In this document: positions 1 through 64,000 of the stretch, one piece after another
Position numbering within the stretch: position 1 is the first letter of the stretch
How the letters are laid out: every line of letters begins with the position of its first letter
From: Alphaproteobacteria bacterium
GTDB lineage: Bacteria > Pseudomonadota > Alphaproteobacteria > SP197
Reading direction: 5' to 3'
DNA: 64,000 bases
Assembly (NCBI GenBank): GCA_965228895.1
Contig: OZ245842.1
Coordinates: 3,520,001 to 3,584,000 of the forward strand
Translations under genes and position numbers: made by a program
Notes under the pieces: generated by a model
The model's database searches: none
What the model saw: only the letters and a program-made list of their open reading frames with translations
What the model was told of the DNA's origin: nothing

Positions 1-386
1 TGCGCATGCACGTCCTCCTGCGCCGATGGTTTCTGCATCTCCAATTCGCGCAGCTTGCTGAGCGTGGGATCGATCTCGCGGCGTTTGCGCTCGGAAACAA
101 GGATACGAACGATCTCCCACAGATCATCCGGCGTGGAGAAGTGATCACGGCGGTCATCGGGCAGATGGGTCAGGCGCACCAGGTTCCAGGCGCGCAGTTC
201 CTTCAGCCCGATCGAGACGTTGGAACGCGACAGACCGAGCTTGTCGACAATCTGGTCGGCGTTCAGCGGGTGTTCGCTCAAGAACAGCAGGGCATAGATC
301 TGACCGACCGTGCGGTTGATGCCCCACCCCGACCCCATCTCGCCGAAGTGGAGCACGAACTCCTGGTGAAGCGGCGACAGGTGCAT
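1..386 (-). CDS. GbsR/MarR-family transcriptional regulator (3' end runs off the window)
   Basis: Not in the ORF track because it has no stop inside the window. Manual translation from ATG at 386: MHLSPLHQEFVLHFGEMGSGWGINRTVGQIYALLFLSEHPLNADQIVDKLGLSRSNVSIGLKELRAWNLV..., the typical GbsR signature. Confidence 0.88.
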   Translation of the reverse strand, partial: MHLSPLHQEFVLHFGEMGSGWGINRTVGQIYALLFLSEHPLNADQIVDKLGLSRSNVSIGLKELRAWNLVRLTHLPDDRRDHFSTPDDLWEIVRILVSERKRREIDPTLSKLRELEMQKPSAQEDVHA

Positions 387-402
387 GCGCGGCGTTTCCT
401 GG

Positions 403-422
403 ATTTCGAAAAGTTTCGAAAT
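403..422. promoter_or_regulatory. Palindromic operator, probable GbsR autoregulatory site
   Basis: Perfect inverted repeat ATTTCGAAA-ag-TTTCGAAAT, 16 bp upstream of the GbsR start codon. Confidence 0.6.
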
Positions 423-552
423 GCATATAGGTCATGGAGGACCGAAAGCAAAGTCACATTCGCGGGCAAATCTAAGCCTTTGGGCTGCATCGACTTTCAC
501 CGATGAATCGGCTGGTCTGCTGCCGCCCATCCCAGCGGGCTAGGCGAAGGCT

Positions 553-1479
553 TCAGCCATTCGCGTCCTTTTCGCGCGCCAGGAAGATCGACAGACCGAG
601 CAAAACGACCGCGGCCCAGATCCATGCGTTGTGCTGTTCGCCGAACAACACCATGCCCCACACGACGCCCGCGACAATGCTGACGAAGCTGGTCAGCGAC
701 ACGAAAACGGCGCCCGCCAGCCGGACGATCTCGAAGTAGAGGTAGATCTCGACCAGCGCCAGGGCTGCCATCGCCACGATTGTCCAGGTTCCCGGCGACC
801 AGTCGCCGAACACAACGACCGATCTGTCGGTGATCATGTAGAGGGGCAACACGATCGCCGTTGCGATCAACACTTCGCCAAACGCGACCTGCCAGGAGTC
901 GGAGCCGTGCGGCCAGTCAAAGGCGACATAGTTGTGATAGGTCGCGTAGACGACGGGTATCAGGAAGGCGAGCAAGACCCAGGTCAGCATCGACGGCTGG
1001 GGGATGGCCGTACCCGGGACCAGCACGACTGCCGCCGCCACCAGGCCGACGGCAACCGCCGCCAAGCGCCGGCGCGACACCGTCTCGACCTTTGCCACGA
1101 TAGCGATCAGCGACGTGAAGACCGGTGACGTCGACGCGATGATGGCAAGCAGGCCGGCCGGAATCTCTTCGGCGACATAGAGACTCAAGGGAAACTCGAT
1201 CAGGTAACCGAGCGTCGCGCAGATCAGATAAAAACGCAGGTGACGCCCCGTGAACCGGGGCCAGCGCCGGCGAAGGGCTGCAACGCCCGTCATGCCGACG
1301 ACGACGCCGGCCGTCGTCAGGGCGATGATGCCGAGATAGGAAAGAGCGGACTCCGCGGCGATCTTGAACAGCGAAAAGTGGCCGCCCCACGACATGCCGA
1401 GCACGATCAGCAAGACCACCGGCCATAGACGTGTAAGACCCATGACCGGCGCCGCAACGGGTTTGCCGGACCCCGTCAC
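553..1479 (-). CDS. DMT/EamA family transporter
   Basis: About 10 hydrophobic segments in two repeats; WG..F..K, STSPVFTSL and GMVLFGE motifs. Confidence 0.85.
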   Translation of the reverse strand: MTGSGKPVAAPVMGLTRLWPVVLLIVLGMSWGGHFSLFKIAAESALSYLGIIALTTAGVVVGMTGVAALRRRWPRFTGRHLRFYLICATLGYLIEFPLSLYVAEEIPAGLLAIIASTSPVFTSLIAIVAKVETVSRRRLAAVAVGLVAAAVVLVPGTAIPQPSMLTWVLLAFLIPVVYATYHNYVAFDWPHGSDSWQVAFGEVLIATAIVLPLYMITDRSVVVFGDWSPGTWTIVAMAALALVEIYLYFEIVRLAGAVFVSLTSFVSIVAGVVWGMVLFGEQHNAWIWAAVVLLGLSIFLAREKDANG

Positions 1480-1727
1480 ATCAGGTGCCTCCGGTTCGCC
1501 CCGGCGTCTTGATCACAACGTGCTTGGGATCGGCGGTCCGCCTACCGCCGCGCCCTACCCTTGGCGTACCCGTGTCACGCGGCACGGTGTGCAACCGCGC
1601 GATATCCAGCAGGAACGGCAACACGCCTCGTCCATATGCGGCCATCGCGAAACCCTCCACGGCAATTAAGAAAGCGATTAGTTTCTAAATTGCGCCTGTT
1701 GGGCCGCGATGACAAGCCTTATCGATG

Positions 1728-2879
1728 TTAGGGACCGAACAAAAAGCAGTCGGCATCGCGTGCGCGCAGCACCGCACAAATGGCCTCGGCCTCGTCCCGG
1801 TCGGGCATCGGGCCGGCCTGCAGGCCATAGATCAGCGCGGGATCGCTGCCGGTTTCCAGCGGCTGGACCCTATAGGGCAGATCGCCGAGAAGATCGGGGA
1901 AGCGCTGGCCCAGATCCTGCCAGGCGGTTTCCGCGCGCCCCGCGTTTTCATAAGCGGCGAGTTGAATGAACGGCCAGTCACCGGTGCCGATGGTGGCCGC
2001 CACCCCGACCGCGGCATCGGCCGATGTTGTGTCCGCCGCACCGGCGACGACAGTTTCCTCAGCAGCGGCCGCTGTCGGGATCTCCTCGACGACGGCGACA
2101 GTGATCCCCTCCGCCGGTTTGGCGCGTGGCAGCGGCGCAATCGGCGCAGTGTGTGTCGCGGTGATCGTCGTTTCGGCCGGCGGCAATCCGGCCAGGCGTT
2201 CGGCGGCCAGCTCAATGCCGGCTGCCGCTGCTAGACTGTAGAGCCGCCGGGCCTCACTGATATTGACGGGTGTCCCCAAACCGGTCTCATAGGCGTAACC
2301 GGCCGAGAACTGTGCCGACGCGTTGCCCGCACTCGCCGCGCTTTTGAAGAGGCGGAACGCGCGTTCGGGATCGGCTTCGACGCCTTCGCCCAGATGATAG
2401 GCGATGCCCATGTTGAGCTGCGCATTGGGCAGTCCTTGCGCGGCGGCTTCCCCCCACCAGAAGAGGGCCTCCGTCACATCGCGTTCAACGCCACGGCCCT
2501 GCTGGTAGAGATTGCCCAGATTGAACTGCGCCACGGGATGGCCGGACTCCGCAGCCTTGCGGTACCACGTGGCCGCCAGGGCGTCGTCCTTCAGGACACC
2601 ACGGCCATTCTCATAGAGGATGCCAAGCGCAAGCTGAGCGCCGGGCATGCCTTGCTCGGCAAGCGGCTCCCACTCGGCAAGCGCCGCCTCGAAATCTCCG
2701 GTCTCGTACGCCGCTGCGCCGGTCGCGAAATCCGCCAGGGTCGTCTGCGGCACGGCCGCAAAAACCAGCAGGAACCCGCAAAGAAGCGGTCCAGCCACGG
2801 CGACAGCGCGATTTCTCGCCCACAAAAAGCGGCACGGTTTCATGGCCCTAACGTAGCGCAGCCACCGCGGCGCGACCAA
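1728..2879 (-). CDS. SEL1-like repeat protein with C-terminal SPOR domain
   Basis: Repeated AQxxLGxxYxxGxGV SEL1 units, Ala/Thr-rich linker, SPOR-like end (IQLAAY...LQAGP...AEAICAVL...C). True start may be slightly downstream. Confidence 0.85.
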   Translation of the reverse strand: MVAPRWLRYVRAMKPCRFLWARNRAVAVAGPLLCGFLLVFAAVPQTTLADFATGAAAYETGDFEAALAEWEPLAEQGMPGAQLALGILYENGRGVLKDDALAATWYRKAAESGHPVAQFNLGNLYQQGRGVERDVTEALFWWGEAAAQGLPNAQLNMGIAYHLGEGVEADPERAFRLFKSAASAGNASAQFSAGYAYETGLGTPVNISEARRLYSLAAAAGIELAAERLAGLPPAETTITATHTAPIAPLPRAKPAEGITVAVVEEIPTAAAAEETVVAGAADTTSADAAVGVAATIGTGDWPFIQLAAYENAGRAETAWQDLGQRFPDLLGDLPYRVQPLETGSDPALIYGLQAGPMPDRDEAEAICAVLRARDADCFLFGP

Positions 2880-2935
2880 ACCCTGTGCCGGTGTCGGCGC
2901 TCACAATCCGTCAAGAAAGGCCCGAAACCTGCCGG

Positions 2936-4108
2936 TTAGGCCGCCAGAAGACGGCCCGCGTACCAGGCGGCAAATGCCGCGACATTCGGCTCCATCAGCA
3001 CCGAATAGCGGCCGGGCTGGGCAAATGGCGAGGCCATGCCGCGCTGCTGGTTCTCCAGCGCCGGCACGTCTTCGGCCAACGCCGCGTCGAGCCGGATATA
3101 GTACTGCTCCGCCTTCGCCTCGAAATCAGGCAGTGCGATCGTCTCTTTGGGAAAACAAATGGACTGGATCACGCGGCATCGCTCAGGCCCGTCGGGATAG
3201 GCCTCATAGACCCACATCGCGTCGGTGCCGGCGGCAAACGTCAGGTTCGGGAAGAGCCACGTATAGCGCACGCCGCGCGCGGCCTTGCCGGTCAGGCCGG
3301 GGATCTTTGGCAGCGCATGGTGCTGCTGGCTCTCCAGCAATCCGCCGGTGCCTTCGGTCACGCCGTACTGGGTCGCGTAGTCGCCGGTGACGGGATCGCC
3401 CGGCTCCGGCGGGTCATAGAGATCGCTCAACGAGTCCGGATGCACATAGGGCAGGTGATAGTACTCGTTGAAAACGTCCAGAAAGCCCTTCCAGTTGCAG
3501 TCGACGGCGAGCTCGCGCCGGCGCGTCAGCACCAGGTCCTCGATCGGCCACGGCGCGTGCATGGCAACGAAGTCGCCGATTTGCGCGTCGAGGTCCGGAA
3601 TCTCCGGGTCCAGACAGACAAACAGAAAGCCTGCGCGCACCCCGGTCGGAAACGCAATCAGGCCGTAATCCGATGTGTCGAAGGACGCGGTCTGATCCAT
3701 GTGTCCGCCACCGACCAGTTCGCCGGTCAGGCGATAGGTCCAGCAATGGAACGGGCAGCGGATCATGTCGGTCGTGCCCTCGCCCGCCAACAGTTGCGCG
3801 CCGCGATGACGGCACGTGTTGGCAAAGGCACGGACGTCGCCTTGTTTGTCGCGCAGGATGATCAGCGGCACGTCGGCGATGGTCATGGTCACGTAGTCGC
3901 CGGGCTGGCGCACCATGTCGGCGCGTCCGACCGAGAGCCAACCGCGACGAAACACGGCGGGGCGCTCGCGCACCACAACGTCGGCGTCGTGATAGCAGAC
4001 CGGCGGCAGACTTTCGGCTTCCGAAATCGGTGCCATGCATCGCGCAAGCGCCTGATCAAGCGGTGATGCGTGATCCTGCTTGGCGGACGGAACCGCGGCG
4101 ACAGCCAT
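2936..4108 (-). CDS. Rieske non-heme iron oxygenase alpha subunit (choline monooxygenase / N-demethylase-like)
   Basis: CRHRG...CPFHCW Rieske motif; NWK...EYYHLPYVH iron site; ED...E.QQRG. Confidence 0.9.
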   Translation of the reverse strand: MAVAAVPSAKQDHASPLDQALARCMAPISEAESLPPVCYHDADVVVRERPAVFRRGWLSVGRADMVRQPGDYVTMTIADVPLIILRDKQGDVRAFANTCRHRGAQLLAGEGTTDMIRCPFHCWTYRLTGELVGGGHMDQTASFDTSDYGLIAFPTGVRAGFLFVCLDPEIPDLDAQIGDFVAMHAPWPIEDLVLTRRRELAVDCNWKGFLDVFNEYYHLPYVHPDSLSDLYDPPEPGDPVTGDYATQYGVTEGTGGLLESQQHHALPKIPGLTGKAARGVRYTWLFPNLTFAAGTDAMWVYEAYPDGPERCRVIQSICFPKETIALPDFEAKAEQYYIRLDAALAEDVPALENQQRGMASPFAQPGRYSVLMEPNVAAFAAWYAGRLLAA

Positions 4109-4110
4109 GT

Positions 4111-4752
4111 TCAGACCGCCACGTTGATCTGACCGGACTCACGCTGCATCGCGACATCCGGCACCACCAGCGGTTCGCGCGCACCCGGCCGCATCACCGC
4201 TTCGTCAAAGGCTTTGCGGGCGAAAACCTCGAGCACCAGCGGCGCAAAGAAGTCGAGCGAGAGGTTGGCGTAACCGGGATCGAAACTTGTCTGGTCCCAG
4301 CGCTCACAGAACGCGACGCAGTCGTCGAAATAGGGATGACCGCGATGGGCCTCGCGCTCGTTCGGATCCTCGCCCAGCTTGTCGGCGAAGTAGATCTTCT
4401 GAAACCCGCCGTGTTGCTCGACCGTCCATACGCACTGTTCGCGGATGTAAGGTTTCAAGACGATCGCCGCATACTCACCGTGCATGTAGGGCGCGTGGAG
4501 ATCGCCGATATCATGCAGCAGCGCCGCGACGACCCAGTCGATGTCGGCGCCGTCATACCAGGCGCGCGTCGCCGATTGCAGCGAATGACCGAGCCGCGAG
4601 ATCTGATAGCCGGAATAGCCGCCCTCAAGACCGGCCATGGCGTCCAGCAAGCGTTCGCCGGTTTGTCCGGCATAGGTGATTTCGTGCTCGCGCAGAAAGG
4701 CGTAGTCCTCGACGTCGCCGTCACACATCTGGGTGAACTTCACATGCTCCAT
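4111..4752 (-). CDS. HD-domain protein (PhnZ/TmpB-like HD oxygenase/phosphohydrolase family)
   Basis: HSLQSATRA...ALLHDIGD...H...H...WDQTSFDP pattern; ATG 4752 preceded by AGGAG. Confidence 0.8.
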   Translation of the reverse strand: MEHVKFTQMCDGDVEDYAFLREHEITYAGQTGERLLDAMAGLEGGYSGYQISRLGHSLQSATRAWYDGADIDWVVAALLHDIGDLHAPYMHGEYAAIVLKPYIREQCVWTVEQHGGFQKIYFADKLGEDPNEREAHRGHPYFDDCVAFCERWDQTSFDPGYANLSLDFFAPLVLEVFARKAFDEAVMRPGAREPLVVPDVAMQRESGQINVAV

Positions 4753-4863
4753 GGGGCCGATCTCCTGTGTCGTCCTTCCGACTTTGAGGCCCAAACCGGC
4801 CCTGGACAAACAGAAAGTTCGAGGTCATAGCTATAAGCTGAACTAATTGACCCATCAGTTGCG

Positions 4864-5736
4864 ATGGCTACGCCCTTACCGCCCTTTACTTGGCTGCGTG
4901 CCTTCGAAAGCGCCGCGCGGCTCTTGAGCTTCACCGGCGCCGCGGACGAGCTGAACGTCACCCAATCGGCGGTCAGCCAGCATATCCGCTCGCTCGAGGA
5001 ACGGATCGGCAAGCCCCTGTTCGTCCGCAAGGCGCGCGGTCTGGCGCTGACCGATGACGGCCGGAGGCTTCTGCCCTACGTCACGGCCGCCGTGTCGGAG
5101 CTGTCGTCGGGCCTCTCTGTGGTCGCGCCCGACGCGCCCGAGACCGTGCTGCATGTCGCCGCCAGCATCAGCTTCGCCCAGTTGTGGCTGGCGCCGCGCC
5201 TGCCGGACTTCCAGCGCGATCACCCAGGACTGGGTCTGCGTATCGTGAGCGCGCTGTGGTCCGACGACTACCTGCATACCCGCGCCGACGTGGAGCTGCG
5301 CTATGGCACCAAGGATATGGTTGGCGCCGATGCGCTCAAACTCGTCGATGATCAGGTGGTTCTCTACTGCACGCCGCAGATGGCCGCCGGAATCAAGACC
5401 TGGGACGACGTGTGCACCGCGCCTTTGATCCACACTGTCGGCACGTCGGACACCTGGCAGACCTGGACGCAACACCTGGGCCTTGCACCGCCGGTCGCGT
5501 TTTCCCATTCGGTCGACTCCTATGTGCTGTCGATGGAACTCGCCCGCTCCGGCGTCGGCGTGGCGCTTGGCAGCCGCTTCCTGGGCGAACGGTTGGTCGC
5601 GAGTGGCGAGGTCGCCGTGCCACTGGACCTCTCGACACCCGCACGGGAGAACCACTACATCACCATCAACGGCGGCTCGGCGTTGCGCCGCCAGGCCGAA
5701 ACGTTTCGCGACTGGATCGTCGGAGAGATCGCCTGA
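4864..5736 (+). CDS. LysR-family regulator (GcvA-like)
   Basis: LPPFTWLRAFESAARLLSFTGAADELNVTQSAVSQHIRSLE helix-turn-helix; divergent from the HD-Rieske pair. Confidence 0.92.
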   Translation: MATPLPPFTWLRAFESAARLLSFTGAADELNVTQSAVSQHIRSLEERIGKPLFVRKARGLALTDDGRRLLPYVTAAVSELSSGLSVVAPDAPETVLHVAASISFAQLWLAPRLPDFQRDHPGLGLRIVSALWSDDYLHTRADVELRYGTKDMVGADALKLVDDQVVLYCTPQMAAGIKTWDDVCTAPLIHTVGTSDTWQTWTQHLGLAPPVAFSHSVDSYVLSMELARSGVGVALGSRFLGERLVASGEVAVPLDLSTPARENHYITINGGSALRRQAETFRDWIVGEIA

Positions 5737-5820
5737 GCGACAAGGCGCGCCCGACCTGGGGTCACGCGCTGACCTGTGCTATGCAGGACACCGAGCGCCA
5801 CGCCATGGGGGATGAAGGGG

Positions 5821-6903
5821 ATGGCACTTGGCGGCGGCCGCCCGGATGCCGTGCAGCACGGGCTACCGCAAATCGAAATCGGCGCGGCTGGCGATGTCGG
5901 CCCGCATCTCGTTTCGCTCGTCTTCGAGGAAATCGTCAACCGTCCTTCCCGCTGCGTCCTTACACTGGACGAAGCCGATGGCCAGGGCGGGTATCGTTAT
6001 GACAACGACCGGTCGATCGACTTCGGCGCGGCCGTCGACCTCTCGCTGCTGACCGGCGGCGGAACGGCCGATCCGTCGTTCACCGGCCGCGTTTTCGCTC
6101 TCGCACGGCGCATGGAACACGACAGCGGCCCGCGTCTGGTCGTCGACGCCTATGACCGGCTGCAGGATCTCGCCATGGCGCGCCGCTCGCGCCAGTTCGA
6201 GGAGACGACCGCCGCCGATGTCATCGCGTCGATCGCCGGCGACTACGACCTCGCGGCCGAGGTCGATCTCGATGGCCCCGTGCATCCTGTGCTCGTCCAG
6301 GCCAACGAGAACGACCTCGCTTTCTTGACGCGCCTGGTCGACGATCTCGACGGTGAGCTCTGGCTCGACGGCGACACCTTCCGCGCAAGCCGTCACACGG
6401 CGCGGCCGGGCGCAACCGTCACCGTACGGCCCAACAGCGATCTTTTCAGTCTCGCCATCGACGCCGACCTCACGAGCCAGCACCGCGACCTCTCCGTCCA
6501 CGGTTGGGACCCCGCCGTCAAAGACGCCTTGGCAGCGACCGCCGACTATGAGGCGATTGCTGGCGAGGTGACAGGTCAGGTCAGCGGCGGTCAGTGGCTC
6601 GCCATCCTCGACGCGCCCGGCCCCGATCCCGAGCAGCGTGTCGTCCACCGGACGCCGGCCAACAATGACCACGCCAAGAGCCTGGCCAACGCCACCTACG
6701 CCCGGGTGTCACGGGAGTTTGTTAGGCTGCACGCGCTGGCGCGCGGGCGCGCCGAACTCGGGGTCGGCGCCAAGATAGACCTACAAGGCGCGGGCGCACG
6801 TTTCGACGGTCACTACGCCATATGCCGCGCCCGCCACACATTCGATGCCGAGAACGGCTACCGCACGGAAATTGATGCCCGAAGGAGCGGCCTGGGACGA
6901 TGA
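5821..6903 (+). CDS. Phage late control D / VgrG hub-like protein of a contractile injection system
   Basis: FTGRV.ALA, AYDRLQDLAMARRSRQF, VQANENDLAFLTRL, GARFDGHY...RHTFD...GYRT pattern of gpD/VgrG hub proteins. Start uncertain (5776-5821). Confidence 0.85.
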   Translation: MALGGGRPDAVQHGLPQIEIGAAGDVGPHLVSLVFEEIVNRPSRCVLTLDEADGQGGYRYDNDRSIDFGAAVDLSLLTGGGTADPSFTGRVFALARRMEHDSGPRLVVDAYDRLQDLAMARRSRQFEETTAADVIASIAGDYDLAAEVDLDGPVHPVLVQANENDLAFLTRLVDDLDGELWLDGDTFRASRHTARPGATVTVRPNSDLFSLAIDADLTSQHRDLSVHGWDPAVKDALAATADYEAIAGEVTGQVSGGQWLAILDAPGPDPEQRVVHRTPANNDHAKSLANATYARVSREFVRLHALARGRAELGVGAKIDLQGAGARFDGHYAICRARHTFDAENGYRTEIDARRSGLGR

Positions 6904-7610
6904 ACGAGATAGCGAAACAAGCGGCAATCCCACACGATCAGCGTTTGCCCGGTGACCTCGGCGGCCTGTTCTATGGCGTCTATCCCGCAACGGTCACCGA
7001 CAACCGGGACCCTGCGGGTCAAGCCCGGATCAAGGTCACGTTGCCCTGGCTGACGGACCAGGATCCGCCATCGCTGTGGGCGCGCCATGCGGTGCTGAGT
7101 GCCGGGCCGGACCACGGCTCTCGATTCACACCCGCGATCGGGGCCGAAGTGCTGGTCGCCTTCGAGGCCGGCGATGTTTCGCGTCCCTATATCGTCGGCG
7201 CGTTGTGGAACGGCGTCGACCGGCCGCCCGAGACATCGGACAAGCCTGGCTACGACACCCAGATCCTGTCGACATCGCGCGGCACCCGTGTCGTGTTCGA
7301 TGAGAACGCGGACGGTGGCACGCTGCGCCTCGAAACAGCAGGCGGCCAACGTGTTGTTCTGACCGATTCACCGGAAGGTCTGATTATCGAGGACGCAAGC
7401 GGCAGTCGCATCAAACTGGAGCCCAGCGGTATCTGTATCGAGGCGCCCACCAAGGTCGAGGTCAAGGCCGCGCAAGTCGACATTTCCGCAGCCGTCATCA
7501 GTCTTGATGCCGCCATGGTGCAGGCTTCCGGCGTCGTCAAATGCACGACACTGCAGACCGATACCGTCATCGCGTCGACCTATACGCCCGGCGCCGGCAA
7601 CGTCTGGTAG
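6900..7610 (+). CDS. Phage baseplate assembly protein V / VgrG spike (gp5 OB-fold)
   Basis: YGVYPATVTDNRDP.G.ARIKV.LPW, WAR, P.IG.EVLVAFEAGD..RPYIVGALWNG; C-terminal TYTPGAGNVW; ATGA overlap with the upstream gene. Confidence 0.9.
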   Translation: MNEIAKQAAIPHDQRLPGDLGGLFYGVYPATVTDNRDPAGQARIKVTLPWLTDQDPPSLWARHAVLSAGPDHGSRFTPAIGAEVLVAFEAGDVSRPYIVGALWNGVDRPPETSDKPGYDTQILSTSRGTRVVFDENADGGTLRLETAGGQRVVLTDSPEGLIIEDASGSRIKLEPSGICIEAPTKVEVKAAQVDISAAVISLDAAMVQASGVVKCTTLQTDTVIASTYTPGAGNVW

Positions 7611-7631
7611 TCCTGCTTGGTCAAGTACGTG

Positions 7632-8420
7632 TCAGGTGTTGGGCAAAGGCGCCGGAAAGCATCTGGGAAAATCTGAAACTAACTTTGCTGCTTGTTCGTC
7701 ATTCACACTTCGAACGTAGTTCAGAACAGCTGAGCTCACTGGACCTTCACCGTTAGTCTGAACCGCCAGGCAAAATTCGGCATAGCGCTTTTCTGCGATC
7801 GTAAGTCCTGCTTTGTCCGTATCTATATTGAAGGCTGAGATTGCTGTCGATGGACCAACTGACTTCTCGTCGTTAACGGGAAAGTTCGACCTCTCAGCGG
7901 CAGCTCTAAGACTGTTAGTCGCCTCCTGTACCTGATCCTGGTTGTGTCCTGACACAATGATGTCGTCAACGTACACAGTTGCCGTGACCATTAGTTGTCT
8001 TAGGCAATTGCCTAGATCACTCTTATCTAATGCTAGAGAGGCCAGGAGAGGAGACTGAACAAATCCATACGGTAGGCCAAAGCGTTGTCGCCGATGATCA
8101 ACGCGCACTGTACTAGCGACAGCAAACTCTTCGGCATCGCGGAAACTGAAGCCGATAGTCTTCAGACTTCGTGTAACTCTGTTTCTCCGAACATTGCCAA
8201 AAAAGTTGCTTAGATCAAGCTTGGCAAGCCACGGGTTTCCGGAATGAGAGCGCAAAGCGGCAACATGGCCACCTCGCTGATAGTGAAAGAAAAAACTGGG
8301 CGCATTCCAGTTTTTTCGAATAGCACGAACATGAGCTTCTGCCTCGAACGCCAGTTCTTCGAGTTGTATGTAAACCCATTTCCCACTTGGTAGTCGGAAG
8401 CGCGATTGATAGTTTCTCAA
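7632..8420 (-). CDS. Small reverse transcriptase (retron-like or unclassified group), 262 aa
   Basis: RT motifs in correct order: LAKLDLSNFF (catalytic Asp), LPYGFVQSP (motif B variant), YVDD (7962-7973), FPVNDEKS; GGHVAALRSH lies where retron RTs have NAxxH. TTG start with GGAG upstream; lower GC than the flanks. Confidence 0.9.
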   Translation of the reverse strand: MRNYQSRFRLPSGKWVYIQLEELAFEAEAHVRAIRKNWNAPSFFFHYQRGGHVAALRSHSGNPWLAKLDLSNFFGNVRRNRVTRSLKTIGFSFRDAEEFAVASTVRVDHRRQRFGLPYGFVQSPLLASLALDKSDLGNCLRQLMVTATVYVDDIIVSGHNQDQVQEATNSLRAAAERSNFPVNDEKSVGPSTAISAFNIDTDKAGLTIAEKRYAEFCLAVQTNGEGPVSSAVLNYVRSVNDEQAAKLVSDFPRCFPAPLPNT

Positions 8421-8428
8421 CGTTCGAG

Positions 8429-8545
8429 CTATCTCCGACTGTAGTTAGTGATTAGGCTCACAACCATGTAGACAAGCAAAGCGAAGCGTAGAACTTCGTT
8501 TGCCAGCATTACGTAGCTGCGAACCAGATGCGGGTTAAACCTCAT
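8429..8545 (-). CDS. 38-aa single-transmembrane peptide upstream of the RT (below the ORF-track cutoff)
   Basis: MRFNPHLVRSYVMLANEVLRFALLVYMVVSLITNYSRR*; strong SD (TGAGGAGA) 6 nt before the ATG; stop 8 nt before the RT start; hydrophobic core with basic C-terminus. An in-frame ATG also exists at 8560. Confidence 0.7.
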   Translation of the reverse strand: MRFNPHLVRSYVMLANEVLRFALLVYMVVSLITNYSRR

Positions 8546-8560
8546 CGGTTCTCTCCTCAT

Positions 8561-8730
8561 CCCTGGCCATCTTGACGCCGAAGCGTACCCAATCTCTAAC
8601 CAATAATGCGTTGCCCAGCTGATCAGACAGTTGCAACCAACCGGTCAACTCCCGGACAACCTGAGATGGCTCACGGGGTAGTCCCGAGATGCCACTTAGG
8701 GTCGTCGTGAGGAGATCCCTATTGCCAGGG
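8561..8730 (-). ncRNA. RT-associated structured RNA (retron msr/msd-like)
   Basis: Terminal inverted repeats CCCTGGCaAT (8730-8721) / ATgGCCAGGG (8570-8561) enclosing hairpins at 8697-8721, 8667-8694, 8610-8637 and a C(UUCG)G tetraloop hairpin at 8575-8586; starts just after a predicted -10 box. Confidence 0.7.
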
Positions 8731-8736
8731 CACCGA

Positions 8737-8766
8737 ATAATATCGTGATTGCAATCCCTTTTTCAA
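8737..8766 (-). promoter_or_regulatory. Sigma70-like promoter of the ncRNA-peptide-RT cassette
   Basis: TTGAAA (8766-8761), 18 nt spacer, TATTAT (8742-8737); predicted transcription start about 8730-8731. Confidence 0.6.
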
Positions 8767-8913
8767 CCCAAGGTGTAAGATCCGCAGTGTTCGATCAAGC
8801 AGGTGAAGTCGGTCAACATCGCCACCTTGGCCGTTTAATGGATGTCGCAGTTGACATCTAAAGCTATCCTGCATGGAGCAGTACAAGTTTGCTGCTGCAG
8901 GGGGAGAAGGACC

Positions 8914-10578
8914 ATGAAGGACGGCTATTACGATCTGGGCGACCACAGCTTCGCCATCACCACGGGTTCGGCCGAGGCGCAGACCTGGTTCGATCGCGGA
9001 CTCATGTGGTGTTACGGCTTCAACCACGGCGAAGCCGTCGCGTGTTTCCAGAAGGCGCTCGCCGCCGATCCCGATTGCGCGATGGCCCACTGGGGCGTCG
9101 CCTATGCGCTCGGCCCCAACTACAACAAGGCGTGGGAAGCCTTCGACGATGTCGAACTGCAGTCCGCCCTGGCCGATGCCTATGACGCGACGCTGAAGGC
9201 GACGGCGCTGGCCGACAAGGTGACCGATGTCGAGGCCGCGCTGATCCGCGCGCTCCCCTCACGTTATCCGACGGCGACACCATGCGACGACACCGCGCCG
9301 TGGATCGAGGAGTTCGCCAACCGCATGTATGACGTCTGGCGCAGCTTTCCGAGCGATCCGGATGTCGCGACACTCGCCGCCGATGCGCTCATGAACCGCA
9401 CGCCCTGGGCGTTGTGGGATCTGAAGACCGGCGAGATTGCCGAGGGCGCGCGAACCGCCGACTGCGCAGAGATCCTGGAACTCGCCATGGAGCGCATCGA
9501 AAGCGAAGAGCTGCCGCGCCATGCCGGTCTGCTGCACATGTACATTCATCTGATGGAAATGTCGCCGCACCCACAGAAGGCGCAGGTCGCCGCCGACCGC
9601 CTGCGCAATCTGGTGCCCGACTCCGGTCACCTGCAGCACATGGCGACCCATATCGACGTCTTGTGCGGCCACTATCAGACGGTCGTTGATTCCAACCAGG
9701 ATGCGATCGATGCGGACACGAAGTTCCTGGAACGCGAAGGCGCCTTCAACTTCTATTCGAACTACCGCGTCCACGATTACCATTTCAAGATCTACGGCGC
9801 GATGTTCCTCGGTCAGTCGAAGGTCGCGCTGGAGACAGCCGACCAGATGGTCGCGACTTTGCCGGAGGATGTCTTGCGCGTTGAATCGCCGCCCATGGCC
9901 GACTGGCTCGAAGGGTTCGTGCCGATGAAACAGCACGTCCTCATCCGCTTCGGCCTGTGGGACGACATCATCGCCCAGGAGCTGCCGGCCAACAAGGACC
10001 TCTACTGTGTCACCACCGCGTTGATCCATTACGCCAAGGCGGTCGCGCACGCCGCCTCCGGCGACGTGCCGTCAGCGGAAGGCGAAGCCGCGCTGTTCGA
10101 TGCAGCGGTCACGCGCGTGCCCGACACCCGCTATGTCTTCAACAATTCCTGCCTCGACATCCTGGCGGTCGCGCGTGAGATGATGCTGGGCGAGATCGAA
10201 TACCGGCGCGGCAATCACGACGCCGCTTTCGCGCACTTGCGCAACTCCGTCGAGCTCGACGACAACCTGCCCTATGACGAACCGTGGGGCTGGATGCAGC
10301 CGACCCGTCACGCGCTTGCCGCGCTCTTGATGGAGCAGGATCGCATCGACGAGGCAGCTCAGGTCTACCGCGCCGATCTCGGGCTTGACGATACCCTGAG
10401 CCGCGCCTGCCAGCACCCGGACAACGTTTGGAGCCTGCACGGCTATCACGAGTGCCTGCGCCGGCTGGGCCGCGACGAAGAAGCCGACATCATCAAACAA
10501 CGCCTGGACCTCGCCGTCGCGCGCGCCGACGTGCCGATCAAGAGCTCCTGCTTCTGCCGGCTGAAACACGCGGCCTAG
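8914..10578 (+). CDS. Conserved TPR-containing protein of unknown function
   Basis: AQTWFDRGLMWCYGFNHGEA...ADPDCAMAHWGVAYALGPNYN, YDEPWGWMQP.RHAL and terminal SSCFCR; GGAG before ATG 8914. Confidence 0.8.
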   Translation: MKDGYYDLGDHSFAITTGSAEAQTWFDRGLMWCYGFNHGEAVACFQKALAADPDCAMAHWGVAYALGPNYNKAWEAFDDVELQSALADAYDATLKATALADKVTDVEAALIRALPSRYPTATPCDDTAPWIEEFANRMYDVWRSFPSDPDVATLAADALMNRTPWALWDLKTGEIAEGARTADCAEILELAMERIESEELPRHAGLLHMYIHLMEMSPHPQKAQVAADRLRNLVPDSGHLQHMATHIDVLCGHYQTVVDSNQDAIDADTKFLEREGAFNFYSNYRVHDYHFKIYGAMFLGQSKVALETADQMVATLPEDVLRVESPPMADWLEGFVPMKQHVLIRFGLWDDIIAQELPANKDLYCVTTALIHYAKAVAHAASGDVPSAEGEAALFDAAVTRVPDTRYVFNNSCLDILAVAREMMLGEIEYRRGNHDAAFAHLRNSVELDDNLPYDEPWGWMQPTRHALAALLMEQDRIDEAAQVYRADLGLDDTLSRACQHPDNVWSLHGYHECLRRLGRDEEADIIKQRLDLAVARADVPIKSSCFCRLKHAA

Positions 10579-10670
10579 AGCGGATAGTGGTTAGGTGGAG
10601 CCGGTGGCGGTTTCACCTAACCACGTGAATCCGCTCTAATTTTATGAGTAGAGCAGATTCACCTGCTCCA
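10576..10670. repeat. Alphaproteobacterial palindromic intergenic repeat (CIR/RIME/BRU-RS-like)
   Basis: TAGAGCGGAT...GTGGTTAGGTG...CACCTAACCAC...ATCCGCTCTA long inverted repeat (10576-10638) followed by a partial second TAGAGCAG..CTGCTC unit; supplies the TAG stop of the upstream gene. Confidence 0.7.
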
Positions 10671-10853
10671 GCGGGAAACAGACCAACGCTGACCGTGGCG
10701 CAAGATCGATGAAGTGTGTCGGCGCTCACTGTCGAATACAATTATATGTTGCAGTCTCTCCGTCGAATGAAACGCGCGTTGGCGTGATGACAGCCACATC
10801 TCGGCTTGCCAAGGCTGTTTGTGTTGCGCGGATCCATGACGATAGAGGCGTCA

Positions 10854-11309
10854 ATGAAACGAGTGCTGGTCGGGTTGCTGTGCACCACATTGTCCGTTCC
10901 CGCTCATGCCGAACTGGTCGACTTGAGGACATGGGCGAGTGCTTCCGAGGCTCAGGGCAGCAATGAATACCTTGCCGTTCGCTGCGCGGGTCTATCGCAA
11001 AGTCTTTTGTCGTACTTGGATAGCGAGGGATCCGACGCCGCGTTGGCGCAGGGCCTGCGACAGGGAAGCGACCTGTTCGCCAGCATGGCCGTTCTCATGC
11101 GCACGGCCGCAGACAATCCGGCGTCAGAAACCGCTGCCAGCGCGGATGTCAGGATGCATGTTGACTACGTTGCCATGCTGTACGTCCGAAGAATGGACGA
11201 GAACCTTGCAAAGGCTGAGACAGCGTTCGACAACGACGACCTGATTCTGTTCGACTTTGAGCTCTGCGGGACGGTGCTGCAGCAATTCAACGCCATGCAA
11301 CAGCCGTAA
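10854..11309 (+). CDS. Hypothetical secreted protein
   Basis: Signal peptide MKRVLVGLLCTTLSVPAHA; GAGG SD; two Cys in the mature part. Confidence 0.65.
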   Translation: MKRVLVGLLCTTLSVPAHAELVDLRTWASASEAQGSNEYLAVRCAGLSQSLLSYLDSEGSDAALAQGLRQGSDLFASMAVLMRTAADNPASETAASADVRMHVDYVAMLYVRRMDENLAKAETAFDNDDLILFDFELCGTVLQQFNAMQQP

Positions 11310-11415
11310 CCACAGCCAAAACCGAACACGTTTCTTTGTCGATCACGTCGACCAACACGTTGCGATCGAAAGCTCCTTGTTCTGCCCGCTCAAACGCGCG
11401 GCCTAAGAAACAGAG

Positions 11416-11787
11416 TCAGCGCGAGCGTGAACCGGCCCGGGCAAGGGACCTCTTCTTGCCGGGGCTCTGCTCGATGTCGGTCTTCATGCGACCCAAGAGA
11501 TCCACGGCCTCGGACGCATAAGAGCCGATCCAGCGGTCGTGGATGTGTTTGATCGGCAGCGCGTTCAGATAGTTCCAGCGCTGCCGGCCGACGCGCCTTG
11601 CGATAACGAGATCGGCGTCTTCAAGAACGCCCAGATGCTGCATCACCGTGCAACGGTCCAACGCGTCAAACCGTTGGCATAGCTCGCCCGTCGTTTGTGG
11701 GTCGTCGCGCAGCGCGTCGAGCAGGTCCCGCCGAAGCGGCGAGGCCAGCGCCTTGAAGATCTTGTCGTCATCGGTGCTCGTTGACAT
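11416..11787 (-). CDS. ArsR/SmtB-family regulator
   Basis: IFKALASPLRRDLLDAL...TTGELC...TVMQHLGVLEDADLV.ARRVGRQRWNYLN. Confidence 0.9.
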   Translation of the reverse strand: MSTSTDDDKIFKALASPLRRDLLDALRDDPQTTGELCQRFDALDRCTVMQHLGVLEDADLVIARRVGRQRWNYLNALPIKHIHDRWIGSYASEAVDLLGRMKTDIEQSPGKKRSLARAGSRSR

Positions 11788-11805
11788 GTTATACTTTTAT
11801 AACAT
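11786..11805. promoter_or_regulatory. ArsR operator palindrome between the divergent arsR-like and SRPBCC genes
   Basis: ATGTTATA-cttt-TATAACAT perfect inverted repeat overlapping the regulator start codon. Confidence 0.7.
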
Positions 11806-11833
11806 AATGATCTCGTACGCAAGGAGTCACGCC

Positions 11834-12295
11834 ATGGAGCTCAAGTTCGAGATAAGCGGGCGAATCAACAAACCCGTCGAGGAGGTCTTCGAGGCCGTTG
11901 TGAATCCAACCGAACTCTCCGGCTACTTCACGACCGGCGGTGCCGAGGGACGGCTCGAAACCGGCGCCACAGCCTCGTGGAAGTTCCACGACTTTCCCAA
12001 CACGATCCCGGTGACCGTCATCGAGGTCGAACAGAACCGCCGCATCGTCCTGCGGTGGGAAGCCGACGAGACAACCGGCGAACCCGACGGACCCTACGAC
12101 ACCAGCGTCACCTTGCGCTTCGAAGCGCTCGACGGCGGGCGCACGCTCGTGTCAATCGCCGAGGAAGGTTGGCGCCACAACCAGACGGGGCTCAAATCCT
12201 CCTACTCCCACTGCAGCGGCTGGATGCAGATGCTGTGCTCTTTGAAGGGCTACCTTGAACACGGCATCAATCTGCGCGAGGGCATGTTCCGGTAA
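11834..12295 (+). CDS. SRPBCC/AHSA1-domain protein
   Basis: INKPVEEVFEAVVNP..LSGYF, IVLRWE, GRTLVSIAEEGW, GW.QML..LK.YLE; AAGGAG SD. Confidence 0.88.
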   Translation: MELKFEISGRINKPVEEVFEAVVNPTELSGYFTTGGAEGRLETGATASWKFHDFPNTIPVTVIEVEQNRRIVLRWEADETTGEPDGPYDTSVTLRFEALDGGRTLVSIAEEGWRHNQTGLKSSYSHCSGWMQMLCSLKGYLEHGINLREGMFR

Positions 12296-12427
12296 GCGCC
12301 CTGCCCTCCATCACATCGCTACGACCGCGCCCAGACAGTCTGGAAGTTACCCTGCGACTGCCATAGATTGTGCCGCGTTCGATCCGACCGGCCGCGCCGC
12401 ATCACATAGCTGACAGGGAGAAGACAG

Positions 12428-13276
12428 ATGATCACAGGAAGCTGTCTGTGCGGCGCCGTGCGCTGGCAGGTCGACGGCGATCTCGGCACCATGAGCCATT
12501 GTCACTGCTCCATGTGCCGCAAGGCGCACGGCGCGCCCTTCGGTACCTATGTCAGCGCGGCATCCGACAACTTCCGCTGGCTCGGCGGCGAGGAGACCAT
12601 CTCGACCTATGAGTCCTCGCCCGGTTTCGTGCGTGCGTTCTGCGGGCAATGCGGCTCCGTCGTGCCGGACCCGGCGGACGATGACGGTCATGTCTTCATC
12701 CCCGCCGGCGGTCTGGACAGCGATCCCGGCGTCAGGCCGGAATCGCACATCTTCGCCGCGACAAAGGCGCCATGGCACATCATCGGTGATGATCTGCCGC
12801 GCCACGACGCCTACCCCGGCCCGGACGACGGACCGAACATCGACCGTCCGGCGCAAGGCACGGTGCAGGGCGGTGTCTTGCACGGCAGCTGTCTGTGCGG
12901 CGATATCGCGTACGAGGTGACGACGCCGATCAAGACCGTCCACAATTGCCATTGCACGCGCTGTCAGAAGGCGCGCGCCGCCGCCCACACGACCAACGGC
13001 TTCACGTCACCCGACGGCGTCACCTTCGTGCGCGGCGAGGACAAGCTCGTGATCTACAAGCTGCCGGAGGCCAAAGCATTCGCCCAGGCCTTCTGCTCAC
13101 GCTGCGGCTCTCCAATGCCGCGCGTCAACAAGGAAGCCGGTTACGCGGCGATCCCGTTCGGTTCGCTGGATGACGATCCCGGCCGCGGCGCCGACGACCA
13201 CATCTACACAAGCTCGAAGGCCGTCTGGTACGACATCGAAGACGACCTGCCGCAATACGCCGCATTGCCGGATTAG
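12428..13276 (+). CDS. Tandem double GFA/CENP-V domain protein, copy 1
   Basis: Two GSCLCG...CHCxxCxK...FCxxCGS zinc-binding modules. Confidence 0.9.
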   Translation: MITGSCLCGAVRWQVDGDLGTMSHCHCSMCRKAHGAPFGTYVSAASDNFRWLGGEETISTYESSPGFVRAFCGQCGSVVPDPADDDGHVFIPAGGLDSDPGVRPESHIFAATKAPWHIIGDDLPRHDAYPGPDDGPNIDRPAQGTVQGGVLHGSCLCGDIAYEVTTPIKTVHNCHCTRCQKARAAAHTTNGFTSPDGVTFVRGEDKLVIYKLPEAKAFAQAFCSRCGSPMPRVNKEAGYAAIPFGSLDDDPGRGADDHIYTSSKAVWYDIEDDLPQYAALPD

Positions 13277-13308
13277 CCTGGCCACAGCAGCGCCAAGGCC
13301 GGTTCTTC

Positions 13309-14040
13309 ATGACGGCACTCTTCACCAGCGATCTCTTGTGGGCGGTTCCCGTCGTCCTCGTCGCCGGAATGATGCGCGGGTTCTCCGGGTTCGGCGGCGT
13401 CATGATCATGGCGCCCGGCCTGGGTGCCATCTATGGCCCGACGGTGGCGGTGCCGGTGTGTTTGATGCTGGACCTCATCGTTTCCATTCCCTTCGTCCCG
13501 ACCGCCTCGCGCACCGCCCACTGGCGATCAATCCTGGTGCTGGCGGGGATCGCGGCGCTGGCGGTTCCGTTTGGCGCCATGTTCCTGTTGATGACCGATG
13601 CCGATGTGTTGCGTTGGGCGATCTCCATCGCCGTTCTTGTCTTCGTCACGATCGCGGCGTTTGGCTGGCACTATGAAGGTCCGCCCAATCGGATTGCCAT
13701 GATCACCGCCGGCGCGACGAGCGGCCTCTTTACCGGCGCTTCCGGCATGGCCGGCCCGCCGATCGTCTTCTACTTCCTCTCGGTGTTCCGCGATGCGCGG
13801 ATCGTGCGTGCCAGCCTGATCATGTATTTCGTGCTGATCGAAGTCATCGCGCTGGCGATCCTCGGCGTCTCCGGCGCCGTCTCATGGACCACCCTTGAGC
13901 TGGGCGTCGTGCTGGCACCGGTCATCCTGGTCAGCGCATGGGTGGGCGCCAAGATGTTCCCCCATGTCAGTCACGACAACTACCGCCTGGTAGCGCTGAT
14001 GGTCATCGCCGTGATCGCCGTGGGCAGTCTCGCGATCTAA
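13309..14040 (+). CDS. Sulfite exporter TauE/SafE family membrane protein
   Basis: AGMMRGFSGFGG and SGLFTGASGMAGPP repeated motifs; about 8 TM segments. Confidence 0.85.
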   Translation: MTALFTSDLLWAVPVVLVAGMMRGFSGFGGVMIMAPGLGAIYGPTVAVPVCLMLDLIVSIPFVPTASRTAHWRSILVLAGIAALAVPFGAMFLLMTDADVLRWAISIAVLVFVTIAAFGWHYEGPPNRIAMITAGATSGLFTGASGMAGPPIVFYFLSVFRDARIVRASLIMYFVLIEVIALAILGVSGAVSWTTLELGVVLAPVILVSAWVGAKMFPHVSHDNYRLVALMVIAVIAVGSLAI

Positions 14041-14143
14041 TCGGCCGCACACCGCCCTTTAAGCCTTCGCACGGTTCGCCTAAAGTCCGCCCGGACCGGC
14101 CGGCCGCGCAACGACGACGATCTGGCAATCACGGGAGACGATC

Positions 14144-14989
14144 ATGCTTACCGGAACCTGTCTGTGTGGCGCCGTTCGCTGGCAAATTGACGGTGGGGTG
14201 AGCCGGATGACCCATTGTCACTGTTCCATGTGCCGCAAGGTCCACGGCGCGCCGTTCGGAACCTATACCGAGGTGGAGGCCAAGAACTTTCACTGGCTTT
14301 CCGGCGAGGACGCGATCGCCACATACGAATCATCGCCTGGTGTCGTCCGCGCCTTTTGCAGCCGCTGCGGATCGGTGGCGCCCGAACCACACGAAGACAA
14401 CACATTCTCCATTCCGGTCGGTGCGCTAAACGAGGATCCGGGTATCAAGGCCAGCGCCCACATCTTCGTCTCCAAGAAAGCGCCCTGGCACATCATTGCC
14501 GATGATCTGGAACAGCACGACGGTTACCCCAATCCCGACGACGGCCCCAACATCGATCGCCCGGCGCAAGAAAAGGCAACCGGCGGGGTGCTGCACGGCA
14601 GTTGTCTGTGCGGCGACATTGCCTATGAGGTGACGACGCCGATCAGTGCCATCTACAACTGTCACTGCACCCGTTGTCAGAAAGCGCGCGCCGCTGCCCA
14701 TACGACCAATGGCTTTACGTCTGCGGACGGCGTTAGCTTCGTGCGCGGTGAAGACAAGCTGGTGACGTTCAAGCTGCCGGACGCGAAGCACTTTACCCAG
14801 GTGTTCTGTTCGCATTGCGGCTCGCCGATGCCGCGCGTCAACAGGGAACGCAACGTCGCCGTCATCCCATTCGGATCGCTCGACGACGATCCCGGGCGCG
14901 GCGCCGATCAGCATATCTTCACCGGTTCGAAGGCGCCCTGGTACGACATCGAAGACGACCTGCCGCAATCCGTCGCGATGCCGGACTAG
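14144..14989 (+). CDS. Tandem double GFA/CENP-V domain protein, copy 2
   Basis: Same architecture and long identical peptide stretches shared with 12428..13276. Confidence 0.9.
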   Translation: MLTGTCLCGAVRWQIDGGVSRMTHCHCSMCRKVHGAPFGTYTEVEAKNFHWLSGEDAIATYESSPGVVRAFCSRCGSVAPEPHEDNTFSIPVGALNEDPGIKASAHIFVSKKAPWHIIADDLEQHDGYPNPDDGPNIDRPAQEKATGGVLHGSCLCGDIAYEVTTPISAIYNCHCTRCQKARAAAHTTNGFTSADGVSFVRGEDKLVTFKLPDAKHFTQVFCSHCGSPMPRVNRERNVAVIPFGSLDDDPGRGADQHIFTGSKAPWYDIEDDLPQSVAMPD

Positions 14990-15100
14990 GACGTCAAACA
15001 GTGCATCGTGCGCGTTCACCGAAACGTGCGCGCCCGTGTCTTGGTAACGTGATGGGTCGGAACAACCTCTGAGGAAACAGGAACACTCAGGAGGGTTTCG

Positions 15101-15460
15101 ATGAAAATACGCTCCATCATGATCGCCCTTGTTGGCGCTTTCGCGATGTTCCACGTCGCGGCCGCCGAGGCCCAGCAGAACAACCGGTCGTTCTCGTTCA
15201 ACGGTTCGGGCGGCGGTTCCGGCATGAGCTTCGGCGCGCGCCAGGCCATCGTGAACCAGCAGATCTTCGGCATCACGCCGAACCAACTCGTCACCGGTCC
15301 CGGCGGCGTCTTGCTCAACGTCCAGCGCGGTCCCGGCAGCTCAGCCATCGTCTCGACGCTTGGAGGCGTCGTGATTCCCAGCTTCCGCGGCGGTTTCCGC
15401 GGTTCCGGCGGCTCGATCAACACGTGGACGACCCAGTTGAACAGTCTCAACCGGTTCTGA
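15101..15460 (+). CDS. Small secreted Gly/Ser/Asn-rich hypothetical protein
   Basis: Signal peptide ending AEA; AGGAGG SD; low-complexity mature region. Confidence 0.7.
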   Translation: MKIRSIMIALVGAFAMFHVAAAEAQQNNRSFSFNGSGGGSGMSFGARQAIVNQQIFGITPNQLVTGPGGVLLNVQRGPGSSAIVSTLGGVVIPSFRGGFRGSGGSINTWTTQLNSLNRF

Positions 15461-15516
15461 TCTGGCCTTAAGAGCACCGACCGCGGCCGACCCACGCCAC
15501 CGCTCGCCGGCCTTTA

Positions 15517-15580
15517 CGATCCCCTATTGACCTTCGGTCATTAATGATTAAATTAATGACTCTCGGTCAATAGGGGATCG
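15517..15580. promoter_or_regulatory. 64-bp inverted repeat containing two TGAC-N5-GTCA-type operators, promoter and SD of the P450 gene
   Basis: Arms CGATCCCCTATTGACCttcgGTCATTAAT and ATTAATGACtctcGGTCAATAGGGGATCG (25 of 29 positions pair) around a 6-nt spacer. Confidence 0.7.
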
Positions 15581-15582
15581 AC

Positions 15583-16818
15583 ATGCTCGACAAGCTCAAA
15601 CTGAAGATCCAATCGGGTTTTGCCGCGCGCGGTGACGGTGCGGGTCTGTTCGCGGCCGACCGCGCCGACGAAGCCATTGCCCTTTATGACGAGATCCGAC
15701 GCGTCGATCCGGTGTTTCGCCTCGACGACACGACCTGGCTTTTGACCCGCTACGACGACGCCAAGGCGGTGCTGCGTGACACCCGCTTCAGCTCGTCCGA
15801 CGAGTGGGAAGCGGACGTGCCGGCCTACGACAGCGATTCGTTCGGCTTGACCAAGTCCATCCTGTGGCTCGACCCGCCCGAGCACACGCGCCTGCGCGGT
15901 CTGGTCCAGCAGGCGTTTTTGCCGCGACGTATCAAGCAACTTGAAAGCGCCATCGAAAACGCCGTGGATGACCTACTCGACACTGCGGCGCCGCGCGGCC
16001 ACATGGACATCATCGCCGACCTCGCCCGTCCCCTGCCGGTCTGGGCGATCTGCACGATGCTGGACGTGCCGGAAGACGACCGTGATGAGGTCCAGGAACT
16101 TGCCCAGGACTCCTCTCTGTTCCTGGACTACGACTTTATTGACGAGGAAGCGCGAGAGCGTGCGTTGCTGGCTTCGCTTGCGCTGCGCGTGTATTTCGAC
16201 GACCTGATCGACAAGCGCCGCGATAATCTGGGCGACGACATCCTGAGCGGCCTGATCACCGCCGAGGTCGATGGCCAGAATCTGACCAAGGACGAGATCG
16301 TCACCATGGCGGACCTGCTGTTCGTTGCCGGCCACGAGACGACCGTCAATCTGATCGGCAACGGCACGCGCGCCATGTTCGACCATCCGGGCACGCTGGA
16401 GCGATTGGCGGCTGAGCCGGACCTGATCCCCTCGGCGGTCGAGGAGTGCCTGCGGTACACGCCGTCGGTGACACTGAACGGCCGCGTCGCCTCGCAACGC
16501 CTGACGATCGCCGACAAGACGATCGAAAAAGGCGCCCACGTCATGATCCCGACCGACGCGGTGAACCGGGATCCCGCGCGGTTTCCCGATCCCCACCGCT
16601 TCGACATCGCGCGTGCCGACAACGCCCACCTCACCTTCTCCATCGGGCCGCATGTATGCCTGGGTGCATCACTGGCGCGGCTCGAGGCGAAGGTTGCCTG
16701 GCGCACGCTTTTGGCGCGCGTCAGGGATATCCAGGCGACGGCGCCGTCACCGTGGCGCGAGCACATCACGTTGCGCGGCCTTGAGTCCCTCAACGTGTCG
16801 TTTGCGGAGGCGGCGTGA
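15583..16818 (+). CDS. Cytochrome P450
   Basis: DPPEHTRLR, AGHETT (I-helix), EECLR (ExxR), FSIGPHVCLG heme ligand. Confidence 0.95.
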   Translation: MLDKLKLKIQSGFAARGDGAGLFAADRADEAIALYDEIRRVDPVFRLDDTTWLLTRYDDAKAVLRDTRFSSSDEWEADVPAYDSDSFGLTKSILWLDPPEHTRLRGLVQQAFLPRRIKQLESAIENAVDDLLDTAAPRGHMDIIADLARPLPVWAICTMLDVPEDDRDEVQELAQDSSLFLDYDFIDEEARERALLASLALRVYFDDLIDKRRDNLGDDILSGLITAEVDGQNLTKDEIVTMADLLFVAGHETTVNLIGNGTRAMFDHPGTLERLAAEPDLIPSAVEECLRYTPSVTLNGRVASQRLTIADKTIEKGAHVMIPTDAVNRDPARFPDPHRFDIARADNAHLTFSIGPHVCLGASLARLEAKVAWRTLLARVRDIQATAPSPWREHITLRGLESLNVSFAEAA

Positions 16819-17420
16819 AGGCGGCGGCGCCCCGCTGGAACCGTCGCCCCGAGACCCGGCGCGACGAGCTTCTCGATGCCGCCACGGCATTGCTGCAAGA
16901 GATGCCCCTGGCACTGATCAAGGTCAGCGACATCACCGATGCCGCCGGCACCGCGAAGGGCACGTTCTACACCTACTTCAAATCCAAGGAAGAGCTCTAT
17001 CGCGCGCTCAACCAACGCTATCTCGATGGCCTGATGGCGGCCAAGGACCAGGCCAAGGCCGCGGCGTCGGGTGACGATTGGGTCGAGGAGTTGAACGCCT
17101 CGATCGCCGCGATGATCGACTACATGTACGTCAACGACGACCTGATCGAGGTGTGGGAGCGCGAGGGCTACAATACCGAACACTACGATATCTTCGAGGT
17201 CGGCACGAACCGCATCACCTCCGAACTGGCCGTCGACATCGGTCAGTTGGCGGCCGAGGGCCACATCACCTGTGACGATCCTCTGGCGACTGCCCACTTG
17301 ATCGTCCACGCCATCGATGGCGCGGTCAGCCACGACATGACCGGACGCAACCGCAACGCGCTCGGCCCCCAACGCATGACAGCCGCCGCGCAGGCCATGA
17401 TCCGCGCGATGTTGACGTGA
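16815..17420 (+). CDS. TetR/AcrR-family regulator
   Basis: RRDELLDAA...VSDITDAAGTAKGTFYTYFKSKEEL; GTGA overlap with the P450 gene. Confidence 0.92.
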   Translation: MKAAAPRWNRRPETRRDELLDAATALLQEMPLALIKVSDITDAAGTAKGTFYTYFKSKEELYRALNQRYLDGLMAAKDQAKAAASGDDWVEELNASIAAMIDYMYVNDDLIEVWEREGYNTEHYDIFEVGTNRITSELAVDIGQLAAEGHITCDDPLATAHLIVHAIDGAVSHDMTGRNRNALGPQRMTAAAQAMIRAMLT

Positions 17421-17473
17421 ACCGTACACGCACCACCGCCGCAAAACCAACCAAGAAACAGGAGACAGAGACC

Positions 17474-18307
17474 ATGACGATCGAACGCTTGTCCGGCGAC
17501 GCCGGCGTGCCGGAGATCATTGGCGCCGTCCAGCGCGATGGCGCCGCGATTGTTGAGGACTTCGTATCGACGGACGTCACCGATCAGGTGCTGCGCGATC
17601 TGCGCGAGCCCTTCGACTCGGTCGGGCGTTCGACCGAGGACGACTTCAACGGCTATACGACGCTACGCGTCAACAGCATCCTGGATATCTCGCCGGCCTC
17701 GGTCGAGATCGTCGCCCATGCCCGCATGCTGGAGATCCTTGATGGCCTCCTGTTGCCCCACTGCAAGGACTACCGGATCGGCAGCTGCACGGCGATCGAG
17801 ATCCACCCCGGCGAGACCGACCAGATCCTGCACCGTGACGACACCATCTACCCCATCATCATGCCTGGCCTCGAATGGCAGGTTTCGGTCATGTGGCCGC
17901 TGACCGACTTTACCGAGGAGAACGGCGCGACACGATTGATCCCCGGCAGTCACCGCTGGATGGAACAACGGCTGGCCAACGATGACGACACGGTGATCCA
18001 GGCACCGATGTCGCCGGGATCGGCCTTGTTCTACCTGGGATCGACCATGCATGGTGGCGGCGCCAACCGCGGCAACGCGCCGCGCGCCGGGCTGGTCAAC
18101 ACCTATGCCCTGGGCTGGCTGCGCCAGGAGGTGAACCAGTACCTCACCATCCCGCGCGAGACGGTGGCGTCGTTTCCGGAGCGGGTGCAACGGCTGATCG
18201 GCTATGCCGGCCACGGTGACCTCCTGGGATTCTATCCCCGCGATGAGGGCCGCGTGCCCCCGCCGGACATGATCGGCGCAACCGCCGCCAATTGGTCCAA
18301 CGACTAG
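17474..18307 (+). CDS. Phytanoyl-CoA dioxygenase (PhyH) family Fe(II)/2OG dioxygenase
   Basis: QILHRDD, LTDFTEENGATRLIPGSH, MHGGGAN, LGWLRQE.NQYL. Confidence 0.9.
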   Translation: MTIERLSGDAGVPEIIGAVQRDGAAIVEDFVSTDVTDQVLRDLREPFDSVGRSTEDDFNGYTTLRVNSILDISPASVEIVAHARMLEILDGLLLPHCKDYRIGSCTAIEIHPGETDQILHRDDTIYPIIMPGLEWQVSVMWPLTDFTEENGATRLIPGSHRWMEQRLANDDDTVIQAPMSPGSALFYLGSTMHGGGANRGNAPRAGLVNTYALGWLRQEVNQYLTIPRETVASFPERVQRLIGYAGHGDLLGFYPRDEGRVPPPDMIGATAANWSND

Positions 18308-18428
18308 GGTCTGGCCTTACACGGGTTTGGCTGCGCCAGCGGCCGTTTGTCAGTTGCCAGTTGATTGTACAAGCCCGCGCCTTGCTCGATACTCACGACC
18401 GACAACACAGGCCATAGGAGAGGCAGGC

Positions 18429-19340
18429 ATGGGGCAGATACAGTCGATCAGTCGGGACACGTCGGCCGAAACGGCGATGGAAATCCTGGAGCGCGACGGC
18501 GCCGTCATCTATGAGCGCGTGCTGGACGATGCGGCCATGGATCGCGTGCAGGCTGATCTCGATCCCTATCTCGGCCGGTCCTACTATGGCGAAGGCGAGT
18601 TCTGGGGCTACAAGACCAAACGCATCTCCTCGCTGGTCGCCAAGTCGCGCGCCTTCGGCGAACTGGTCGCCACCTGCCCGGTGACCTTGAACGTCATGGA
18701 CCTCCTGCTCGGTCCCTATTGCGAGCGTTACCAACTCCACGTCACCCAGGCGGTCAACATCGGACCCGGCGAGAGCGAGCAGTTCCTGCACCGCGACGAC
18801 GGCCTGCTGCCGTTCGTCCATCCCGGACCGCAGGCGTTGTGCAACACCATGTGGGCGTTGACCGACTTCACCGAGGAGACCGGCGCAACGCGCGTCATCC
18901 CCGGCAGCCACGTGTGGGACGATAAACGCATCCCAAACGACGACGACGAGATCGTGCAGGCGACCATGCCGCGCGGTTCGGTTCTGATCTACCTGGGCTC
19001 GGTCTGGCACGGCGGCGGCGCCAACCGGTCCAAGGACGCGTGGCGCGCGGGCATGATCTGCGGTTACAGCCTGGGCTGGCTACGCCAGGAAGAGAATCAA
19101 TATCTCGCGGTACCGCCGCACATCGCCAAGGACCTGCCCGAAGACGTCCAGCACCTGATCGGCTACAAGCTGCACGGCACGTTCCTGGGCTGGGTCGAAG
19201 GCCAGGATCCCCACGTCGTCCTGGAAGACCGGTACAACGAGGTTATGCCGGCGACGCCCGAAGGCGGCGAAGCAACCGAAGAAACCAAGATTCTCAAGAC
19301 CGCGACCATCGGCAAGCCGGAGTTCATCACCTTCGGCTAA
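18429..19340 (+). CDS. PhyH family Fe(II)/2OG dioxygenase (second paralog)
   Basis: QFLHRDD, LTDFTEETGATRVIPGSH, WHGGGAN, LGWLRQEENQYL. Confidence 0.9.
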   Translation: MGQIQSISRDTSAETAMEILERDGAVIYERVLDDAAMDRVQADLDPYLGRSYYGEGEFWGYKTKRISSLVAKSRAFGELVATCPVTLNVMDLLLGPYCERYQLHVTQAVNIGPGESEQFLHRDDGLLPFVHPGPQALCNTMWALTDFTEETGATRVIPGSHVWDDKRIPNDDDEIVQATMPRGSVLIYLGSVWHGGGANRSKDAWRAGMICGYSLGWLRQEENQYLAVPPHIAKDLPEDVQHLIGYKLHGTFLGWVEGQDPHVVLEDRYNEVMPATPEGGEATEETKILKTATIGKPEFITFG

Positions 19341-19448
19341 TGAAACAGCGGCCCGCCGTGACGCAGCCCATGACCGGCGGGCCACAGTTTCCAGACACGT
19401 CCGGCACGTTCTGCCGGCTCATCACGGATCAACGCGAGACCCATCACC

Positions 19449-21461
19449 ATGCGTGACCCCAAGTACGACATTCTGTTCGAGCCCATTCAGCTCGGCCCGG
19501 TGACCGCCAAGAACCGGTTCTACCAGGTGCCCCATTGTTCGGGCATGGGCTGGCACCGGCCCAACACGCTGGCCGCCATGCGCGCCATGAAGGCCGAGGG
19601 CGGCTGGGGCGTGGTGTGCACGGAGTACTGCTCGATGCATCCGACATCCGACGACGGCGCCTTTCCCCACGCCCGTCTTTGGGATGCCGACGACCTGCGC
19701 AACCAGGCGCTCATGGCCGACGGGGTTCACGAACACGGCGGTCTCGCGGGCGTCGAGCTGTGGCATGGCGGCAGCCGCGTCGCCAACCTGGACAGCCGCC
19801 TGCCGCCCATCGGCGTCGGCCCTGGCCGCGCGTCGTCACCGTCGGGCGCCAATCACCCGGTCCAGGCGCGCCAACCGGACAAGGCCGACATCAAGGCACT
19901 CAGGCACTGGCAGGGCGAGGCGGCGAGGCGCGCCGTCGAGGCCGGTTTCGATATCGTCTATGTCTACGCGACCCACGGCTAACTGTTGTCGGAGTTCCTC
20001 GACCGCGAGAGCAACCAGCGCACCGACGAATACGGCGGTTCGCTCGAGAACCGCGTGCGCATCGTGCGCGAGCTGATCGAAGAGACCCATGAGGCCGTCG
20101 CCGGCAAGGCCGCGGTCGCCACACGCATCACCGTCGACCTGACCGACGAAGAGACCTACGAGATCTTCTCCTTGATCGTCGACCTGCCCGACCTGTGGGA
20201 TCTGACCATCCACGACTACGGCATCGAGATGGGCGTCTCGCGCTTCGTCAAAGAGGCTGCGCTGGAGGAGAGCGTCGCGCGCGCCAAGGCGATGACCTCG
20301 AAACCGGTCGTCGCCGTCGGCCGTTTCACCAGTCCCGATACCATGGCGCGGGTCATCAAGGCGGGATCGCAGGACATGATCGGCGCTGCCCGCCCCTCCA
20401 TCGCCGATCCCTTCTTGCCCAAGAAAATCGAGGAAGGGCGGCTTGAGGACATCCGCGAGTGCATCGGCTGCAATATCTGTTATGCCCACGACACCCTGGG
20501 CATTCCGATCCGCTGCACCCAGAACCCGACCATGGGCGAGGAATGGCGGCGCGGCTGGCACCCCGAACGGATCGAACGCAGCGCCTCCGCGTCGCGCGCC
20601 CTGGTGGTCGGTGCCGGTCCGGCCGGCCTGGAAGCCGCGCGGGTCCTGGGTGAGCGTGGCTTTGACGTCATGCTCGCCGAAGCGACCCGCGACCTCGGCG
20701 GCCGGGTCACGACCGAAAGCCGCCTGCCCGGTCTGTCCGAATGGGCGCGGGTACGCGACTGGCGCACCGGCCAGCTCGACAAGCTGTTGAACGTCGAGGT
20801 GTTCCGCGAGAGTCCGATGACCGCCGACGATGTTCTCGCCGCCGGTGCCGAACATGTGCTGATCGCAACGGGCGCGCGCTGGCGGACCGACGGTGTCGGC
20901 AACAACCGCGCGGCGCCGCTCACAATGGGCGACGGCGCGCAGATCGTCGGTGTCGACGCCATCCTCGCCGGCGACGAGACGCCGGGCGGCCGGGCGCTGA
21001 TCTATGACGACGACCACTACTATATGGCGTCAGTCCTGGCGCTGGCGCTGCGTCAGCGCGGCAACGATGTCACACTCGTCACCACGGCCCACCGCCCCGT
21101 CGCCTGGGGACGCCACACCGCGGAGATTTCGCAATCCAACGCCGCCTTGCGCGATGCCGGCGTCGATGTCGTGACCTATCATCGCCTGGACGCCGTCGCA
21201 CCCGGCGAGGCGACCATCGCCTGCGTCCATACCGACCAGACGCAAACCATCGCCGCCGACTGGGTGATGCCGGTAACCAATCGCGCGCCTGCCGGCGATC
21301 TCTACGACAACCTGCTGGCGCGCGGTGGCGTTACTTCAGTGCATCGCATCGGCGACGGCGATGCGCCTGGCACCATTGCGGCGGCGGTCTACAGCGGCTA
21401 CAGAACCGCGCTCGAACTGGGCGAGCCGGCTAGCGACCCGCTCTACAAGCGCACGCTCTAA
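19449..21461 (+). pseudogene. Trimethylamine/dimethylamine/histamine dehydrogenase-like flavoenzyme interrupted by an in-frame TAA
   Basis: MRDPKYDILFEPIQLGPVTAKNRFYQVPHC N-terminus, ECIGCNIC...C 4Fe-4S motif, GAGPAG; the two ORF halves share a frame and are split by TAA at 19980-19982 where HGYLL predicts Tyr. Confidence 0.8.
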
Positions 21462-21476
21462 GGAAGTCTGCGCCAA

Positions 21477-21591
21477 CCCCCCTCACCCTGCCCTCTCCCC
21501 CGAGGGGAGAGGGAATGTAGCGGCGACCTCAAACCCTCGCCCGCTTGCGGGAGAGGGAGGGGCCCGACGCGGAGCGTTGGGAGGGTGAGGG
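21477..21591. repeat. Alphaproteobacterial REP-like composite palindrome
   Basis: CCCTCACCC..CCCTCTCCCC..GGGGAGAGGG..CCCTCGCCCGC..GCGGGAGAGGG..GGGTGAGGG nested hairpins between convergent genes. Confidence 0.8.
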
Positions 21592-21613
21592 TCCAGCCGA
21601 CCGGGCCGCGTTC

Positions 21614-22090
21614 TTATGACTTCGCGACGTCGACGAACGGTCCGCCTGTCAATTCTGCCAGTTGATCAGGCGTCAGTTTGAAGACTGCGTTCGGCGTGCC
21701 GCCGGATGCCCAGATCTCGTCATGCTGTTTCAGGTCGTCATCCAGCAGAACCATCGGCGTCTGGCTATGACCGACCGGCGGTACGCCGCCGATGGCAAAA
21801 CCCGTCACCTCGCGCACGAAGTCGGGGTCTGCGCGCCTGATCTTCATGTCCAGCAGGCGCCCGACCTTCTTTTCGTCGACCCGGTTGGTGCCACTGGCCA
21901 CGACCAGCACCGGACGATTGTCCTCCCTGGTGCGGAAGAGTAGCGACTTGGCGATCTGCGCCACCGTGCAACCGATGGCCGCCGCCGCGTCTTCGGCAGT
22001 CCGCGTGCTCTCGTCGAACTCCAGCACCTCAAAGCCCTCGCCCAGCAGGCTCTGAACGTGGCAAGCGGTGGGATTGGTTGCACGTTTCAT
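21614..22090 (-). CDS. YbaK/EbsC family aminoacyl-tRNA deacylase
   Basis: TRTAEDAAAAIGC..AQIAKSL, VREVTGFAIGGVPPVGH. Confidence 0.92.
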   Translation of the reverse strand: MKRATNPTACHVQSLLGEGFEVLEFDESTRTAEDAAAAIGCTVAQIAKSLLFRTREDNRPVLVVASGTNRVDEKKVGRLLDMKIRRADPDFVREVTGFAIGGVPPVGHSQTPMVLLDDDLKQHDEIWASGGTPNAVFKLTPDQLAELTGGPFVDVAKS

Positions 22091-22109
22091 TGGCCGCTCA
22101 CGAGCCCGG

Positions 22110-22790
22110 CTACCCCCGCAGCAACGCCTCGACCGCGTCTTTGGTCGTGCCGGATTTCAGGCCCCCGCCATAGACGAAGCCGATTGCGCGCCGGTCGAAA
22201 TCGGTCAGCCAGTCGGCGGGCTCGTCCCATGACATCACGCTGTCGACACCGTTGCCCGGGACGCCAACCAGACCCAGCGCCTTCATCGCCTCGCGCGCGA
22301 TGCCGCGGCCGATCGCGGTCTCGTCCTTTGATGTCACGAACATCATGGCGCCGGCGATACCGCGCTCGAAGCTGATCACGGAGATCTGGCCGAAGTTCTC
22401 TTCGTCCGTTTGTCCGGCGATGAAGTCGGCAGCTTTCTGTTCACGTTCTTCGGTGCTCGCGCCGGGGAAGAACTTCGCCAGCAGCTCGGCGTGGCGTTTG
22501 GCCGCCGACAGAGTATCGCTGGCGACGACAAAGATAATGTTGACGTCGCCACCCTCGCGGTACTCGGCCTCCAGGTTGGAGGCCTCGCGAATCTCCTCGA
22601 CAAGCGCTTCCAGGCAAGGCCGTCCGGCTTCACTGTCGTCCTCGACAACGACAAATCGCGGGACAGTCTCCCAACGGACCATTTGGCGCAGGCCAAACTC
22701 GCCGTCCGGCATTTTGGCGAACATCAGATCCAGAAGGGCGGCCTTTTCGTCTTCGGCGAAATGAGGCCCAACGAGCGACGTGTTCATCAT
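22110..22790 (-). CDS. Hypothetical protein (possibly DUF2927-like)
   Basis: 226-aa ORF with host-like codon usage and a GTAGGA SD; family suggestion is weak. Confidence 0.6.
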   Translation of the reverse strand: MMNTSLVGPHFAEDEKAALLDLMFAKMPDGEFGLRQMVRWETVPRFVVVEDDSEAGRPCLEALVEEIREASNLEAEYREGGDVNIIFVVASDTLSAAKRHAELLAKFFPGASTEEREQKAADFIAGQTDEENFGQISVISFERGIAGAMMFVTSKDETAIGRGIAREAMKALGLVGVPGNGVDSVMSWDEPADWLTDFDRRAIGFVYGGGLKSGTTKDAVEALLRG

Positions 22791-22908
22791 TCTGTCCTAC
22801 CCAACAAACATGAACCGTTCCTATAACCCGACATACTGCGTGGATGATACATCGCCTTGATCATCCTATCCTGCGCTTTCTTTGCATCTCTCGAAGCTGA
22901 GGACAACC

Positions 22909-23577
22909 ATGCGGGAACGCGTATTACAGATGACCGACCCGCTGCATGACTATCTCGTCGATGTCGCCGTGCGCGAGCACGAGGTTCTGGCCGAGCTGCG
23001 CGCGGAAACCGCGTCCATGCCGATGGGTATCATGCAGGTATCGCCTGACCAGGGCCAGTTCATGGCCATGCTGGTTCGCCTGACCGGCGCGCGCCGTGTT
23101 CTGGAGGTCGGCACCTTCACCGGCTACAGCTCGCTTGCCATGGCGCTGGCGCTGCCGGATGACGGGACGATCCACGCCTGCGATGTCAGCGATGAGTACA
23201 CGTCCGTCGCCCGCCGCCACTGGGAGAAAGCCGGCGTCGCCGACAAGATCACCCTGACCCTGGCGCCGGCGACCGAAACCCTGCGCGGCTTTCTCGATGA
23301 CGGCATGGCTGGCAGCTTCGATATGATGTTCATCGATGCCGACAAGGAAAGCTACGACGCCTACTATGAGCACGGTTTAGAGCTGGTGCGTGACGGTGGT
23401 GTGATTCTTGTCGATAACGTTCTATGGAGCGGCTCGGTCATCGATCACGAAAAACAGGATGCCGATACCGCCGCGATCCGCGCGCTCAACAACAAACTCA
23501 AACACGACGACCGGATTGATGTCACAATGCTGTCAGTTGGCGACGGTCTGACCCTGGCGCACAAACGCGCGTCCTGA
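22909..23577 (+). CDS. SAM-dependent O-methyltransferase (caffeoyl-CoA OMT-like)
   Basis: LEVGTFTGYS, FDMMFIDADK, DNVLWSG, GDGLT. Confidence 0.92.
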   Translation: MRERVLQMTDPLHDYLVDVAVREHEVLAELRAETASMPMGIMQVSPDQGQFMAMLVRLTGARRVLEVGTFTGYSSLAMALALPDDGTIHACDVSDEYTSVARRHWEKAGVADKITLTLAPATETLRGFLDDGMAGSFDMMFIDADKESYDAYYEHGLELVRDGGVILVDNVLWSGSVIDHEKQDADTAAIRALNNKLKHDDRIDVTMLSVGDGLTLAHKRAS

Positions 23578-23680
23578 CGGCAGGCCCGTGACCGGTCCGT
23601 CGCGGTTGTCGTGCCGGTCTTGAGCAGCCATCATGAACCAGCAAGGCAAGGTGGCCTTGCACCGTATCGGGGGAAGGATC

Positions 23681-24157
23681 ATGAGAAGGGTATCAAGATT
23701 ACTGGCAATCTCATCACTCGCGATCGCATCGCCCTTGGCCATGGCATGGGCTGAGAACGTCACGGTATCGGGATCGGCAACCTACATTCAGAACTGGGGC
23801 GAAACCGTCATGTTGGAGGACGGCGGCAGGCTGGAGCGAATCCACCTGAAAACCATCCTTCACGACGACAGCCCCGATAGCCCGCTCAACATGAACACGC
23901 AGGATTGCACGGGCACGGGGATCTTTGACGCCAGCGGCAACTTCGTGATGAACAGCGGCCACTGTCAGGCGACCGACCTTGACGGCGATCACTGGTCCAT
24001 GTGGTACCACCACACGCCACAGGGCAACACGTGGGGCGTTGTCGGCGGCACGGGCAAGTTCGCCGGCGCGACCGGCGGCGGCACAACGGTCGTCCAGACC
24101 GCCCATGCCGACGGCCGGGTCTTCCTGACCTACGAGGGCACGGTCGAGATGAAGTAG
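23681..24157 (+). CDS. Hypothetical secreted beta-rich protein
   Basis: Signal peptide; C...GHC..TD.DGD and GGTGKFAGATGGG motif. Confidence 0.7.
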   Translation: MRRVSRLLAISSLAIASPLAMAWAENVTVSGSATYIQNWGETVMLEDGGRLERIHLKTILHDDSPDSPLNMNTQDCTGTGIFDASGNFVMNSGHCQATDLDGDHWSMWYHHTPQGNTWGVVGGTGKFAGATGGGTTVVQTAHADGRVFLTYEGTVEMK

Positions 24158-24178
24158 CCGGGCGCTGCAGCCACGACC

Positions 24179-24613
24179 ATGACCACCAGCACAAACACAA
24201 CCGAGCAAACCGCGCGATGCGGCTGCGGCGCGCTGCAGGCGACAGCAAGTGGCGACCCGCTGGCGGTCTATCTTTGCAGTTGCGCGGAATGTCAGCGCAA
24301 GTCAGGCAGCGCCTTCACCTACCGCGCGGTCTATCCGGAAGCCTCGGTGGCGATCGCGGGCGAGCACGCCAGGTGGCGGCGCGACACCGAGACCGGCAAC
24401 TGGCTGGAGGACGGCTTTTGTCCGACCTGTGGCACCACCGTCATTTTTCGCATCGGTGCGTGGCCGGGGACGCTTGGCGTCTCAGCCGGCTGCTTCGCCA
24501 ATCCGACTTTTGCCCAACCGCAAACCCATTACTTCGCCTCGCGTCGGCACCACTGGCTTGACGTACCCAACGGAACAGCGGCCGAGGCAACCCAGCCGCT
24601 GACCAGCACCTGA
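24179..24613 (+). CDS. GFA/CENP-V family protein (single domain)
   Basis: ARCGCG, CSCAECQRKSGS, FCPTCG. Confidence 0.88.
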   Translation: MTTSTNTTEQTARCGCGALQATASGDPLAVYLCSCAECQRKSGSAFTYRAVYPEASVAIAGEHARWRRDTETGNWLEDGFCPTCGTTVIFRIGAWPGTLGVSAGCFANPTFAQPQTHYFASRRHHWLDVPNGTAAEATQPLTST

Positions 24614-24637
24614 CAACGGGATAAGGAGAACCACACC

Positions 24638-25060
24638 ATGGCCGCCTCTTCCGACACCACGACCAAGACCGCCCAATGCGGCTGCGGCGCCCTCAAGGTC
24701 ACCGTCAGCGGTGCGCCAGAGCATGTCTACACCTGCAGTTGCCTTAACTGTCAACGTGAGAGCGGCAGCGTCTTCACCTATTGCGCCATCTATCCCGAAG
24801 CCGCCGTCTCGACCGAGGGAGAATCGAAAACGTGGCGGCGCACCGTGCCGGAATCAGGCCGCTGGCTCGAATCCGGGTTTTGCCCCAACTGCGGTGTGAC
24901 CGTTATGTTCACCATGGAGGCTTGGCCGGACGTTGTGGGCATCTCCGTTGGCTGCTTCGCCGACCCGACCTTCGCCCAACCGTCGAACCACTATTGGGCC
25001 AAACGTTTGCATCCCTGGATGTCGGTCCCTGAGGGTACTGAAGCCGACGAGGCATCGTAG
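24638..25060 (+). CDS. GFA/CENP-V family protein (single domain, tandem paralog)
   Basis: AQCGCG, CSCLNCQRESGS, FCPNCG; AAGGAG SD. Confidence 0.88.
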   Translation: MAASSDTTTKTAQCGCGALKVTVSGAPEHVYTCSCLNCQRESGSVFTYCAIYPEAAVSTEGESKTWRRTVPESGRWLESGFCPNCGVTVMFTMEAWPDVVGISVGCFADPTFAQPSNHYWAKRLHPWMSVPEGTEADEAS

Positions 25061-25061
25061 C

Positions 25062-25658
25062 CTAGCTCCCGACAACCTCGCACAGCGGAGCGGTTTGGTC
25101 CGGCGTGGACATCATCAGCGTACAGGTGTCGTAGCCCTCGTCCTTCAGAATGCCGTCCACCGTTGCAAGCGTCGCCGGATCCAGTGTCGGTGTGCGGGCG
25201 AGAATCCAGCCGTATTCGCGCGACGGGTGGCCGACCACCGACCAGCGATAGTCGGGATCCAAGCCAAGGATCCAGTAGTCGCCGCCGGTCGCCCATATCC
25301 ATTCACCGAACACGTCGACAAACGTGACCTCTAGCTTGCCCTCGGACGGATCGCCCTGGAACCGCGCCCGGCCTTCGGCTTCATCAAGCACGCCATCGGC
25401 CATTTCGCAGCGGTTGGTGACCGCTATCAGGTCGTCCTCGCCAGGCCCGTAGGTCGCGGTCGTGTTCGCCACGCAATTGCGCTGGAACCAAACGGGTATC
25501 GCAGCCACCTGATGCCATTCACCGAGATAGCGGTCGACCTCGAAACCGGAGACCGTGTCCATCGACCGGTCGCCACCGGACGCGCAGGACGTCAGCAACA
25601 GGCCGGCGGCAAGCACCGCGCCCAGGCGCGCCTGCCGGATCAGTTTGGAAGGTGTCAC
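25062..25658 (-). CDS. blc: Bacterial lipocalin lipoprotein
   Basis: Lipobox LTSC, RYLGEWHQVA, GDYWIL..D.DY, WILARTP; GTG start chosen after GGGAG. Confidence 0.85.
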   Translation of the reverse strand: MTPSKLIRQARLGAVLAAGLLLTSCASGGDRSMDTVSGFEVDRYLGEWHQVAAIPVWFQRNCVANTTATYGPGEDDLIAVTNRCEMADGVLDEAEGRARFQGDPSEGKLEVTFVDVFGEWIWATGGDYWILGLDPDYRWSVVGHPSREYGWILARTPTLDPATLATVDGILKDEGYDTCTLMMSTPDQTAPLCEVVGS

Positions 25659-25770
25659 GTCGGTCTCCCGCTGAGGGTTGTTGTTGTTGGACCCCGGTTC
25701 TACGCAGCGTGCGCCCGCGCCGATCAGTTTCGATGTTGGGTCGTGTTGCTCCGCGCGCAATACCATCCGC

Positions 25771-26145
25771 TCATGTGTCGTCGGAAAACGCCAGCCCCTT
25801 TTCCGCCATCACTTCTTCCAGCGCAGCCAGACCATTCATGCCGGTCGGCCAGCCGGCGTAATGGGCAACGTGGATCATCACCTCGCGCAGGGCGTCTGGC
25901 GTATGGCCGATGTTAAGCGCGCCTTTCAGATGGGCGCGAAGCTGCGGGCCATGGGAGTCGGCGGTCAGGATCGCGACAGTGATCAACGAACGGTCCTTGA
26001 TCGGCAACGCCTCGCGAGACCAGATTTCGCCGAACAGGTGATCGCCGGTGATGTCCATCATGTCCTTGAAGGCCGGTCGCGCTTCTTCGCCGCGCGCTCC
26101 GAAGAGCCGCTCCATCACCTGCTGACCTTTTTCGTGATCCGCCAT
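25771..26145 (-). CDS. Carboxymuconolactone decarboxylase family protein
   Basis: LFGEIWSR..L..KDRSLITVA, LRAHLKGALNIG, HVAHYAGWP. Confidence 0.88.
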   Translation of the reverse strand: MADHEKGQQVMERLFGARGEEARPAFKDMMDITGDHLFGEIWSREALPIKDRSLITVAILTADSHGPQLRAHLKGALNIGHTPDALREVMIHVAHYAGWPTGMNGLAALEEVMAEKGLAFSDDT

Positions 26146-26252
26146 CGTGCCGCTCCCGTGCTGTCGCGAAGGCCCCGATCCTCGAGGCAACGACGTGAGG
26201 AGATCAAGAAATCGGATCCGGCGCAAACCCAATTGCGACAGACGAGCGGTCC

Positions 26253-27227
26253 CTACCCCACCTTCTCCGCGTGGTGACAGGCGACCATACGGCCGGCGAC
26301 ATCGCGCAGGGGCGGCGTGTCGGTCTTGCAGATGTCTGTCGCCAGCGGGCAACGGGTGTGGAAGGCACAGGCCTTCGGCGGGTTCAGCGGCGACGGCAGC
26401 TCGCCCTTCAGCGGTACGCGTTCGGCACGTTTCTTGGGATCGACACGCGGGGTCGAGGCCATCAGCGCGCGGGTATAGGGATGGCGCGCACCGGCGAAGA
26501 TCGTCTTGGCCGGCCCCTGCTCCACCGGGCGGCCAAGATACATCACCATGACGTCGTCAGCGATGTGGCGGACCACCGAGAGGTCATGGCTGATGAAAAG
26601 ATAGGCCAGATCGAACTCCGCCTGCAGGTCGGCGAGCAGGTTCAGCACCTGGGCCTGGACCGAGATATCGAGCGCGGAGACCGGCTCGTCGGCGACGACG
26701 ATGGCCGGGTTCAGCATCAAGGCGCGCGCAACCGCGATGCGCTGGCGCTGACCGCCGGAGAACATGTGGGGATAGCGGTCAAGATGCTCGGGCCTTAAGC
26801 CCACCTTGGTAATCATCGCGCGCGCGAGCTCACGGCGTTCGGCGCTCCTCATCGACCGGTTCACGACCAGCGGTTCGGCCAGGATCGCGCCGACCTTGCG
26901 GCGCGGGTTAAGCGAACCGTAAGGATCCTGGAAGACGATCTGTACCTGGTCGCGCAAGGCCGCGACGTCGCTTCTGTGGGCCGTCGCGATATCGTGGCCG
27001 TTGATCGCCAGGTTGCCGCGGGTCGGGCGCTCGATCATGGTGACGAGCCGGGCCAGGGTCGACTTGCCGCAGCCGGACTCGCCGACCACCGCCAGCGAGC
27101 GGCCGCGCGCCAGGGTGAAGCTCGCACCATCCAGCGCCTTGACCGTCGCCTTGCCCTTTAGCCAGCCGCGACGGACCTCATAGTGACGCGCGAGGTCATG
27201 GGCTTCCAGGATGACCGCGCCGGTCAT
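26253..27227 (-). CDS. dppF: Dipeptide ABC transporter ATP-binding subunit
   Basis: [22 protein letters not shown]-terminal CAFHTRCP. Confidence 0.9.
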
Positions 27228-28186
27228 GACAGCACCACGTCTTCGCGCGGGAAGTAGCAGCGTACGCGACCGCCACGGTGCTCAACCAGCGGCGGCGCGG
27301 CTTCGTTGCACGTGGCTTCGGCGAAACGGCAGCGTGGCGCGAACAGACAACCGGGCGGCCGGTCATGGGCGCCGGGCACCGTGCCCGGAATCGCCGGCAA
27401 GCGGCCTTTCTCCGGCGCGCGCTCGGGCAGTGCCTCCAACAGCGCGGCGGTATAGGGGTGACCGGGCCGGGCGAACAGTTGGTCGGCGCCACGTTCCTCC
27501 ATAATGTTGCCGGCATACATCACGGCAACGCGCTGCGCCGTCTCGGCGACGACCGCCATGTCGTGGGTGATCAGGATCAGCGTCATGCCGCGTTCGCGTT
27601 GCAGCTGCAGCAGCAGATCCAGGATCTGCGCCTGGATGGTGACATCCAGCGCCGTCGTTGGTTCGTCGGCGATCAAAAGACGCGGGTTGCACGAGATCGC
27701 CATGGCGATCATGACGCGCTGGTTCATGCCGCCGGAAAGCTGATGCGGGAATGCGGAGAGACGCTGGGCCGCATCGGGAATACCGACCAGATCCAGCAGC
27801 TCGATCGCGCGTTTGCGCCGGGCTCGCCGGTCAAGCCCCTCATGCACCCGCAACTGCTCCATGATCTGGAAGCCGACCGTGAAGCACGGGTTCAGGCTTG
27901 TCATCGGCTCCTGAAAGATCATCGCGATATCCTTGCCGACGATGCGCCGGCGTTCGCGATTGGAGATCCCCAAGAGGTCGCGGCCGTCGAACGCCAGCTT
28001 GTCGGCATGGACCAGGCCGGGAAACGCGATCAGACCCATCAGCGCCAGCGACGTTACCGATTTGCCGGAGCCGGACTCGCCGACCACGCCCAACACGTCG
28101 CCCTCTTCGATCGTGAGGCTCACACCGTCGACGGCGCGGAAGCCACCGAACTCCACGCTGAGGTTTTCGATTTCAACCAGCGGCAT
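27224..28186 (-). CDS. dppD: Dipeptide ABC transporter ATP-binding subunit
   Basis: [28 protein letters not shown]. Confidence 0.9.
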
Positions 28187-28190
28187 CGGT

Positions 28191-29108
<918 letters not shown>

Positions 29109-29133
29109 GACCACTCTCGCATGAACCGGGACC

Positions 29134-30153
29134 TCATTGCCGTTCCGCCACGTGGCGAATGCGCGGATTGACCACGCCGTAGAGAACATCGACCAGCAGG
29201 TTAACCGTCATGATGACGGTGGCGACCAGCAGCACGCCGCCCTGTACCGTCGGATAGTCGCGCCGCCTCACCGATTCGATCAGCCACTTGCCGATACCCG
29301 GCCACGAAAAGATCGTTTCGGTCAGGATGGCGCCGGCCAGCAGAATGCCGGTCGCCAAGCCGATCACCGTGATGACCGGGATCAGCGCGTTGCGCAGCGC
29401 ATGCACCGTCACCACGCGAAACGGTGACAAGCCTTTGGCGCGCGCCGTCCGGACATAGTCTTCGTTCAAGACCTCCAGCATGGACGAACGCGTCATGCGC
29501 GCGATGATGGCAAGCGGAATGGTGCCAAGCGCCACCGCCGGCAGGATGAGATGGCGCACCGCCGACCAGAAGGCGCCGTCCTCGTCGGACAGCAACGTAT
29601 CGATCAGCATGAAGCCGGTCTCGTGGTCGACCCAGAAGATCGCCGAAATGCGCCCGGAGACAGGCGTCCAGCCCAGGTTGACGGAAAAGAACAGAACGAG
29701 CAGCAGCGCCCACCAGAAGATCGGCATGGAGAAACCGGTGACGGCGACGCCCATCACCGCATAGTCGGCGGCGGTGCCGCGTCTGACCGCGGCAATCACT
29801 CCCAGTGGCAAACCGATCACGATCGCAAAGATCATGGCGCAGACTGCCAGCTCGACGGTCGCGGGGAAGCGGTCAAAAAACTCTCTGAGGACAGGTTCTT
29901 TGGTGACGACGGAGCTACCGAAATCGCCTTCCGCGATGCCGGCGAGATAAAGCCCGTATTGTTCCAGAAGCGGTTTGTCGAAACCGAACTTGGCTTTCAG
30001 CTCCGCGTGTCGTTCGGGGTTGATACCCCGTTCGCCGGCCATCATCTCGATCGGATCGCCCGGCACCAGCCGGATCAAGGCGAAGGTCAGAAGCGTCACC
30101 CCCAAGAATGTGGGGATCAGCAACCCGACGCGTCGCAGGATGAATCTCAGCAT
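29134..30153 (-). CDS. dppB: Dipeptide ABC transporter permease
   Basis: MLRFILRR, PGDP...GERG, RMTRSSMLEVL.EDYVRTARAKGL. Confidence 0.92.
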   Translation of the reverse strand: MLRFILRRVGLLIPTFLGVTLLTFALIRLVPGDPIEMMAGERGINPERHAELKAKFGFDKPLLEQYGLYLAGIAEGDFGSSVVTKEPVLREFFDRFPATVELAVCAMIFAIVIGLPLGVIAAVRRGTAADYAVMGVAVTGFSMPIFWWALLLVLFFSVNLGWTPVSGRISAIFWVDHETGFMLIDTLLSDEDGAFWSAVRHLILPAVALGTIPLAIIARMTRSSMLEVLNEDYVRTARAKGLSPFRVVTVHALRNALIPVITVIGLATGILLAGAILTETIFSWPGIGKWLIESVRRRDYPTVQGGVLLVATVIMTVNLLVDVLYGVVNPRIRHVAERQ

Positions 30154-30234
30154 GGTCTAGCTTAAGTGGCGACGGGCGGCGGATGCTTTTGACATCCGCC
30201 GCCCGCAGCCAGCAGCGCCCCCTAGTGGCCCTGC

Positions 30235-31836
30235 TTATTCGGCAAGATCGACGCCATAGAACGGATGGCCGCCGAACGGATCGATCTTGTAGTTCTGAAC
30301 GTTGTTGAGCATCGGCATGAAGACGACCGAATGAGCGATCGTTACCCATGGCGCTTCTTCCTTGAAGATCACCTGGGCTTCTTCGTAAAGCCGCGTGCGT
30401 TCATCAGGATCGCTGCTCTGCTTGGCCTGCTGCAGCAGATCGTCGAACGGCTCGTGGCACCAACGGGCTCGGTTCGCACCGTCCGCCGCCGCACAGCCCA
30501 ACAGCACATGCAGGAAGTTGTCGGGATCGCCGTTGTCGCCGGTCCAGCCCAGCAGCAGCATCTGGTGTTCACCGTTCTTCGAGCGGTCCAGATACTCGCC
30601 CCATTCGTAGGTGACGATCTGCGCGTTGATACCGATCTCGGCGAGGTCCGCCTGCATCATCTCGGCCATGCGCGCGGCGTTGGGGTTGTAAGGACGCTGC
30701 ACCGGCATGGCCCACAGATCGGTCGAGAAACCGTCGGGGTAACCGGCCTCGGCCAGCAACGCCTTGGCCTGCTCGGGATCGTACTCGTAGTCGGTGATGT
30801 TGTCGTTGTAGGACCAGATCGTCGGCGGGATCGGGTTCTTGGCCTTGACGCCGGCGCCCAGATAGACGGCTTCGATGATCGCGTCGCGGTCGATCGCCAT
30901 GTTGATGGCTTGACGCACGCGCGTATCGGTGAACGGATCTTTCTCCGTGTTCATGGCGAGATAGCCGACGTTCAGGCCTTCCTGCTGCATAACGTTGATG
31001 TTCGGGTCGGCCATCATGGCTTCCAGATCCGCCGGGTTCGGGTACGGCATGATGTGACATTCACCGGCCTGCAGCTTGTTGTAGCGCTGGGTCGGGTCGA
31101 TCGTGATCAAGAACACCAAGCGGTCGATCGGCGCGCGACCGCGCCAGTAGTCGTCGAAGGCGCGATAGTCGATGCGCTCATCCTTGACATAGCGCACCAT
31201 CTGGAAAGGGCCCGTGCCAATCGGCTCCAGGTCGAACTTGTCCGGCGTGCCGGCCGCCATCATGGCATCGGCATACTCGGCCGACATGATGGTGGCGAAG
31301 TCCATGCCCAGGTTGGCGATCATCGGCGCTTCAGGCTGGTTCAAGGTCATGACCACCGTCATGTCATCGGTCTTCTCGACCGATGCCAAAAGGTTCGGCA
31401 TGTCCATACCTTGAAAGTACTCGTAACTGCCGCCCGACACGTTGTGATAGGGGTGATCGGGATCAAGCTGACGGTTGAAGCTGAAAACGACGTCATCGGC
31501 ATTGAAGTCGCGGGTCGGCGTGAAGTTGTCGCTGGACTGCCACTTCACACCAGGGCGAAGGTAGAAGGTGTAGACGAGACCGTCGTCGGAGACTTCCCAG
31601 CTTTCCGCCAGAGCAGGCTCGATGTTGGTCGAACCACGTTCGAATTCGACAAGCCTGTTGAAGACGTTGCGCGATGAAGCATCAAAGGTCGTTCCTGCGG
31701 TGTAGAGTGACGGATTGAAGCCCTCCGGGCTCGCTTCCGAACAGTAGACCAGCGTCTTTTCTGCCTGGGCTTCGCCCGCGGCAACACCAAAGGTCGCCAG
31801 CGCTGCCACCAGCGCCGTCAGCATTTTGTTTTTCAT
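30235..31836 (-). CDS. dppA: Dipeptide ABC transporter periplasmic binding protein
   Basis: Signal peptide, KTLVYCSE.SPEGFNP, WAMPVQRPYNPNA, GWTGDNGDPDNF. Confidence 0.95.
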   Translation of the reverse strand: MKNKMLTALVAALATFGVAAGEAQAEKTLVYCSEASPEGFNPSLYTAGTTFDASSRNVFNRLVEFERGSTNIEPALAESWEVSDDGLVYTFYLRPGVKWQSSDNFTPTRDFNADDVVFSFNRQLDPDHPYHNVSGGSYEYFQGMDMPNLLASVEKTDDMTVVMTLNQPEAPMIANLGMDFATIMSAEYADAMMAAGTPDKFDLEPIGTGPFQMVRYVKDERIDYRAFDDYWRGRAPIDRLVFLITIDPTQRYNKLQAGECHIMPYPNPADLEAMMADPNINVMQQEGLNVGYLAMNTEKDPFTDTRVRQAINMAIDRDAIIEAVYLGAGVKAKNPIPPTIWSYNDNITDYEYDPEQAKALLAEAGYPDGFSTDLWAMPVQRPYNPNAARMAEMMQADLAEIGINAQIVTYEWGEYLDRSKNGEHQMLLLGWTGDNGDPDNFLHVLLGCAAADGANRARWCHEPFDDLLQQAKQSSDPDERTRLYEEAQVIFKEEAPWVTIAHSVVFMPMLNNVQNYKIDPFGGHPFYGVDLAE

Positions 31837-32066
31837 GTTCCCTCCGAAAGACGAATGACGGGGGCGAGCACATCGCGCGTCATTCAACCACCCTTGTTTG
31901 CCCCTAAAGAGTGATTAAACCCTCTCGGAATCGTGGTCAACGCATGTGTGGTTCGCGTACACTGACCGTCACGTAGATATGAAACGCGAAGTCCACACGC
32001 GACATGCCCGTGTCGCATCCGTTAGATTACGACCCTACAACCATTCATGTTGCAACGCGTCTTGCG

Positions 32067-32378
32067 ATGAAACTTCCTGATGTCATCAACAAACGTCATC
32101 TCAAGGGCGGTAAGATGCCCGAAGGCGCGCGCTATATCGGCCGCCCTTCGCGCTGGGGTAACCCCTATAAGCTCGGACGCGACGGCAACCGCGATGAAGT
32201 GATGGATAAGTACGCCGAATGGTTGGCCGAACGTTTGCGTGATGAAACCTTCCGCAAGGAACTCGTGAAACTCTCCAAAGCGACGGCTTTGGTATGCTGG
32301 TGCAAACCGGAGCGATGTCACGGCGACCAACTGGTCGAAGCGATGCGCGACTTGCTCGAAAACCAGGCGAAATCGTAA
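32067..32378 (+). CDS. DUF4326 domain protein
   Basis: YIGRPSRWGNPY...LVCWCKPERCHGD signature. Confidence 0.85.
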   Translation: MKLPDVINKRHLKGGKMPEGARYIGRPSRWGNPYKLGRDGNRDEVMDKYAEWLAERLRDETFRKELVKLSKATALVCWCKPERCHGDQLVEAMRDLLENQAKS

Positions 32379-32419
32379 ACATCGGGCGAATGCCGCCATA
32401 GAACGTTGGAGACATCACC

Positions 32420-33073
32420 ATGCTGAAGGTCTGGGGACGCGCGACATCGTCCAATGTGCAGAAGGTCATGTGGGCGATCGGCGAGCTTGGCCTTGACCAC
32501 GAGCGGATCGATCTGGGCGGACCCCATGGCGGTCTCGACACCGACGCCTACGGCAAACTCAATCCCAACCGCCGCGTGCCAACCCTGGAAGATCGCGGCC
32601 GCGTGATATGGGAATCGAACGCCATCGTGCGCTACATCGCCGCTCAGTATGGCGCCGGCAGTCTGTGGCCTGAGGATCCGGGCGAACGTGCGCTGGCCGA
32701 CATGTGGATGGACTGGGCGGCGACGACGATCCGCGACGACTACGTCACCGTTTTCTTTGGCCTGGTGCGTATCCCGCCGGAACATCGCGACATGGATGCC
32801 ATCAACAAGGCCATCGTGCGCCTGAACGGAATCTACGCCAAGCTGGATGCACACCTGGCCGGCCGCGACTTCATCGCCGGCGACCGCCTGACCATGGGCG
32901 ACATTCCCGCCGGCATGACGCTGTTCCGCTATTTCGACATGCCGCTCGACCGCCCGTCCCTGCCCAATCTGGAGGCGTGGTACGCCCGGCTTCAGGAACG
33001 GCCAGCCTATCGAGAGCATGTCATGGTGAGTTACGAAAGCCTGCGCAACGACACGATTCCGCAAAAGGACTAG
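32420..33073 (+). CDS. Glutathione S-transferase (GstB-like)
   Basis: WGRATSSNVQKV.W, LNPNRRVPTL, WESNAIVRY. Confidence 0.92.
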   Translation: MLKVWGRATSSNVQKVMWAIGELGLDHERIDLGGPHGGLDTDAYGKLNPNRRVPTLEDRGRVIWESNAIVRYIAAQYGAGSLWPEDPGERALADMWMDWAATTIRDDYVTVFFGLVRIPPEHRDMDAINKAIVRLNGIYAKLDAHLAGRDFIAGDRLTMGDIPAGMTLFRYFDMPLDRPSLPNLEAWYARLQERPAYREHVMVSYESLRNDTIPQKD

Positions 33074-33386
33074 GACAACTGTGGCGTGGCGTGGCGCGCC
33101 GCGATCCCGCCGGCGCTGCTCGAGACACGGGCACGCGTCATACGTGACGGCACCGATGCTTCGCTATGGAACGACCTTGCCTCAGAGATCACGGTCCTCG
33201 CCCGGTTGGCCTGAACCAAGATCGATCGTGGTCACGCTCAGGTCATAGGCTTCCGGCACAATCGTCTGTCGGTACTTGTTGGTCGGGCCTTCGTTGGGAA
33301 TAGCCGGCCGCATAGCCAACGCCTTCGTGTTGCGGGCACGACGGTGACCGGCCAGGATGGCGAGGAGACTTCAGGGGTTCCAGATC

Positions 33387-34424
33387 ATGCCGCTTTTGAC
33401 AACGACCATCGGCGCCTTTCCCAAACCCGACTACGTGCCGCGTCGCGCCTGGTTTCATGACGTTGCGGCGGTCGGTGAAGCAGATAGCGAAGGGCTCAGC
33501 GACGACGACATCCGCGCCATCCATGACCGCGCCACCGCTGACGTGGTGACCGCGCAGGCGGATGCCGGCATCGACATTCCGACCGATGGCGAGGTGCGCC
33601 GGGAAAACTACATCCACTACCATTGCCGGCACATGACGGGGTTCGAGCCTGAGACGCTGACCGAGCGCGCCATGCGCAATGGCGCCTGGGTTGACGCGGT
33701 GCCGACCTTCACAGGCCCCGTCAAAGCGACCGAGCCGTTCTTGCCGCGCGACTACCGCATCGCCCAGGCGGCGACCGACCGGCCGGTCAAGATCACCGTG
33801 CCCGGCCCCCTGACCATTTCCGATTCAACAGCCGACCTGCACTATGACGATGTCCGGGCCTGGTGCCACGATCTTGCCGATGCCCTGAACGCCGAGATCC
33901 TGGCGCTCGCCGACGCCGGTTGCCGCCATATCCAGGTCGACGAACCACTGTTCGCACGCCTGCCCGACCAGGCCCTGGATTATGGCGTCGAGAACCTGGA
34001 ACGCTGCTTCCACGGCGTGCCCAAGGGTGTGACACGCACCATGCACATGTGCTGCGGCTACCCCGACAAGCTGGACGAGACCGACTATGTAAAAGCCGAC
34101 CCTGAGATCTATCAGAGGTTGGCCGGCGCACTTGACGCCGCCGCCATCGACGCCGTGTCACTGGAGGACGCCCACCGGCATAACGACCTGTCGTTATTGG
34201 AAAAATTCGGTTCGACCAAGGTTATCTTCGGCGCCGTCGAGATCGCCTCGAGCCAGGTCGAACCCATCGAGCAGATCCGCGCCAGGCTGGAAAACGCGCT
34301 GCAGCATATTGATGCCGACCGGCTGCTTGCCGCGCCCGATTGCGGCTTGATCATGCTGGGTCACGACCTCGCCGTCGCGAAACTCAAGAACCTCACCGAA
34401 GCCGCCCACAACATCCCAACCTAG
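33387..34424 (+). CDS. Cobalamin-independent methionine synthase II family protein (short MetE-like)
   Basis: TTTIGAFPKP, TDGEVRRE, IQVDEP, HMCCGY and PDCGL zinc ligands. Confidence 0.9.
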   Translation: MPLLTTTIGAFPKPDYVPRRAWFHDVAAVGEADSEGLSDDDIRAIHDRATADVVTAQADAGIDIPTDGEVRRENYIHYHCRHMTGFEPETLTERAMRNGAWVDAVPTFTGPVKATEPFLPRDYRIAQAATDRPVKITVPGPLTISDSTADLHYDDVRAWCHDLADALNAEILALADAGCRHIQVDEPLFARLPDQALDYGVENLERCFHGVPKGVTRTMHMCCGYPDKLDETDYVKADPEIYQRLAGALDAAAIDAVSLEDAHRHNDLSLLEKFGSTKVIFGAVEIASSQVEPIEQIRARLENALQHIDADRLLAAPDCGLIMLGHDLAVAKLKNLTEAAHNIPT

Positions 34425-34577
34425 GCGATCCGGCCTGTGATGGCCGACACATTGCATTGACGCATGGCAGACCCACATATTCGGCAGTTCTCCAGCGGTG
34501 TCGGCCGCCCACATCATGGAGCCCTGGACGTTTGTTTGACGTCACGGTGACGGCTAGTCCAGCGAAAGGAGTTCGCC

Positions 34578-34730
34578 ATGAGCAAGTTCTTCAAGAAGCA
34601 TGATGCGAGCCACGCTCGCAACACGGATAAATATGACCAGCGCGACCACAACGGGTCGAACGGCGCGACCGTGACCGGCGCCCTGATCGAGACCGTGTGG
34701 AACCCGTTCTTCGTGCTTAGCCGCCGCTAA
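34578..34730 (+). CDS. Small hypothetical protein (50 aa)
   Basis: AAAGGAG SD then MSKFFKKHDASHARNTDKYDQRDHNGSNGATVTGALIETVWNPFFVLSRR*; fills an otherwise empty gap. Confidence 0.55.
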   Translation: MSKFFKKHDASHARNTDKYDQRDHNGSNGATVTGALIETVWNPFFVLSRR

Positions 34731-34878
34731 GGCACATACCGACCGCCACATCCGCATCCCAGCCAAGTGCAGCGCGGACCGGGATCCATGAACACGGAAT
34801 CCGACGCGTTCGAGACGACCGTGCGAATGCGCTGCTGTCCGCGTTCATAGGCCCCGGATTAAGTTCGGGGTGCGAGGT

Positions 34879-35622
34879 CTAGGTGATCTCGGCCACCGGC
34901 AGGATGACCTCTGGCGCATCCGTAAAGACGGCATCGATGCCGCGCGCGAAGAGTGACCGGGCGGTCGCCGCATCGTTCACCGTGTAACAGACGACCTGAC
35001 GCCCGGCCGTCTTGACCGCGCGGATTTGCCGATCGGTCACATGTCGCGCCGAAAAGTGGACGGAGGTGCAGCCGAGCAGGCTGGCGCCCAGCGACCATTG
35101 CCAGCGCGACCGGCGCCACACGTTAAGCGCGGTCGGCAGATCCGGACGCGCCTGACGGAAGCCTAGAAGACATCGCAAAACAAAGCTTGAGACCAGCGGC
35201 CGCGGCCGACCGGGCGGCCAGGCCTCGTCCAGCGTCGCGCCGACGACACGGCCTGTGTGCCAGGCTTCGCCCGGGTTGGCCTTGACCTCGATATTGGGCC
35301 GCATGCCGAGGTCGTGAATGACGTCCAGCGCTTCGGCCAAGGTCAGGATCGTCTCGCCGGCAAAGCGCGCGTCGAACCATGACCCGGCGTCCAGCCGTTT
35401 CAGTTCGTTCACAGTCTGGGTGACGACCGGACCGGTGCCATCGCTGGTGCGCTCCAACGTATCGTCGTGCACCAGAACCGGCACACCGTCTTTCGACAGG
35501 CGCACATCGAACTCAACCCATTCCAGGCCGAAGGCGGCCGCCGCCTTGAAGCCGGCGAGCGTATTCTCCGGCGCATGCGCCGCCACCCCGCGATGGCCGA
35601 TAACGCGCGGCAGTTCGATCAA
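34879..35622 (-). CDS. ugpQ: Glycerophosphodiester phosphodiesterase
   Basis: IGHRG..A.APENTL, VEFDV.LSKDG.PVLVHD.TLERT, NIEVK. Confidence 0.88.
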   Translation of the reverse strand: MIELPRVIGHRGVAAHAPENTLAGFKAAAAFGLEWVEFDVRLSKDGVPVLVHDDTLERTSDGTGPVVTQTVNELKRLDAGSWFDARFAGETILTLAEALDVIHDLGMRPNIEVKANPGEAWHTGRVVGATLDEAWPPGRPRPLVSSFVLRCLLGFRQARPDLPTALNVWRRSRWQWSLGASLLGCTSVHFSARHVTDRQIRAVKTAGRQVVCYTVNDAATARSLFARGIDAVFTDAPEVILPVAEIT

Positions 35623-35630
35623 GCAGAGCC

Positions 35631-36794
35631 TCAGGCGATCAGGGCGTCCTGGCCGCGCTTGGCCAGGCTGTGGGCAATAATCATGCGTTGGATCTCCGAG
35701 GTGCCTTCCCAGATGCGGTCGACGCGCAGTTCCCTATAATAGCGTTCGGCGACATTTTCACGCATGTAACCGCGCCCGCCGAAAATCTGCACGGCGCGGT
35801 CGGCGACCCGGTTCGCCATCTCCGAGCAATAGAGCTTCGCCATCGAGCACATGGCGTGCTGCACTTTGACGTCTTCCTTGTCATCGATGGCTTGCGCCAG
35901 GCGATAGACCATCAGGCGCCCTGCCCACAGCTCCGTTACACAATCGGCGAGCGGGAACTGGACAGCTTGGTTTTCGAAGATCGGCTTGCCGAACTGGACG
36001 CGCTCTTGGGCAAACGCCGTGGCCTCGTCGATCAAGCGGCTCGCCGCGCCGCAGCAGCGCGCCGCGATGCCCAGACGCTCCTGGCGGAACCACTCGTACG
36101 TCCAGGTGATGCCGTTGCCCTCCGGGTCGATCAGGTTGTCGGCAGGCACCTTCACGTCCGAGAACTGCATGATCAGATGGTGCGAGGGATAGGTGTGGGT
36201 ATAGGCGGGTGTGCGCACCGTCTCGACGCCGGGCGTATCCTTGTCGAGATAGAAGAGCGCGTGCTGACCGTCCTCAAGCTTCGCCTGGAAGATAATGATG
36301 TCGGATCGGTTGGCGCCGGTGACGTGCCACTTCAAACCATTCAGCACATAGCCGTTGCCGTCCTTCCTGGCGGTTGCCTCGATCGCGTCGACATCGGACC
36401 CCGCGCCTTCCTCCGTGATCGCGTAGCACTCGTTCTTCGCGCCGGTGAGAAGGTCCTTCACGTAGTGCTCCATCTGATACTCGGTCGCGGTGTGCAGGAG
36501 AAACGGCGACATGTCGTGATAGCACCAGCCGAGCCCGTTGGTGGTGCGGCCGATCTCTTCTTGGATGACGGCGATCTCGATCATCGAGAGTTCGGCGCCG
36601 CCATGCTCTCTGGGGATCGACGGCATGAAGAGACCCATCGCTTTGGTCATTTCCTTATGCTTGGCGCGCACGTCCTCGGGGATCGCGCCGTCGTTCATCT
36701 CGGCATGGACTTCCCAGGGAATGAGCTCGCTGTCGACAAAGGGCCGCAGTTTCTTTTGCCACGCGCGGGCGGACTCGGGCAGCGGATAGGACAT
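35631..36794 (-). CDS. Acyl-CoA dehydrogenase
   Basis: AITEEGAGSD, LNGLKW, RVQFGKPI, VQIFGGRGY, IWEGTSEIQR. Confidence 0.95.
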   Translation of the reverse strand: MSYPLPESARAWQKKLRPFVDSELIPWEVHAEMNDGAIPEDVRAKHKEMTKAMGLFMPSIPREHGGAELSMIEIAVIQEEIGRTTNGLGWCYHDMSPFLLHTATEYQMEHYVKDLLTGAKNECYAITEEGAGSDVDAIEATARKDGNGYVLNGLKWHVTGANRSDIIIFQAKLEDGQHALFYLDKDTPGVETVRTPAYTHTYPSHHLIMQFSDVKVPADNLIDPEGNGITWTYEWFRQERLGIAARCCGAASRLIDEATAFAQERVQFGKPIFENQAVQFPLADCVTELWAGRLMVYRLAQAIDDKEDVKVQHAMCSMAKLYCSEMANRVADRAVQIFGGRGYMRENVAERYYRELRVDRIWEGTSEIQRMIIAHSLAKRGQDALIA

Positions 36795-36841
36795 GGTTCG
36801 CGCTCCTTGAGAGACGTTCGGTCAGTTCTCGTGTTTCGCGG

Positions 36842-38713
36842 CTACTCTGCGGCGTTCGCGAAGCCCTTCGCAAGCCGCGCGTTAACCTCGGCGACCGTTT
36901 CGTCGGCCGGCGGTGTCTCGAGCGACGCAACAGGCAGGCGCGCGCGAACCTGGTTGTGGAAGGCGGCCAGGCACACCTCCTTCTCGGAAAAGTAGCCGGT
37001 CGTGTAGGCGCCGGTGCCAAGGCCCTCCTGCACGCGCAGGACAAGCTGATCGTCCTCGTTCTGGACCTGACTGTTGATGCGGCTGTTGAGCCAGCGGCAC
37101 GCCTTGACCTCGCGCCGGTCATCGGCCAGCGCATAGTTGCGCGACCGCAGTACGCTTCTGCCCGGGCCTAGGGGCACGACCTGGAAGAAACTCACCTGGT
37201 CGGGGTAGATATCAAACGCCTGGTTGGGAAACAGGCTGTAATAGCTCCACGACCTCTGACGATCGGCTGGCAGGTGATCGAAGCGCGGCAGGTTACGCAT
37301 ATAGAGACCTTCCGCCCACTGGCGCGACGCCTCGTCGACCATGACCGAATGGGCCCGGGATGTCGCGTGTTCGTCGGTCGCAACCCAATAGTTCGAACCG
37401 AACATGCGGTAGAGACCGGGATGGCCGACATTGATGTGATAACCCTCCAGGTAGTTATCCATCATGTTCTTCCAGTCGACGTCGATCGGCGCGCCCTGCC
37501 AGCACGGATCGACCGGATGCATCTCAGCCAACCGATAGGGCGCCAGCTCGTCTTCGTAAGCGGCCAGCAGTTCGCCGACACGCGGGCCGCCGTCATCGCG
37601 CGCGCGCACAAAGACGAAGCCGTTCCACAAATCCATCTCGACCGGTTTCAAACCGAACTTCGTGATGTCGAGATCGGGAAACGTGTCTTTTGCCGGCATC
37701 GCCTTGAGGCTGCCGTCATAGGCATAGGACCAGCCGTGATAGGGGCAGACGATGTTGAAGCGGTTGTTGCCCTGGCGGCCCGGACACAGGCGCGCTGCGC
37801 GATGGCGGCATACGTTGTGGAAGGCGTTGAGGTCGCCCTGTTTGTCGCGGATCACGACGATGCGGCGGTTGGCGTAGTCGAGGGTCAGGTAGTCGCCGGC
37901 CTTTTCGAACTCTCTTCGATGGCCGACGATCTGCCAGGTCGTGTCCAGCAGATGGTCCATCTCCAGATCGAAGAAGCCTTCGTTCTTGTAGGTCCAGGCC
38001 GGCAGCGTCTTCGTCGCGCCTGCCGGTGACTTGGCAGGTGTGGCCGGGCGCACCGCCGCAAGCTCGGTGACCGAACCCGTCACGTCATCATTGAAGTCAT
38101 CGGGGAAGAATGCGGCGAGCACGTCGATGATCGCCCGGCGTACGTCGGTACGATCGTAGCTCTCGCCATAAAACAGAATGTCATACTGAAAGCCCTGCTG
38201 CATGGCGCTGACCGTGCGCGCGATGCGCGTGGCGTCCAGATGATCCAATCCGCGTGCGTCGATCAGCGCGGCAATCTGAGACGTCAGCTCGTCGTGGAAA
38301 CGTTTGTCCATGGCGCCGCACAGTTCACGATAGGTCTCGCGACCTTTGGCTTCGGCCAGGAAGGCGACCCAGGCCGCGGTGCGGTCGAGCGTCCAGTTGC
38401 GCGGATCGAGATCGGCGTCGACCAGCGCCAGAACGCGCGCGGCGGGGTCGTCGCCGGCGGCGGCCAGACGCGTCTGCCAGATCGCGACATAACCGTCAGC
38501 CAGGTAGCGCATGGTCTCCAGGAACAGCGCGTCCTTGCTGTCGAAGTAGAAGCCGACAATGCCGCGCGACAGGCCGGATTCGCGCGACACGTCGCTCAGC
38601 GTGGTGCGGGCGTAGCCCTGTTTGCTGATGGCGCGAATGGTGGCGTCGATAAGCTGCTGGCGCCGTTCGTCCTTGCGGTCGCGGGTGGTGTCGTCCATGG
38701 CCGATCTTCTCAT
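36842..38713 (-). CDS. Fusion of a TetR (BetI-like) regulator and a Rieske oxygenase alpha subunit
   Basis: N-terminal RRQQLIDATI.AI...G...TTLSDV...SGLSRGIVGFYFDSKDAL; C-terminal CRHRA...CPYHGW and DNYLEGYHI.VGH in one uninterrupted 623-codon frame. Start may be 38698. Confidence 0.88.
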   Translation of the reverse strand: MRRSAMDDTTRDRKDERRQQLIDATIRAISKQGYARTTLSDVSRESGLSRGIVGFYFDSKDALFLETMRYLADGYVAIWQTRLAAAGDDPAARVLALVDADLDPRNWTLDRTAAWVAFLAEAKGRETYRELCGAMDKRFHDELTSQIAALIDARGLDHLDATRIARTVSAMQQGFQYDILFYGESYDRTDVRRAIIDVLAAFFPDDFNDDVTGSVTELAAVRPATPAKSPAGATKTLPAWTYKNEGFFDLEMDHLLDTTWQIVGHRREFEKAGDYLTLDYANRRIVVIRDKQGDLNAFHNVCRHRAARLCPGRQGNNRFNIVCPYHGWSYAYDGSLKAMPAKDTFPDLDITKFGLKPVEMDLWNGFVFVRARDDGGPRVGELLAAYEDELAPYRLAEMHPVDPCWQGAPIDVDWKNMMDNYLEGYHINVGHPGLYRMFGSNYWVATDEHATSRAHSVMVDEASRQWAEGLYMRNLPRFDHLPADRQRSWSYYSLFPNQAFDIYPDQVSFFQVVPLGPGRSVLRSRNYALADDRREVKACRWLNSRINSQVQNEDDQLVLRVQEGLGTGAYTTGYFSEKEVCLAAFHNQVRARLPVASLETPPADETVAEVNARLAKGFANAAE

Positions 38714-38903
38714 GAATGGGAGTTTCTAAGGTGGTTGGAGGCTACCACAGGAGTTGGCTGAACGTCCAGCCAAAACTTGTCTGAAGGTTCAAAAGCGGCA
38801 CTTGTGAAGCGAGACGGTAAGTCTCTTTACATGTCACTCACGGGGTTCAGACTGCGGGTTACGGTTGTCGCCGCCGCCGGTGACGGCCGCCTAAAAAGCA
38901 AAC

Positions 38904-40043
38904 ATGGAGGCTGCCGTGATGAGGATGGAACTCTCAGAATTTAAAGACCGACTCGCGTCGGGTTCGCTGACACGCCGCGAGATCAGCAAGATCCTGGCTT
39001 CGGTCGGTCTGGTGACGGTGTCGATGCCGGTGATCAAAAACGCCGCCCACGCGGCACCGACGATCCAGGTGTTCACCTGGTCGGGTTATGACGTGCCGGA
39101 GATGCACGGCGCCTATACCGAAGCCTACGGCGCCTCGCCGGAATTCCTGTTCTACGCCGACAACGACGAGGCGATCGAGAAGGTGCGCGCCGGTTACGCG
39201 CCCACCCTGGTGCAGCCGACCAGCTATATGATCGGCCGCTGGCGCGATGCTGGCTTGCTTGTGCCGATCGACACCTCAAGGCTCTCTTATTATCCCGACG
39301 TCTTCCCTCAGCTCACCGGCATCGGCGCGTTGAGTCATGACGGTCAGACCTATGGCGTACCGTTGGCCTGGGGCAACAGCTCGGTCCTGTTCCGCAAGGA
39401 TCTGGCGCCGGAATATGTCGACAATCCGACCTGGGAGATCCTTTGGGATCCGAAATATGCCGGCCGCCTCGCGCAGCGCGACTCGATGGATGCCGGCGTT
39501 CTTGAAGCCGCGCTGATCCTGGGCATCGAGGATCCCTACAACATGTCGGATGCGGACCTCGAACGTGTCCGCGAGAAGCTGGTCGAGCAGCGCCCGCTGC
39601 TTCGTTACTACTGGAACAGCCAGGCCGATGTTGAGCAGGCGCTCGCGTCGGGCGAGATCGTCGCCGCCTATGCCTGGAACGACGCCTACGCGTCCTTGAA
39701 GCGCGAAGGCCATGACGTCGGTTACATGATTCCGAAGGAAGGCATCCTGACCTGGGTCGACACGACGTGCATGATCAAAGACGGTCCAGGCGACGAGGCC
39801 GAGGCCTATGACTTCATGAACGCACTGATCTCGCCGGAGACCGGTGTCTTCCTGATCGAGGAGTACGGCTACGGTTCGGCCAACGCCAAGTCCTTCCCGC
39901 TCGCCAACCAGGAACTCCTGATCGAGCTCGGCATCGAAGATCCCGACAAGGTTCTGGAACTCGGCGAGTTCTTCGACGAGTGGAACCCGCAGGTACGCGA
40001 AAAGGCGAACATCATGTTCGAAGAGGTGAAGGCCGGCTTCTAA
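38904..40043 (+). CDS. PotD/PotF-type extracellular solute-binding protein with Tat-like signal
   Basis: SLTRRE..K N-terminus, FTWSGYD, YGVPLAWG, PKEG..TWVD. Confidence 0.85.
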   Translation: MEAAVMRMELSEFKDRLASGSLTRREISKILASVGLVTVSMPVIKNAAHAAPTIQVFTWSGYDVPEMHGAYTEAYGASPEFLFYADNDEAIEKVRAGYAPTLVQPTSYMIGRWRDAGLLVPIDTSRLSYYPDVFPQLTGIGALSHDGQTYGVPLAWGNSSVLFRKDLAPEYVDNPTWEILWDPKYAGRLAQRDSMDAGVLEAALILGIEDPYNMSDADLERVREKLVEQRPLLRYYWNSQADVEQALASGEIVAAYAWNDAYASLKREGHDVGYMIPKEGILTWVDTTCMIKDGPGDEAEAYDFMNALISPETGVFLIEEYGYGSANAKSFPLANQELLIELGIEDPDKVLELGEFFDEWNPQVREKANIMFEEVKAGF

Positions 40044-40076
40044 CTCGCCGGCCAACCCTTCGTTCAACGCCCGCAA

Positions 40077-40114
40077 GACCCCGCGGCCGAAATGGTCGCG
40101 GGGTCGTTCTTTTT
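40077..40114 (+). terminator. Rho-independent terminator
   Basis: GACCCCGCGGCC-gaaat-GGTCGCGGGGTC followed by GTTCTTTTT. Confidence 0.75.
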
Positions 40115-40185
40115 CGGATGCGCCCGTGTGCGCGAACCTGCTATCAGGCGCGGCCATTTGCGGCTTAGCTTCAGGAACAACGCCC

Positions 40186-42099
40186 ATGACCGGACACCGT
40201 CTCGACCCTCTGTTGACGCCGCGCTCGATCGCGCTGGTCGGCGCCTCCGACCGGACCGGCACGGTCGGCCATGGCATGGTCGCCGGCCTCAAGGACGCCG
40301 GCTTCTCCGGCCCGCTCTATGCGGTCAACCCGAAGTATGACGCGGTCCAGGGCGTCCCCTGCTTTGCGTCCCTGACCGACCTGCCGGAGCCCGTCGACCT
40401 GGCGGTGCTCGGCGTCAACTCGATCCGCATTGAACAGCAGATGGCCGACGCCATCGCGCTCGGCGCACGCGCGTGCGCGATCTTCGATAGCTGTTATCTG
40501 GACGACGAGACCGATCGCGGCCTCCTGAGGCGCCTGCGCGCGATGGCGCGCGAGGCCGACATGCCGGTCTGCGGCGGCAACGGCATGGGTTACCTCAACA
40601 TGGAGGCCTGGCTGCCCGTGACGATCTATAACGCCGTGCCGAAGATGAAGCGCGGCGGCAACGTCACCTTCATCACCCATTCGGGCACGGTGTTTTCAGA
40701 GATCGGCCTCAACGACCCGCGTTACGCCTGCAACCTCATCGTCTCGTGTGGCCAAGAGATCAACGGCACCATGGCCGACTACATCGATTATGCACTCGGC
40801 CTTTCGTCGACGCGCGTCATCGCGCTTTTCATGGAGGCCGCGCGCGATCCCGGCGCCTTGACGGCCGCGCTCGACAAGGCGCGCAAGCAAGGCGTGCCCG
40901 TCGTTGCTATGAAGGTCGGGCGCACCGACCTTGCCGCCGACTATGCTCTCGTCCATTCAGGCGCCATCACCGGCGACGACGCGGTCTACCAGGCCGTGTT
41001 CGACCGCTACGGCGTGCTGCGCGTCGACACCATGGATGACATGGCGAACCTCCTGACTTTGCTGTCGAACCCACGCGATGTCGCCGACGGCGGTCTTGCC
41101 GCCGTGCTCGATTCCGGTGGCGAACGCGAGATGCTGGTCGATCTTGCGGATACAGTGGGCACGCCGTTGACCACGCTGTCGCCGGCCACCTGCGAAGCGC
41201 TGCGCCCGCGCCTGCATCACTCGCTCGAACCGGTCAACCCTTTGGACGCCTGGGGCACCGCCGACAACTACGAAGAAGACTTCGAAGAGTACCTGGCGGT
41301 GATGGCGGGCGACCCCGGCACCGCGATGGTCGTCTTCTGCGGCGACATGACATGGAGCCCGAACGTCAAGGAGGGTTACCCCAAGGCCCTGGTCGAGGCG
41401 ACAAAGCGCACCGACAAACCGGTCGGCGTGCTCATCAACATGCCGACATCCGGTTTCATGGAGGTCGGTCTGGAGATGGCCGAGGCGGGCCTCGTGGTGT
41501 TGTCCGGCACGAAATCGGGCCTGACCGCCTTGCGCCATGCCATGACCTGGCGCGACCGTGACAGCCACACGCATGACGCCGGCCTCGAGGCGGCCGATCC
41601 GGCTATCCTAGAACGGTGGCGCGAGAAGCTCGCCTCGGGCGCGCGACCCAGCAACGAAGACGCCCTCGCTCTTCTGGCCGATTTCGGTGTCGCGGCATTG
41701 GCTGGTGCGACGCCTGCCGGCGATCATCCGCCGCTCACCTTTTCGATGATCCGCGATGATCAGTTCGGCCCGGTTGTGACGCTCGCCTTTGACGGCGCGT
41801 TGGGTCGCGCGACAAACGACACGCGCCATGCCCTGCCGTCGCTTGGTCCTGACGCCGCGCGGCGCCTGATCGCGAGCCTTTGCCTGCACCGCCTGCTAAG
41901 TGCCGCCGATGGCCAGCCGGACGGACCGGTGGGCGCTTTGGCCCGGGCATTCTCCGCCTTCTCCGCGGTTGTCGCGGCTCTCGGCGAAAGCCTGAATGGT
42001 CTCGATGCCCATGGGATCATTGCCACACCCAATGGCTGCACGGTCGACAACGCCAACCTTGGCCTTCGTCAATCCGGCGAAGCGTCTGAATCCGCGTGA
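40186..42099 (+). CDS. Acetate--CoA ligase (ADP-forming) family / CoA-binding protein
   Basis: PRSIALVGAS, YAVNPKY, GGNGMG, MKVGR...HSGAITG, NPLDAWG; C-terminal ATP-grasp part appears shortened. Confidence 0.85.
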   Translation: MTGHRLDPLLTPRSIALVGASDRTGTVGHGMVAGLKDAGFSGPLYAVNPKYDAVQGVPCFASLTDLPEPVDLAVLGVNSIRIEQQMADAIALGARACAIFDSCYLDDETDRGLLRRLRAMAREADMPVCGGNGMGYLNMEAWLPVTIYNAVPKMKRGGNVTFITHSGTVFSEIGLNDPRYACNLIVSCGQEINGTMADYIDYALGLSSTRVIALFMEAARDPGALTAALDKARKQGVPVVAMKVGRTDLAADYALVHSGAITGDDAVYQAVFDRYGVLRVDTMDDMANLLTLLSNPRDVADGGLAAVLDSGGEREMLVDLADTVGTPLTTLSPATCEALRPRLHHSLEPVNPLDAWGTADNYEEDFEEYLAVMAGDPGTAMVVFCGDMTWSPNVKEGYPKALVEATKRTDKPVGVLINMPTSGFMEVGLEMAEAGLVVLSGTKSGLTALRHAMTWRDRDSHTHDAGLEAADPAILERWREKLASGARPSNEDALALLADFGVAALAGATPAGDHPPLTFSMIRDDQFGPVVTLAFDGALGRATNDTRHALPSLGPDAARRLIASLCLHRLLSAADGQPDGPVGALARAFSAFSAVVAALGESLNGLDAHGIIATPNGCTVDNANLGLRQSGEASESA

Positions 42100-42154
42100 T
42101 TTATGCGTTTCCCGGCCTGCTTGTGGTGGGGTCAAACATCACTAGAATAAATCC

Positions 42155-42231
42155 GGGGTCGGGGCGCGTTCCGATAACCTACACGCGAAGCCGCAGACAA
42201 CTCCGCGAAGGAGGTTGCGTGTCCCGGCCCT
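42155..42231 (+). ncRNA. Candidate small structured RNA (family not recognised)
   Basis: Closing stem GGGGTCGGGGCGCG / CGTGTCCCGGCCCT, internal CAACTCC-gcgaa-GGAgGTTG hairpin, preceded by TTGTGG-16nt-TAGAAT. Confidence 0.45.
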
Positions 42232-42471
42232 AAGCACGTGCATGACGCTCGTGTGAGGGCCGACACTGGCAAAGCACCCGCATCCATCGCATGTATAGGG
42301 CCAGACGTTCTAGAGCAGATCCTGTTTTGATGGAATCGCTTCGCGATGACATCAAGACGGGTGAATCTGCTCTACTCATAGATGGAGAGCGGATTCACAT
42401 GGATAGGTGGAACCGTCAAACGGTTCCACCTATCCATGATCCGCTCCAGGATGGACTGCCGGGACCGACCG

Positions 42472-43380
42472 ATGACCCGAACAGCACGATACGTCACGCG
42501 CGCCCTGTGCGCTCTTTTGCTTTTCGTTTTCACAACGCCCCTGGCGCTGGCCGAACCAAACTTCGACCGCGGCCTTTTGTGGCGCGTCGAACGTGAGGGC
42601 CTGCCGCCCAGCTTCGTCTTCGGCACCGTTCACGTCACCGACGAACGGGTGCTGCAGGTGCCCAAGCCGGTCACCGGCGCACTGGCGCAAAGCAAGACGG
42701 CTGTCTTCGAGCTGATCGTGACACCGGAGCTGCAGGCCGAACTGGCCGGCGCCATGATGTTCACCGACGGGACGTCGCTCAAACAGCTCACCGGCGAGGA
42801 ACTGTTCGCCACGACCAGCGACGTCGCGGCGTCTTATGGTCTGGTTCCCTCGGTCTTGAACTTGATCAAACCATGGGCACTCATCGCCATGTTCAGTGCG
42901 CCGCCGGAGGAGACCCAGCGTCAGGCGCTCGGCCATCCCATGCTCGACGCGTGGCTGCAGGACGAAGCGCGGCGACAGAACAAGAAGCTCTTGGCGCTGG
43001 AAGAACCGGACGAACAGATCGCCGCGCTCGAAGGCCTTGAGCTTGAGCACCAGCTCGAACTGCTGCGCGCGACCGTCGAGAACAAACCAGACGTCGACCG
43101 CATGTTCGCCGACACGCTCGACCTCTATCTCGACCGAGACCTCGCCGGCCTGCAGCGCCTGACCGAGGACGAGACGGCGGCAGGCGTGGGTCGCGAGGTG
43201 CTCGACGACTTCAACCAGAACCTGATCGTCGACCGCAACGACACCATGGCCGAGCGCCTGTTGCCGCTGATGAAGGAAGGCGGCGTCTTCGTCGCCGTCG
43301 GCGCGCTGCACCTGCCCGGCGACAACGGCCTCTTGAACCAGCTGTCCGACGCCGGCTACGAGGTTACTGTCGTCTACTAG
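42472..43380 (+). CDS. TraB/GumN family protein
   Basis: Signal peptide, LLWRVE...PSFVFGTVH, LEEPDEQ, RN..MAER, FVAVGALHLPG..GLL..L...GY.V. Confidence 0.9.
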   Translation: MTRTARYVTRALCALLLFVFTTPLALAEPNFDRGLLWRVEREGLPPSFVFGTVHVTDERVLQVPKPVTGALAQSKTAVFELIVTPELQAELAGAMMFTDGTSLKQLTGEELFATTSDVAASYGLVPSVLNLIKPWALIAMFSAPPEETQRQALGHPMLDAWLQDEARRQNKKLLALEEPDEQIAALEGLELEHQLELLRATVENKPDVDRMFADTLDLYLDRDLAGLQRLTEDETAAGVGREVLDDFNQNLIVDRNDTMAERLLPLMKEGGVFVAVGALHLPGDNGLLNQLSDAGYEVTVVY

Positions 43381-43458
43381 GCCCAGTCCTCATAAACTCG
43401 ACATCTCGGGCACATCCGTGCCGCGGGAACAACGTCGAACATGCGGGGGCAGCTTTCG

Positions 43459-44220
43459 ATGCCGAACAGAAAAGACCGGATACGCGCTCTGCTCAAAAGC
43501 ATCGAGACCGGTGACCCCGCGCCGATCGCCGTCGTCGATCAGGAACGATACATTCAGCACAACCCCCAGACACACGAGGGTAGCGAGGGGTTGGAGGTGT
43601 TGTTCGAGCACCTGTCGAAGACCTCGCCGCGCGTCAACATTGTGCGCGCATTCGAGGATGGGGACTTTGTCTTCGCCCACACCGAGTATGACTTCTCAAA
43701 GTCGAACATCGGTTTCGAAGTCTTTCGGTTTGACGGTGATCGCGCCGTCGAGCACTGGGATAACATCCAAAGACGGCAAGGTCCGAACCCATCGGGCCAT
43801 ACCATGGTCGATGGGCCGACCGAGGCAACGGACCCAACACTGACCGAAACGAACCGCCAGACCGTGCGCGCGTTTGTTGAGGACGTCTTGGTGGGCCGCC
43901 GGCTTGACGCGCTGGAAAGCTGCGTCGACGAAGCAAGCTTTACGCAACACAATCCGCGGATGGCCGATGGCCTGCCAGCTCTTCGCTCGGCTTTGGAAAG
44001 CCGATCAGGCAACGGCTTCGCGATCGCGTACGACCATATCCATCGCGTGCTCGCCGAGGGCAACTTCGTGCTTACGGTCTGCGAAGGATCCCTGAATGGC
44101 GTCCATTCCTCATTCTATGACCTCTTTCGTGTCGATGGCGGCAAGCTCGTCGAGCATTGGGACACGATCGAGACGATCCCGCCACGCAGCGCGTGGAAGA
44201 ACGACAACGGCAAGTTCTAA
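43459..44220 (+). CDS. Tandem SnoaL/NTF2-like domain protein
   Basis: Two YIQHNP/FTQHNP...EHWD repeats. Confidence 0.85.
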   Translation: MPNRKDRIRALLKSIETGDPAPIAVVDQERYIQHNPQTHEGSEGLEVLFEHLSKTSPRVNIVRAFEDGDFVFAHTEYDFSKSNIGFEVFRFDGDRAVEHWDNIQRRQGPNPSGHTMVDGPTEATDPTLTETNRQTVRAFVEDVLVGRRLDALESCVDEASFTQHNPRMADGLPALRSALESRSGNGFAIAYDHIHRVLAEGNFVLTVCEGSLNGVHSSFYDLFRVDGGKLVEHWDTIETIPPRSAWKNDNGKF

Positions 44221-44229
44221 GCGGCCGCC

Positions 44230-44442
44230 CTAATCGAATTCGTCCAGGTCCTCAGGCGTCGTTTCCATGGCCGGCCAACGCCAGAACGCCGCGACCCAGA
44301 ACAGCGCGATGTTGGCGATCGGCACATAGGCCAGAAGACCCCATAGCTGGGATCGGCCCATCTTCTTCAAGACCCAGAAGAACGGCAGGAAGACGACGAT
44401 CCACAGCATCAGTGTCCAATGGATCAACGAGAGCGAGCCCAT
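44230..44442 (-). CDS. Small membrane protein (pair 1, downstream gene)
   Basis: MGSLSLIHWTLMLWIVVFLPFFWVLKKMGRSQLWGLLAYVPIANIALFWVAAFWRWP; TGATG coupling to the upstream gene. Confidence 0.75.
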   Translation of the reverse strand: MGSLSLIHWTLMLWIVVFLPFFWVLKKMGRSQLWGLLAYVPIANIALFWVAAFWRWPAMETTPEDLDEFD

Positions 44443-44627
44443 CACGTTGCTCCCCGCCGCCACGGCCGTTTCGCCAGGAGCAAAAGCGCGATCGGCAGAC
44501 CGATGATCGGTATCAGCACGAACAGGCTGAACGCCCATGAGGCACCTGAACGCGAAAACATGATCGCGATCGGAATGCCGAACAGCACATAGGCACCGAC
44601 CATATGGACGATCAGAAATACAGACAT
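44442..44627 (-). CDS. Small membrane protein (pair 1, upstream gene)
   Basis: 61 aa, GIPIAIMFSRSGASWAFSLFVLIPIIGLPIA...WR; GAGGTGAGG SD. Confidence 0.7.
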   Translation of the reverse strand: MSVFLIVHMVGAYVLFGIPIAIMFSRSGASWAFSLFVLIPIIGLPIALLLLAKRPWRRGAT

Positions 44628-44723
44628 CGCCTCACCTCTGTTGCGAATGAAAGTGTCGCGTCGATGCCGCGCGCCTGTCCAGCCGGGTTGACAAGTCGAA
44701 CCTCAGTATATAACTAGTTAGTT

Positions 44724-45095
44724 ATGGAACTGACTCGTTATGAACAAACACCGGCGAACCTGGACGCCGTGTTCTCCGCGCTGGCCGACCCGACACGGCG
44801 CGCCATCTTGTCGCGCCTTGCCGACGGTCAAGCCTCGGTCAACGAGATCGCCTCGCCGTTCTCCATGAGCCAGCCCGCGGTGTCGCGCCACCTGAAGGTC
44901 TTAGAACGGGCCGGCTTGATCGAGCGCGACATCGACCAGCAGCGCCGCCCCGCCCGGCTCAAAGCCGAAACGATGGCGGACGCCGTCGCGTGGTTGGAGC
45001 GTTTCCGGGCGTTCTGGGGCGACAGCTTCAACCAGCTCGACGATCTTCTCACCGACATGAAACTCACCAATCAGAAAGAAACAGACAATGCCTGA
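44724..45095 (+). CDS. ArsR/SmtB-family regulator
   Basis: LDAVFSALADPTRRAILSRL...MSQPAVSRHLKVLERAGLI; ATAAC-N6-GTTAT palindrome overlaps the start. Confidence 0.92.
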   Translation: MELTRYEQTPANLDAVFSALADPTRRAILSRLADGQASVNEIASPFSMSQPAVSRHLKVLERAGLIERDIDQQRRPARLKAETMADAVAWLERFRAFWGDSFNQLDDLLTDMKLTNQKETDNA

Positions 45096-45591
45096 CACAC
45101 CCGAACACACCCTCGACCGGATCTTCGACGCGCCCCGCGCCACGGTCTGGCGCGCCTGGACCGAGCCTGAGCTCTTGGCGCGCTGGTACGGTCCGGGCGT
45201 CGAGACGATCATTCACGGCTATGATCTGAAGCCCGGCGGCGCCTGGCTCAATGAGATGCGATGGGGCGACAAAGCCGATCGCAGCAAGATGGTGTTTCAG
45301 GAGGTCGTGCCGGAGGAAAGACTGGTCTGGCACCACTCCTCGACCGACGCCGACTGGAACATCATCACCAATCCGATGATGGCGGATTGGCCGCGCGTGC
45401 TGCTGACCACCGTGACGTTCGAGGATCAGGGCGGACAGACGAAGGTTCGGCTGACCATGGTGCCCCTTGACGCAACCGACGCCGAGATCGCCTGCTTTGT
45501 CGGCGCGGTGGCCGGCATGGATAAGGGCTGGGGCAGCGGCTACGTCATTCTCGACGAGATGCTTGCCGAGCTTAAGGCAGCAGCCTCCTAG
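45088..45591 (+). CDS. SRPBCC/AHSA1-domain protein
   Basis: RIFDAPRATVWRAWTEPELLARWYGP, EVVPEERLVW, GMDKGW. Confidence 0.9.
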   Translation: MPDTPEHTLDRIFDAPRATVWRAWTEPELLARWYGPGVETIIHGYDLKPGGAWLNEMRWGDKADRSKMVFQEVVPEERLVWHHSSTDADWNIITNPMMADWPRVLLTTVTFEDQGGQTKVRLTMVPLDATDAEIACFVGAVAGMDKGWGSGYVILDEMLAELKAAAS

Positions 45592-45683
45592 TCCCTACCG
45601 TCAAAACGAAAGCGACCGGCGCGCCAATTGAGCGCGCCGGTCGCGGTTTCCGCTCCGGGCCGGGCGCAGCGCCCGGACGGCAG

Positions 45684-45911
45684 CTAGTCGAACTCGGCCA
45701 TGCTGTACCGGTAACCGTCGACAGACGGCCAGCGCCAGAAGGCAAAGACCCAGTACATCACAACGTTGACGAGCGGCACGAACAGAAGGACGCCCCACCA
45801 CGGTGTCCGGCCCATCTTCTTCAAGACCCAGAAGAAGGGCAGGATCGGCAGCACAATAAGGATCAACGCCACAACGATGATCATGCCGCCGGCCATCTCG
45901 TCCGGACTCAT
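45684..45911 (-). CDS. Small membrane protein (pair 2, downstream gene)
   Basis: LPFFWVLKKMGRTPWWGVLLFVPLVNVVMYWVFAFWRWP...EFD, paralog of 44230..44442; ATGA coupling. Confidence 0.75.
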   Translation of the reverse strand: MSPDEMAGGMIIVVALILIVLPILPFFWVLKKMGRTPWWGVLLFVPLVNVVMYWVFAFWRWPSVDGYRYSMAEFD

Positions 45912-46093
45912 GCTCGCCTCGCACGCGGTTGCCAGTCGGACGCCGCCAAGATCACGGCGGCAATCGGTAAACCGATGTAAGGAATCAGAACCAACAGGCT
46001 CCAAGCCCATGTCTTGCCAATGCGGTTAAACATCACGGCAACGGGTATGCCGATCAGCATGTAGCCGACAATGGACATGATGACAGTTTCCAT
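45908..46093 (-). CDS. Small membrane protein (pair 2, upstream gene)
   Basis: GIPVAVMFNRIGKTWAWSLLVLIPYIGLPIA, paralog of 44442..44627. Confidence 0.7.
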   Translation of the reverse strand: METVIMSIVGYMLIGIPVAVMFNRIGKTWAWSLLVLIPYIGLPIAAVILAASDWQPRARRA

Positions 46094-46266
46094 AATTATC
46101 CCCAATCACCCTCGGAAGCCGAATTATCGCGGCTGAACGGCGAAACTGTCGTGTGACGCCCACTACACCCGTGCTTTTTGGGCGTTTTGGCGCCAAGTTG
46201 GGTCGACAGACCCGTATTAGGCCCTCACGATGCCTGTTTGCAGCTGTTTCTGGAGGAATCGACGCC

Positions 46267-46608
46267 ATGGCCAAGGACCAACGCTCCATCGTTAACCTTT
46301 ATGACGCCACCTATGGCCCCTACGACATGGAAGGCCCGGTGCAGAAAGACATGAGCGTGTTGCTCGGCAGCTACAACAACGAAAGCCAACGCGGGATCTA
46401 CGTCATCCGCATGGAGCCGGGTGCGGAAACCATCGCCCATACCCACGGCTGCACCGAAGAGTTCTTGATCCTGGAAGGCGAGCTGATCGAGAGCGACGGC
46501 ACCGTCCTGAAGCACGGCGACCTCGTCACCTATGCGCCCGGCAGCCACCACAACTCGCGCACCGAAACCGGTTGCCTTTTGATCGGCTTCGACTGGGATC
46601 GGCCCTAA
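46267..46608 (+). CDS. Cupin domain protein (ChrR-like)
   Basis: RMEPG....H.H...EEFLILEG...GD.V.Y.PGSHH; GGAGG SD. Confidence 0.85.
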   Translation: MAKDQRSIVNLYDATYGPYDMEGPVQKDMSVLLGSYNNESQRGIYVIRMEPGAETIAHTHGCTEEFLILEGELIESDGTVLKHGDLVTYAPGSHHNSRTETGCLLIGFDWDRP

Positions 46609-47357
46609 ATTACGATCGGTACCAGCAGGCAGAGATAACAGGAGAGCGCCAGAGCCGGCCCGAACGGGAAGACCCGGCCGCGGCCCGTGCCGCGCCATAT
46701 CAGCGCCAGGACGACGCCGGCCAGGCCGCCCAGGACCAGAAAAGCCGGAACCAGCGGCAGACCCAACCATAAGCCCGCTACCGCCATCAACTTGACGTCG
46801 CCCAGGCCCAGGCCCTCGCGGCCCCGGATGCGGCGGTAGAGCCAACGCAACGCCATGCCGGCGGAACCCAGAATGAGCGCCGCGGCAAGGCCCAGGGCGC
46901 CGGCGCCAATCGGATCGCCAAGCGCCATCCACCAGCCTGGCGCCAGCACTGCCGCCGCAATCTGCAGCGGGTCCGGCAGATAGCCGTGCTCCAGGTCGAT
47001 CACCGCCATCATGATCATGATCAGGCCGAGTGCGGCCAGCATGGGGAACGCCGGCACGAAACCATAAGTGAGCCATGCCGCCAGGAACGCGACGGCGGTC
47101 GTGACCTCGATCGCCACATAGCGCACGCCGATCGCGGCACCACAGTGGCGACAGCGCCCGTGGGATAAAATCCAGGACAAAACCGGAACAAGATCGCGGG
47201 CGGTGAGCGCCGTCGCGCAGGCTGGGCACCGTGAACGCTGTTCACGGAAGCTCTCGCCGCGCGGCATCCGGTGGGTCAACATGGTTGCGAAACTGCCAAA
47301 AACTAGCCCTAATAGGGTAACCACTACCCCTTCCGAGAGCGTCCCGAGCACTGTCAT
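46605..47357 (-). CDS. pilD: Prepilin peptidase (A24)
   Basis: GLVFGSF, RSRCPAC, GRCRHC, IDLEH..LPD, GLGLGDVKL, FPFGPAL. Confidence 0.92.
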   Translation of the reverse strand: MTVLGTLSEGVVVTLLGLVFGSFATMLTHRMPRGESFREQRSRCPACATALTARDLVPVLSWILSHGRCRHCGAAIGVRYVAIEVTTAVAFLAAWLTYGFVPAFPMLAALGLIMIMMAVIDLEHGYLPDPLQIAAAVLAPGWWMALGDPIGAGALGLAAALILGSAGMALRWLYRRIRGREGLGLGDVKLMAVAGLWLGLPLVPAFLVLGGLAGVVLALIWRGTGRGRVFPFGPALALSCYLCLLVPIVI

Positions 47358-47490
47358 CGGCCGGCGGCCCAGCGGGACGGCGTGGCGAAAATGCATCGCC
47401 TGATTGCAGAAAGATTCAAGATTCCCAACGGGTTGGTTCCAAATCCTTAAGTTCTAATGTATATGGAATCGGTAATGTACTGTTCTGGGG

Positions 47491-49236
47491 TTGGGGTTGG
47501 TGTCGTTGAGATCGGATATCTACACCAAGTCGCCGCCGCGCGCACGATTGGCGCTGGCGGCGATCGCCGTTGCGTCACTGCTGCTCGCAGCGTGCAACAA
47601 ACCGCTGGGTGATTTTCACGATTCCGATGCCGGCCTGACCAAGGCCGACTACGAAGACATCATCGGCAGTGCGGCGACCCCGCCGGACAGCAGCGCCGTG
47701 CTGGAGCCAGAAGCGCCACCGATCCCGGACCTGATGCCGGCGCTCGTCGCGCCAGTGCCGCCGGCCGGGCCGGAAAACCGCCTGGTATCGATTTCCGTCG
47801 TCGACACCGTGCCGATCCGAGACGTCCTGATCGAATTGGCCAGGGCGGCCGAGGTTGACCTGGAACTCGATCCCGCAATCGAGGGTGGGATCATCTTCAG
47901 CGCCCAGAACCGGCCCTTCATCGAGGTCATCGACCGCATCTCGGGCATGGCCAACCTGCGCTACGAGTACAAGGGCGGCATCTTGAGGATCGAAATCGAC
48001 CGGCCCTATCACGCGACCTACAAGGTCGAGCATCTGGCCGCCGCGAGGAGCGCCACCAGCTCCGTCGACATCTTCACCGACGTCTTCTCGGCGGTCGGTG
48101 ACAACTCCATCAGCAACGGCTCGGCCGCACGTATCGAGCAGGTCACCGAGAACGACTTCTATGGCGAGCTGGCGACCAATGTGCGTCAGATCCTGACCAA
48201 TTCCTCGCCGTCCGAGGAAATCGAAGAAATCCAGCTCGCTTCGGTCCAACCGACACTGGACGGTGAGGGCGAGGAAATCACCGATGCGGTCGCAGAACCG
48301 GTCGAGGACTTCTCCATCAACCGCCAGAGCGGCCTGCTTTCGGTTTACGCGACCCAGCGTCAGCACCGCCTGGTGCAGGACTATTTGCGCGAACTGATCA
48401 TCCGGTCGTCGTCGCAGATCGTGGTCGAGGCCAAGGTGTTGGAAGTCCAGCTGAGCGACGAGTTCCGCAGCGGCGTCGACTGGAGCGTGGTGGTCGGTCT
48501 GTTGGGCGGCAATGCCGGTTTCCTGCTGAACACCGGCATTGCCAACATCCCCAACAACGCGCCGGATCTGGCCCAGCTCAGCTTCGTCGGCGGCGATGTC
48601 GACGCGGTCGTCAACCTGATCAGCGAGTTCGGGACCACGCGTACGCTCGCCAACCCACGCCTGTCGATCACCAACAACGAGCCGGCGGTCCTGAAGGTCG
48701 CCCAGAATCAGGTCTATTTCACGCTTGAGTTCGAGACCAACACGACCCAGGGCGTCGTGACCGAGACCGTCGAGAGCACGGTCAACACGGTGCCGATCGG
48801 TCTCGTCATGCTGGTGCAGCCGTCGATCGATCTGGACACCAACCGCGTGACGTTGAGCCTGCGCCCGACCCTTTCCAACATCGTCGACTTTGTCGACGAT
48901 CCAGCGGTGTCGATCGAGTCCAACAACACCGTCATTTCGCAAGTCCCGGTCGTCGAGGTGCGCGAGTTCGATTCCATCGTCACCGCGCGGTCCGGCGAGG
49001 TCATCATTTTGGGCGGCCTGATGCAGGAGACCGCCCAGAACAACGAGGCCGGCCTGCCCGGCTTCCAGGACATCCCCTGGGTGGGCAACGCCTTCAAGTC
49101 GAATGACGACGATCGCGAGGTCCGCGAACTCGTCATCTTCCTGCGCGCCACCATCGTGCCCCAGCCGGTGCCGGCGCCTGCGGATATCGATCTCTACAAC
49201 ACCTTCGCCATCGACCCGCGGCCGCTCACATTCTAA
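47491..49236 (+). CDS. Secretin (MshL/GspD-type, lipoprotein)
   Basis: Lipobox LLAAC, STN/N domains, QIVVEAKVLEVQL, ANPRL...NNEPA, SGEVIILGGLM, IPWVGNAFK, ELVIFL. Confidence 0.9.
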   Translation: MGLVSLRSDIYTKSPPRARLALAAIAVASLLLAACNKPLGDFHDSDAGLTKADYEDIIGSAATPPDSSAVLEPEAPPIPDLMPALVAPVPPAGPENRLVSISVVDTVPIRDVLIELARAAEVDLELDPAIEGGIIFSAQNRPFIEVIDRISGMANLRYEYKGGILRIEIDRPYHATYKVEHLAAARSATSSVDIFTDVFSAVGDNSISNGSAARIEQVTENDFYGELATNVRQILTNSSPSEEIEEIQLASVQPTLDGEGEEITDAVAEPVEDFSINRQSGLLSVYATQRQHRLVQDYLRELIIRSSSQIVVEAKVLEVQLSDEFRSGVDWSVVVGLLGGNAGFLLNTGIANIPNNAPDLAQLSFVGGDVDAVVNLISEFGTTRTLANPRLSITNNEPAVLKVAQNQVYFTLEFETNTTQGVVTETVESTVNTVPIGLVMLVQPSIDLDTNRVTLSLRPTLSNIVDFVDDPAVSIESNNTVISQVPVVEVREFDSIVTARSGEVIILGGLMQETAQNNEAGLPGFQDIPWVGNAFKSNDDDREVRELVIFLRATIVPQPVPAPADIDLYNTFAIDPRPLTF

Positions 49237-49326
49237 AATCACCATACGTCGGCGGGCTTTGTCTGGGGGTAGGCAAACGGCGGGTTTAGGGCGCATCGGG
49301 TTAAAGGGGAAGTTGGGTCTTAAGCC

Positions 49327-50094
49327 GTGTTTACGACGTTCCGCTATATCGTGCTGACGGCCGTGCGCGATCGGTTGCTGATCGGCGTGGCCATCGCGCT
49401 TGTGTTGGCCGCACTGTTGGGCGCTTTTCTGGGCGATGCGACGGCGCTGGAACAGCGCCAGATGTCGCTGGCCTATGCCGGTTTCACGACCCGGCTGATC
49501 CTGGCCATGGGGCTCATCCTGTTCGTTTGTTTTCACGTGCAGCGCAGCTACGACAACCGTGAAATCGACCTCATGCTGTCGCGACCGATCTCGCGCGCCC
49601 AGTTTGTCATCATCTATTGGCTCGGCTTCTCTGGCGTCGCCGTCATGCTGGCAGTGCTCGCGGCCATCGTGTTGCCGATTGCCGGTTTGCCCGATGGCGC
49701 CGGTCTGGTGCTCTGGGCGATCAGTCTGATTCTGGAATCCCTGCTTGTCGTCGCGCTGAGCCTGTTCTTTGCGCTGACGTTGAAAAGCGCCGTCGCGTCG
49801 GTGATGGCGAGTTTCGGGTTCTATCTGCTGGCCCGGATGACCGGTTTTCTGGTCAACATCGCGGAGTCCGATTGGGCGATCCTGCAGGAATCGGCGGTTG
49901 GATCGCTGTCGGCCTATGGCGTCTTCGTTTTCGGTTTCATCATGCCGCGTCTTGATCTGTTCGGTCAGACCTGGTGGCTGAACTACGGTATGCCCGACGA
50001 TCTGCCGATCGGGCTCATTGTCGGCCAAGCGGTCCTCTATACGGCGCTGTTGATTGCCGCGGCGATCTTCGATTTCCGGCGGCGGCGGTTCTGA
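49327..50094 (+). CDS. ABC-2 type permease-like membrane protein (PilI-like)
   Basis: Six TM segments, REIDLMLSRPISR motif, C-terminal AIFDFRRRRF. Confidence 0.7.
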   Translation: MFTTFRYIVLTAVRDRLLIGVAIALVLAALLGAFLGDATALEQRQMSLAYAGFTTRLILAMGLILFVCFHVQRSYDNREIDLMLSRPISRAQFVIIYWLGFSGVAVMLAVLAAIVLPIAGLPDGAGLVLWAISLILESLLVVALSLFFALTLKSAVASVMASFGFYLLARMTGFLVNIAESDWAILQESAVGSLSAYGVFVFGFIMPRLDLFGQTWWLNYGMPDDLPIGLIVGQAVLYTALLIAAAIFDFRRRRF

Positions 50095-50096
50095 CC

Positions 50097-50822
50097 ATGG
50101 CGCAGCGTCTGACCCTTGCCGTGATCGTCCTGCTGCTGGCGGGCCAGCTTGCGCTCGCCACCCAGACGATCGGCCGCCACGATTATCACGACCCGCTGAC
50201 CATGGCGCCGCCGCGCCAAGTCGCCAACGTGTTGGGTTTGGGGGACGACCAGTTCTTTTTCCGCCAGGGCGTTCTCCATATCACCCATGCCGGCGCCACC
50301 GGCGGCGAGACGATCTACCTGCGCGATTTCGACTATGATGCTCTGGTCTCGTGGCTGATCCTGCTCGACGAACTCGACCCACGCTCCGGCGCCGCCCCGT
50401 TTCTGGCGGCCTACTGGTACGGCCGCACGCCGGTCGTCGCCGACGCGGCCTTGATGGTCGATTACCTGGAAGCCCGCGCGCTCGCGGACCCCGAAACCGG
50501 CTGGCGTTGGCTGGTCGAGGCCGTCTATCTGGCGCGTTACCGGCTGAACGACGTTGATCGTGCCCTCGCGCTGGCCGAGTTGGCGGCCGACGGAAAGATC
50601 GAAAACGCGCCGTTTTACGTGCAGCACCTGCCCGCCTTCATTCAGCTCGATCTCGGCGAACGCGATGCGGCGCTCGTGTTGCTGCGGGCGTTGTTGGAGG
50701 AGAACCCGGACCTGCCGGAAGATGAGCTCAATCTGTTATTCTTCATGATCGACCGGATCGAACGCGACGGAAGCGACGCCGCCGCACCCGACACGACATC
50801 CGGCGAAACGGACGGAACATGA
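50097..50822 (+). CDS. Pilus-cluster-associated helical/TPR-like membrane-anchored protein
   Basis: N-terminal TM segment, LDELDPRS...LAAYW, WRWLVEAVYLA; starts 2 nt after the permease stop. Confidence 0.65.
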   Translation: MAQRLTLAVIVLLLAGQLALATQTIGRHDYHDPLTMAPPRQVANVLGLGDDQFFFRQGVLHITHAGATGGETIYLRDFDYDALVSWLILLDELDPRSGAAPFLAAYWYGRTPVVADAALMVDYLEARALADPETGWRWLVEAVYLARYRLNDVDRALALAELAADGKIENAPFYVQHLPAFIQLDLGERDAALVLLRALLEENPDLPEDELNLLFFMIDRIERDGSDAAAPDTTSGETDGT

Positions 50823-51919
50823 ACGACATTACACTCTCGCTCTCGCAGATCCTGCAGCTCGTCGGCGTGGTGCAATGCGTTTACGTCATTGCCCTGACGC
50901 TGGTGCGCACCGACGACTACCGTTTCGCCGCCCTGCCCGTGCTGCTGTTCGCCGCCATCGGGCTGAGTTTTGCCGTTCAGTTGGTGATGACGCTGACCGA
51001 TCTCGGCGAAAGCCCGTTCTTGAACGGTGTCTATCTGTTTGTCGAAACCTCGATACCGCCACTGATGTACCTGATGGTGATCGAGCTGGTGAAACGCCGA
51101 ATCCCAGCATCGCCCCATTGGTTGATCCTGGGCTTGCCGCTTCTGGCCGTGCCGGCGATCAACGTTGCGGTACAGGCTGAGTCCGTTTGCCTGGGAGGGG
51201 ACGGCAGTTTCTGTGTCGATCCCTACCCGCTGTTTGCCCTGTTCCGCGTTGTCGCAGGCGTCGCGATTCTGCTGCTCTTGCTGGTAGTTGTCTCACGGGA
51301 TCTCAAGACTGTCCTGACCCAGACCATGGGCAAGGAGAAGTATTGGATCATCATCGCGCTGATCGGCGCCATCATCGCCTTGATGGCCGACAATCTGCTG
51401 AGCGTCTTCGGCATCTTGAACGAAAGCGAGTCTGTCTTCGTAGCCACAGTGCTGGAACTGACGCTGGTCTACCTGCTGATCTCGTCGCTGTTCCGCGTCT
51501 ATGGCGGCGCCGTCACGATCCGCACAAATCGGGACAAGGCACGCGACGGCGAGCGCGAGCCGCTCAACGATGATGAGATTAAGCTGGTCGAACGCATCAA
51601 CGAGTTGATGACGCTCGACAAGGTCTATCAGGAGGCATCCTACAGCCGGAAGGATCTGGCCCAGGAACTGACCATCGCCGAACACCAGTTGTCGCGGATC
51701 ATCAATACCGGTTTCGCCATGAGCTTCAGCGACCTCATCAACACCCACCGGGTAGAGGAGGCAAAGTATCTGCTGCGCACCACCGAAGAACCGGTCAGTT
51801 CCATCGCCTTCGACGTCGGCTTCAACAGCCTGGCATCGTTCAACCGCGTGTTTCGCAAGGTGACCGATCAGACCCCGACAGCGTTTCGCCAGAATGGTGG
51901 CGAGGCACCGACCGCGTGA
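50819..51919 (+). CDS. Membrane-bound AraC-family regulator
   Basis: About 7 N-terminal TM segments and C-terminal LSRIIN..F...FSDLIN.HRVEEAK.LL...IAFDVGFNSLASFNRVFRK.T..TPTAFR. Confidence 0.9.
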   Translation: MNDITLSLSQILQLVGVVQCVYVIALTLVRTDDYRFAALPVLLFAAIGLSFAVQLVMTLTDLGESPFLNGVYLFVETSIPPLMYLMVIELVKRRIPASPHWLILGLPLLAVPAINVAVQAESVCLGGDGSFCVDPYPLFALFRVVAGVAILLLLLVVVSRDLKTVLTQTMGKEKYWIIIALIGAIIALMADNLLSVFGILNESESVFVATVLELTLVYLLISSLFRVYGGAVTIRTNRDKARDGEREPLNDDEIKLVERINELMTLDKVYQEASYSRKDLAQELTIAEHQLSRIINTGFAMSFSDLINTHRVEEAKYLLRTTEEPVSSIAFDVGFNSLASFNRVFRKVTDQTPTAFRQNGGEAPTA

Positions 51920-52279
51920 TCCGGATTTGCCGACGGCATCTTGTTGCCAGCCTATCCTGTCGATCGTAGTAGATTCTCGGCTTTTTCGACTAACCTTCTG
52001 ATTCAACGCTGAATCTTGTGCACCGCAGCATGGGAACTCGGCCCGTTCCCATGCCAATTTAGAGCTGGAACTCCTCAATCTGTAAATCTGACGCCGCATG
52101 ACGCCAGATAGCGAAGACCCCCCAAAGGATTAGCCCTAAAGAGTAGGTCAGAGGAGAACGAGAGCGTTGCGTCTGTGCCACTTTGGGACAGCCGCGGATC
52201 GAGCAAAGCGCGATCGGCTTCGTATCACAATGAAACAGCCGGCGAGCCGGCAGACGGACCAACGCGAGGATCCAGAACA

Positions 52280-52942
52280 ATGCAGGGTAACGTGGGTACA
52301 AACAAACACAGCTCCGAACGCGGCTTCACGCTGGTCGAGCTTTCCATCGTTCTCGTCATCATTGGCCTGTTGATTGGTGCTGTCCTGAAGGGGCAGGAAC
52401 TGATCGAAAGCGCGCGGCTGAAATCGCTGATGACGCAGATAAACAGCTACAAGACGGCGACCCAGATCTTCAAGGATCGCTATGGCTCGCTGCCCGGCGA
52501 TTTCGACGAAGCGACCACCGTGCTGAACGCGTCGGCCAACGGTGATGGTGACGGCATCATCGACGGCAATGGCGGCAACGGCGAGGGCCCGCTCTTCTTC
52601 GAGCATCTGGTCCGTGCCGAGCTCATTTCCGGCGTTTCGGTCAACGATCCGATCCCCGACAGCAAGGCCGGCAACGGTCAGGTCCAGGCCGACAACGACG
52701 ACGTCAACCAGGGCTCGCAAGACACCAACTTCTTCCGCGCCGGCGGCCTGAACGGCGTCGCCAGCACACGCGACATCCTGACCGGCGCCCAGGCGGGCGA
52801 GCTGGACAACAATTTCGACGACGGCAGCGGTATCACGGGCGATATCCAGACCGAAGGCGGCAATGACTGCCGGACCAATGCCGGCGTCCACAACTTCACC
52901 GACGGCGATGTGGCCTGTGTCTTCTTTGTGAAGATCGAATAG
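52280..52942 (+). CDS. Type IV pilin (probable major pilin)
   Basis: Class III signal ERG|FTLVELSIVLVIIGLLIGAVL; C-terminal Cys pair; long upstream intergenic region and own terminator. Confidence 0.9.
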   Translation: MQGNVGTNKHSSERGFTLVELSIVLVIIGLLIGAVLKGQELIESARLKSLMTQINSYKTATQIFKDRYGSLPGDFDEATTVLNASANGDGDGIIDGNGGNGEGPLFFEHLVRAELISGVSVNDPIPDSKAGNGQVQADNDDVNQGSQDTNFFRAGGLNGVASTRDILTGAQAGELDNNFDDGSGITGDIQTEGGNDCRTNAGVHNFTDGDVACVFFVKIE

Positions 52943-52964
52943 GCCGCCCGACCATGACGGATAG

Positions 52965-52996
52965 AGGGCCAGCCGGCTTGCCGGCTGGCCCTTTTT
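52965..52996 (+). terminator. Rho-independent terminator after the pilin gene
   Basis: AGGGCCAGCCGG-cttg-CCGGCTGGCCCT-TTTT. Confidence 0.85.
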
Positions 52997-53166
52997 CGTG
53001 CGCACCGGCAACCAACCTAGCCGCTTGCGGCGAGTCGCAAAAGAGTGCAGAATTACAGGCTGTTATCGGGGAGTCTACGACTGAGACTCGAAGTATCGGC
53101 GGCAAACCACTGATGGCCGAACAACCGGGGTTGGGCGAGCGCTAAGGCGCGACGGAAGCTGATCAG

Positions 53167-54531
53167 GTGAGCATCCTTTACAAGGCATTATCGAAGGCCG
53201 CGCGCGAGAACGCCGAGCAGGCGCAGGACGCGCCGCTGGTGCTCGACGACGACATCGGCCACGACCCCGGCAGCGCCTTCGACGACGCGACCTATCGCGA
53301 GCCACGCCGGCGCCCCTGGGCGTTGCTGGGCTTGGCCGGCGTTGTCATCGCGGGCTGCGTCGGCGGCTACGTCTATCTCACCTCACCGGAAGACGATGAT
53401 GTCATGGTCAACACCGGCGGTGAGATCGTCGACTTCTCCAAACAGAACCAGACCGCCGACAACGACGAACCCGATCTGCCCACGGCCGCTGCAGCTGACG
53501 ATGCCGTGGACGAGATGATGGTCGAGGTTGTCGAAACGGACGAAGCCGCCGATCCGAACATGGCGATGGAACTTGCGCCAGAGGATCCGGCAGCCACGGT
53601 CTCGACCGATGACACGGCGACCACCGCGCTCGATATCGTGCCGGCGGCCTCGTTGGATGCTGTCAACGCCAGCGGAAACGCCGCCGAGGTCGCCGAAATC
53701 ACCGAAACGGTTAGCGAGACCTCAGCGGAAGGCCCCGCCGACGCGACCGCGGCCGTCAACGGCGAGACCATTGAGGAAACCCTGGCGCGGCTCAGCACCG
53801 AACGCGGCGGCGATGACCTCGCCGCGCCCATCGAGATCGACCGCACGCCCGAAGCAGCCATGGAAGCCGCGATCGTGGCCGAAGCCGACAGCACCGTATC
53901 AGCCAGTGACACGACCGCCGCCGAAACCACCGTCGAATTCACCATCGACGCCGAAGGCTCCAGCAACCGGCAGAAGTTCGAGGCAGCCTACGCCGCGCTT
54001 CAGGCGGGCAACGCGGAAGCTGCCATGGATCTCTACATGGACGTGCTGATCGAGGAACCGGACAACCAGTTCGCCCTGTTCGGCTTGGCCTCCACCCTGC
54101 AGCGCATGGGTTGGCTGGGCGAAGCCCGAGCCACCTATGAAGAGTTGCTGGCGATTGACCCGAACAACCGCGGCGCGCTCACCAACATGATGTCCCTGAT
54201 CGCCCAGGAAGCGCCCGATCAGGCGCTTGCCAACCTGCAGCGGCTCTATGAGATCAACCCGGGATTCAGTCCGATCCCCGCGCAGATCGGCCTGCTCTAT
54301 GCCGATCTCGGCGATTACGGCGAAGCCGTGCGTAACCTGACGCTCGCCATCGACATGGAGCCCGACAACATGAACTACGTCTACAACCTCGCGATCATCC
54401 ACGACCGGCTCGGCCGGCACGGCGAAGCCCAGGCGCTCTATGAACGGGTGCTGGAGTTTTCCGAGTATCGCGATGTCAGCGTGCCCGTCGCGGCGATCCG
54501 CGAACGCGTGTCCTACCTGAAACGATTGTAA
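53167..54531 (+). CDS. Membrane-anchored TPR protein (MshN-like)
   Basis: MSILYKALSKA N-terminus, one TM, long acidic linker, C-terminal TPR repeats. Confidence 0.8.
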   Translation: MSILYKALSKAARENAEQAQDAPLVLDDDIGHDPGSAFDDATYREPRRRPWALLGLAGVVIAGCVGGYVYLTSPEDDDVMVNTGGEIVDFSKQNQTADNDEPDLPTAAAADDAVDEMMVEVVETDEAADPNMAMELAPEDPAATVSTDDTATTALDIVPAASLDAVNASGNAAEVAEITETVSETSAEGPADATAAVNGETIEETLARLSTERGGDDLAAPIEIDRTPEAAMEAAIVAEADSTVSASDTTAAETTVEFTIDAEGSSNRQKFEAAYAALQAGNAEAAMDLYMDVLIEEPDNQFALFGLASTLQRMGWLGEARATYEELLAIDPNNRGALTNMMSLIAQEAPDQALANLQRLYEINPGFSPIPAQIGLLYADLGDYGEAVRNLTLAIDMEPDNMNYVYNLAIIHDRLGRHGEAQALYERVLEFSEYRDVSVPVAAIRERVSYLKRL

Positions 54532-54547
54532 GCGGAGAGATCAGGCG

Positions 54548-55414
54548 ATGCCTTTCTTGAACCATTTCGGCTTGAAGGAACATCCGTTCTCGCTGACGCC
54601 CAACCCGGCATTGTTCTTCGGCGGACGTTTGCATCGCCCGATCCTGGAAATGCTGAGCTTCGCCTTGAAGCGCGGCGACGGCGTCTTGACCGTGGTCGGC
54701 GACGTCGGCACCGGCAAGACCATGCTGTGCCGCCTCCTGCTGCAAGTCCTGGACGGTGAAGCCGCCCTTGCCTATCTGCACGCGCCGCTCTCCGACGATA
54801 CGGACATCGCCCGTGACGTCGCGCGCGAGTTCGGTCTTGAGGTCGGCCCGCACGACGACGCCTTCCACGTTCTCAACCGCTTTTTGCTCGAACAGCACAG
54901 CGCCGGCCGGCGTGCTGTCCTGGTCATCGACGAGGCCCAGGCGCTCGGTCGCCCAGGTCTGGAGACCATCCGGCTGCTGTCCAACCTGGAGACCGCCTAC
55001 AGCAAACTCCTGCAGACCGTCATGTTCGGCCAGCCGGAACTCGACGCCCTGATGCGCCAGCATGCGCTTCGCCAGCTCAACCAGCGCATCGCTTTTAGAT
55101 TCGAGACCCGCGCGCTCACCGCACGCGACGCCACGCGTTACGTGCAGCACCGGGTCAATCGTTGCTCGATCAACGGCGATCCGCGCGAGATGTTCAGCAA
55201 CAGCGCGCTCGCCATGCTGGCGCGCCACAGCCGGGGCGTGCCACGCGTCATCAACATTCTTGCCGATAAGGCGATGCTGGCGGCCTATGCCGAAAACGCC
55301 ACGACCGTGCGCCGCCGCCATATGGTGGCCGCCATCGACGATTCACCGTCGATCGCGCAGAAGCTCGCTTTCTTCCGCCGCTGGAACGTGGCGCGGCTTG
55401 CCGGCGTCGGCTGA
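54548..55414 (+). CDS. ExeA/MshM-family AAA ATPase
   Basis: HFGLKEHPFSLTPNP, GDVGTGKT, VIDEAQ, FGQPEL, LRQLNQRI, GVPRVINILADKAMLAAY. Confidence 0.92.
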   Translation: MPFLNHFGLKEHPFSLTPNPALFFGGRLHRPILEMLSFALKRGDGVLTVVGDVGTGKTMLCRLLLQVLDGEAALAYLHAPLSDDTDIARDVAREFGLEVGPHDDAFHVLNRFLLEQHSAGRRAVLVIDEAQALGRPGLETIRLLSNLETAYSKLLQTVMFGQPELDALMRQHALRQLNQRIAFRFETRALTARDATRYVQHRVNRCSINGDPREMFSNSALAMLARHSRGVPRVINILADKAMLAAYAENATTVRRRHMVAAIDDSPSIAQKLAFFRRWNVARLAGVG

Positions 55415-55416
55415 TC

Positions 55417-56580
55417 ATGACTGCAACCGCAAACCAGATCGATCAGCTGCTCGCCTTTATCGTCAAGAGCGGCGCATCGGACCTGCATCTGTCGTCGGGA
55501 CGGGTGCCCGCGATGCGCGTCGACGGCGATATCGCCGCCATGACCGATCAGGAGTTCACCGCCGACCAGGTGCGTGTGTTGGTGACCGAGATCATGTCGG
55601 ATGACCAGAAGGCGGCCTATGACGAAGACCTGGAGCTTGATTTCGCCTACCAGGCCGATGCCAGCCTGGGGCGCTTCCGCGTCAACGCGTTCAACACGGC
55701 GCAAGGCCCGGCGGCGGTCCTGCGCACGATCCCGACCGAGGTGCCGACACTGGCGCAGCTCGCGGCACCCAGCCTGTTCGCCAAGCTCGCGGCGCTTGAA
55801 CACGGCTTGATCCTGGTCACCGGTCCGACCGGCAGCGGCAAGTCAACGACGCTTGCCGCCATGATCGATCACATCAACGCCAACAGCAAAAAGCACATTC
55901 TGACCGTCGAAGACCCGATCGAGTTCGTGCACCCGCCCAAGCAGTCCTTGGTCAACCAACGCGAAGTCGGCCGCGACACGTTGTCGTTCCATCGCGCACT
56001 GAAGAGCGCGCTTCGAGAAGACCCCGATGTCATCCTGGTTGGCGAGATGCGCGATCTGGAGACCATTTCACTGGCCCTGACGGCGGCCGAGACCGGTCAT
56101 CTGGTGCTCGGCACACTCCATACGACGTCAGCGCCCAAGACCATGGACCGCATCATCGACGTGTTTCCCGCCGGCGATAAGGACATGGTCCGCGCCATGC
56201 TTTCGGAGTCGATCCAGGCTGTGGTCAGCCAGATCCTGCTGAAGCGCCTGGACGGCGGCCGCGTTGCCGTCCACGAGGTGATGACCGGCACGCCGGCGGT
56301 CAGAAACTTGATCCGCGAAAACAAGATCCCGCAGATCGTCTCGATGATTCAGACCGGCCAGCGCCACGGCATGGTGACCATGAAGGACGCGGTGCAGACC
56401 TTGGTCGACAACAACGTCGTCGACGCCGGCGAACTCGAACGTTTCGAGGCGATTTCCGGCGAGGCCGCCGAGACGAATGACGCGACGGTCAACGACAACG
56501 GCACAAGCCGAGAGGCAACGCCGCCGCCGGCCCCACCACCGGAGCCCAGCAAGAAGAGCCTGCTGCGCGGCCGTTTCTAG
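55417..56580 (+). CDS. pilT: Type IV pilus retraction ATPase
   Basis: ASDLHLS, GPTGSGKSTTLAAMID, EDPIEFVH, ALREDPDVILVGEMRD, GHLVLGTLHT and the AVRNLIRE (AIRNLIRE) motif. Confidence 0.95.
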   Translation: MTATANQIDQLLAFIVKSGASDLHLSSGRVPAMRVDGDIAAMTDQEFTADQVRVLVTEIMSDDQKAAYDEDLELDFAYQADASLGRFRVNAFNTAQGPAAVLRTIPTEVPTLAQLAAPSLFAKLAALEHGLILVTGPTGSGKSTTLAAMIDHINANSKKHILTVEDPIEFVHPPKQSLVNQREVGRDTLSFHRALKSALREDPDVILVGEMRDLETISLALTAAETGHLVLGTLHTTSAPKTMDRIIDVFPAGDKDMVRAMLSESIQAVVSQILLKRLDGGRVAVHEVMTGTPAVRNLIRENKIPQIVSMIQTGQRHGMVTMKDAVQTLVDNNVVDAGELERFEAISGEAAETNDATVNDNGTSREATPPPAPPPEPSKKSLLRGRF

Positions 56581-56600
56581 GACCTTCACGAAGACACAAA

Positions 56601-56721
56601 CGCGCCCCGGACTTGATCCGGGGTCCACGAACACGGGCACTGCAATTGTTGCGCCGTCCTTCTCAAAACGTCAGATTCCGTGTTCCCGGATCCCGGCTCG
56701 CGCTGCGCTTGGCCGGGATGC
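56601..56721. repeat. Alphaproteobacterial REP-like paired palindrome
   Basis: CCCCGGACTTGATCCGGGGTCC ... GGATCCCGGC..GCCGGGATG hairpin pair between convergent pilT and ABC ATPase genes. Confidence 0.7.
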
Positions 56722-56746
56722 GATAACGGAGTCGCTGGATCGAGCG

Positions 56747-57514
56747 CTAGCGCGCGGTGGATTCAGGTTCGGCGTCGGCGTGATCGATGGCGTCCAGGAA
56801 CGCCCGTTCCAGGGACGCGCCGCCATGGCGTTCGCGCAGACTTGCGGGATCGCCGTGATAGAGAATGCGCCGGTCGCTGAGCACCGCAACGGCATCGCAG
56901 ATCTCATCGATGTCCGAAAGGATGTGCGAACTGAAAAAGACGGATCCACCTGCCTCACGATAGGCGATCAAACGATCCTTCAACAGAATCCGTGCCCGGG
57001 GATCAAGGCCGGTCATCGGCTCGTCGAGAATCAACAGCGGCCTTTCGCTCATCAGCGTCGCCATCAAGCCGGCTTTCTGCATCATCCCCTTCGAATAGGT
57101 CGCGACACTGCGGTTAAGCGCGTCGGGATCAAGCGCCAGGCCCTCCGCATTCGACGCCAGCGTCGCGCGATCGACCTTGATGCCGAAATAGGCAAGGCTC
57201 AAGGAGATGAACTCGCGCCCCTTCAGCGTGCGCGAGACGTTGAGGTTTTCCGGCAGGTAAGCGATCGCACGTCGTGCGGCGGCTTCGCGGCAGTCGCGCC
57301 CGAACAGCCGGATCGTGCCGGCCGCCGGTTCGATCAGGTTCAGCATGGTCTTGATGAAGGTCGTCTTGCCGACGCCGTTCAGGCCGATCAAACCCAGGAT
57401 CTCGCCGCACCGGACCGTCAGGCTGACGTTCTCCAGCACGATGCGCTCACCATAAGCAACGCGCAGCGCTTCGGCTTCAAGCGCCGGTCCGTCGCTTTCG
57501 TTGCGCACGACCAT
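56747..57514 (-). CDS. ABC transporter ATP-binding protein (PilH-like)
   Basis: GLNGVGKTT, YSKGMMQK, LILDEPMTGLDP, FFSSHILSD. Confidence 0.9.
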   Translation of the reverse strand: MVVRNESDGPALEAEALRVAYGERIVLENVSLTVRCGEILGLIGLNGVGKTTFIKTMLNLIEPAAGTIRLFGRDCREAAARRAIAYLPENLNVSRTLKGREFISLSLAYFGIKVDRATLASNAEGLALDPDALNRSVATYSKGMMQKAGLMATLMSERPLLILDEPMTGLDPRARILLKDRLIAYREAGGSVFFSSHILSDIDEICDAVAVLSDRRILYHGDPASLRERHGGASLERAFLDAIDHADAEPESTAR

Positions 57515-57651
57515 GCCCGGTTGCTCTAGAGCCTACACGGCTTTATTGGCATCACCGGCCCGCTCCCCCACCCGGCCACCCATGGCAGCATCCTCGGGGT
57601 GGCCGGGTGGGGGAGCGGGCCGGCACCGATTCCGCGCAAGCAGGTCATACC

Positions 57652-58389
57652 CTAGTCCTGAGCCTGCAAGGCTCTCTCCAGGTCGCGCAACTGGTCCTGT
57701 TGCGCCGGGCTCAAGCTCAGATCCTCGGGCGTTGCGAGCGCCTCAACATCGATATCGCCGCCGGCATCCGCGATGTCCTTGCCCTGCTCGTCGGGCGGTC
57801 TGAGAACGGCCAGAGCGGACACATCGACCACCTCGCCGGTATCGGCCAGATAGATCTGGTGGGGCCGCAGCGTGAAGACGCGGCGGTCTTCCGGCCGTGA
57901 CGCATCGGGCATCCAGACCAGGTCGACATAGTCCGGCCCGATCGCGTTGACGCGCAGATCGCCCGGCATGCTGTCGGGCGTCACGTGATCACCGTTGAGC
58001 CACAAGGACCAGCGCGTCGGACTGAAGTAGAGCAAGGCATCCAAACGGAAGTCGCGCAGCACAACCGGCGCAACGGCCACCGGCTCGCCGGTCGCCGCGC
58101 TATCGGGCACACCGTCGGCGCCGGTCACGGCAAGGCGCACGGCAGCATCGATCAGAGCGGCTTCGCGCTCGGTCAGCATAAGGTTGTCGCGCGCGATGAT
58201 GCGCAGAACGTCCTCGTCGCTCAGCCCGCTGTCAATCTGTAGCTGCTGGACCACGGGCAGCTCGATGGTGGGCGCAGCCGCCTCATCGCCATCGTCGTCC
58301 TGGGCCGCCGCCCAGCCCGCGACAACCGCAACCGACAACACGAACGTGCCCAGCATAATTCCGGTATGGCGGGTCACACGGCCCATCAC
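57652..58389 (-). CDS. Secreted pilus accessory protein (PilP-like position)
   Basis: Signal peptide, LDALLYFSP..WSLWLNG beta domain; last gene of the pilB-pilC run. Confidence 0.6.
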   Translation of the reverse strand: MMGRVTRHTGIMLGTFVLSVAVVAGWAAAQDDDGDEAAAPTIELPVVQQLQIDSGLSDEDVLRIIARDNLMLTEREAALIDAAVRLAVTGADGVPDSAATGEPVAVAPVVLRDFRLDALLYFSPTRWSLWLNGDHVTPDSMPGDLRVNAIGPDYVDLVWMPDASRPEDRRVFTLRPHQIYLADTGEVVDVSALAVLRPPDEQGKDIADAGGDIDVEALATPEDLSLSPAQQDQLRDLERALQAQD

Positions 58390-59087
58390 GACTCATCCCA
58401 ATCGTCGTTGTCGTCGTCGTTGTCGTCGTCATCATCGTCCCCACTGCCGGCCACGACGACCGCATTGTTCCAGTTGATAGACAGCGTGCCTTCGAACACG
58501 GCAACGCGTTCGCCGGCAATGATTTGGTCCAGCAATCCATCGGAGATATCGCTGACCCGCCGAACGCTCAGCGCGTCGACCTGGACCTGACCGTCCAATC
58601 GGCCGATGAACTCAGCGACAAAACCCAGAATCTGCGTATCCGTCAGGCTGCGGATCTCCAGGCCGATTTCCGTTCTGGTCAGATGCAGATCGGTGCCGTC
58701 GTCACCCTTGATCTCCTCGACCAGTTCAGGCCGGAAGTCGTAACCCAGGAACACCAGTCCGTACTTCGGACCCAGTTCCTCCAGCAACTGTGCAGCGCGC
58801 AGACGGCTCTGCTCGGTCAGGAAGCCGGAAGCGACGATCGTCTCGTAACGCTCGCCCTGAGCCTGCACGACGGCGATCTCATCCTTCAGTTCGCCGATAC
58901 GCTCGTTGAACTCCTCGGTTTCCCATTCAAGGCTGCCGATCTCGATCAGCTTCTGCTGGTTCCGGGCCTCGATCTCGCTGGAATAGTGGACGACCGCGCC
59001 ACCGACGACGATCAGCACGATCATGGGGATGATCAGCCGCCGTGCGATGGCCTTCAGCACCTGCGGTGTCAGGTAATTGAGATTCAT
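58386..59087 (-). CDS. Pilus alignment-complex protein (PilO-like) with acidic tail
   Basis: N-terminal TM, coiled coil, ferredoxin-like alpha/beta pattern; poly-Asp C-terminus. Confidence 0.6.
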   Translation of the reverse strand: MNLNYLTPQVLKAIARRLIIPMIVLIVVGGAVVHYSSEIEARNQQKLIEIGSLEWETEEFNERIGELKDEIAVVQAQGERYETIVASGFLTEQSRLRAAQLLEELGPKYGLVFLGYDFRPELVEEIKGDDGTDLHLTRTEIGLEIRSLTDTQILGFVAEFIGRLDGQVQVDALSVRRVSDISDGLLDQIIAGERVAVFEGTLSINWNNAVVVAGSGDDDDDDNDDDNDDWDES

Positions 59088-60652
59088 GACGCCGCCTCGC
59101 TCTGCTCGACCGTCGGCAGGATGATACTGATGACGGCGGCGAACCCGGTCTCACCCTCACCATGCGGATCACCCAGGGCGACTTCGCCGATCAGGTTCTG
59201 GTTCGGCAGAATGTCGACCGGCGGGTCGGTCACGCGCACCTCGAAACCCGGCATGATCGCGGCCATGCGTTCGGCCAGCGCATTGGTCACGACAACGGCG
59301 TCTTCCATGTCGCCGATGGCGCTGTCCAGATGGACCGTCAAGGCCAGACGAATGTCGCGCAAGCCCGCCTCTTCTTCGACCGTCCAATCGACTTCATGCA
59401 CCACGACGTCCGGTCCCAGCGTCGGGCCGATCAACGCAAGAAACGGCATCGGCGACGGCGCGTTGGTCGAGAGCCGATCATAGGTCGCCACCGTGTCGGC
59501 GACCTCAGGCGCGGAAACCAGGAAACTCGCGGCAAGGTTGGCGGTCGCTTCCAGTTCGGCGTCGCGTTCCGTCGCCATCAGCGTGATGTCACGGTAGGTC
59601 CTGTCGATCTCCTGGGATTCGACATAGGCTTCCGATAGACCGAACGTAGCGTAGCCGACGACCAGCGCGATGAAGACATAGGCCGCGCGCGTGGTCAGCG
59701 CGCCCGCGCGTTTTTCGTAGAGCTCCTCGGGCAGCAGCGAGAGGACCGGGCGCCGCTTCTGGGCGAAGACGGCGCCGTGCAGGACCTCGCCATAGCTATC
59801 GGTGGCATCGGCGACACCCGCCAGCTTCAACCGCTCGGCCGCGTCATGGGTGGTCACCATGCGCAGATGCGACGGCGACATGCCGAGGTTGAGCAGTTCC
59901 TGACCGACCTCCAGCGTTCCCACGACGATGATGTCCAGGCCCTGGTCGTCGCTGTAGGACATACGCCGCAAGTAACCCATGCTCAGCTTGTATTCGCGCT
60001 CGATAGTCGCGGCGACTTCGCCGGGACTGGCGTCCTCCGGCAGGCTTTGCGTCAGACGCGTGAACACGAACTCGTCGCCACGAATGACGACCTGGCGGAA
60101 ACCGCCGGTGCGGTGGCGCGTCACCAGCATGACCCATTGCGGCCGGCTGCCGCGCCGATGAAACATGTTGGAGAGGTTGCGCGCCAGCGACACCGCTTCC
60201 AGCGGCAGCAGCGAGAAAGGCTTGACCGGGTTGGGCGCCTGGTTGATCCAGTCGATCCAGCCATCCAGCGCCGGTGATGCCGGCAACCCGGCCAAGAGGT
60301 ACCGGCGATCGCGCCGCTCGCCATCCTGACGGCCCAAATAGTGCGCGGCCTTGATCTTGGCTTCCGAAAACGCGGTGCTCAACCGGCGCTGCAGCATGCC
60401 GGCGGCGTCGAACATGGAGACCGGCGGGATCGACTCCTTGGCGAACGACTGTTCGAGCACGTCGATCAGCGGATAAAGCGGCGTCGAGGGCGAATCCGAC
60501 AGCATCTCGCGCATCTGCGCGCTGTCGCCGGGTTTGCTGGTCGGTGCAAAACACCGGTCGCGCACCCGCGAACCTGTGACGCGCAACAGCACCGCGCCTT
60601 CGTCGCCGATGATCAGGACGAACTTGTTGGACGTGCCGAACGAGAGGTTCAT
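59084..60652 (-). CDS. Pilus alignment-complex protein (PilM/PilN- or GspL-like)
   Basis: FVLIIGDEGAVL N-terminus, GGFRQVV...FTRL, single TM near residue 360, periplasmic C-terminal domain; directly follows pilC. Confidence 0.65.
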   Translation of the reverse strand: MNLSFGTSNKFVLIIGDEGAVLLRVTGSRVRDRCFAPTSKPGDSAQMREMLSDSPSTPLYPLIDVLEQSFAKESIPPVSMFDAAGMLQRRLSTAFSEAKIKAAHYLGRQDGERRDRRYLLAGLPASPALDGWIDWINQAPNPVKPFSLLPLEAVSLARNLSNMFHRRGSRPQWVMLVTRHRTGGFRQVVIRGDEFVFTRLTQSLPEDASPGEVAATIEREYKLSMGYLRRMSYSDDQGLDIIVVGTLEVGQELLNLGMSPSHLRMVTTHDAAERLKLAGVADATDSYGEVLHGAVFAQKRRPVLSLLPEELYEKRAGALTTRAAYVFIALVVGYATFGLSEAYVESQEIDRTYRDITLMATERDAELEATANLAASFLVSAPEVADTVATYDRLSTNAPSPMPFLALIGPTLGPDVVVHEVDWTVEEEAGLRDIRLALTVHLDSAIGDMEDAVVVTNALAERMAAIMPGFEVRVTDPPVDILPNQNLIGEVALGDPHGEGETGFAAVISIILPTVEQSEAAS

Positions 60653-60710
60653 GGCTGACCTGCCGACGTGAAGCGGGTTATTGGCGGCTGATGTTGCATC
60701 GGGCCCCGTC

Positions 60711-61922
60711 CTAGAAGCCCATGTTGCCGAAGTTGTCATAGATCGGGCCGAGGACACCCAGCACGACCCACAACACGACAGCGCCGATCGCGATGGTCAG
60801 CGCCGGTTCGATCGAGCTGATCATCGACGTCACGGCATTGTCGACCTCGCGGTCGTAGAAATAGCCGATGTTCTCCAAGGCATCGTTCAGTTTGCCCGAC
60901 TCCTCGCCGATCTTGAACATGCGCACGACCAGATGCGGAAACTGCCCGGTCGACTCGAGCGAGGCCGAGAGCGAGCTACCGCTCTGCACGTTCTGGCGCG
61001 CCATTTTGAGGGACTCCGCCAGCATCTTGTTGGCGACCACCCGACGGCCCGTATCGATGCAGTTCAAGACATCGATACCGCTTTGAAACGTCAACGCGAA
61101 GAAATGCGCGAAGCGCGCCAATGCCAGCTTCTTCAGCACCGGGCCAACGCCCGGAATGCGGAACTTCATGGCGTCGAACCAATAGGAGAAGCCGTCGAAG
61201 AACCGCAGCATGAACGTCACGATCAAAAACCCGATAACGGGCAAAGCAAGCACCACCCACCAATAGGCGGCGAAGAAGTTCGATGTCGCGATCAGCGCGC
61301 GTGTCATGAAAGGCAGCTCGCCGGATGTCGAAATCAGGAACTCCGACACCTGCGGCACGACAAACACCATCATCATAAAGATAACGCCCATGACCATGAT
61401 CATCATGAACAGGGGGTAACGCGTCGCCTTCTTGATCTTCGACGCCATCTCGCCCTGCCACTTCAGATGGTCGGCCAGATGGCCGAAGGCGTTCGACAGA
61501 TTGCCGCTCTGTTCGCCGGCGGCGACGACGCCGGTAAAGACGGCATTGAAGACGCGCGGATGCATCTCCAGCGCGCGGCTGAGGTACATGCCGTCGCTGA
61601 CGTTCTTGACGACTTCGGAAAGAATGTCCTGTAGGCGGCCAGAATCAGTCGCCTCCCGCACATCGTTCAGCGCATCCAGCAACGGCACGCCCGCACGGTC
61701 CAGCTGCTGTAGATGAATGCACAACTGCACCATGTCGTCGTTGGTGATCTTCTTCTGCAGAAAGGTCGTGACCTTGCTTTGACGTACTTCGCCATGACGG
61801 ATCAGGTCCAGGCCCATGACTCTCAGGTTCGATTCAAGGTCCATGACGTTGACCGCGTTCAACGTGCCGGAGACATTGCGGCCGCTTTGGTTCATGGCGC
61901 GGTACTTGTAGAGCGGCATCAA
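60711..61922 (-). CDS. pilC: Type IV pilus / T2SS inner membrane platform protein (PilC/GspF)
   Basis: YKYRAMN.SG, AGVPLLDAL, AGEQSGNL, KKATRYP, IGEESGKL, IEPAL. Confidence 0.92.
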   Translation of the reverse strand: MMPLYKYRAMNQSGRNVSGTLNAVNVMDLESNLRVMGLDLIRHGEVRQSKVTTFLQKKITNDDMVQLCIHLQQLDRAGVPLLDALNDVREATDSGRLQDILSEVVKNVSDGMYLSRALEMHPRVFNAVFTGVVAAGEQSGNLSNAFGHLADHLKWQGEMASKIKKATRYPLFMMIMVMGVIFMMMVFVVPQVSEFLISTSGELPFMTRALIATSNFFAAYWWVVLALPVIGFLIVTFMLRFFDGFSYWFDAMKFRIPGVGPVLKKLALARFAHFFALTFQSGIDVLNCIDTGRRVVANKMLAESLKMARQNVQSGSSLSASLESTGQFPHLVVRMFKIGEESGKLNDALENIGYFYDREVDNAVTSMISSIEPALTIAIGAVVLWVVLGVLGPIYDNFGNMGF

Positions 61923-64000
61923 AACAGCCTGTCGGTCATGTTGATGTGGCGCACCAGCTCGGCGATGCTGGTCTCGCCGGCAAGCACCTTCGCGACACCG
62001 TCATCGCCCATGGTCTTGAAGCCGTGCTTGCGCGCGCAAGACAGAAGCTCGACACGCGACGCCTGTTTGGCGACGAGCTCGTCCATCTCGTCGTTGAAAC
62101 CCAGAATTTCGACCGCCGCCACACGGCCCCGGTAACCCCGGTTGTCGCAGGCTTCGCAGCCGATGGGATGCCAGACTTCCGGTGCGTCGGCGGGGTCGAC
62201 ACCCAGCGCCTGGCATTCGTCTTCGCTTGCCGGGCGCGCTTCCTTGCAGGCATCGCACAGGCGGCGGACCAGACGTTGGGCCAGGATACCGATGACGTGG
62301 CCAGCCAGCATGGACGGGTTGAGTTTCAGATCGACCAAACGCGGAATGGCACCCAACGCGTCGTTGGTATGCAAGGTCGTATAGACCTGATGGCCGGTCA
62401 TCGCCGCGCGCAACGCCATGGTCGCGGTGTCTTCGTCGCGCACCTCGCCGATGAACACGATGTCCGGGTCCTGGCGCAGGATCGAGCGCACGCCTTCGCC
62501 GAACGACATGCCGGCGGCCTCGCGGATGTGGGACTGGCGGATCAGCGGCAGTTCGTACTCGACCGGGTCTTCGAGGGTCATGATGTTGACCTCGACCGAG
62601 TTGATCTTCTCCAGCATCGCGTAAAGCGTCGTCGTCTTACCGGAACCGGTCGGGCCGGTGATGACGATGATGCCTTCCGGGCGCTTCAAGAGCGTACCCA
62701 TGACCCGCGTGTTGTGCTGGCTGAAGCCAAGCTCCTCCAACGGCTTCAGCGACTTGTGCTTATCCAGTACGCGGATGACGATGTTCTCGCCATGCACGGT
62801 CGGGTGCGATGCGACACGGAAGTCGACCTCGCGCCCGCCGACCTGAATGCTCATGCGGCCATCCTGCGGGTTGCGCGTGTCGGCGATGTTCATGCCGGAA
62901 ATGATCTTGATGCGCACCGAGATCGCCGGCCAATAGTCCTTATGGAACGTGCGCACCTGGGTCAGGATGCCGTCGACGCGGTAGCGCAGGCGAACGAACA
63001 CGCCTTCCGGCTCGAAATGCATGTCGGACGCGCCGACCTTCACCGAGTCCATGATGATTGCGCTGACCAAGCGCACGGTCGGGTTGACGTAACCGTCCTC
63101 GGTCGTCAGGGCCTGAATGTCGACGACGCCGGTTTCGATCTCGCGCAGGATGCCGTCGATCGACATCTCGTAGCCATAGAGCCGGTCGATCGCTTCGACG
63201 AGATCCTGCTCGGAGGTGAGCAGCGGCAGGATTTCGATGTCGCGCGGGAAACAGCGGCGCAACTGATCAAGCGCCAGAACGTCATAGGGATCCGACATCG
63301 CCGCTTGCAGGACGTCATCGACCAGCGCGACCGGCAGCACGGCATGTTTCGACGCGATCTCCTTGGGCACCTGCTTGATCAGATCGGCATCGAACATCGC
63401 GGTCGCGGGATCGAACTGATCGAGGCCGGTGGATTCCGCCAGCACCGCCGACAGTGCCGACTGCGTGATGAAACCGAGTTCGACGAAGACTTCACCCAGC
63501 AGCTTGTCGCCGCGCATACGTTCGCGCATGGCGACATCAAGCTGGTCCTGGGAGATCAGGCCGAGTTCGCGCAGACGCTCGCCCAACCGCACTTGTTTGA
63601 CCTGGCGGGTCGCGGGCGCACCGGGGGGACGCGTGGGCTGGGCGGGCTCCTCCAACATCTGGGCCATGTCAGGCATAGGCGGGATCGCCGGCATTTCGGG
63701 CACAGGCGGCGTATCGTCGGAATCTGGCGGGGCTTCCGAGGCCTGGTCAGTCTTGGCCACATCGTTGGCGGCAGCGACGGTTTCGTTGCCATCGACGCGA
63801 ATGTCGAAACTTGGTTTTGGTGCGGCATCAGACGCGACGCCTGTATCCGACGGCGATCCCGATCGAACCGGCGGCGGCGGTGGTGGTGGCGCGCTCTGGC
63901 GTTTGGCCGCACCGGCGCCCTTGCCCATGTCAGCGGCGCCCAGATCCGCGGCCACGGCCAGCGGTTTACCTGGATTGCCCGGCTTGCCGAACACTGCCAT
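61919..64000 (-). CDS. pilB: Type IV pilus assembly ATPase (PilB/GspE/MshE) with MshEN-like domain
   Basis: ASDMHFEP, PQDGR, GPTGSGKTTTLY, LRQDPD, tetra-Cys motif; ATG lies at the window edge, so the start could be further out. Confidence 0.93.
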   Translation of the reverse strand: MAVFGKPGNPGKPLAVAADLGAADMGKGAGAAKRQSAPPPPPPPVRSGSPSDTGVASDAAPKPSFDIRVDGNETVAAANDVAKTDQASEAPPDSDDTPPVPEMPAIPPMPDMAQMLEEPAQPTRPPGAPATRQVKQVRLGERLRELGLISQDQLDVAMRERMRGDKLLGEVFVELGFITQSALSAVLAESTGLDQFDPATAMFDADLIKQVPKEIASKHAVLPVALVDDVLQAAMSDPYDVLALDQLRRCFPRDIEILPLLTSEQDLVEAIDRLYGYEMSIDGILREIETGVVDIQALTTEDGYVNPTVRLVSAIIMDSVKVGASDMHFEPEGVFVRLRYRVDGILTQVRTFHKDYWPAISVRIKIISGMNIADTRNPQDGRMSIQVGGREVDFRVASHPTVHGENIVIRVLDKHKSLKPLEELGFSQHNTRVMGTLLKRPEGIIVITGPTGSGKTTTLYAMLEKINSVEVNIMTLEDPVEYELPLIRQSHIREAAGMSFGEGVRSILRQDPDIVFIGEVRDEDTATMALRAAMTGHQVYTTLHTNDALGAIPRLVDLKLNPSMLAGHVIGILAQRLVRRLCDACKEARPASEDECQALGVDPADAPEVWHPIGCEACDNRGYRGRVAAVEILGFNDEMDELVAKQASRVELLSCARKHGFKTMGDDGVAKVLAGETSIAELVRHINMTDRLF

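What the first reader, a model, noticed from the sequence alone, without database searches (positions are those of the whole stretch)
7632..8766. Compact three-part RT system: structured ncRNA, 38-aa membrane peptide and a minimal atypical reverse transcriptase
Seen: one minus-strand unit in a lower-GC patch, made of a promoter (TTGAAA-18-TATTAT), ~170 nt RNA bounded by inverted repeats, a small TM ORF absent from the ORF track, and a 262-aa RT starting 8 nt later. Known: retrons and DRT systems pair an ncRNA and RT (often with an effector) for anti-phage defence; membrane effectors I know of, such as that of retron Ec48, are larger 2-TM proteins. Inference: a minimal retron-like or new RT defence system whose only effector is a type I toxin-sized peptide. 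I do not recognise this architecture among described retron or DRT types.
Basis: partly seen in the sequence, partly recalled or inferred. Interest (0 to 1): 0.93.

Follow-up and report, generated by a model that had tools for sequence, protein, structure and literature searches.

The report
Compact retron-like RT, RNA, mini-protein cassette
A 1.3-kb mobile cassette encodes a very small reverse transcriptase, a folded RNA in front of it and a tiny helical protein between them; the trio is conserved in hundreds of bacteria and P2-like prophages, matches no described system, and is probably a new kind of phage-defence module.

Summary
The 262-aa RT belongs to a family of about 300 clusters at 50% identity, nearly all 236-289 aa. 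Its nearest sequences and folds are retron RTs, but it reaches no retron, DRT, NCBIfam or PHROG family threshold. A covariance model built here finds the upstream RNA next to the RT in 134 of 177 sources. Its 7-bp closing helix is 97% paired, with compensatory changes at 6 of 7 pairs. The small ORF is a real gene, shown by a Shine-Dalgarno site, third-position substitution bias and no stops. Its membrane location is not shown. One feature is new: a conserved RNA loop (UURRYU) pairs with the Asn-Tyr codons of the small ORF. The counts are 87 G:C, 11 A:U and 0 mixed. The cassette is absent from a same-genus genome. In Klebsiella and E. coli P2-like prophages it sits after ogr. No paper or library describes it. 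Verdict: a new retron-related three-part module, probably defensive. Its mechanism is open and can be tested directly in E. coli.

The parts
7616..8893 (.). Inserted cassette (island), about 1.28 kb
   Evidence: In same-genus genome G001 the two flanks are contiguous, with 74 bp in place of this stretch. GC is 0.47-0.53 against 0.62-0.69 around it.
8737..8766 (-). Sigma-70-type promoter: -35 TTGAAA (8766..8761), 18-nt spacer, -10 TATTAT (8742..8737)
   Evidence: 10 of 12 matches. The -10 box is conserved in position in homologous loci. The inferred start lies at about 8731-8729, at the first base of helix P1.
8561..8730 (-). Structured RNA domain closed by helix P1 (5' strand 8730..8724, 3' strand 8567..8561)
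   Evidence: P1 is 97.1% paired in 35 loci, with compensatory changes at 6 of 7 pairs; 0 of 500 shuffles reach the observed values, and slid controls pair at 31-40%. The covariance model R1 gives a single hit in the whole 64-kb window, at 8543..8746 (-).
8697..8721 (-). Invariant UAGG (8721..8718) opening hairpin P2 (TAGGG 8721..8717 with CCCTA 8701..8697)
   Evidence: A and G of UAGG are invariant in 35 of 35 loci. They are paired in the local minimum-energy fold in 73 of 99 distinct sequences.
8666..8695 (-). Hairpin P3 (family consensus GUCAC-UNU-GUGAY; a longer bulged version in the window)
   Evidence: 85.6% paired in the family, 3 of 5 pairs with changes on both sides. Window fold; borders approximate.
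8610..8649 (-). Variable hairpin P4
   Evidence: Single-sequence folds. Length and sequence vary among loci; borders approximate.
8598..8603 (-). Conserved single-stranded UURRYU motif (UUGGUU), 5' strand of long-range pairing P6
   Evidence: Columns 219-224 of A2. It covaries with the Asn codon of the small ORF: 87 G with AAC, 11 A with AAU, 0 mixed, in 108 dereplicated loci.
8575..8586 (-). Hairpin P5 (ACGC-UUCG-GCGU in the window; GCGC-UUU-GCGC in the family), followed by CUAGG in most loci
   Evidence: 87.7% paired, 5 of 7 pairs with changes on both sides.
8553..8557 (-). Shine-Dalgarno AGGAG of the small ORF
   Evidence: A purine-rich SD-like stretch precedes the aligned ATG in all 39 sequences examined.
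8429..8545 (-). Small ORF, 38 aa plus stop: basic N-terminus, one long hydrophobic/amphipathic helix, C-terminal Asn-Tyr
   Evidence: An ORF is present in 39 of 39 sequences. Only M1 and the Tyr are invariant. Coding signature: differences by codon position 588/387/942, 39% synonymous against 17% and 9% in shifted frames, 0 stops in 3773 codons.
8442..8446 (-). AACUA (Asn codon plus first two bases of the Tyr codon), 3' strand of pairing P6
7632..8420 (-). Compact reverse transcriptase, 262 aa, TTG start, YVDD at 7973..7962
   Evidence: Pfam RVT_1. All 20 family-invariant residues are present. AlphaFold2 pLDDT 96.8. Retron RTs are the closest sequences and folds.

Best explanation
This is a member of an undescribed, retron-related family of three-part reverse-transcriptase cassettes.

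What is shown:
- One sigma-70 promoter most likely drives one transcript.
- The first ~170 nt of that transcript fold into a multi-hairpin domain closed by a 7-bp helix (P1), as the a1/a2 repeats close a retron RNA.
- A small helical protein follows, and then a ~255-aa RT whose start usually overlaps the small gene's end. The two proteins are therefore made together.
- The cassette has no other conserved gene. It moves as cargo of P2-like prophages, integrative elements and variable islands.

What is inferred:
- The RT binds its own leader RNA and copies part of it into DNA.
- The RT-RNA(-DNA) particle keeps the small hydrophobic protein, the only candidate effector, inactive.
- Phage infection disturbs the particle, and the freed peptide stops the cell, probably at the membrane. 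This would be abortive infection or superinfection exclusion.
- A 5-bp pairing (P6) joins an RNA loop to the Asn-Tyr codons of the small gene, so folding of the RNA is coupled to translation of that gene.
For: RT family:
- 471 proteins at E<=1e-3 in the 90%-identity database.
- 294 representatives at E<=1e-30 among 1.84 billion, nearly all 236-289 aa.

Retron kinship:
- The best solved-structure sequence match is the retron Ec86 RT, 6e-10, covering RT residues 57-256, the thumb included.
- The Foldseek top 11 are all retron RTs, TMq 0.65-0.74.
- On the L029 fusion model, VIA-align gives Z 19.2-20.8 for retron RTs, against 18.3 for G2L4 and 18.0 for DGR.

RNA:
- P1 covaries.
- Model R1 finds the RNA just upstream of the RT in 55 of 81, 64 of 80 and 15 of 16 sources. 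Twenty genome loci plus all the metagenome and viral loci were not in the training set.

Small gene:
- It is present with a Shine-Dalgarno site and ATG in 39 of 39 sequences, and it has a coding signature.
- It overlaps the RT start in most loci.
- It is fused in frame to the RT in L029, P0221 and L046/P0247.

P6: 87 G:C, 11 A:U and 0 mixed. The RT tree needs 2 to 5 independent changes. The UUAGCU clade adds three further pairs around its C-A mismatch.

Self-contained: the largest cluster of shared neighbour proteins covers 3 of 46 loci.

Mobile cargo:
- The cassette is absent from same-genus genome G001.
- It is in 13 Klebsiella Peduoviridae records, in the order tape measure-gpU-gpD-ogr-cassette-genome end.
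- It is in 34 of 5426 complete E. coli genomes, beside ssrA, and in 15 IMG/VR contigs.
- Sampled neighbours include an integrase with ArdC, a PLD-SNF2 protein, an AAA_13 protein and a NucS-like nuclease.

Peptide: hydrophobicity maxima are mostly 1.6-2.7. It is predicted as one long helix, residues 8-55, in the L029 fusion model.
Against: - No experiment exists, and no RNA sequencing run holds the locus. Transcription, cDNA synthesis and defence are all unshown.
- The defence role rests on context only. No enrichment statistic was computed, and some loci sit beside housekeeping genes (gyrB in L007, cytochrome b561 in L035).
- A free toxin role fits poorly with the 1 to 3 charged residues in the hydrophobic stretch of most peptides, with obligate co-translation with the RT, and with the three in-frame fusions.
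- The look-alike to the TisB toxin scores only 0.80, a level that shuffled sequences reach a third of the time.
- The retron signature seen as VTG in Ec86 is AFN here.
- The base after P1 is G in only 29 of 35 loci, so retron-style 2'-OH priming is not supported.
- Retron RTs lead group II-like and DGR RTs by only about 2 Z units.
Confidence: 0.45

Rival explanations
1. The small protein is not an effector. It is a subunit or detached N-terminal helix of the RT, serving oligomerisation or RNA docking. The cassette is then a two-component, effector-less RT-RNA system that acts through its DNA product or through host factors.
For: - The small ORF and RT are translationally coupled, overlapping in one constant relative frame in most loci.
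- Three in-frame fusions exist: L029, P0221 and L046/P0247.
- The helix is amphipathic and charge-bearing. In the fusion model it is one continuous helix leading into the RT, pLDDT about 90 for residues 11-40.
- This RT is about 50 residues shorter at its N-terminus than Ec86 RT: profile position 57 aligns with Ec86 residue 106.
- In the fusion model, residues from 44-46 onward align with the N-terminal residues 10-31 of several retron RTs.
- Stand-alone RNA-RT retron cassettes are on record (PMC7736814, passages seen).
Against: - Retron effectors also occur fused to RTs (PMC9226505 and PMC7736814, passages seen), so fusion does not rule out an effector.
- L046 carries a frameshift in the RT and comes from a long-read MAG, so its fusion may be an assembly error.
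- The peptide sequence is very variable, 18% mean column identity. That is unusual for a tightly docked subunit.
Confidence: 0.25
2. The small protein is a mini 'terminal protein' acting in trans. Its invariant tyrosine offers the hydroxyl that primes DNA synthesis by the RT, as internal tyrosines do in Abi, DRT9 and DRT10 enzymes.
For: - Tyr is the only invariant residue besides Met1 in 34 peptides.
- Tyr is kept even where Asn is replaced by Phe, in the SFY/LFY loci L029, L115, L164 and L042.
- This RT has no extra domain that could carry a priming residue.
- Protein priming by tyrosine is the rule among known protein-primed RTs (PMC12632851, passages seen).
Against: - The RNA pairing P6 alone could force AAY-UAY, and hence Asn-Tyr, in this frame.
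- Two related loci, L100 and L119, have Asn-Leu (AACUUG) instead.
- The closest RT relatives are retron RTs, which are not known to use protein priming (recalled, not from a call).
- Nothing places the Tyr near the active site.
Confidence: 0.1
3. The cassette is not an immune system. It is a selfish or regulatory retroelement, for example an addiction module or a prophage-benefiting regulator, and it persists because it is hard to lose.
For: - It is a small mobile cassette with no nuclease, ATPase or other classical effector.
- Its hydrophobic mini-protein sits behind a structured leader, as in type I toxin-antitoxin loci (weak look-alike).
- It is a single copy in the host genome.
Against: - The RT is under strong purifying selection, with 20 invariant residues in 117 sequences, and the catalytic YVDD is intact.
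- It sits as terminal cargo of temperate phages and beside defence-like genes. This is typical of anti-phage systems, although addiction and defence are not exclusive.
Confidence: 0.1

Closest known systems
Retrons (Ec86/Eco1, Eco7, Ec78, Ec83, Eco8; classification of Mestre et al. 2020, PMC7736814)
   Same: - The RT fold and sequence are closest to retron RTs over the full length, thumb included.
- A structured RNA lies directly upstream on the same strand and is closed by terminal inverted repeats like a1/a2.
- The logic is tripartite: RNA, RT and one small partner.
- It is carried as prophage cargo.
   Different: - No retron-type model is reached: the best PADLOC retron RT models score 59-62 bits over the core, and NCBIfam retron_St85_RT scores 58 bits against a cut-off of 235.
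- AFN stands where Ec86 has VTG.
- The RT is about 50 aa shorter at the N-terminus.
- There is no invariant G after the 5' repeat.
- The partner is a 38-77-aa single helix, unlike any effector in the Mestre et al. table seen.
- The RNA pairs with the partner's coding sequence (P6).
Type VI retrons (small RT with a Cro/C1 HTH protein and a 75-79-aa helical accessory protein; PMC7736814)
   Same: - The RT is small: the PADLOC RT_VI profile is 279 positions long and is the best hit of the E. coli/Klebsiella member, at 62 bits.
- Small accessory proteins sit next to the RT.
   Different: - There is no HTH gene in the cassette.
- The small protein here is one helix, not a three-helix bundle.
- 62 bits is a core-domain hit, not membership.
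DRT10 (UG17): ncRNA, SLATT membrane protein and RT (PMC12632851, abstract and passages seen)
   Same: - A three-part architecture of ncRNA, a small or membrane partner, and RT.
- Short conserved RNA motifs dictate the reaction.
   Different: - The RT belongs to a different lineage: RT_UG17 scores 36 bits.
- DRT10 RTs carry a C-terminal priming residue, at position 444 or 456 in the examples described, in RTs far longer than this one.
- No SLATT family was found for the peptide: Pfam gave no hit for the window peptide, and PADLOC gave only a borderline Csm2 hit for one of six peptides.
DRT2 (UG2) rolling-circle 'neo' gene synthesis
   Same: - An RT with a 5' structured RNA whose ends are brought together by a stem.
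- Identical short motifs (UAGG) lie at both ends of the enclosed stretch.
   Different: The unit between the two UAGG motifs has lengths mod 3 of 33, 31 and 42, and only 18 of 106 units give a stop-free concatemer. There is no hidden never-ending gene. The RT lineage also differs.
DRT1 (UG1) and UG5-large: RT-nitrilase with a small membrane protein (PMC8632793 and PMC9226505, passages seen)
   Same: A small hydrophobic protein is required next to a defence RT.
   Different: Those RTs are large, nitrilase-fused UG/Abi class enzymes. This RT is the bare ~255-aa core and is of retron type.
Type I toxin-antitoxin peptides such as TisB
   Same: - The size and composition of the peptide.
- A structured leader lies just upstream of the ribosome-binding site.
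   Different: - Pfam TisB does not match the window peptide, and the Atlas score is 0.80 only.
- No antisense RNA gene was looked for or found.
- The peptide is co-translated with, and sometimes fused to, an RT.

Membership tests
Retron (types I-XIII, Mestre et al. 2020) | The RT scores as a member of a retron RT type or clade model | tested here: not met
   PADLOC best hits are RT_IX at 59 bits and RT_II-A at 52 bits for the window RT, and RT_VI at 62 bits for the E. coli/Klebsiella member. All cover the core only. NCBIfam retron_St85_RT scores 58 bits against a cut-off of 235.
Retron (types I-XIII, Mestre et al. 2020) | The RT fold is nearest to solved retron RTs | tested here: met
   The Foldseek top 11 are all retron RTs. 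VIA-align gives Z 19.2-20.8 over 243-264 residues, about 2 units above G2L4, DGR and group II RTs.
Retron (types I-XIII, Mestre et al. 2020) | Retron RT signature motifs NAxxH and VTG. Their status as defining motifs is recalled from the literature; VTG in Ec86 is visible. | tested here: not met
   The aligned positions read AAL(R/K)xH and AFN(I/V). H59, F197 and N198 are invariant or nearly so in the family.
Retron (types I-XIII, Mestre et al. 2020) | An upstream ncRNA bounded by inverted repeats (a1/a2) | tested here: met
   P1 is 7 bp, 97.1% paired, with compensatory changes at 6 of 7 pairs.
Retron (types I-XIII, Mestre et al. 2020) | A conserved branching G next to the 5' repeat | tested here: inconclusive
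   The base after P1 is G in 29 of 35 loci, A in 5 (the window among them) and U in 1. An invariant AG lies 4-5 nt after P1 but is usually paired in P2.
Retron (types I-XIII, Mestre et al. 2020) | Production of multicopy single-stranded DNA (msDNA) | not testable with these tools
   No RNA run or raw-read run holds the locus.
UG/Abi defence RTs (DRT1-11) | The RT scores as a member of a UG/Abi group model | tested here: not met
   Drt9 scores 51 bits, RT_UG17 36, RT_UG36 34.5 and RT_UG33 33. NCBIfam Drt3a scores 31 bits against a cut-off of 200, and Drt2 11 bits against 390.
DRT2-type de novo gene synthesis | A template unit that is a multiple of 3 and stop-free when concatenated | tested here: not met
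   Lengths mod 3 are 33, 31 and 42, and 18 of 106 units are stop-free.
Diversity-generating retroelement | Template and variable repeats near the RT | tested here: not met
   No direct or inverted repeat of 25 nt or more touches 7616-8893 within 4000-13000.
Group II intron | Intron RNA domains and a maturase (X) domain | tested here: not met
   Rfam gives no match at E<=1 in 7000-9500. TIGR04416 scores 40 bits against a cut-off of 300. The RT ends about 60 aa after motif 7.
Type I toxin (TisB-like) | Membership of a known small-toxin family | tested here: inconclusive
   The window peptide gets no hit in Pfam, NCBIfam, PADLOC or PHROGs, and other family peptides get none in PHROGs or PADLOC apart from one borderline Csm2 hit. 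The Atlas nearest cluster is TisB at 0.80, which is chance level.
UG11 (reassigned to the retron lineage according to PMC9226505) | Sequence identity with UG11 reference RTs | not testable with these tools
   No UG11 reference sequence or model was available. Only passages naming UG11 were seen.

The most novel reading that the evidence does not exclude
The RT's template or scaffold RNA and the small gene's mRNA are one interlocked molecule. The loop UURRYU pairs with the very codons (Asn-Tyr) that are the only conserved part of the small protein. A ribosome that reads those codons would therefore unzip the RNA. This would gate reverse transcription, or release of the effector, by translation. 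Such a translation-coupled RT switch is not described for retrons or DRTs. In the boldest version the same Tyr is also a primer supplied in trans, making the 38-aa protein the smallest known 'terminal protein'.
Probability: 0.15. Interest if true: 0.9.

Novelty: new variant of a known kind. Interest (0 to 1): 0.78.

Why it matters
- RT-based bacterial immunity has recently yielded several unprecedented DNA-synthesis mechanisms (DRT2, DRT3, DRT9, DRT10; papers listed). This family would add a lineage on the retron side of the RT tree.
- Its RT is the smallest seen in this survey, at about 255 aa, and the whole system fits in 1.1-1.3 kb. That size is attractive for retron-style genome-editing tools.
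- It has an unusual third component and an RNA-codon pairing that links translation to RNA folding.
- It sits in E. coli and Klebsiella P2-like prophages at a site (after ogr, at the prophage end) that is not the variable P2 locus surveyed in PMC9122126 (passages seen).
- A native E. coli copy exists, so every hypothesis here can be tested with routine genetics.

Tried and rejected
- RT plus small peptide complex prediction: score 0.02, no verdict. Nothing can be concluded about binding.
- Public sequencing runs: no RNA holder is listed and only contigs are held. No read laying was done, so expression and cDNA remain unaddressed.
- Rfam at E<=1 over 7000-9500: no match.
- DRT2-like hidden 'neo' gene: rejected.
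- DGR repeats: none.
- Conserved neighbour or effector genes in 46 loci: none beyond close relatives.
- ESM Atlas for the peptide: TisB at 0.80, no better than chance.
- Alignment A8 misplaced the peptides onto the RT and was discarded. A9 was used instead.
- A possible second pairing or direct repeat between the CUAGG after P5 and the conserved CCUAG of the Arg-Leu-Val codons. The palindrome and wobble pairs make it undecidable, and the window itself lacks it. It was left open.
- The careful maximum-likelihood tree did not finish, so only the quick tree was used.
- Literature searches found no description of this family: (the last for the two RefSeq accessions). Supplementary tables of the RT classification papers (PMC7736814, PMC9226505, PMC8934634) could not be seen and might list members as unclassified or as UG11.
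- Earlier notes of this scan showed nothing at this place or by sequence.
Full report
**1. Observation**

- The promoter TTGAAA-18-TATTAT lies at 8766..8737. It is the only strong promoter-like site between 7400 and 9000.
- A 170-nt stretch is bounded by the perfectly complementary heptamers CCCTGGC (8730..8724) and GCCAGGG (8567..8561).
- AGGAG (8557..8553) sits seven bases before an ATG at 8545. That ATG opens a 38-codon frame ending at TAG 8431..8429.
- A TTG at 8420 opens a 262-codon frame that ends at 7632 and contains YVDD.
- Pfam calls the long frame a reverse transcriptase (RVT_1, 8e-19).
- GC content drops from 0.62-0.69 to 0.47-0.53 across the unit.

**2. The RT is a member of a sizeable, uniform and unnamed family**

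- A word-indexed search found 471 relatives at E<=1e-3 among 1970 candidates. The best 120 were 169-299 aa long.
- A full HMMER profile search of 1.84 billion cluster representatives found 294 at E<=1e-30, 662 at E<=1e-10 and 5431 at E<=1e-3. Almost all of the best 150 were 236-289 aa.
- Twenty residues are invariant in 117 sequences. They include the GGH, LPYGFVQS and YxDD blocks, an AFN block and a YVxSVNxxQ block.
- None of the curated libraries recognises the family:
  - PADLOC gives only core-domain hits of 59-62 bits, to the CRISPR-associated RT and to retron RT_IX, RT_II-A and RT_VI.
  - NCBIfam gives retron_St85_RT at 58 bits against a cut-off of 235, and the group II intron RT at 40 bits against 300.
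  - PHROGs gives a generic polymerase family.

**3. The RT's nearest relatives are retron RTs**

- A profile search of PDB sequences puts the retron Ec86 RT first (6e-10). The alignment runs from the fingers to the end of the thumb. Ec86's VTG aligns with the family's AFN, and about 50 N-terminal Ec86 residues have no counterpart.
- The AlphaFold2 model is very confident (pLDDT 96.8, pTM 0.90).
- Its eleven best Foldseek matches are all retron RTs, TMq 0.65-0.74.
- A second aligner, run on the L029 fusion model, gives retron RTs Z 19.2-20.8. G2L4 scores 18.3, DGR 18.0 and GsI-IIC 17.8. Retron RTs therefore lead, but not by a wide margin.

**4. The upstream RNA is real and conserved**

I fetched 80 genome loci, 80 metagenome loci and 15 viral contigs.
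- In an alignment of 35 leaders, RNAalifold recovered the closing helix P1.
- Counted on my own structure string, P1 is 97.1% paired, and 6 of 7 pairs show changes on both sides.
- The whole 19-pair structure (P1, P3, P5) is 90.7% paired. With the partners slid it is 31-40% paired, and 0 of 500 column shuffles reach the observed values.
- The common plan is:
  - P1
  - two bases, then an invariant UAGG that opens hairpin P2
  - a GUCAC-UNU-GUGAY hairpin (P3)
  - a variable hairpin (P4)
  - a single-stranded UURRYU
  - a GCGC-UUU-GCGC hairpin flanked by CC/GG (P5), followed by CUAGG
  - P1', then the ribosome-binding site
- A covariance model built from this alignment finds the RNA immediately upstream of the RT in 55 of 81 sources. 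That count includes one single hit in the whole 64-kb window and 20 genome loci that were not in the training set. It also finds it in 64 of 80 metagenome loci and 15 of 16 viral or phage loci.
- Most misses are cut contigs or a divergent subfamily, largely from Rhizobiales. In the one locus of that subfamily I read, L055, a P1-like UUCAGC/GCUGAA helix, AAUAGG and the small ORF are still visible by eye.
- Rfam has nothing here.

**5. The small ORF is a gene**

- All 39 sequences examined have an ATG at the aligned position, preceded by a purine-rich Shine-Dalgarno-like stretch. 36 have a C-terminal Asn-Tyr, two have Phe-Tyr and one (L025) is aberrant.
- Among 94 same-length pairs of 70-99% identity, differences fall 588, 387 and 942 on codon positions 1, 2 and 3.
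- 39% of differing codons are synonymous, against 17% and 9% in the shifted frames.
- There are no stops in 3773 codons, against 395 and 211 in the other frames.
- Lengths range from 38 to about 93 aa.
- The sequence is very variable, 18% mean column identity. Only Met1 and the Tyr are invariant, and Asn is present in at least 90% of sequences.
- In most loci the ORF runs 2-26 nt, or more, into the RT gene in one constant relative frame. In the window it stops 8 nt before the RT start.
- RefSeq annotates the E. coli copy as 'hypothetical protein'.

**6. Is the small protein a membrane peptide?**

This is not established.
- The best 19-residue hydrophobicity is 1.6-2.7 in most peptides, but most of those stretches hold one to three charged residues. 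A basic residue sits at a fixed mid-helix position in most peptides.
- In the natural fusion protein of L029 the segment is predicted as one long helix, residues 8-55, pLDDT about 90 for residues 11-40.
- The Atlas's nearest cluster is the TisB toxin, but at 0.80, a score that shuffled proteins often reach.
- In-frame fusions of the small protein to the RT occur in L029 (312 aa) and P0221 (316 aa, with ATNY then a six-residue linker). One also occurs in L046/P0247, where the RT is additionally frameshifted and an assembly error is possible.
- The fusions argue that the two proteins act together physically. They do not decide between effector and subunit.

**7. A new feature: the RNA pairs with the Asn-Tyr codons (P6)**

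- The loop motif UURRYU (window 8603..8598) is complementary to AAYUA (window 8446..8442), which is the Asn codon plus the first two bases of the Tyr codon.
- In 108 dereplicated loci, 87 have G at loop position 4 with AAC, 11 have A with AAU, and none is mixed. The other 10 lack one of the two elements or belong to the Phe-Tyr group.
- The third base of the Asn codon is silent for the protein. This covariation therefore reports base pairing.
- On a quick RT tree the A:U state needs five changes by parsimony, and at least two are forced by well-supported branches. One of the changes separates the sister loci L036 and L038.
- A viral locus adds one more A:U case, and the other viral loci with a readable motif follow the rule.
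- The clade with UUAGCU keeps a C-A mismatch but gains three flanking pairs, UGA with UCA.
- Consequences:
  - The functional RNA reaches at least to the Asn-Tyr codons, about 290 nt in the window.
  - P1 and P6 interleave like a large pseudoknot.
  - The 'conserved NY motif' may be imposed partly or wholly by the RNA. Tyr does survive in the four Phe-Tyr loci. Two loci, L100 and L119, read Asn-Leu.

**8. Context**

- The cassette has no conserved neighbour. The largest shared neighbour cluster covers 3 of 46 loci, all close relatives.
- In the window it is an insertion. A same-genus genome has the gpV-like gene and the TPR gene 74 bp apart where the window has positions 7616-8893. It is a single copy in its 5.5-Mb genome.
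- The family is cargo of P2-like phages:
  - Thirteen Klebsiella pneumoniae phage records carry it at the very end of the genome; the one looked up is Peduoviridae. The order is tape measure, gpU, gpD, ogr, RNA, small ORF, RT.
  - 34 of 5426 complete E. coli genomes hold it, 29 of them at 99% identity or more, between ogr and ssrA.
  - L044 has gpD and an ogr-like zinc finger upstream.
  - Several IMG/VR contigs of 30-42 kb carry it at an end.
- Ten neighbour proteins from eight loci were sampled:
  - an integrase with an ArdC-like protein
  - a PLD-SNF2 helicase
  - an AAA_13 ATPase
  - a NucS-like nuclease
  - gyrB and a cytochrome b561, which are housekeeping genes
- This context is what one expects of a phage-borne defence or exclusion system, but I ran no enrichment statistic.

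**9. Mechanism**

Shown:
- co-conserved RNA, small protein and RT
- an intact catalytic motif
- a closing helix placed at the inferred 5' end of the transcript
- translational coupling of the two genes
- the P6 pairing
- mobility as a unit

Inferred, most likely reading (0.45): a retron-like particle of RT and leader RNA, probably with a cDNA, restrains the small hydrophobic protein until a phage perturbs it.

Rivals:
- The small protein is an RT subunit in an effector-less system (0.25).
- It is a tyrosine primer acting in trans (0.10).
- The cassette is an addiction or regulatory element rather than immunity (0.10).

Two specific known mechanisms were tested and rejected:
- A DRT2-like hidden gene, because unit lengths are not multiples of three and only 18 of 106 concatemers are stop-free.
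- A DGR, because no repeats are present.

**10. Comparison and novelty**

- The module works most like a retron: RNA closed by inverted repeats, an RT of retron fold, and one partner.
- It fails the membership tests that could be run, namely the type models and the VTG/NAxxH positions, and the test for a conserved G after the 5' repeat is inconclusive. Its partner is unlike any listed retron effector.
- Literature searches on RT with small ORF, new retron types, DRT11-13 and UG40-41, UG11, P2 hotspots and the two RefSeq accessions found no description.
- UG11, which has been reassigned to the retron lineage, could not be compared. Supplementary tables were closed. An earlier catalogue entry as 'unclassified' therefore cannot be excluded.
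- I rate it a new variant of a known kind, with an unusually small RT, an unusual third component and an RNA-codon interaction that is new to me.

Noticed in passing
window 5776-7610 (+): A gpD-like gene (Phage_GPD, 375 aa) is directly followed by a gpV/VgrG-spike-like gene (Phage_base_V, 236 aa), downstream of a 290-aa ORF (4864..5736) that looks like a LysR-type regulator by eye and was not searched. This looks like an orphan split VgrG-like pair rather than a whole prophage. The RT cassette is inserted 6 nt after the gpV-like stop. In P2-like phages the same cassette follows gpD-ogr.
   Followed up: partly
window 8842-8916 (+): The 578-aa TPR ORF listed from ATG 8842 probably starts at ATG 8914 (MKDGYYDLG...). 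Similarity to the same-genus genome resumes only at about 8895, at a conserved GGGGGAGAA ribosome-binding site. The first 24 codons therefore lie in the inserted cassette.
   Followed up: partly
window 8482-8498 (-): A terminator-like hairpin with a U-rich tail lies inside the small ORF. Its count is not above chance (1 found, 1.4 expected). Conservation was not examined. It could mark an RNA 3' end or an attenuator.
   Followed up: no
L047-L050, L055-L065, L067-L075, L078 and L079 (mostly Rhizobiales): A divergent RT subfamily matches only residues ~32-216 of the query, and the covariance model misses it. In the one locus read, L055, the small ORF with VVNY, a P1-like UUCAGC/GCUGAA helix and AAUAGG are still present.
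   Followed up: partly
L100 and L119 (metagenome): Two related loci read Asn-Leu (AACUUG) where all others have Asn-Tyr or Phe-Tyr. This is either a tolerated variant or decaying copies.
   Followed up: no
L025 (Photobacterium MAG): The small ORF is aberrant: 61 aa, no Asn-Tyr motif, ending 133 nt before the RT. There appears to be an insertion between it and the RT. The RNA model still hits, at 70 bits.
   Followed up: no
family-wide; ORF codons ~7-10 and the CUAGG after P5: The Arg-Leu-Val codons of the small ORF keep the nucleotide string CCUAG, using the CUA Leu codon. CUAGG also follows P5 and UAGG follows P1. Variants change in parallel in some clades (CUGGG with CCUGG). This suggests another RNA contact or a repeated recognition element. 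The window itself lacks it.
   Followed up: partly
L184 (E. coli strain C2) 4001-5130: A near-identical cassette (99.9% to the Klebsiella phage copy) sits at the end of a P2-like prophage integrated beside ssrA. It occurs in 34 of 5426 complete E. coli genomes, so a native E. coli version is available for experiments.
   Followed up: yes

What the first reader, a model, noticed from the sequence alone, without database searches (positions are those of the whole stretch)
8552..8721. ncRNA loop is complementary to the peptide's Shine-Dalgarno sequence (possible pseudoknot lock on translation)
Seen: on the transcript, the first hairpin (UAGGG...CCCUA, 8721-8697) carries UCUCCUCA (8715-8708), an exact 8-nt complement of UGAGGAGA (8559-8552), the SD of the 38-aa ORF. 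That SD lies one base past the terminal closing stem, so the two ends are held close. An overlapping segment (AUCUCC) can also pair with GGAGAU in the RT's own ribosome-binding region (8436-8431). Known: type I toxin mRNAs (hok, tisB, aapA1, timP) are silenced by SD-sequestering structure. Inference: RT binding, reverse transcription or RNase H processing remodels the RNA and switches peptide translation, which would be RNA-level effector control rather than the protein-complex neutralisation known for retrons.
Basis: partly seen in the sequence, partly recalled or inferred. Interest (0 to 1): 0.85.

Follow-up and report, generated by a model that had tools for sequence, protein, structure and literature searches.

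The report
RNA lock on a retron-like peptide
A structured RNA in front of a tiny peptide gene and a small reverse transcriptase base-pairs with the peptide's ribosome-binding site, and this pairing is kept by matching mutations in over a hundred related loci, so it looks like a real translation lock of the kind recently described for Type VI retrons, here in a different, simpler family.

Summary
The 8-nt complementarity (UCUCCUCA 8715-8708 / UGAGGAGA 8559-8552, minus strand) is real. It belongs to a compact 1.3-kb module: sigma-70 promoter, about 170-nt structured RNA, 38-aa peptide (SP), 262-aa reverse transcriptase (RT). The module recurs in 160 fetched loci. A covariance model built without the window finds the window's RNA (31.8 bits). 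A closing stem a1/a2 (8730-8724 / 8567-8561) covaries. In 125 distinct RNAs the 5' part pairs with its own SD better than with other loci's SDs (-15.7 vs -12.0 kcal/mol, p=8e-20). The anti-SD sits at two different places in two clades. A fixed-column count failed because the register shifts. The idea of RNA-level control of a small effector is supported. It is no longer unprecedented: Type VI retrons (Vpa2, Sen3; preprints of 2025-26) hold a translationally sequestered small toxin in a hybrid RNA. This family is not Type VI. The RT fails the RT_VI model, there is no HTH gene, AFN replaces the VTG motif, and neither SP nor RNA is detectably homologous. What opens the lock is unknown. New variant of a known kind.

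The parts
8737..8766 (-). sigma-70-like promoter TTGAAA-18 nt-TATTAT. The predicted start falls about 7 nt downstream, at or just before a1.
   Evidence: 10 of 12 matches; 2 sites found against 0.9 expected in shuffles. Equivalent TTGC..TAnnnT blocks sit upstream of a1 in the family alignment.
8546..8732 (-). structured RNA leader (ncRNA) of the module
   Evidence: Model R1, built from 60 relatives without the window, matches 8732-8540 full length at 31.8 bits, E=7.8e-5; the alignment is shown. No Rfam family matched.
8724..8730 (-). a1, the 5' strand of the closing stem (CCCUGGC)
   Evidence: Pairs with 8567-8561. On 74 relatives 6 of the 7 pairs of this helix change on both sides and 90.7% of cells are paired. 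L081 has CCCUAGC/GCUAGGG.
8717..8723 (-). AAUAGGG, holding the family's AGG motif (the A invariant, both G nearly invariant)
   Evidence: A invariant, both G in at least 90% of sequences
8708..8715 (-). anti-SD UCUCCUCA ('site A', directly 3' of the AUAGGG motif)
   Evidence: Duplex with its own SD region -13.1 kcal/mol. The window's own 5' region is the best of 125 for the window's SD. The same placement, with different letters, occurs in about 25 loci.
Possible in the sequence, not supported.
   Evidence: Absent from the folds. Not present in L081.
8598..8603 (-). UUGGUU, a sequence motif nearly invariant in the family
8575..8586 (-). conserved small hairpin ACGC-UUCG-GCGU (UGCGC-N3-GCGCU in the family)
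   Evidence: helix 5 (95.8% paired; 2 of 4 pairs change on both sides)
8561..8567 (-). a2, the 3' strand of the closing stem (GCCAGGG)
8552..8559 (-). SD strand UGAGGAGA (core GAGGAG), one base after a2
   Evidence: In 125 of 125 distinct relatives the paired 3' strand holds an SD core.
8429..8545 (-). SP, a 38-aa peptide MRFNPHLVRSYVMLANEVLRFALLVYMVVSLITNYSRR, stop codon included
   Evidence: Tyr invariant, Asn in at least 90%; maximum hydropathy over 19 residues 1.84
7632..8420 (-). RT, 262 aa, TTG start 8 nt after the SP stop codon; YVDD catalytic motif
   Evidence: RVT_1 E=8.4e-19. 471 relatives. The N-terminus agrees with the family consensus. Closest solved structure by profile: retron Ec86 RT, E=7.9e-11.

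Best explanation
The window holds a minimal retron-like module, transcribed from one promoter on the minus strand. It consists of a structured RNA of about 170 nt, a 38-aa basic and hydrophobic peptide (SP), and a 262-aa RT.

The RNA is closed by a covarying stem a1/a2. Immediately 3' of a2 lies the SP's Shine-Dalgarno sequence, which pairs with a pyrimidine-rich segment near the RNA's 5' end. This long-range helix hides the ribosome-binding site, so the peptide is translated poorly while the RNA keeps this fold. Because the SP frame abuts or overlaps the RT start, the RT is probably held down with it.

Shown here:
- the anatomy of the module;
- conservation of RNA, SP and RT as one unit;
- covariation of a1/a2 and of the anti-SD/SD helix.

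Inferred:
- repression of translation;
- that the SP is the effector, a small toxin;
- by analogy with Type VI Retron-Vpa2, that the RT's action on this RNA after a phage cue (cDNA synthesis, or loss of the template strand) opens the helix and lets the peptide be made.

The family is not Type VI. It lacks the HTH partner and has its own RT, SP and RNA families.
For: Anatomy:
- Promoter, RNA, SP and RT read.
- A low-GC island of about 1.3 kb.

Family:
- 471 RT relatives of about 250-270 aa.
- 160 loci fetched.
- The SP profile hits 148 of 157 loci with at least 150 nt upstream (the profile was built from this family's own peptides).
- The RNA model reaches E<=0.01 in 141 of 160 loci (60 of these are seed sequences).
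- It also matches the window, which was not a seed (31.8 bits), and a Klebsiella P2-like prophage record (38.8 bits).

Nested helices:
- 90.8% of cells are paired, against 84.1% in shuffles and 33-40% when slid.
- 18 of 23 pairs change on both sides; 0 of 500 shuffles reach this.

Anti-SD/SD helix:
- At least 7 contiguous pairs in 58 of 74 loci, against 25% of cross-locus pairs.
- Site B: own -11.84 vs cross -7.57 kcal/mol, p=1.4e-12; 59 of 71 loci fall in the best quartile.
- Alignment-free test on 125 distinct RNAs: own -15.70 vs cross -12.03 kcal/mol, p=8.2e-20. The paired 3' strand holds an SD core in 125 of 125.
- The letters vary widely, for example CCUCAUC/GAUGAGG, CCUUUCAC/GUGAAAGG, CCUUAGAUC/GAUCUAAGG, GGUUCUUCC/GGGAGAACC against GGUACUUCC/GGGAGUACC.
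- About 25 loci, among them the window and L081 (GUUCUCCUC/GAGGAGAAC), carry the anti-SD at another place. The SD pairing is kept while its partner moved.

Coupling and partners:
- The SP frame overlaps the RT start in 120 of 124 loci.
- No conserved third gene was found.

Precedent: Type VI retrons (papers read).
Against: - A count on fixed alignment columns gave no signal for the anti-SD/SD helix: 49.0% paired against 49.3% in shuffles, and 60.3% when slid by +1. The support therefore rests on per-locus best duplexes judged against cross-locus controls. Those controls do not remove relatedness.
- The window's own anti-SD is a generic anti-SD. Its SD ranks only in the best 17-20% of all SDs for it.
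- a1/a2 and anti-SD/SD cross each other. With only 7 nt between a1 and the anti-SD and 1 nt between a2 and the SD, the two may not form together in the window. The predicted energies are close: -75.7 (anti-SD/SD) vs -71.7 kcal/mol (a1/a2).
- No release device was found. There is no covarying copy of the anti-SD in the template-like region (own 5.09 vs cross 4.70 nt; at least 7 nt in 7 of 74). There is no second anti-SD there (p=0.77) and no internal SD mimic.
- No expression, cDNA or toxicity data exist.
- SP hydropathy reaches the usual membrane-helix mark in 42 of 58 peptides, but a median of 3 charged residues lie in the 24 residues before Asn-Tyr.
Confidence: 0.6

Rival explanations
1. The helix is architectural. 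It is a second closing stem that the RT needs to recognise or prime on the RNA. It overlaps the SD mainly so that ribosomes keep off the folded RNA. The SP would then be an RT cofactor or chaperone made together with the RT, not a toxin.
For: - The helix abuts a1/a2.
- SP and RT frames overlap in 120 of 124 loci, which suits co-production of two subunits.
- The 3' half of the RNA is conserved in sequence (UUGGUU, the GCGC hairpin), as expected of a protein-binding scaffold.
- The RT is short, 262 aa against 320 aa for the Ec86 RT.
Against: - The partner of the SD moved between clades while the SD side stayed. This points to the SD as the constrained element.
- In 125 of 125 RNAs the paired strand holds the SD core.
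- In Type VI retrons, small proteins in the same genomic position (sequence homology not detectable) are toxic (paper).
Confidence: 0.17
2. Plain autogenous feedback. RT bound to the RNA stabilises the SD-hiding fold and so caps the synthesis of SP and RT. No phage-triggered switch and no role for cDNA.
For: - Leader RNA, SP and RT lie on one transcript, with the RT start inside or next to the SP frame.
- Two folds of similar predicted energy exist in the window.
Against: - Nothing here tells this apart from the main reading. It explains neither why the enzyme is a polymerase with an intact YVDD nor why the module sits in mobile and defence-type contexts.
Confidence: 0.13
3. A canonical retron. 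Abundant msDNA with the RT neutralises the SP at the protein level, and the SD pairing is a by-product of a purine-rich SD next to a pyrimidine-rich leader.
For: - A covarying a1/a2-type stem.
- The best database and PDB matches are retron RTs.
Against: - The own-versus-cross signal and the compensatory variety.
- AFN stands in place of VTG.
- The base after a1 is not always G.
Confidence: 0.07
4. Chance complementarity in this one window.
For: Taken alone, 2% of shuffles reach 8 nt, and the fold z-score is -1.8.
Against: The family-wide results. The nearest relative L081 keeps a 9-bp helix with changed letters.
Confidence: 0.03

Closest known systems
Type VI retron Retron-Vpa2 with its 'hybrid RNA' (bioRxiv 10.1101/2025.10.22.683967; sections 3, 5, 7, 9, 10 and passages read)
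   Same: - The order RNA, then small protein, then RT on one transcript.
- The small protein's ribosome site is hidden in RNA structure.
- An a1/a2-like inverted repeat.
- The small protein has a basic N-terminus and a hydrophobic C-terminal helix.
- Translation-level rather than protein-level control is proposed there, and was tested there.
   Different: - No HTH gene here. The SP frame abuts or overlaps the RT, and no conserved neighbour exists.
- The RT is not in the Type VI clade: RT_VI model E=3.9e-11 for the window, at best 6.7e-19 among 40 members, against 1e-86 to 1e-100 for true members.
- Identity to Type VI RTs L162-L164 is 25-29%, over the RT core only.
- SP profiles are unrelated (hhalign probability 5%).
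- Our RNA model finds nothing in the 12 loci fetched with the RT_VI model.
- Here a2 lies before the SD; in Vpa2 the repeat encloses the SP coding region.
- The 7-nt direct repeats proposed there as the msDNA docking site have no clear counterpart here.
Type VI Retron-Sen3, cl2075 lineage (bioRxiv 10.64898/2026.04.27.721009; abstract and sections 25, 28, 29 read)
   Same: [quoted passage not shown] The transcript extends over the SP. The RNA framework is supported by covariation.
   Different: In Sen3 the SP is made constitutively and neutralised by the HTH protein. Here there is no HTH, so RNA-level control would have to carry the whole load. The RT, SP and RNA families are different.
Canonical retrons such as Ec86
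   Same: - The RT profile's best solved match is the Ec86 RT (E=7.9e-11, 202 positions).
- The His of region X aligns.
- A covarying terminal stem encloses the RNA.
- The module is carried by P2-like prophages and plasmids.
   Different: - AFN stands in place of the VTG triplet.
- The RT is 262 aa.
- The template-like half is conserved in sequence rather than variable.
- No separate effector of normal size.
- msDNA is unknown.
Type I toxin mRNAs (tisB, hok, dinQ)
   Same: A small hydrophobic peptide whose SD is hidden by a long-range 5' element. The language-model search lists DinQ-like and TisB clusters among the window SP's neighbours, but at 0.75-0.76, below the tool's 0.9 mark, so this is a lead only.
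   Different: No antisense RNA gene was seen. The leader is an RT-associated structured RNA, and the peptide gene is fused in an operon with an RT.
DRT2 (ncRNA plus RT, de novo gene synthesis)
   Same: A module of RT and upstream pseudoknotted RNA without a large effector.
   Different: NCBIfam Drt2 E=0.16 against a cut-off of 390 bits. Here the effector candidate is already encoded as an ORF.

Membership tests
Retron (canonical) | [quoted passage not shown] | tested here: not met
   The profile alignment to the Ec86 RT puts the family's A-F-N on V-T-G. F197 and N198 are invariant and A196 is present in at least 90% of 40 members.
Retron (canonical) | [quoted passage not shown] | tested here: inconclusive
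   His59 is invariant and aligns with the His of Ec86. The family reads A-A-L-R-x-H, without the Asn.
Retron (canonical) | inverted repeats a1/a2 closing the msr-msd RNA | tested here: met
   7-bp stem; 6 of 7 pairs change on both sides; 90.7% paired in 74 sequences. The window has CCCUGGC/GCCAGGG and L081 has CCCUAGC/GCUAGGG.
Retron (canonical) | conserved branching G next to a1, and production of branched msDNA | not testable with these tools
   The base after a1 is G in most loci but A in the window and U in others. The invariant A with two nearly invariant G lies 4-6 nt further on. No reads were available to look for cDNA.
Retron (canonical) | RT reaches a curated retron model's cut-off | tested here: not met
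   NCBIfam retron_St85_RT 58 bits against a cut-off of 235. All 40 members hit several PADLOC retron RT models, but only over the RT core, with a best E of 2.5e-20.
Type VI retron | RT belongs to the Type VI clade (RT_VI model) | tested here: not met
   E=3.9e-11. The window's genome has no match at 1e-30, whereas true members score 1e-86 to 1e-100.
Type VI retron | Cro/C1-type HTH gene between SP and RT (about 78% of Type VI entries; paper) | tested here: not met
   The SP stop lies 8 nt before the RT start in the window. The frames overlap in 120 of 124 relatives. No conserved neighbour was found.
Type VI retron | small protein encoded between ncRNA and RT, with its ribosome site sequestered in the RNA | tested here: met
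   This rests on prediction and covariation only; translation was not measured.
Type VI retron | SP and hyRNA homologous to the Type VI families | tested here: not met
   hhalign probability 5.1% against only 4 Type VI SPs. Model R1 gives no match in L161-L172. The authors' own model is in supplements that I could not see.
Type I toxin-antitoxin | small membrane toxin plus an antisense RNA antitoxin | not tested
   Hydropathy reaches 1.6 or more in 42 of 58 SPs. No search for an antisense RNA was made.
DRT2 | RT reaches the Drt2 model | tested here: not met
   E=0.16, 11 bits against a cut-off of 390

The most novel reading that the evidence does not exclude
A widespread two-gene relative of retrons without an HTH partner, found in Proteobacteria and riding on P2-like prophages, plasmids and integrase islands. 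One RNA would serve as RT template or scaffold, as riboregulator and as mRNA. A covarying pseudoknot-type helix keeps a toxic 40-50-aa peptide untranslated, and phage-triggered reverse transcription or template loss opens it. With no protein antitoxin at all, immunity would be gated purely by RNA structure, and the RT's own synthesis would be coupled to that of the toxin.
Probability: 0.3. Interest if true: 0.8.

Novelty: new variant of a known kind. Interest (0 to 1): 0.62.

Why it matters
Type VI retrons have just shown that a retron can gate a small toxin through RNA structure rather than through a protein complex. The two studied examples disagree on how much the RNA does and how much the HTH protein does.

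This family offers the same logic stripped of the HTH partner, in a separate RT, RNA and peptide lineage:
- at least 471 RT relatives and 125 distinct RNAs;
- absent from Rfam, from PADLOC 2.0 and from NCBIfam as a named family.

It therefore provides:
- a natural test of whether RNA-only gating is sufficient;
- a very small module (1.3 kb) for experiments;
- an unannotated structured RNA family and a small-protein family to add to defence-system catalogues.

The shift of the anti-SD between two positions in two clades is a clear case of a regulatory pairing being rebuilt while its target is kept.

Tried and rejected
- Fixed-column count of the anti-SD/SD helix on alignment A3: no signal (49.0% paired, 294 of 500 shuffles as high). 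MAFFT does not keep this helix in register, so I moved to per-locus duplex tests with cross-locus controls.
- Site A tested over all 71 loci: not significant (p=0.23). It holds only in a subset.
- Vpa2-type direct repeat of the anti-SD in the template-like region: weak (own 5.09 vs cross 4.70 nt, p=0.004; at least 7 nt in 7 of 74).
- Second anti-SD in the template-like region: none (p=0.77).
- Internal SD mimic: none (own -6.10 vs cross -6.47 kcal/mol).
- Pairing of the leader with the RT's ribosome site: none (p=0.97).
- Complex prediction of RT with SP: verdict 'no answer', score 0.01. This is no evidence either way.
- The look-up of sequencing runs: no RNA holder listed.
- Read laying on 4 runs: contigs only. 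One contig is identical to the window and may be its source; no variation in 7600-8900; uninformative.
- Rfam: no match at E<=10.
- PHROGs and Pfam gave nothing for the SP.
- Protein atlas for the SP: best score 0.81, below the tool's mark.
- First related-loci run with the single protein found nothing. The alignment query worked.
- Literature: searches, and passages, turned up no description of this HTH-less SP-RT family. That covers the held library only. The supplements of the Type VI papers and of Mestre 2020 (RT lists, covariance models) were not seen and might include members.
- The predicted fold alone is weak (z=-1.8).
Full report
WHAT IS THERE. On the minus strand, window 8770-7630 is a compact unit inside a low-GC island (about 49% against about 65% around it). 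Its parts, in order, are:
- a sigma-70-type promoter TTGAAA-18-TATTAT (8766-8737);
- a structured RNA (8732-8546);
- a 38-aa ORF (8545-8429, MRFNPHLVRSYVMLANEVLRFALLVYMVVSLITNYSRR);
- eight bases later, a 262-aa reverse transcriptase with a TTG start (8420-7632; RVT_1 E=8.4e-19, YVDD).
The next gene downstream is convergent (Phage_base_V, preceded by Phage_GPD). The next gene upstream is divergent (a TPR protein). No other gene belongs to the island.

THE OBSERVATION. UCUCCUCA lies at 8715-8708 and UGAGGAGA at 8559-8552. The SD strand starts one base after the stem CCCUGGC (8730-8724) / GCCAGGG (8567-8561). Taken alone the match is only modestly unlikely: 102 of 5000 dinucleotide shuffles give 8 nt or more against the 15 nt before the ATG, and the fold z-score is -1.8. 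RNAfold pairs the two 8-mers as a nested closing stem (-75.7 kcal/mol). Forcing a1/a2 instead costs 4 kcal/mol (-71.7). The two helices cross, so both at once would make a pseudoknot.

THE FAMILY. The RT has 471 relatives of about 250-270 aa in the protein collection. I fetched 80 loci from species genomes and 80 from metagenomes; their identity to the window's RT is 30-49%. Almost all carry the same three parts.
- Peptide: a profile of the small peptide hits 148 of 157 loci with enough upstream DNA (the profile comes from this family's own peptides). The peptide is about 50 aa (median), basic at the N-terminus and hydrophobic, and ends in an Asn-Tyr motif, Tyr invariant and Asn in at least 90% of 58 sequences.
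- Coupling: its frame overlaps the RT start in 120 of 124 distinct loci. The window, with an 8-nt gap, is one of the exceptions.
- RNA: the upstream RNA has a fixed plan. The order is promoter, a1, (G)AUAGG, hairpin 1, hairpin 2 (GUCAC-N3-GUGAU), a variable hairpin, UUGGUU, hairpin UGCGC-N3-GCGCU, AGGU.., a2, 1-3 nt, SD, AUG.
- Model: a covariance model built from 60 of these RNAs without the window finds the window's RNA full length (31.8 bits, E=7.8e-5) and L081 (32.7 bits). It finds 52 of 60 non-seed loci and 89 of 100 loci (60 of them seeds) at E<=0.01. It also finds a Klebsiella Peduoviridae prophage record (38.8 bits).
- Rfam has no family for the RNA.
- No conserved third gene exists. 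Of 121 loci with at least 700 nt downstream, 42 have any same-strand ORF nearby, and these ORFs do not cluster. The commonest flanking proteins are an integrase (13 loci) and an Mrr-type nuclease (7 loci). Eight plasmid records also carry the RT.

IS THE PAIRING SELECTED? The nested helices are well supported. On 74 sequences 90.8% of cells are paired, against 84.1% in shuffles and 33-40% when slid. Eighteen of 23 pairs change on both sides, and 0 of 500 shuffles reach this. In a1/a2, 6 of 7 pairs have double changes.

For the anti-SD/SD helix, a count on fixed columns failed (49.0% paired, no better than shuffles), because the helix shifts register between loci. Three tests that do not depend on column register agree with each other:
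- Contiguous pairs between the 16 nt before hairpin 2 and the stretch from a2 to the AUG number at least 7 in 58 of 74 loci, against 25% of cross-locus combinations.
- Duplex energy at that site: own -11.84 vs cross -7.57 kcal/mol, p=1.4e-12; 59 of 71 loci lie in the best quartile.
- On 125 distinct RNAs delimited by the model, the 75 nt after a1 against the stretch from a2 to the AUG: own -15.70 vs cross -12.03 kcal/mol, p=8.2e-20. The paired 3' strand holds an SD core in 125 of 125.
The letters differ widely while pairing is kept. These controls do not remove shared ancestry, so the p-values overstate the case. The variety of helix sequences is the stronger argument.

TWO PLACEMENTS. In most loci the anti-SD lies between hairpins 1 and 2 (site B). 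In about 25 loci it lies directly after the AUAGG motif (site A). These include the window, L081, the Sphingomonadales loci L013/L020/L102/L131, and L027, L052, L059, L070 and L086. Again the changes match, for example L013 GGUUCUUCC/GGGAGAACC against L085 GGUACUUCC/GGGAGUACC. L081, the nearest relative I could fetch (49% RT identity), has a1/a2 CCCUAGC/GCUAGGG, which is compensatory to the window. It has a 9-bp GUUCUCCUC/GAGGAGAAC helix and no UAGGG..CCCUA hairpin. So the SD is the fixed partner, and its mask has been rebuilt at another position. This is hard to explain unless masking the SD is the point.

WHAT IS NOT SUPPORTED.
- The pairing of AUCUCC with the RT's GGAGAU has no own-versus-cross signal (p=0.97).
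- I found no covarying device for opening the helix: no convincing direct repeat of the anti-SD in the template-like region, no second anti-SD there, and no internal SD mimic.
- Whether both helices form together is open. In site-B loci hairpin 1 gives a long linker. In the window only 7 nt join a1 to the anti-SD and 1 nt joins a2 to the SD, so an alternation of the two helices is as likely as a pseudoknot (my inference from geometry; energies).

WHAT IT IS CLOSEST TO. The RT is retron-like. All 40 members tested hit several PADLOC retron RT models, but only over the core (best E=2.5e-20). NCBIfam's best match is retron_St85_RT at 58 bits against a cut-off of 235. The family profile's best solved match is the Ec86 RT (E=7.9e-11 over 202 positions). 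In that alignment the family's invariant A-F-N lies on the retron VTG triplet, and its invariant His lies on the His of NAXXH (the motifs as described in PMC7736814).

The architecture matches Type VI retrons. In Retron-Vpa2 a 'hybrid RNA' holds msr-msd and a toxic small protein whose ribosome site and start codon sit in stem-loops, and msDNA that accumulates after phage cues derepresses its translation. [quoted passage not shown]

This family is nevertheless not Type VI:
- RT_VI model E=3.9e-11, against 1e-86 to 1e-100 for real members;
- 25-29% identity over the RT core;
- no HTH gene;
- SP profiles unrelated (probability 5%);
- no RNA-model match in the 12 loci fetched with the RT_VI model.
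I found no description of the family in the library searched. Supplements were closed.

HOW IT MOST LIKELY WORKS. Shown: one promoter, one RNA-SP-RT unit, a covarying closing stem, and a covarying helix over the SD. Inferred: the helix keeps SP translation low, and through frame overlap that of the RT as well. Also inferred: the SP is the effector, since it is small, basic and hydrophobic, sits in the same position as Type VI SPs, and has only weak language-model neighbours among type I toxins. Speculative: the RT's work on this RNA after a phage signal removes or occupies the 5' strand and frees the SD. The rivals are an architectural helix with the SP as RT cofactor, simple autogenous feedback, and a canonical msDNA antitoxin. 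None of these is excluded by computation.

VERDICT. The family, its RNA and its peptide appear to be unannotated. Interest 0.62.

Noticed in passing
window 8603-8598 and 8586-8575 (minus strand): UUGGUU and the small hairpin UGCGC-N3-GCGCU (ACGC-UUCG-GCGU in the window) are conserved in sequence across the family. That is unusual for a retron template region. UGGUU could pair with AACUA of the SP's invariant Asn-Tyr codons, but both sides are invariant, so nothing can be tested by covariation.
   Followed up: no
window 8482-8498 (minus strand), inside the SP ORF: A terminator-like hairpin with a T-rich tail (CGAAG..CTTCG CTTTGCTTGT). One such site was found against 1.4 expected in shuffles, so it may mean nothing. 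In Type VI Sen3 the SP coding region is reported to be under RNA structural selection.
   Followed up: no
window 5776-7610 (+) and 7600-8900: The module is a 1.3-kb low-GC island wedged between a phage-tail-like gene pair (Phage_GPD, Phage_base_V) and a TPR protein gene. Relatives sit at the end of Klebsiella P2-like (Peduoviridae) prophage records (13 near-identical records), on 8 plasmids, and next to an integrase (13 loci) or an Mrr-type nuclease (7 loci).
   Followed up: partly
L081 175-475: In the nearest fetched relative the SP frame runs on for more than 100 codons without a stop, far into the RT gene. This may be a natural extension, a frameshift or an assembly error; undecided.
   Followed up: no
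window 8560-8558 (minus strand): A second in-frame AUG lies inside the SD stretch (GAUGAGGAG), giving a 43-aa form. The same arrangement is present in L081. It has no SD of its own.
   Followed up: no
window 8717-8730 (minus strand): In the minimum-free-energy fold a1 (CCCUG) pairs with the conserved UAGGG instead of a2. This is a third possible state, specific to the window's sequence.
   Followed up: no
family alignment A1, positions 196-198 and 54-59 of the window RT: The family has its own invariant signatures, A-F-N where retrons have VTG and A-A-L-R-x-H where retrons have NAXXH. These are usable as a diagnostic for this RT group.
   Followed up: partly
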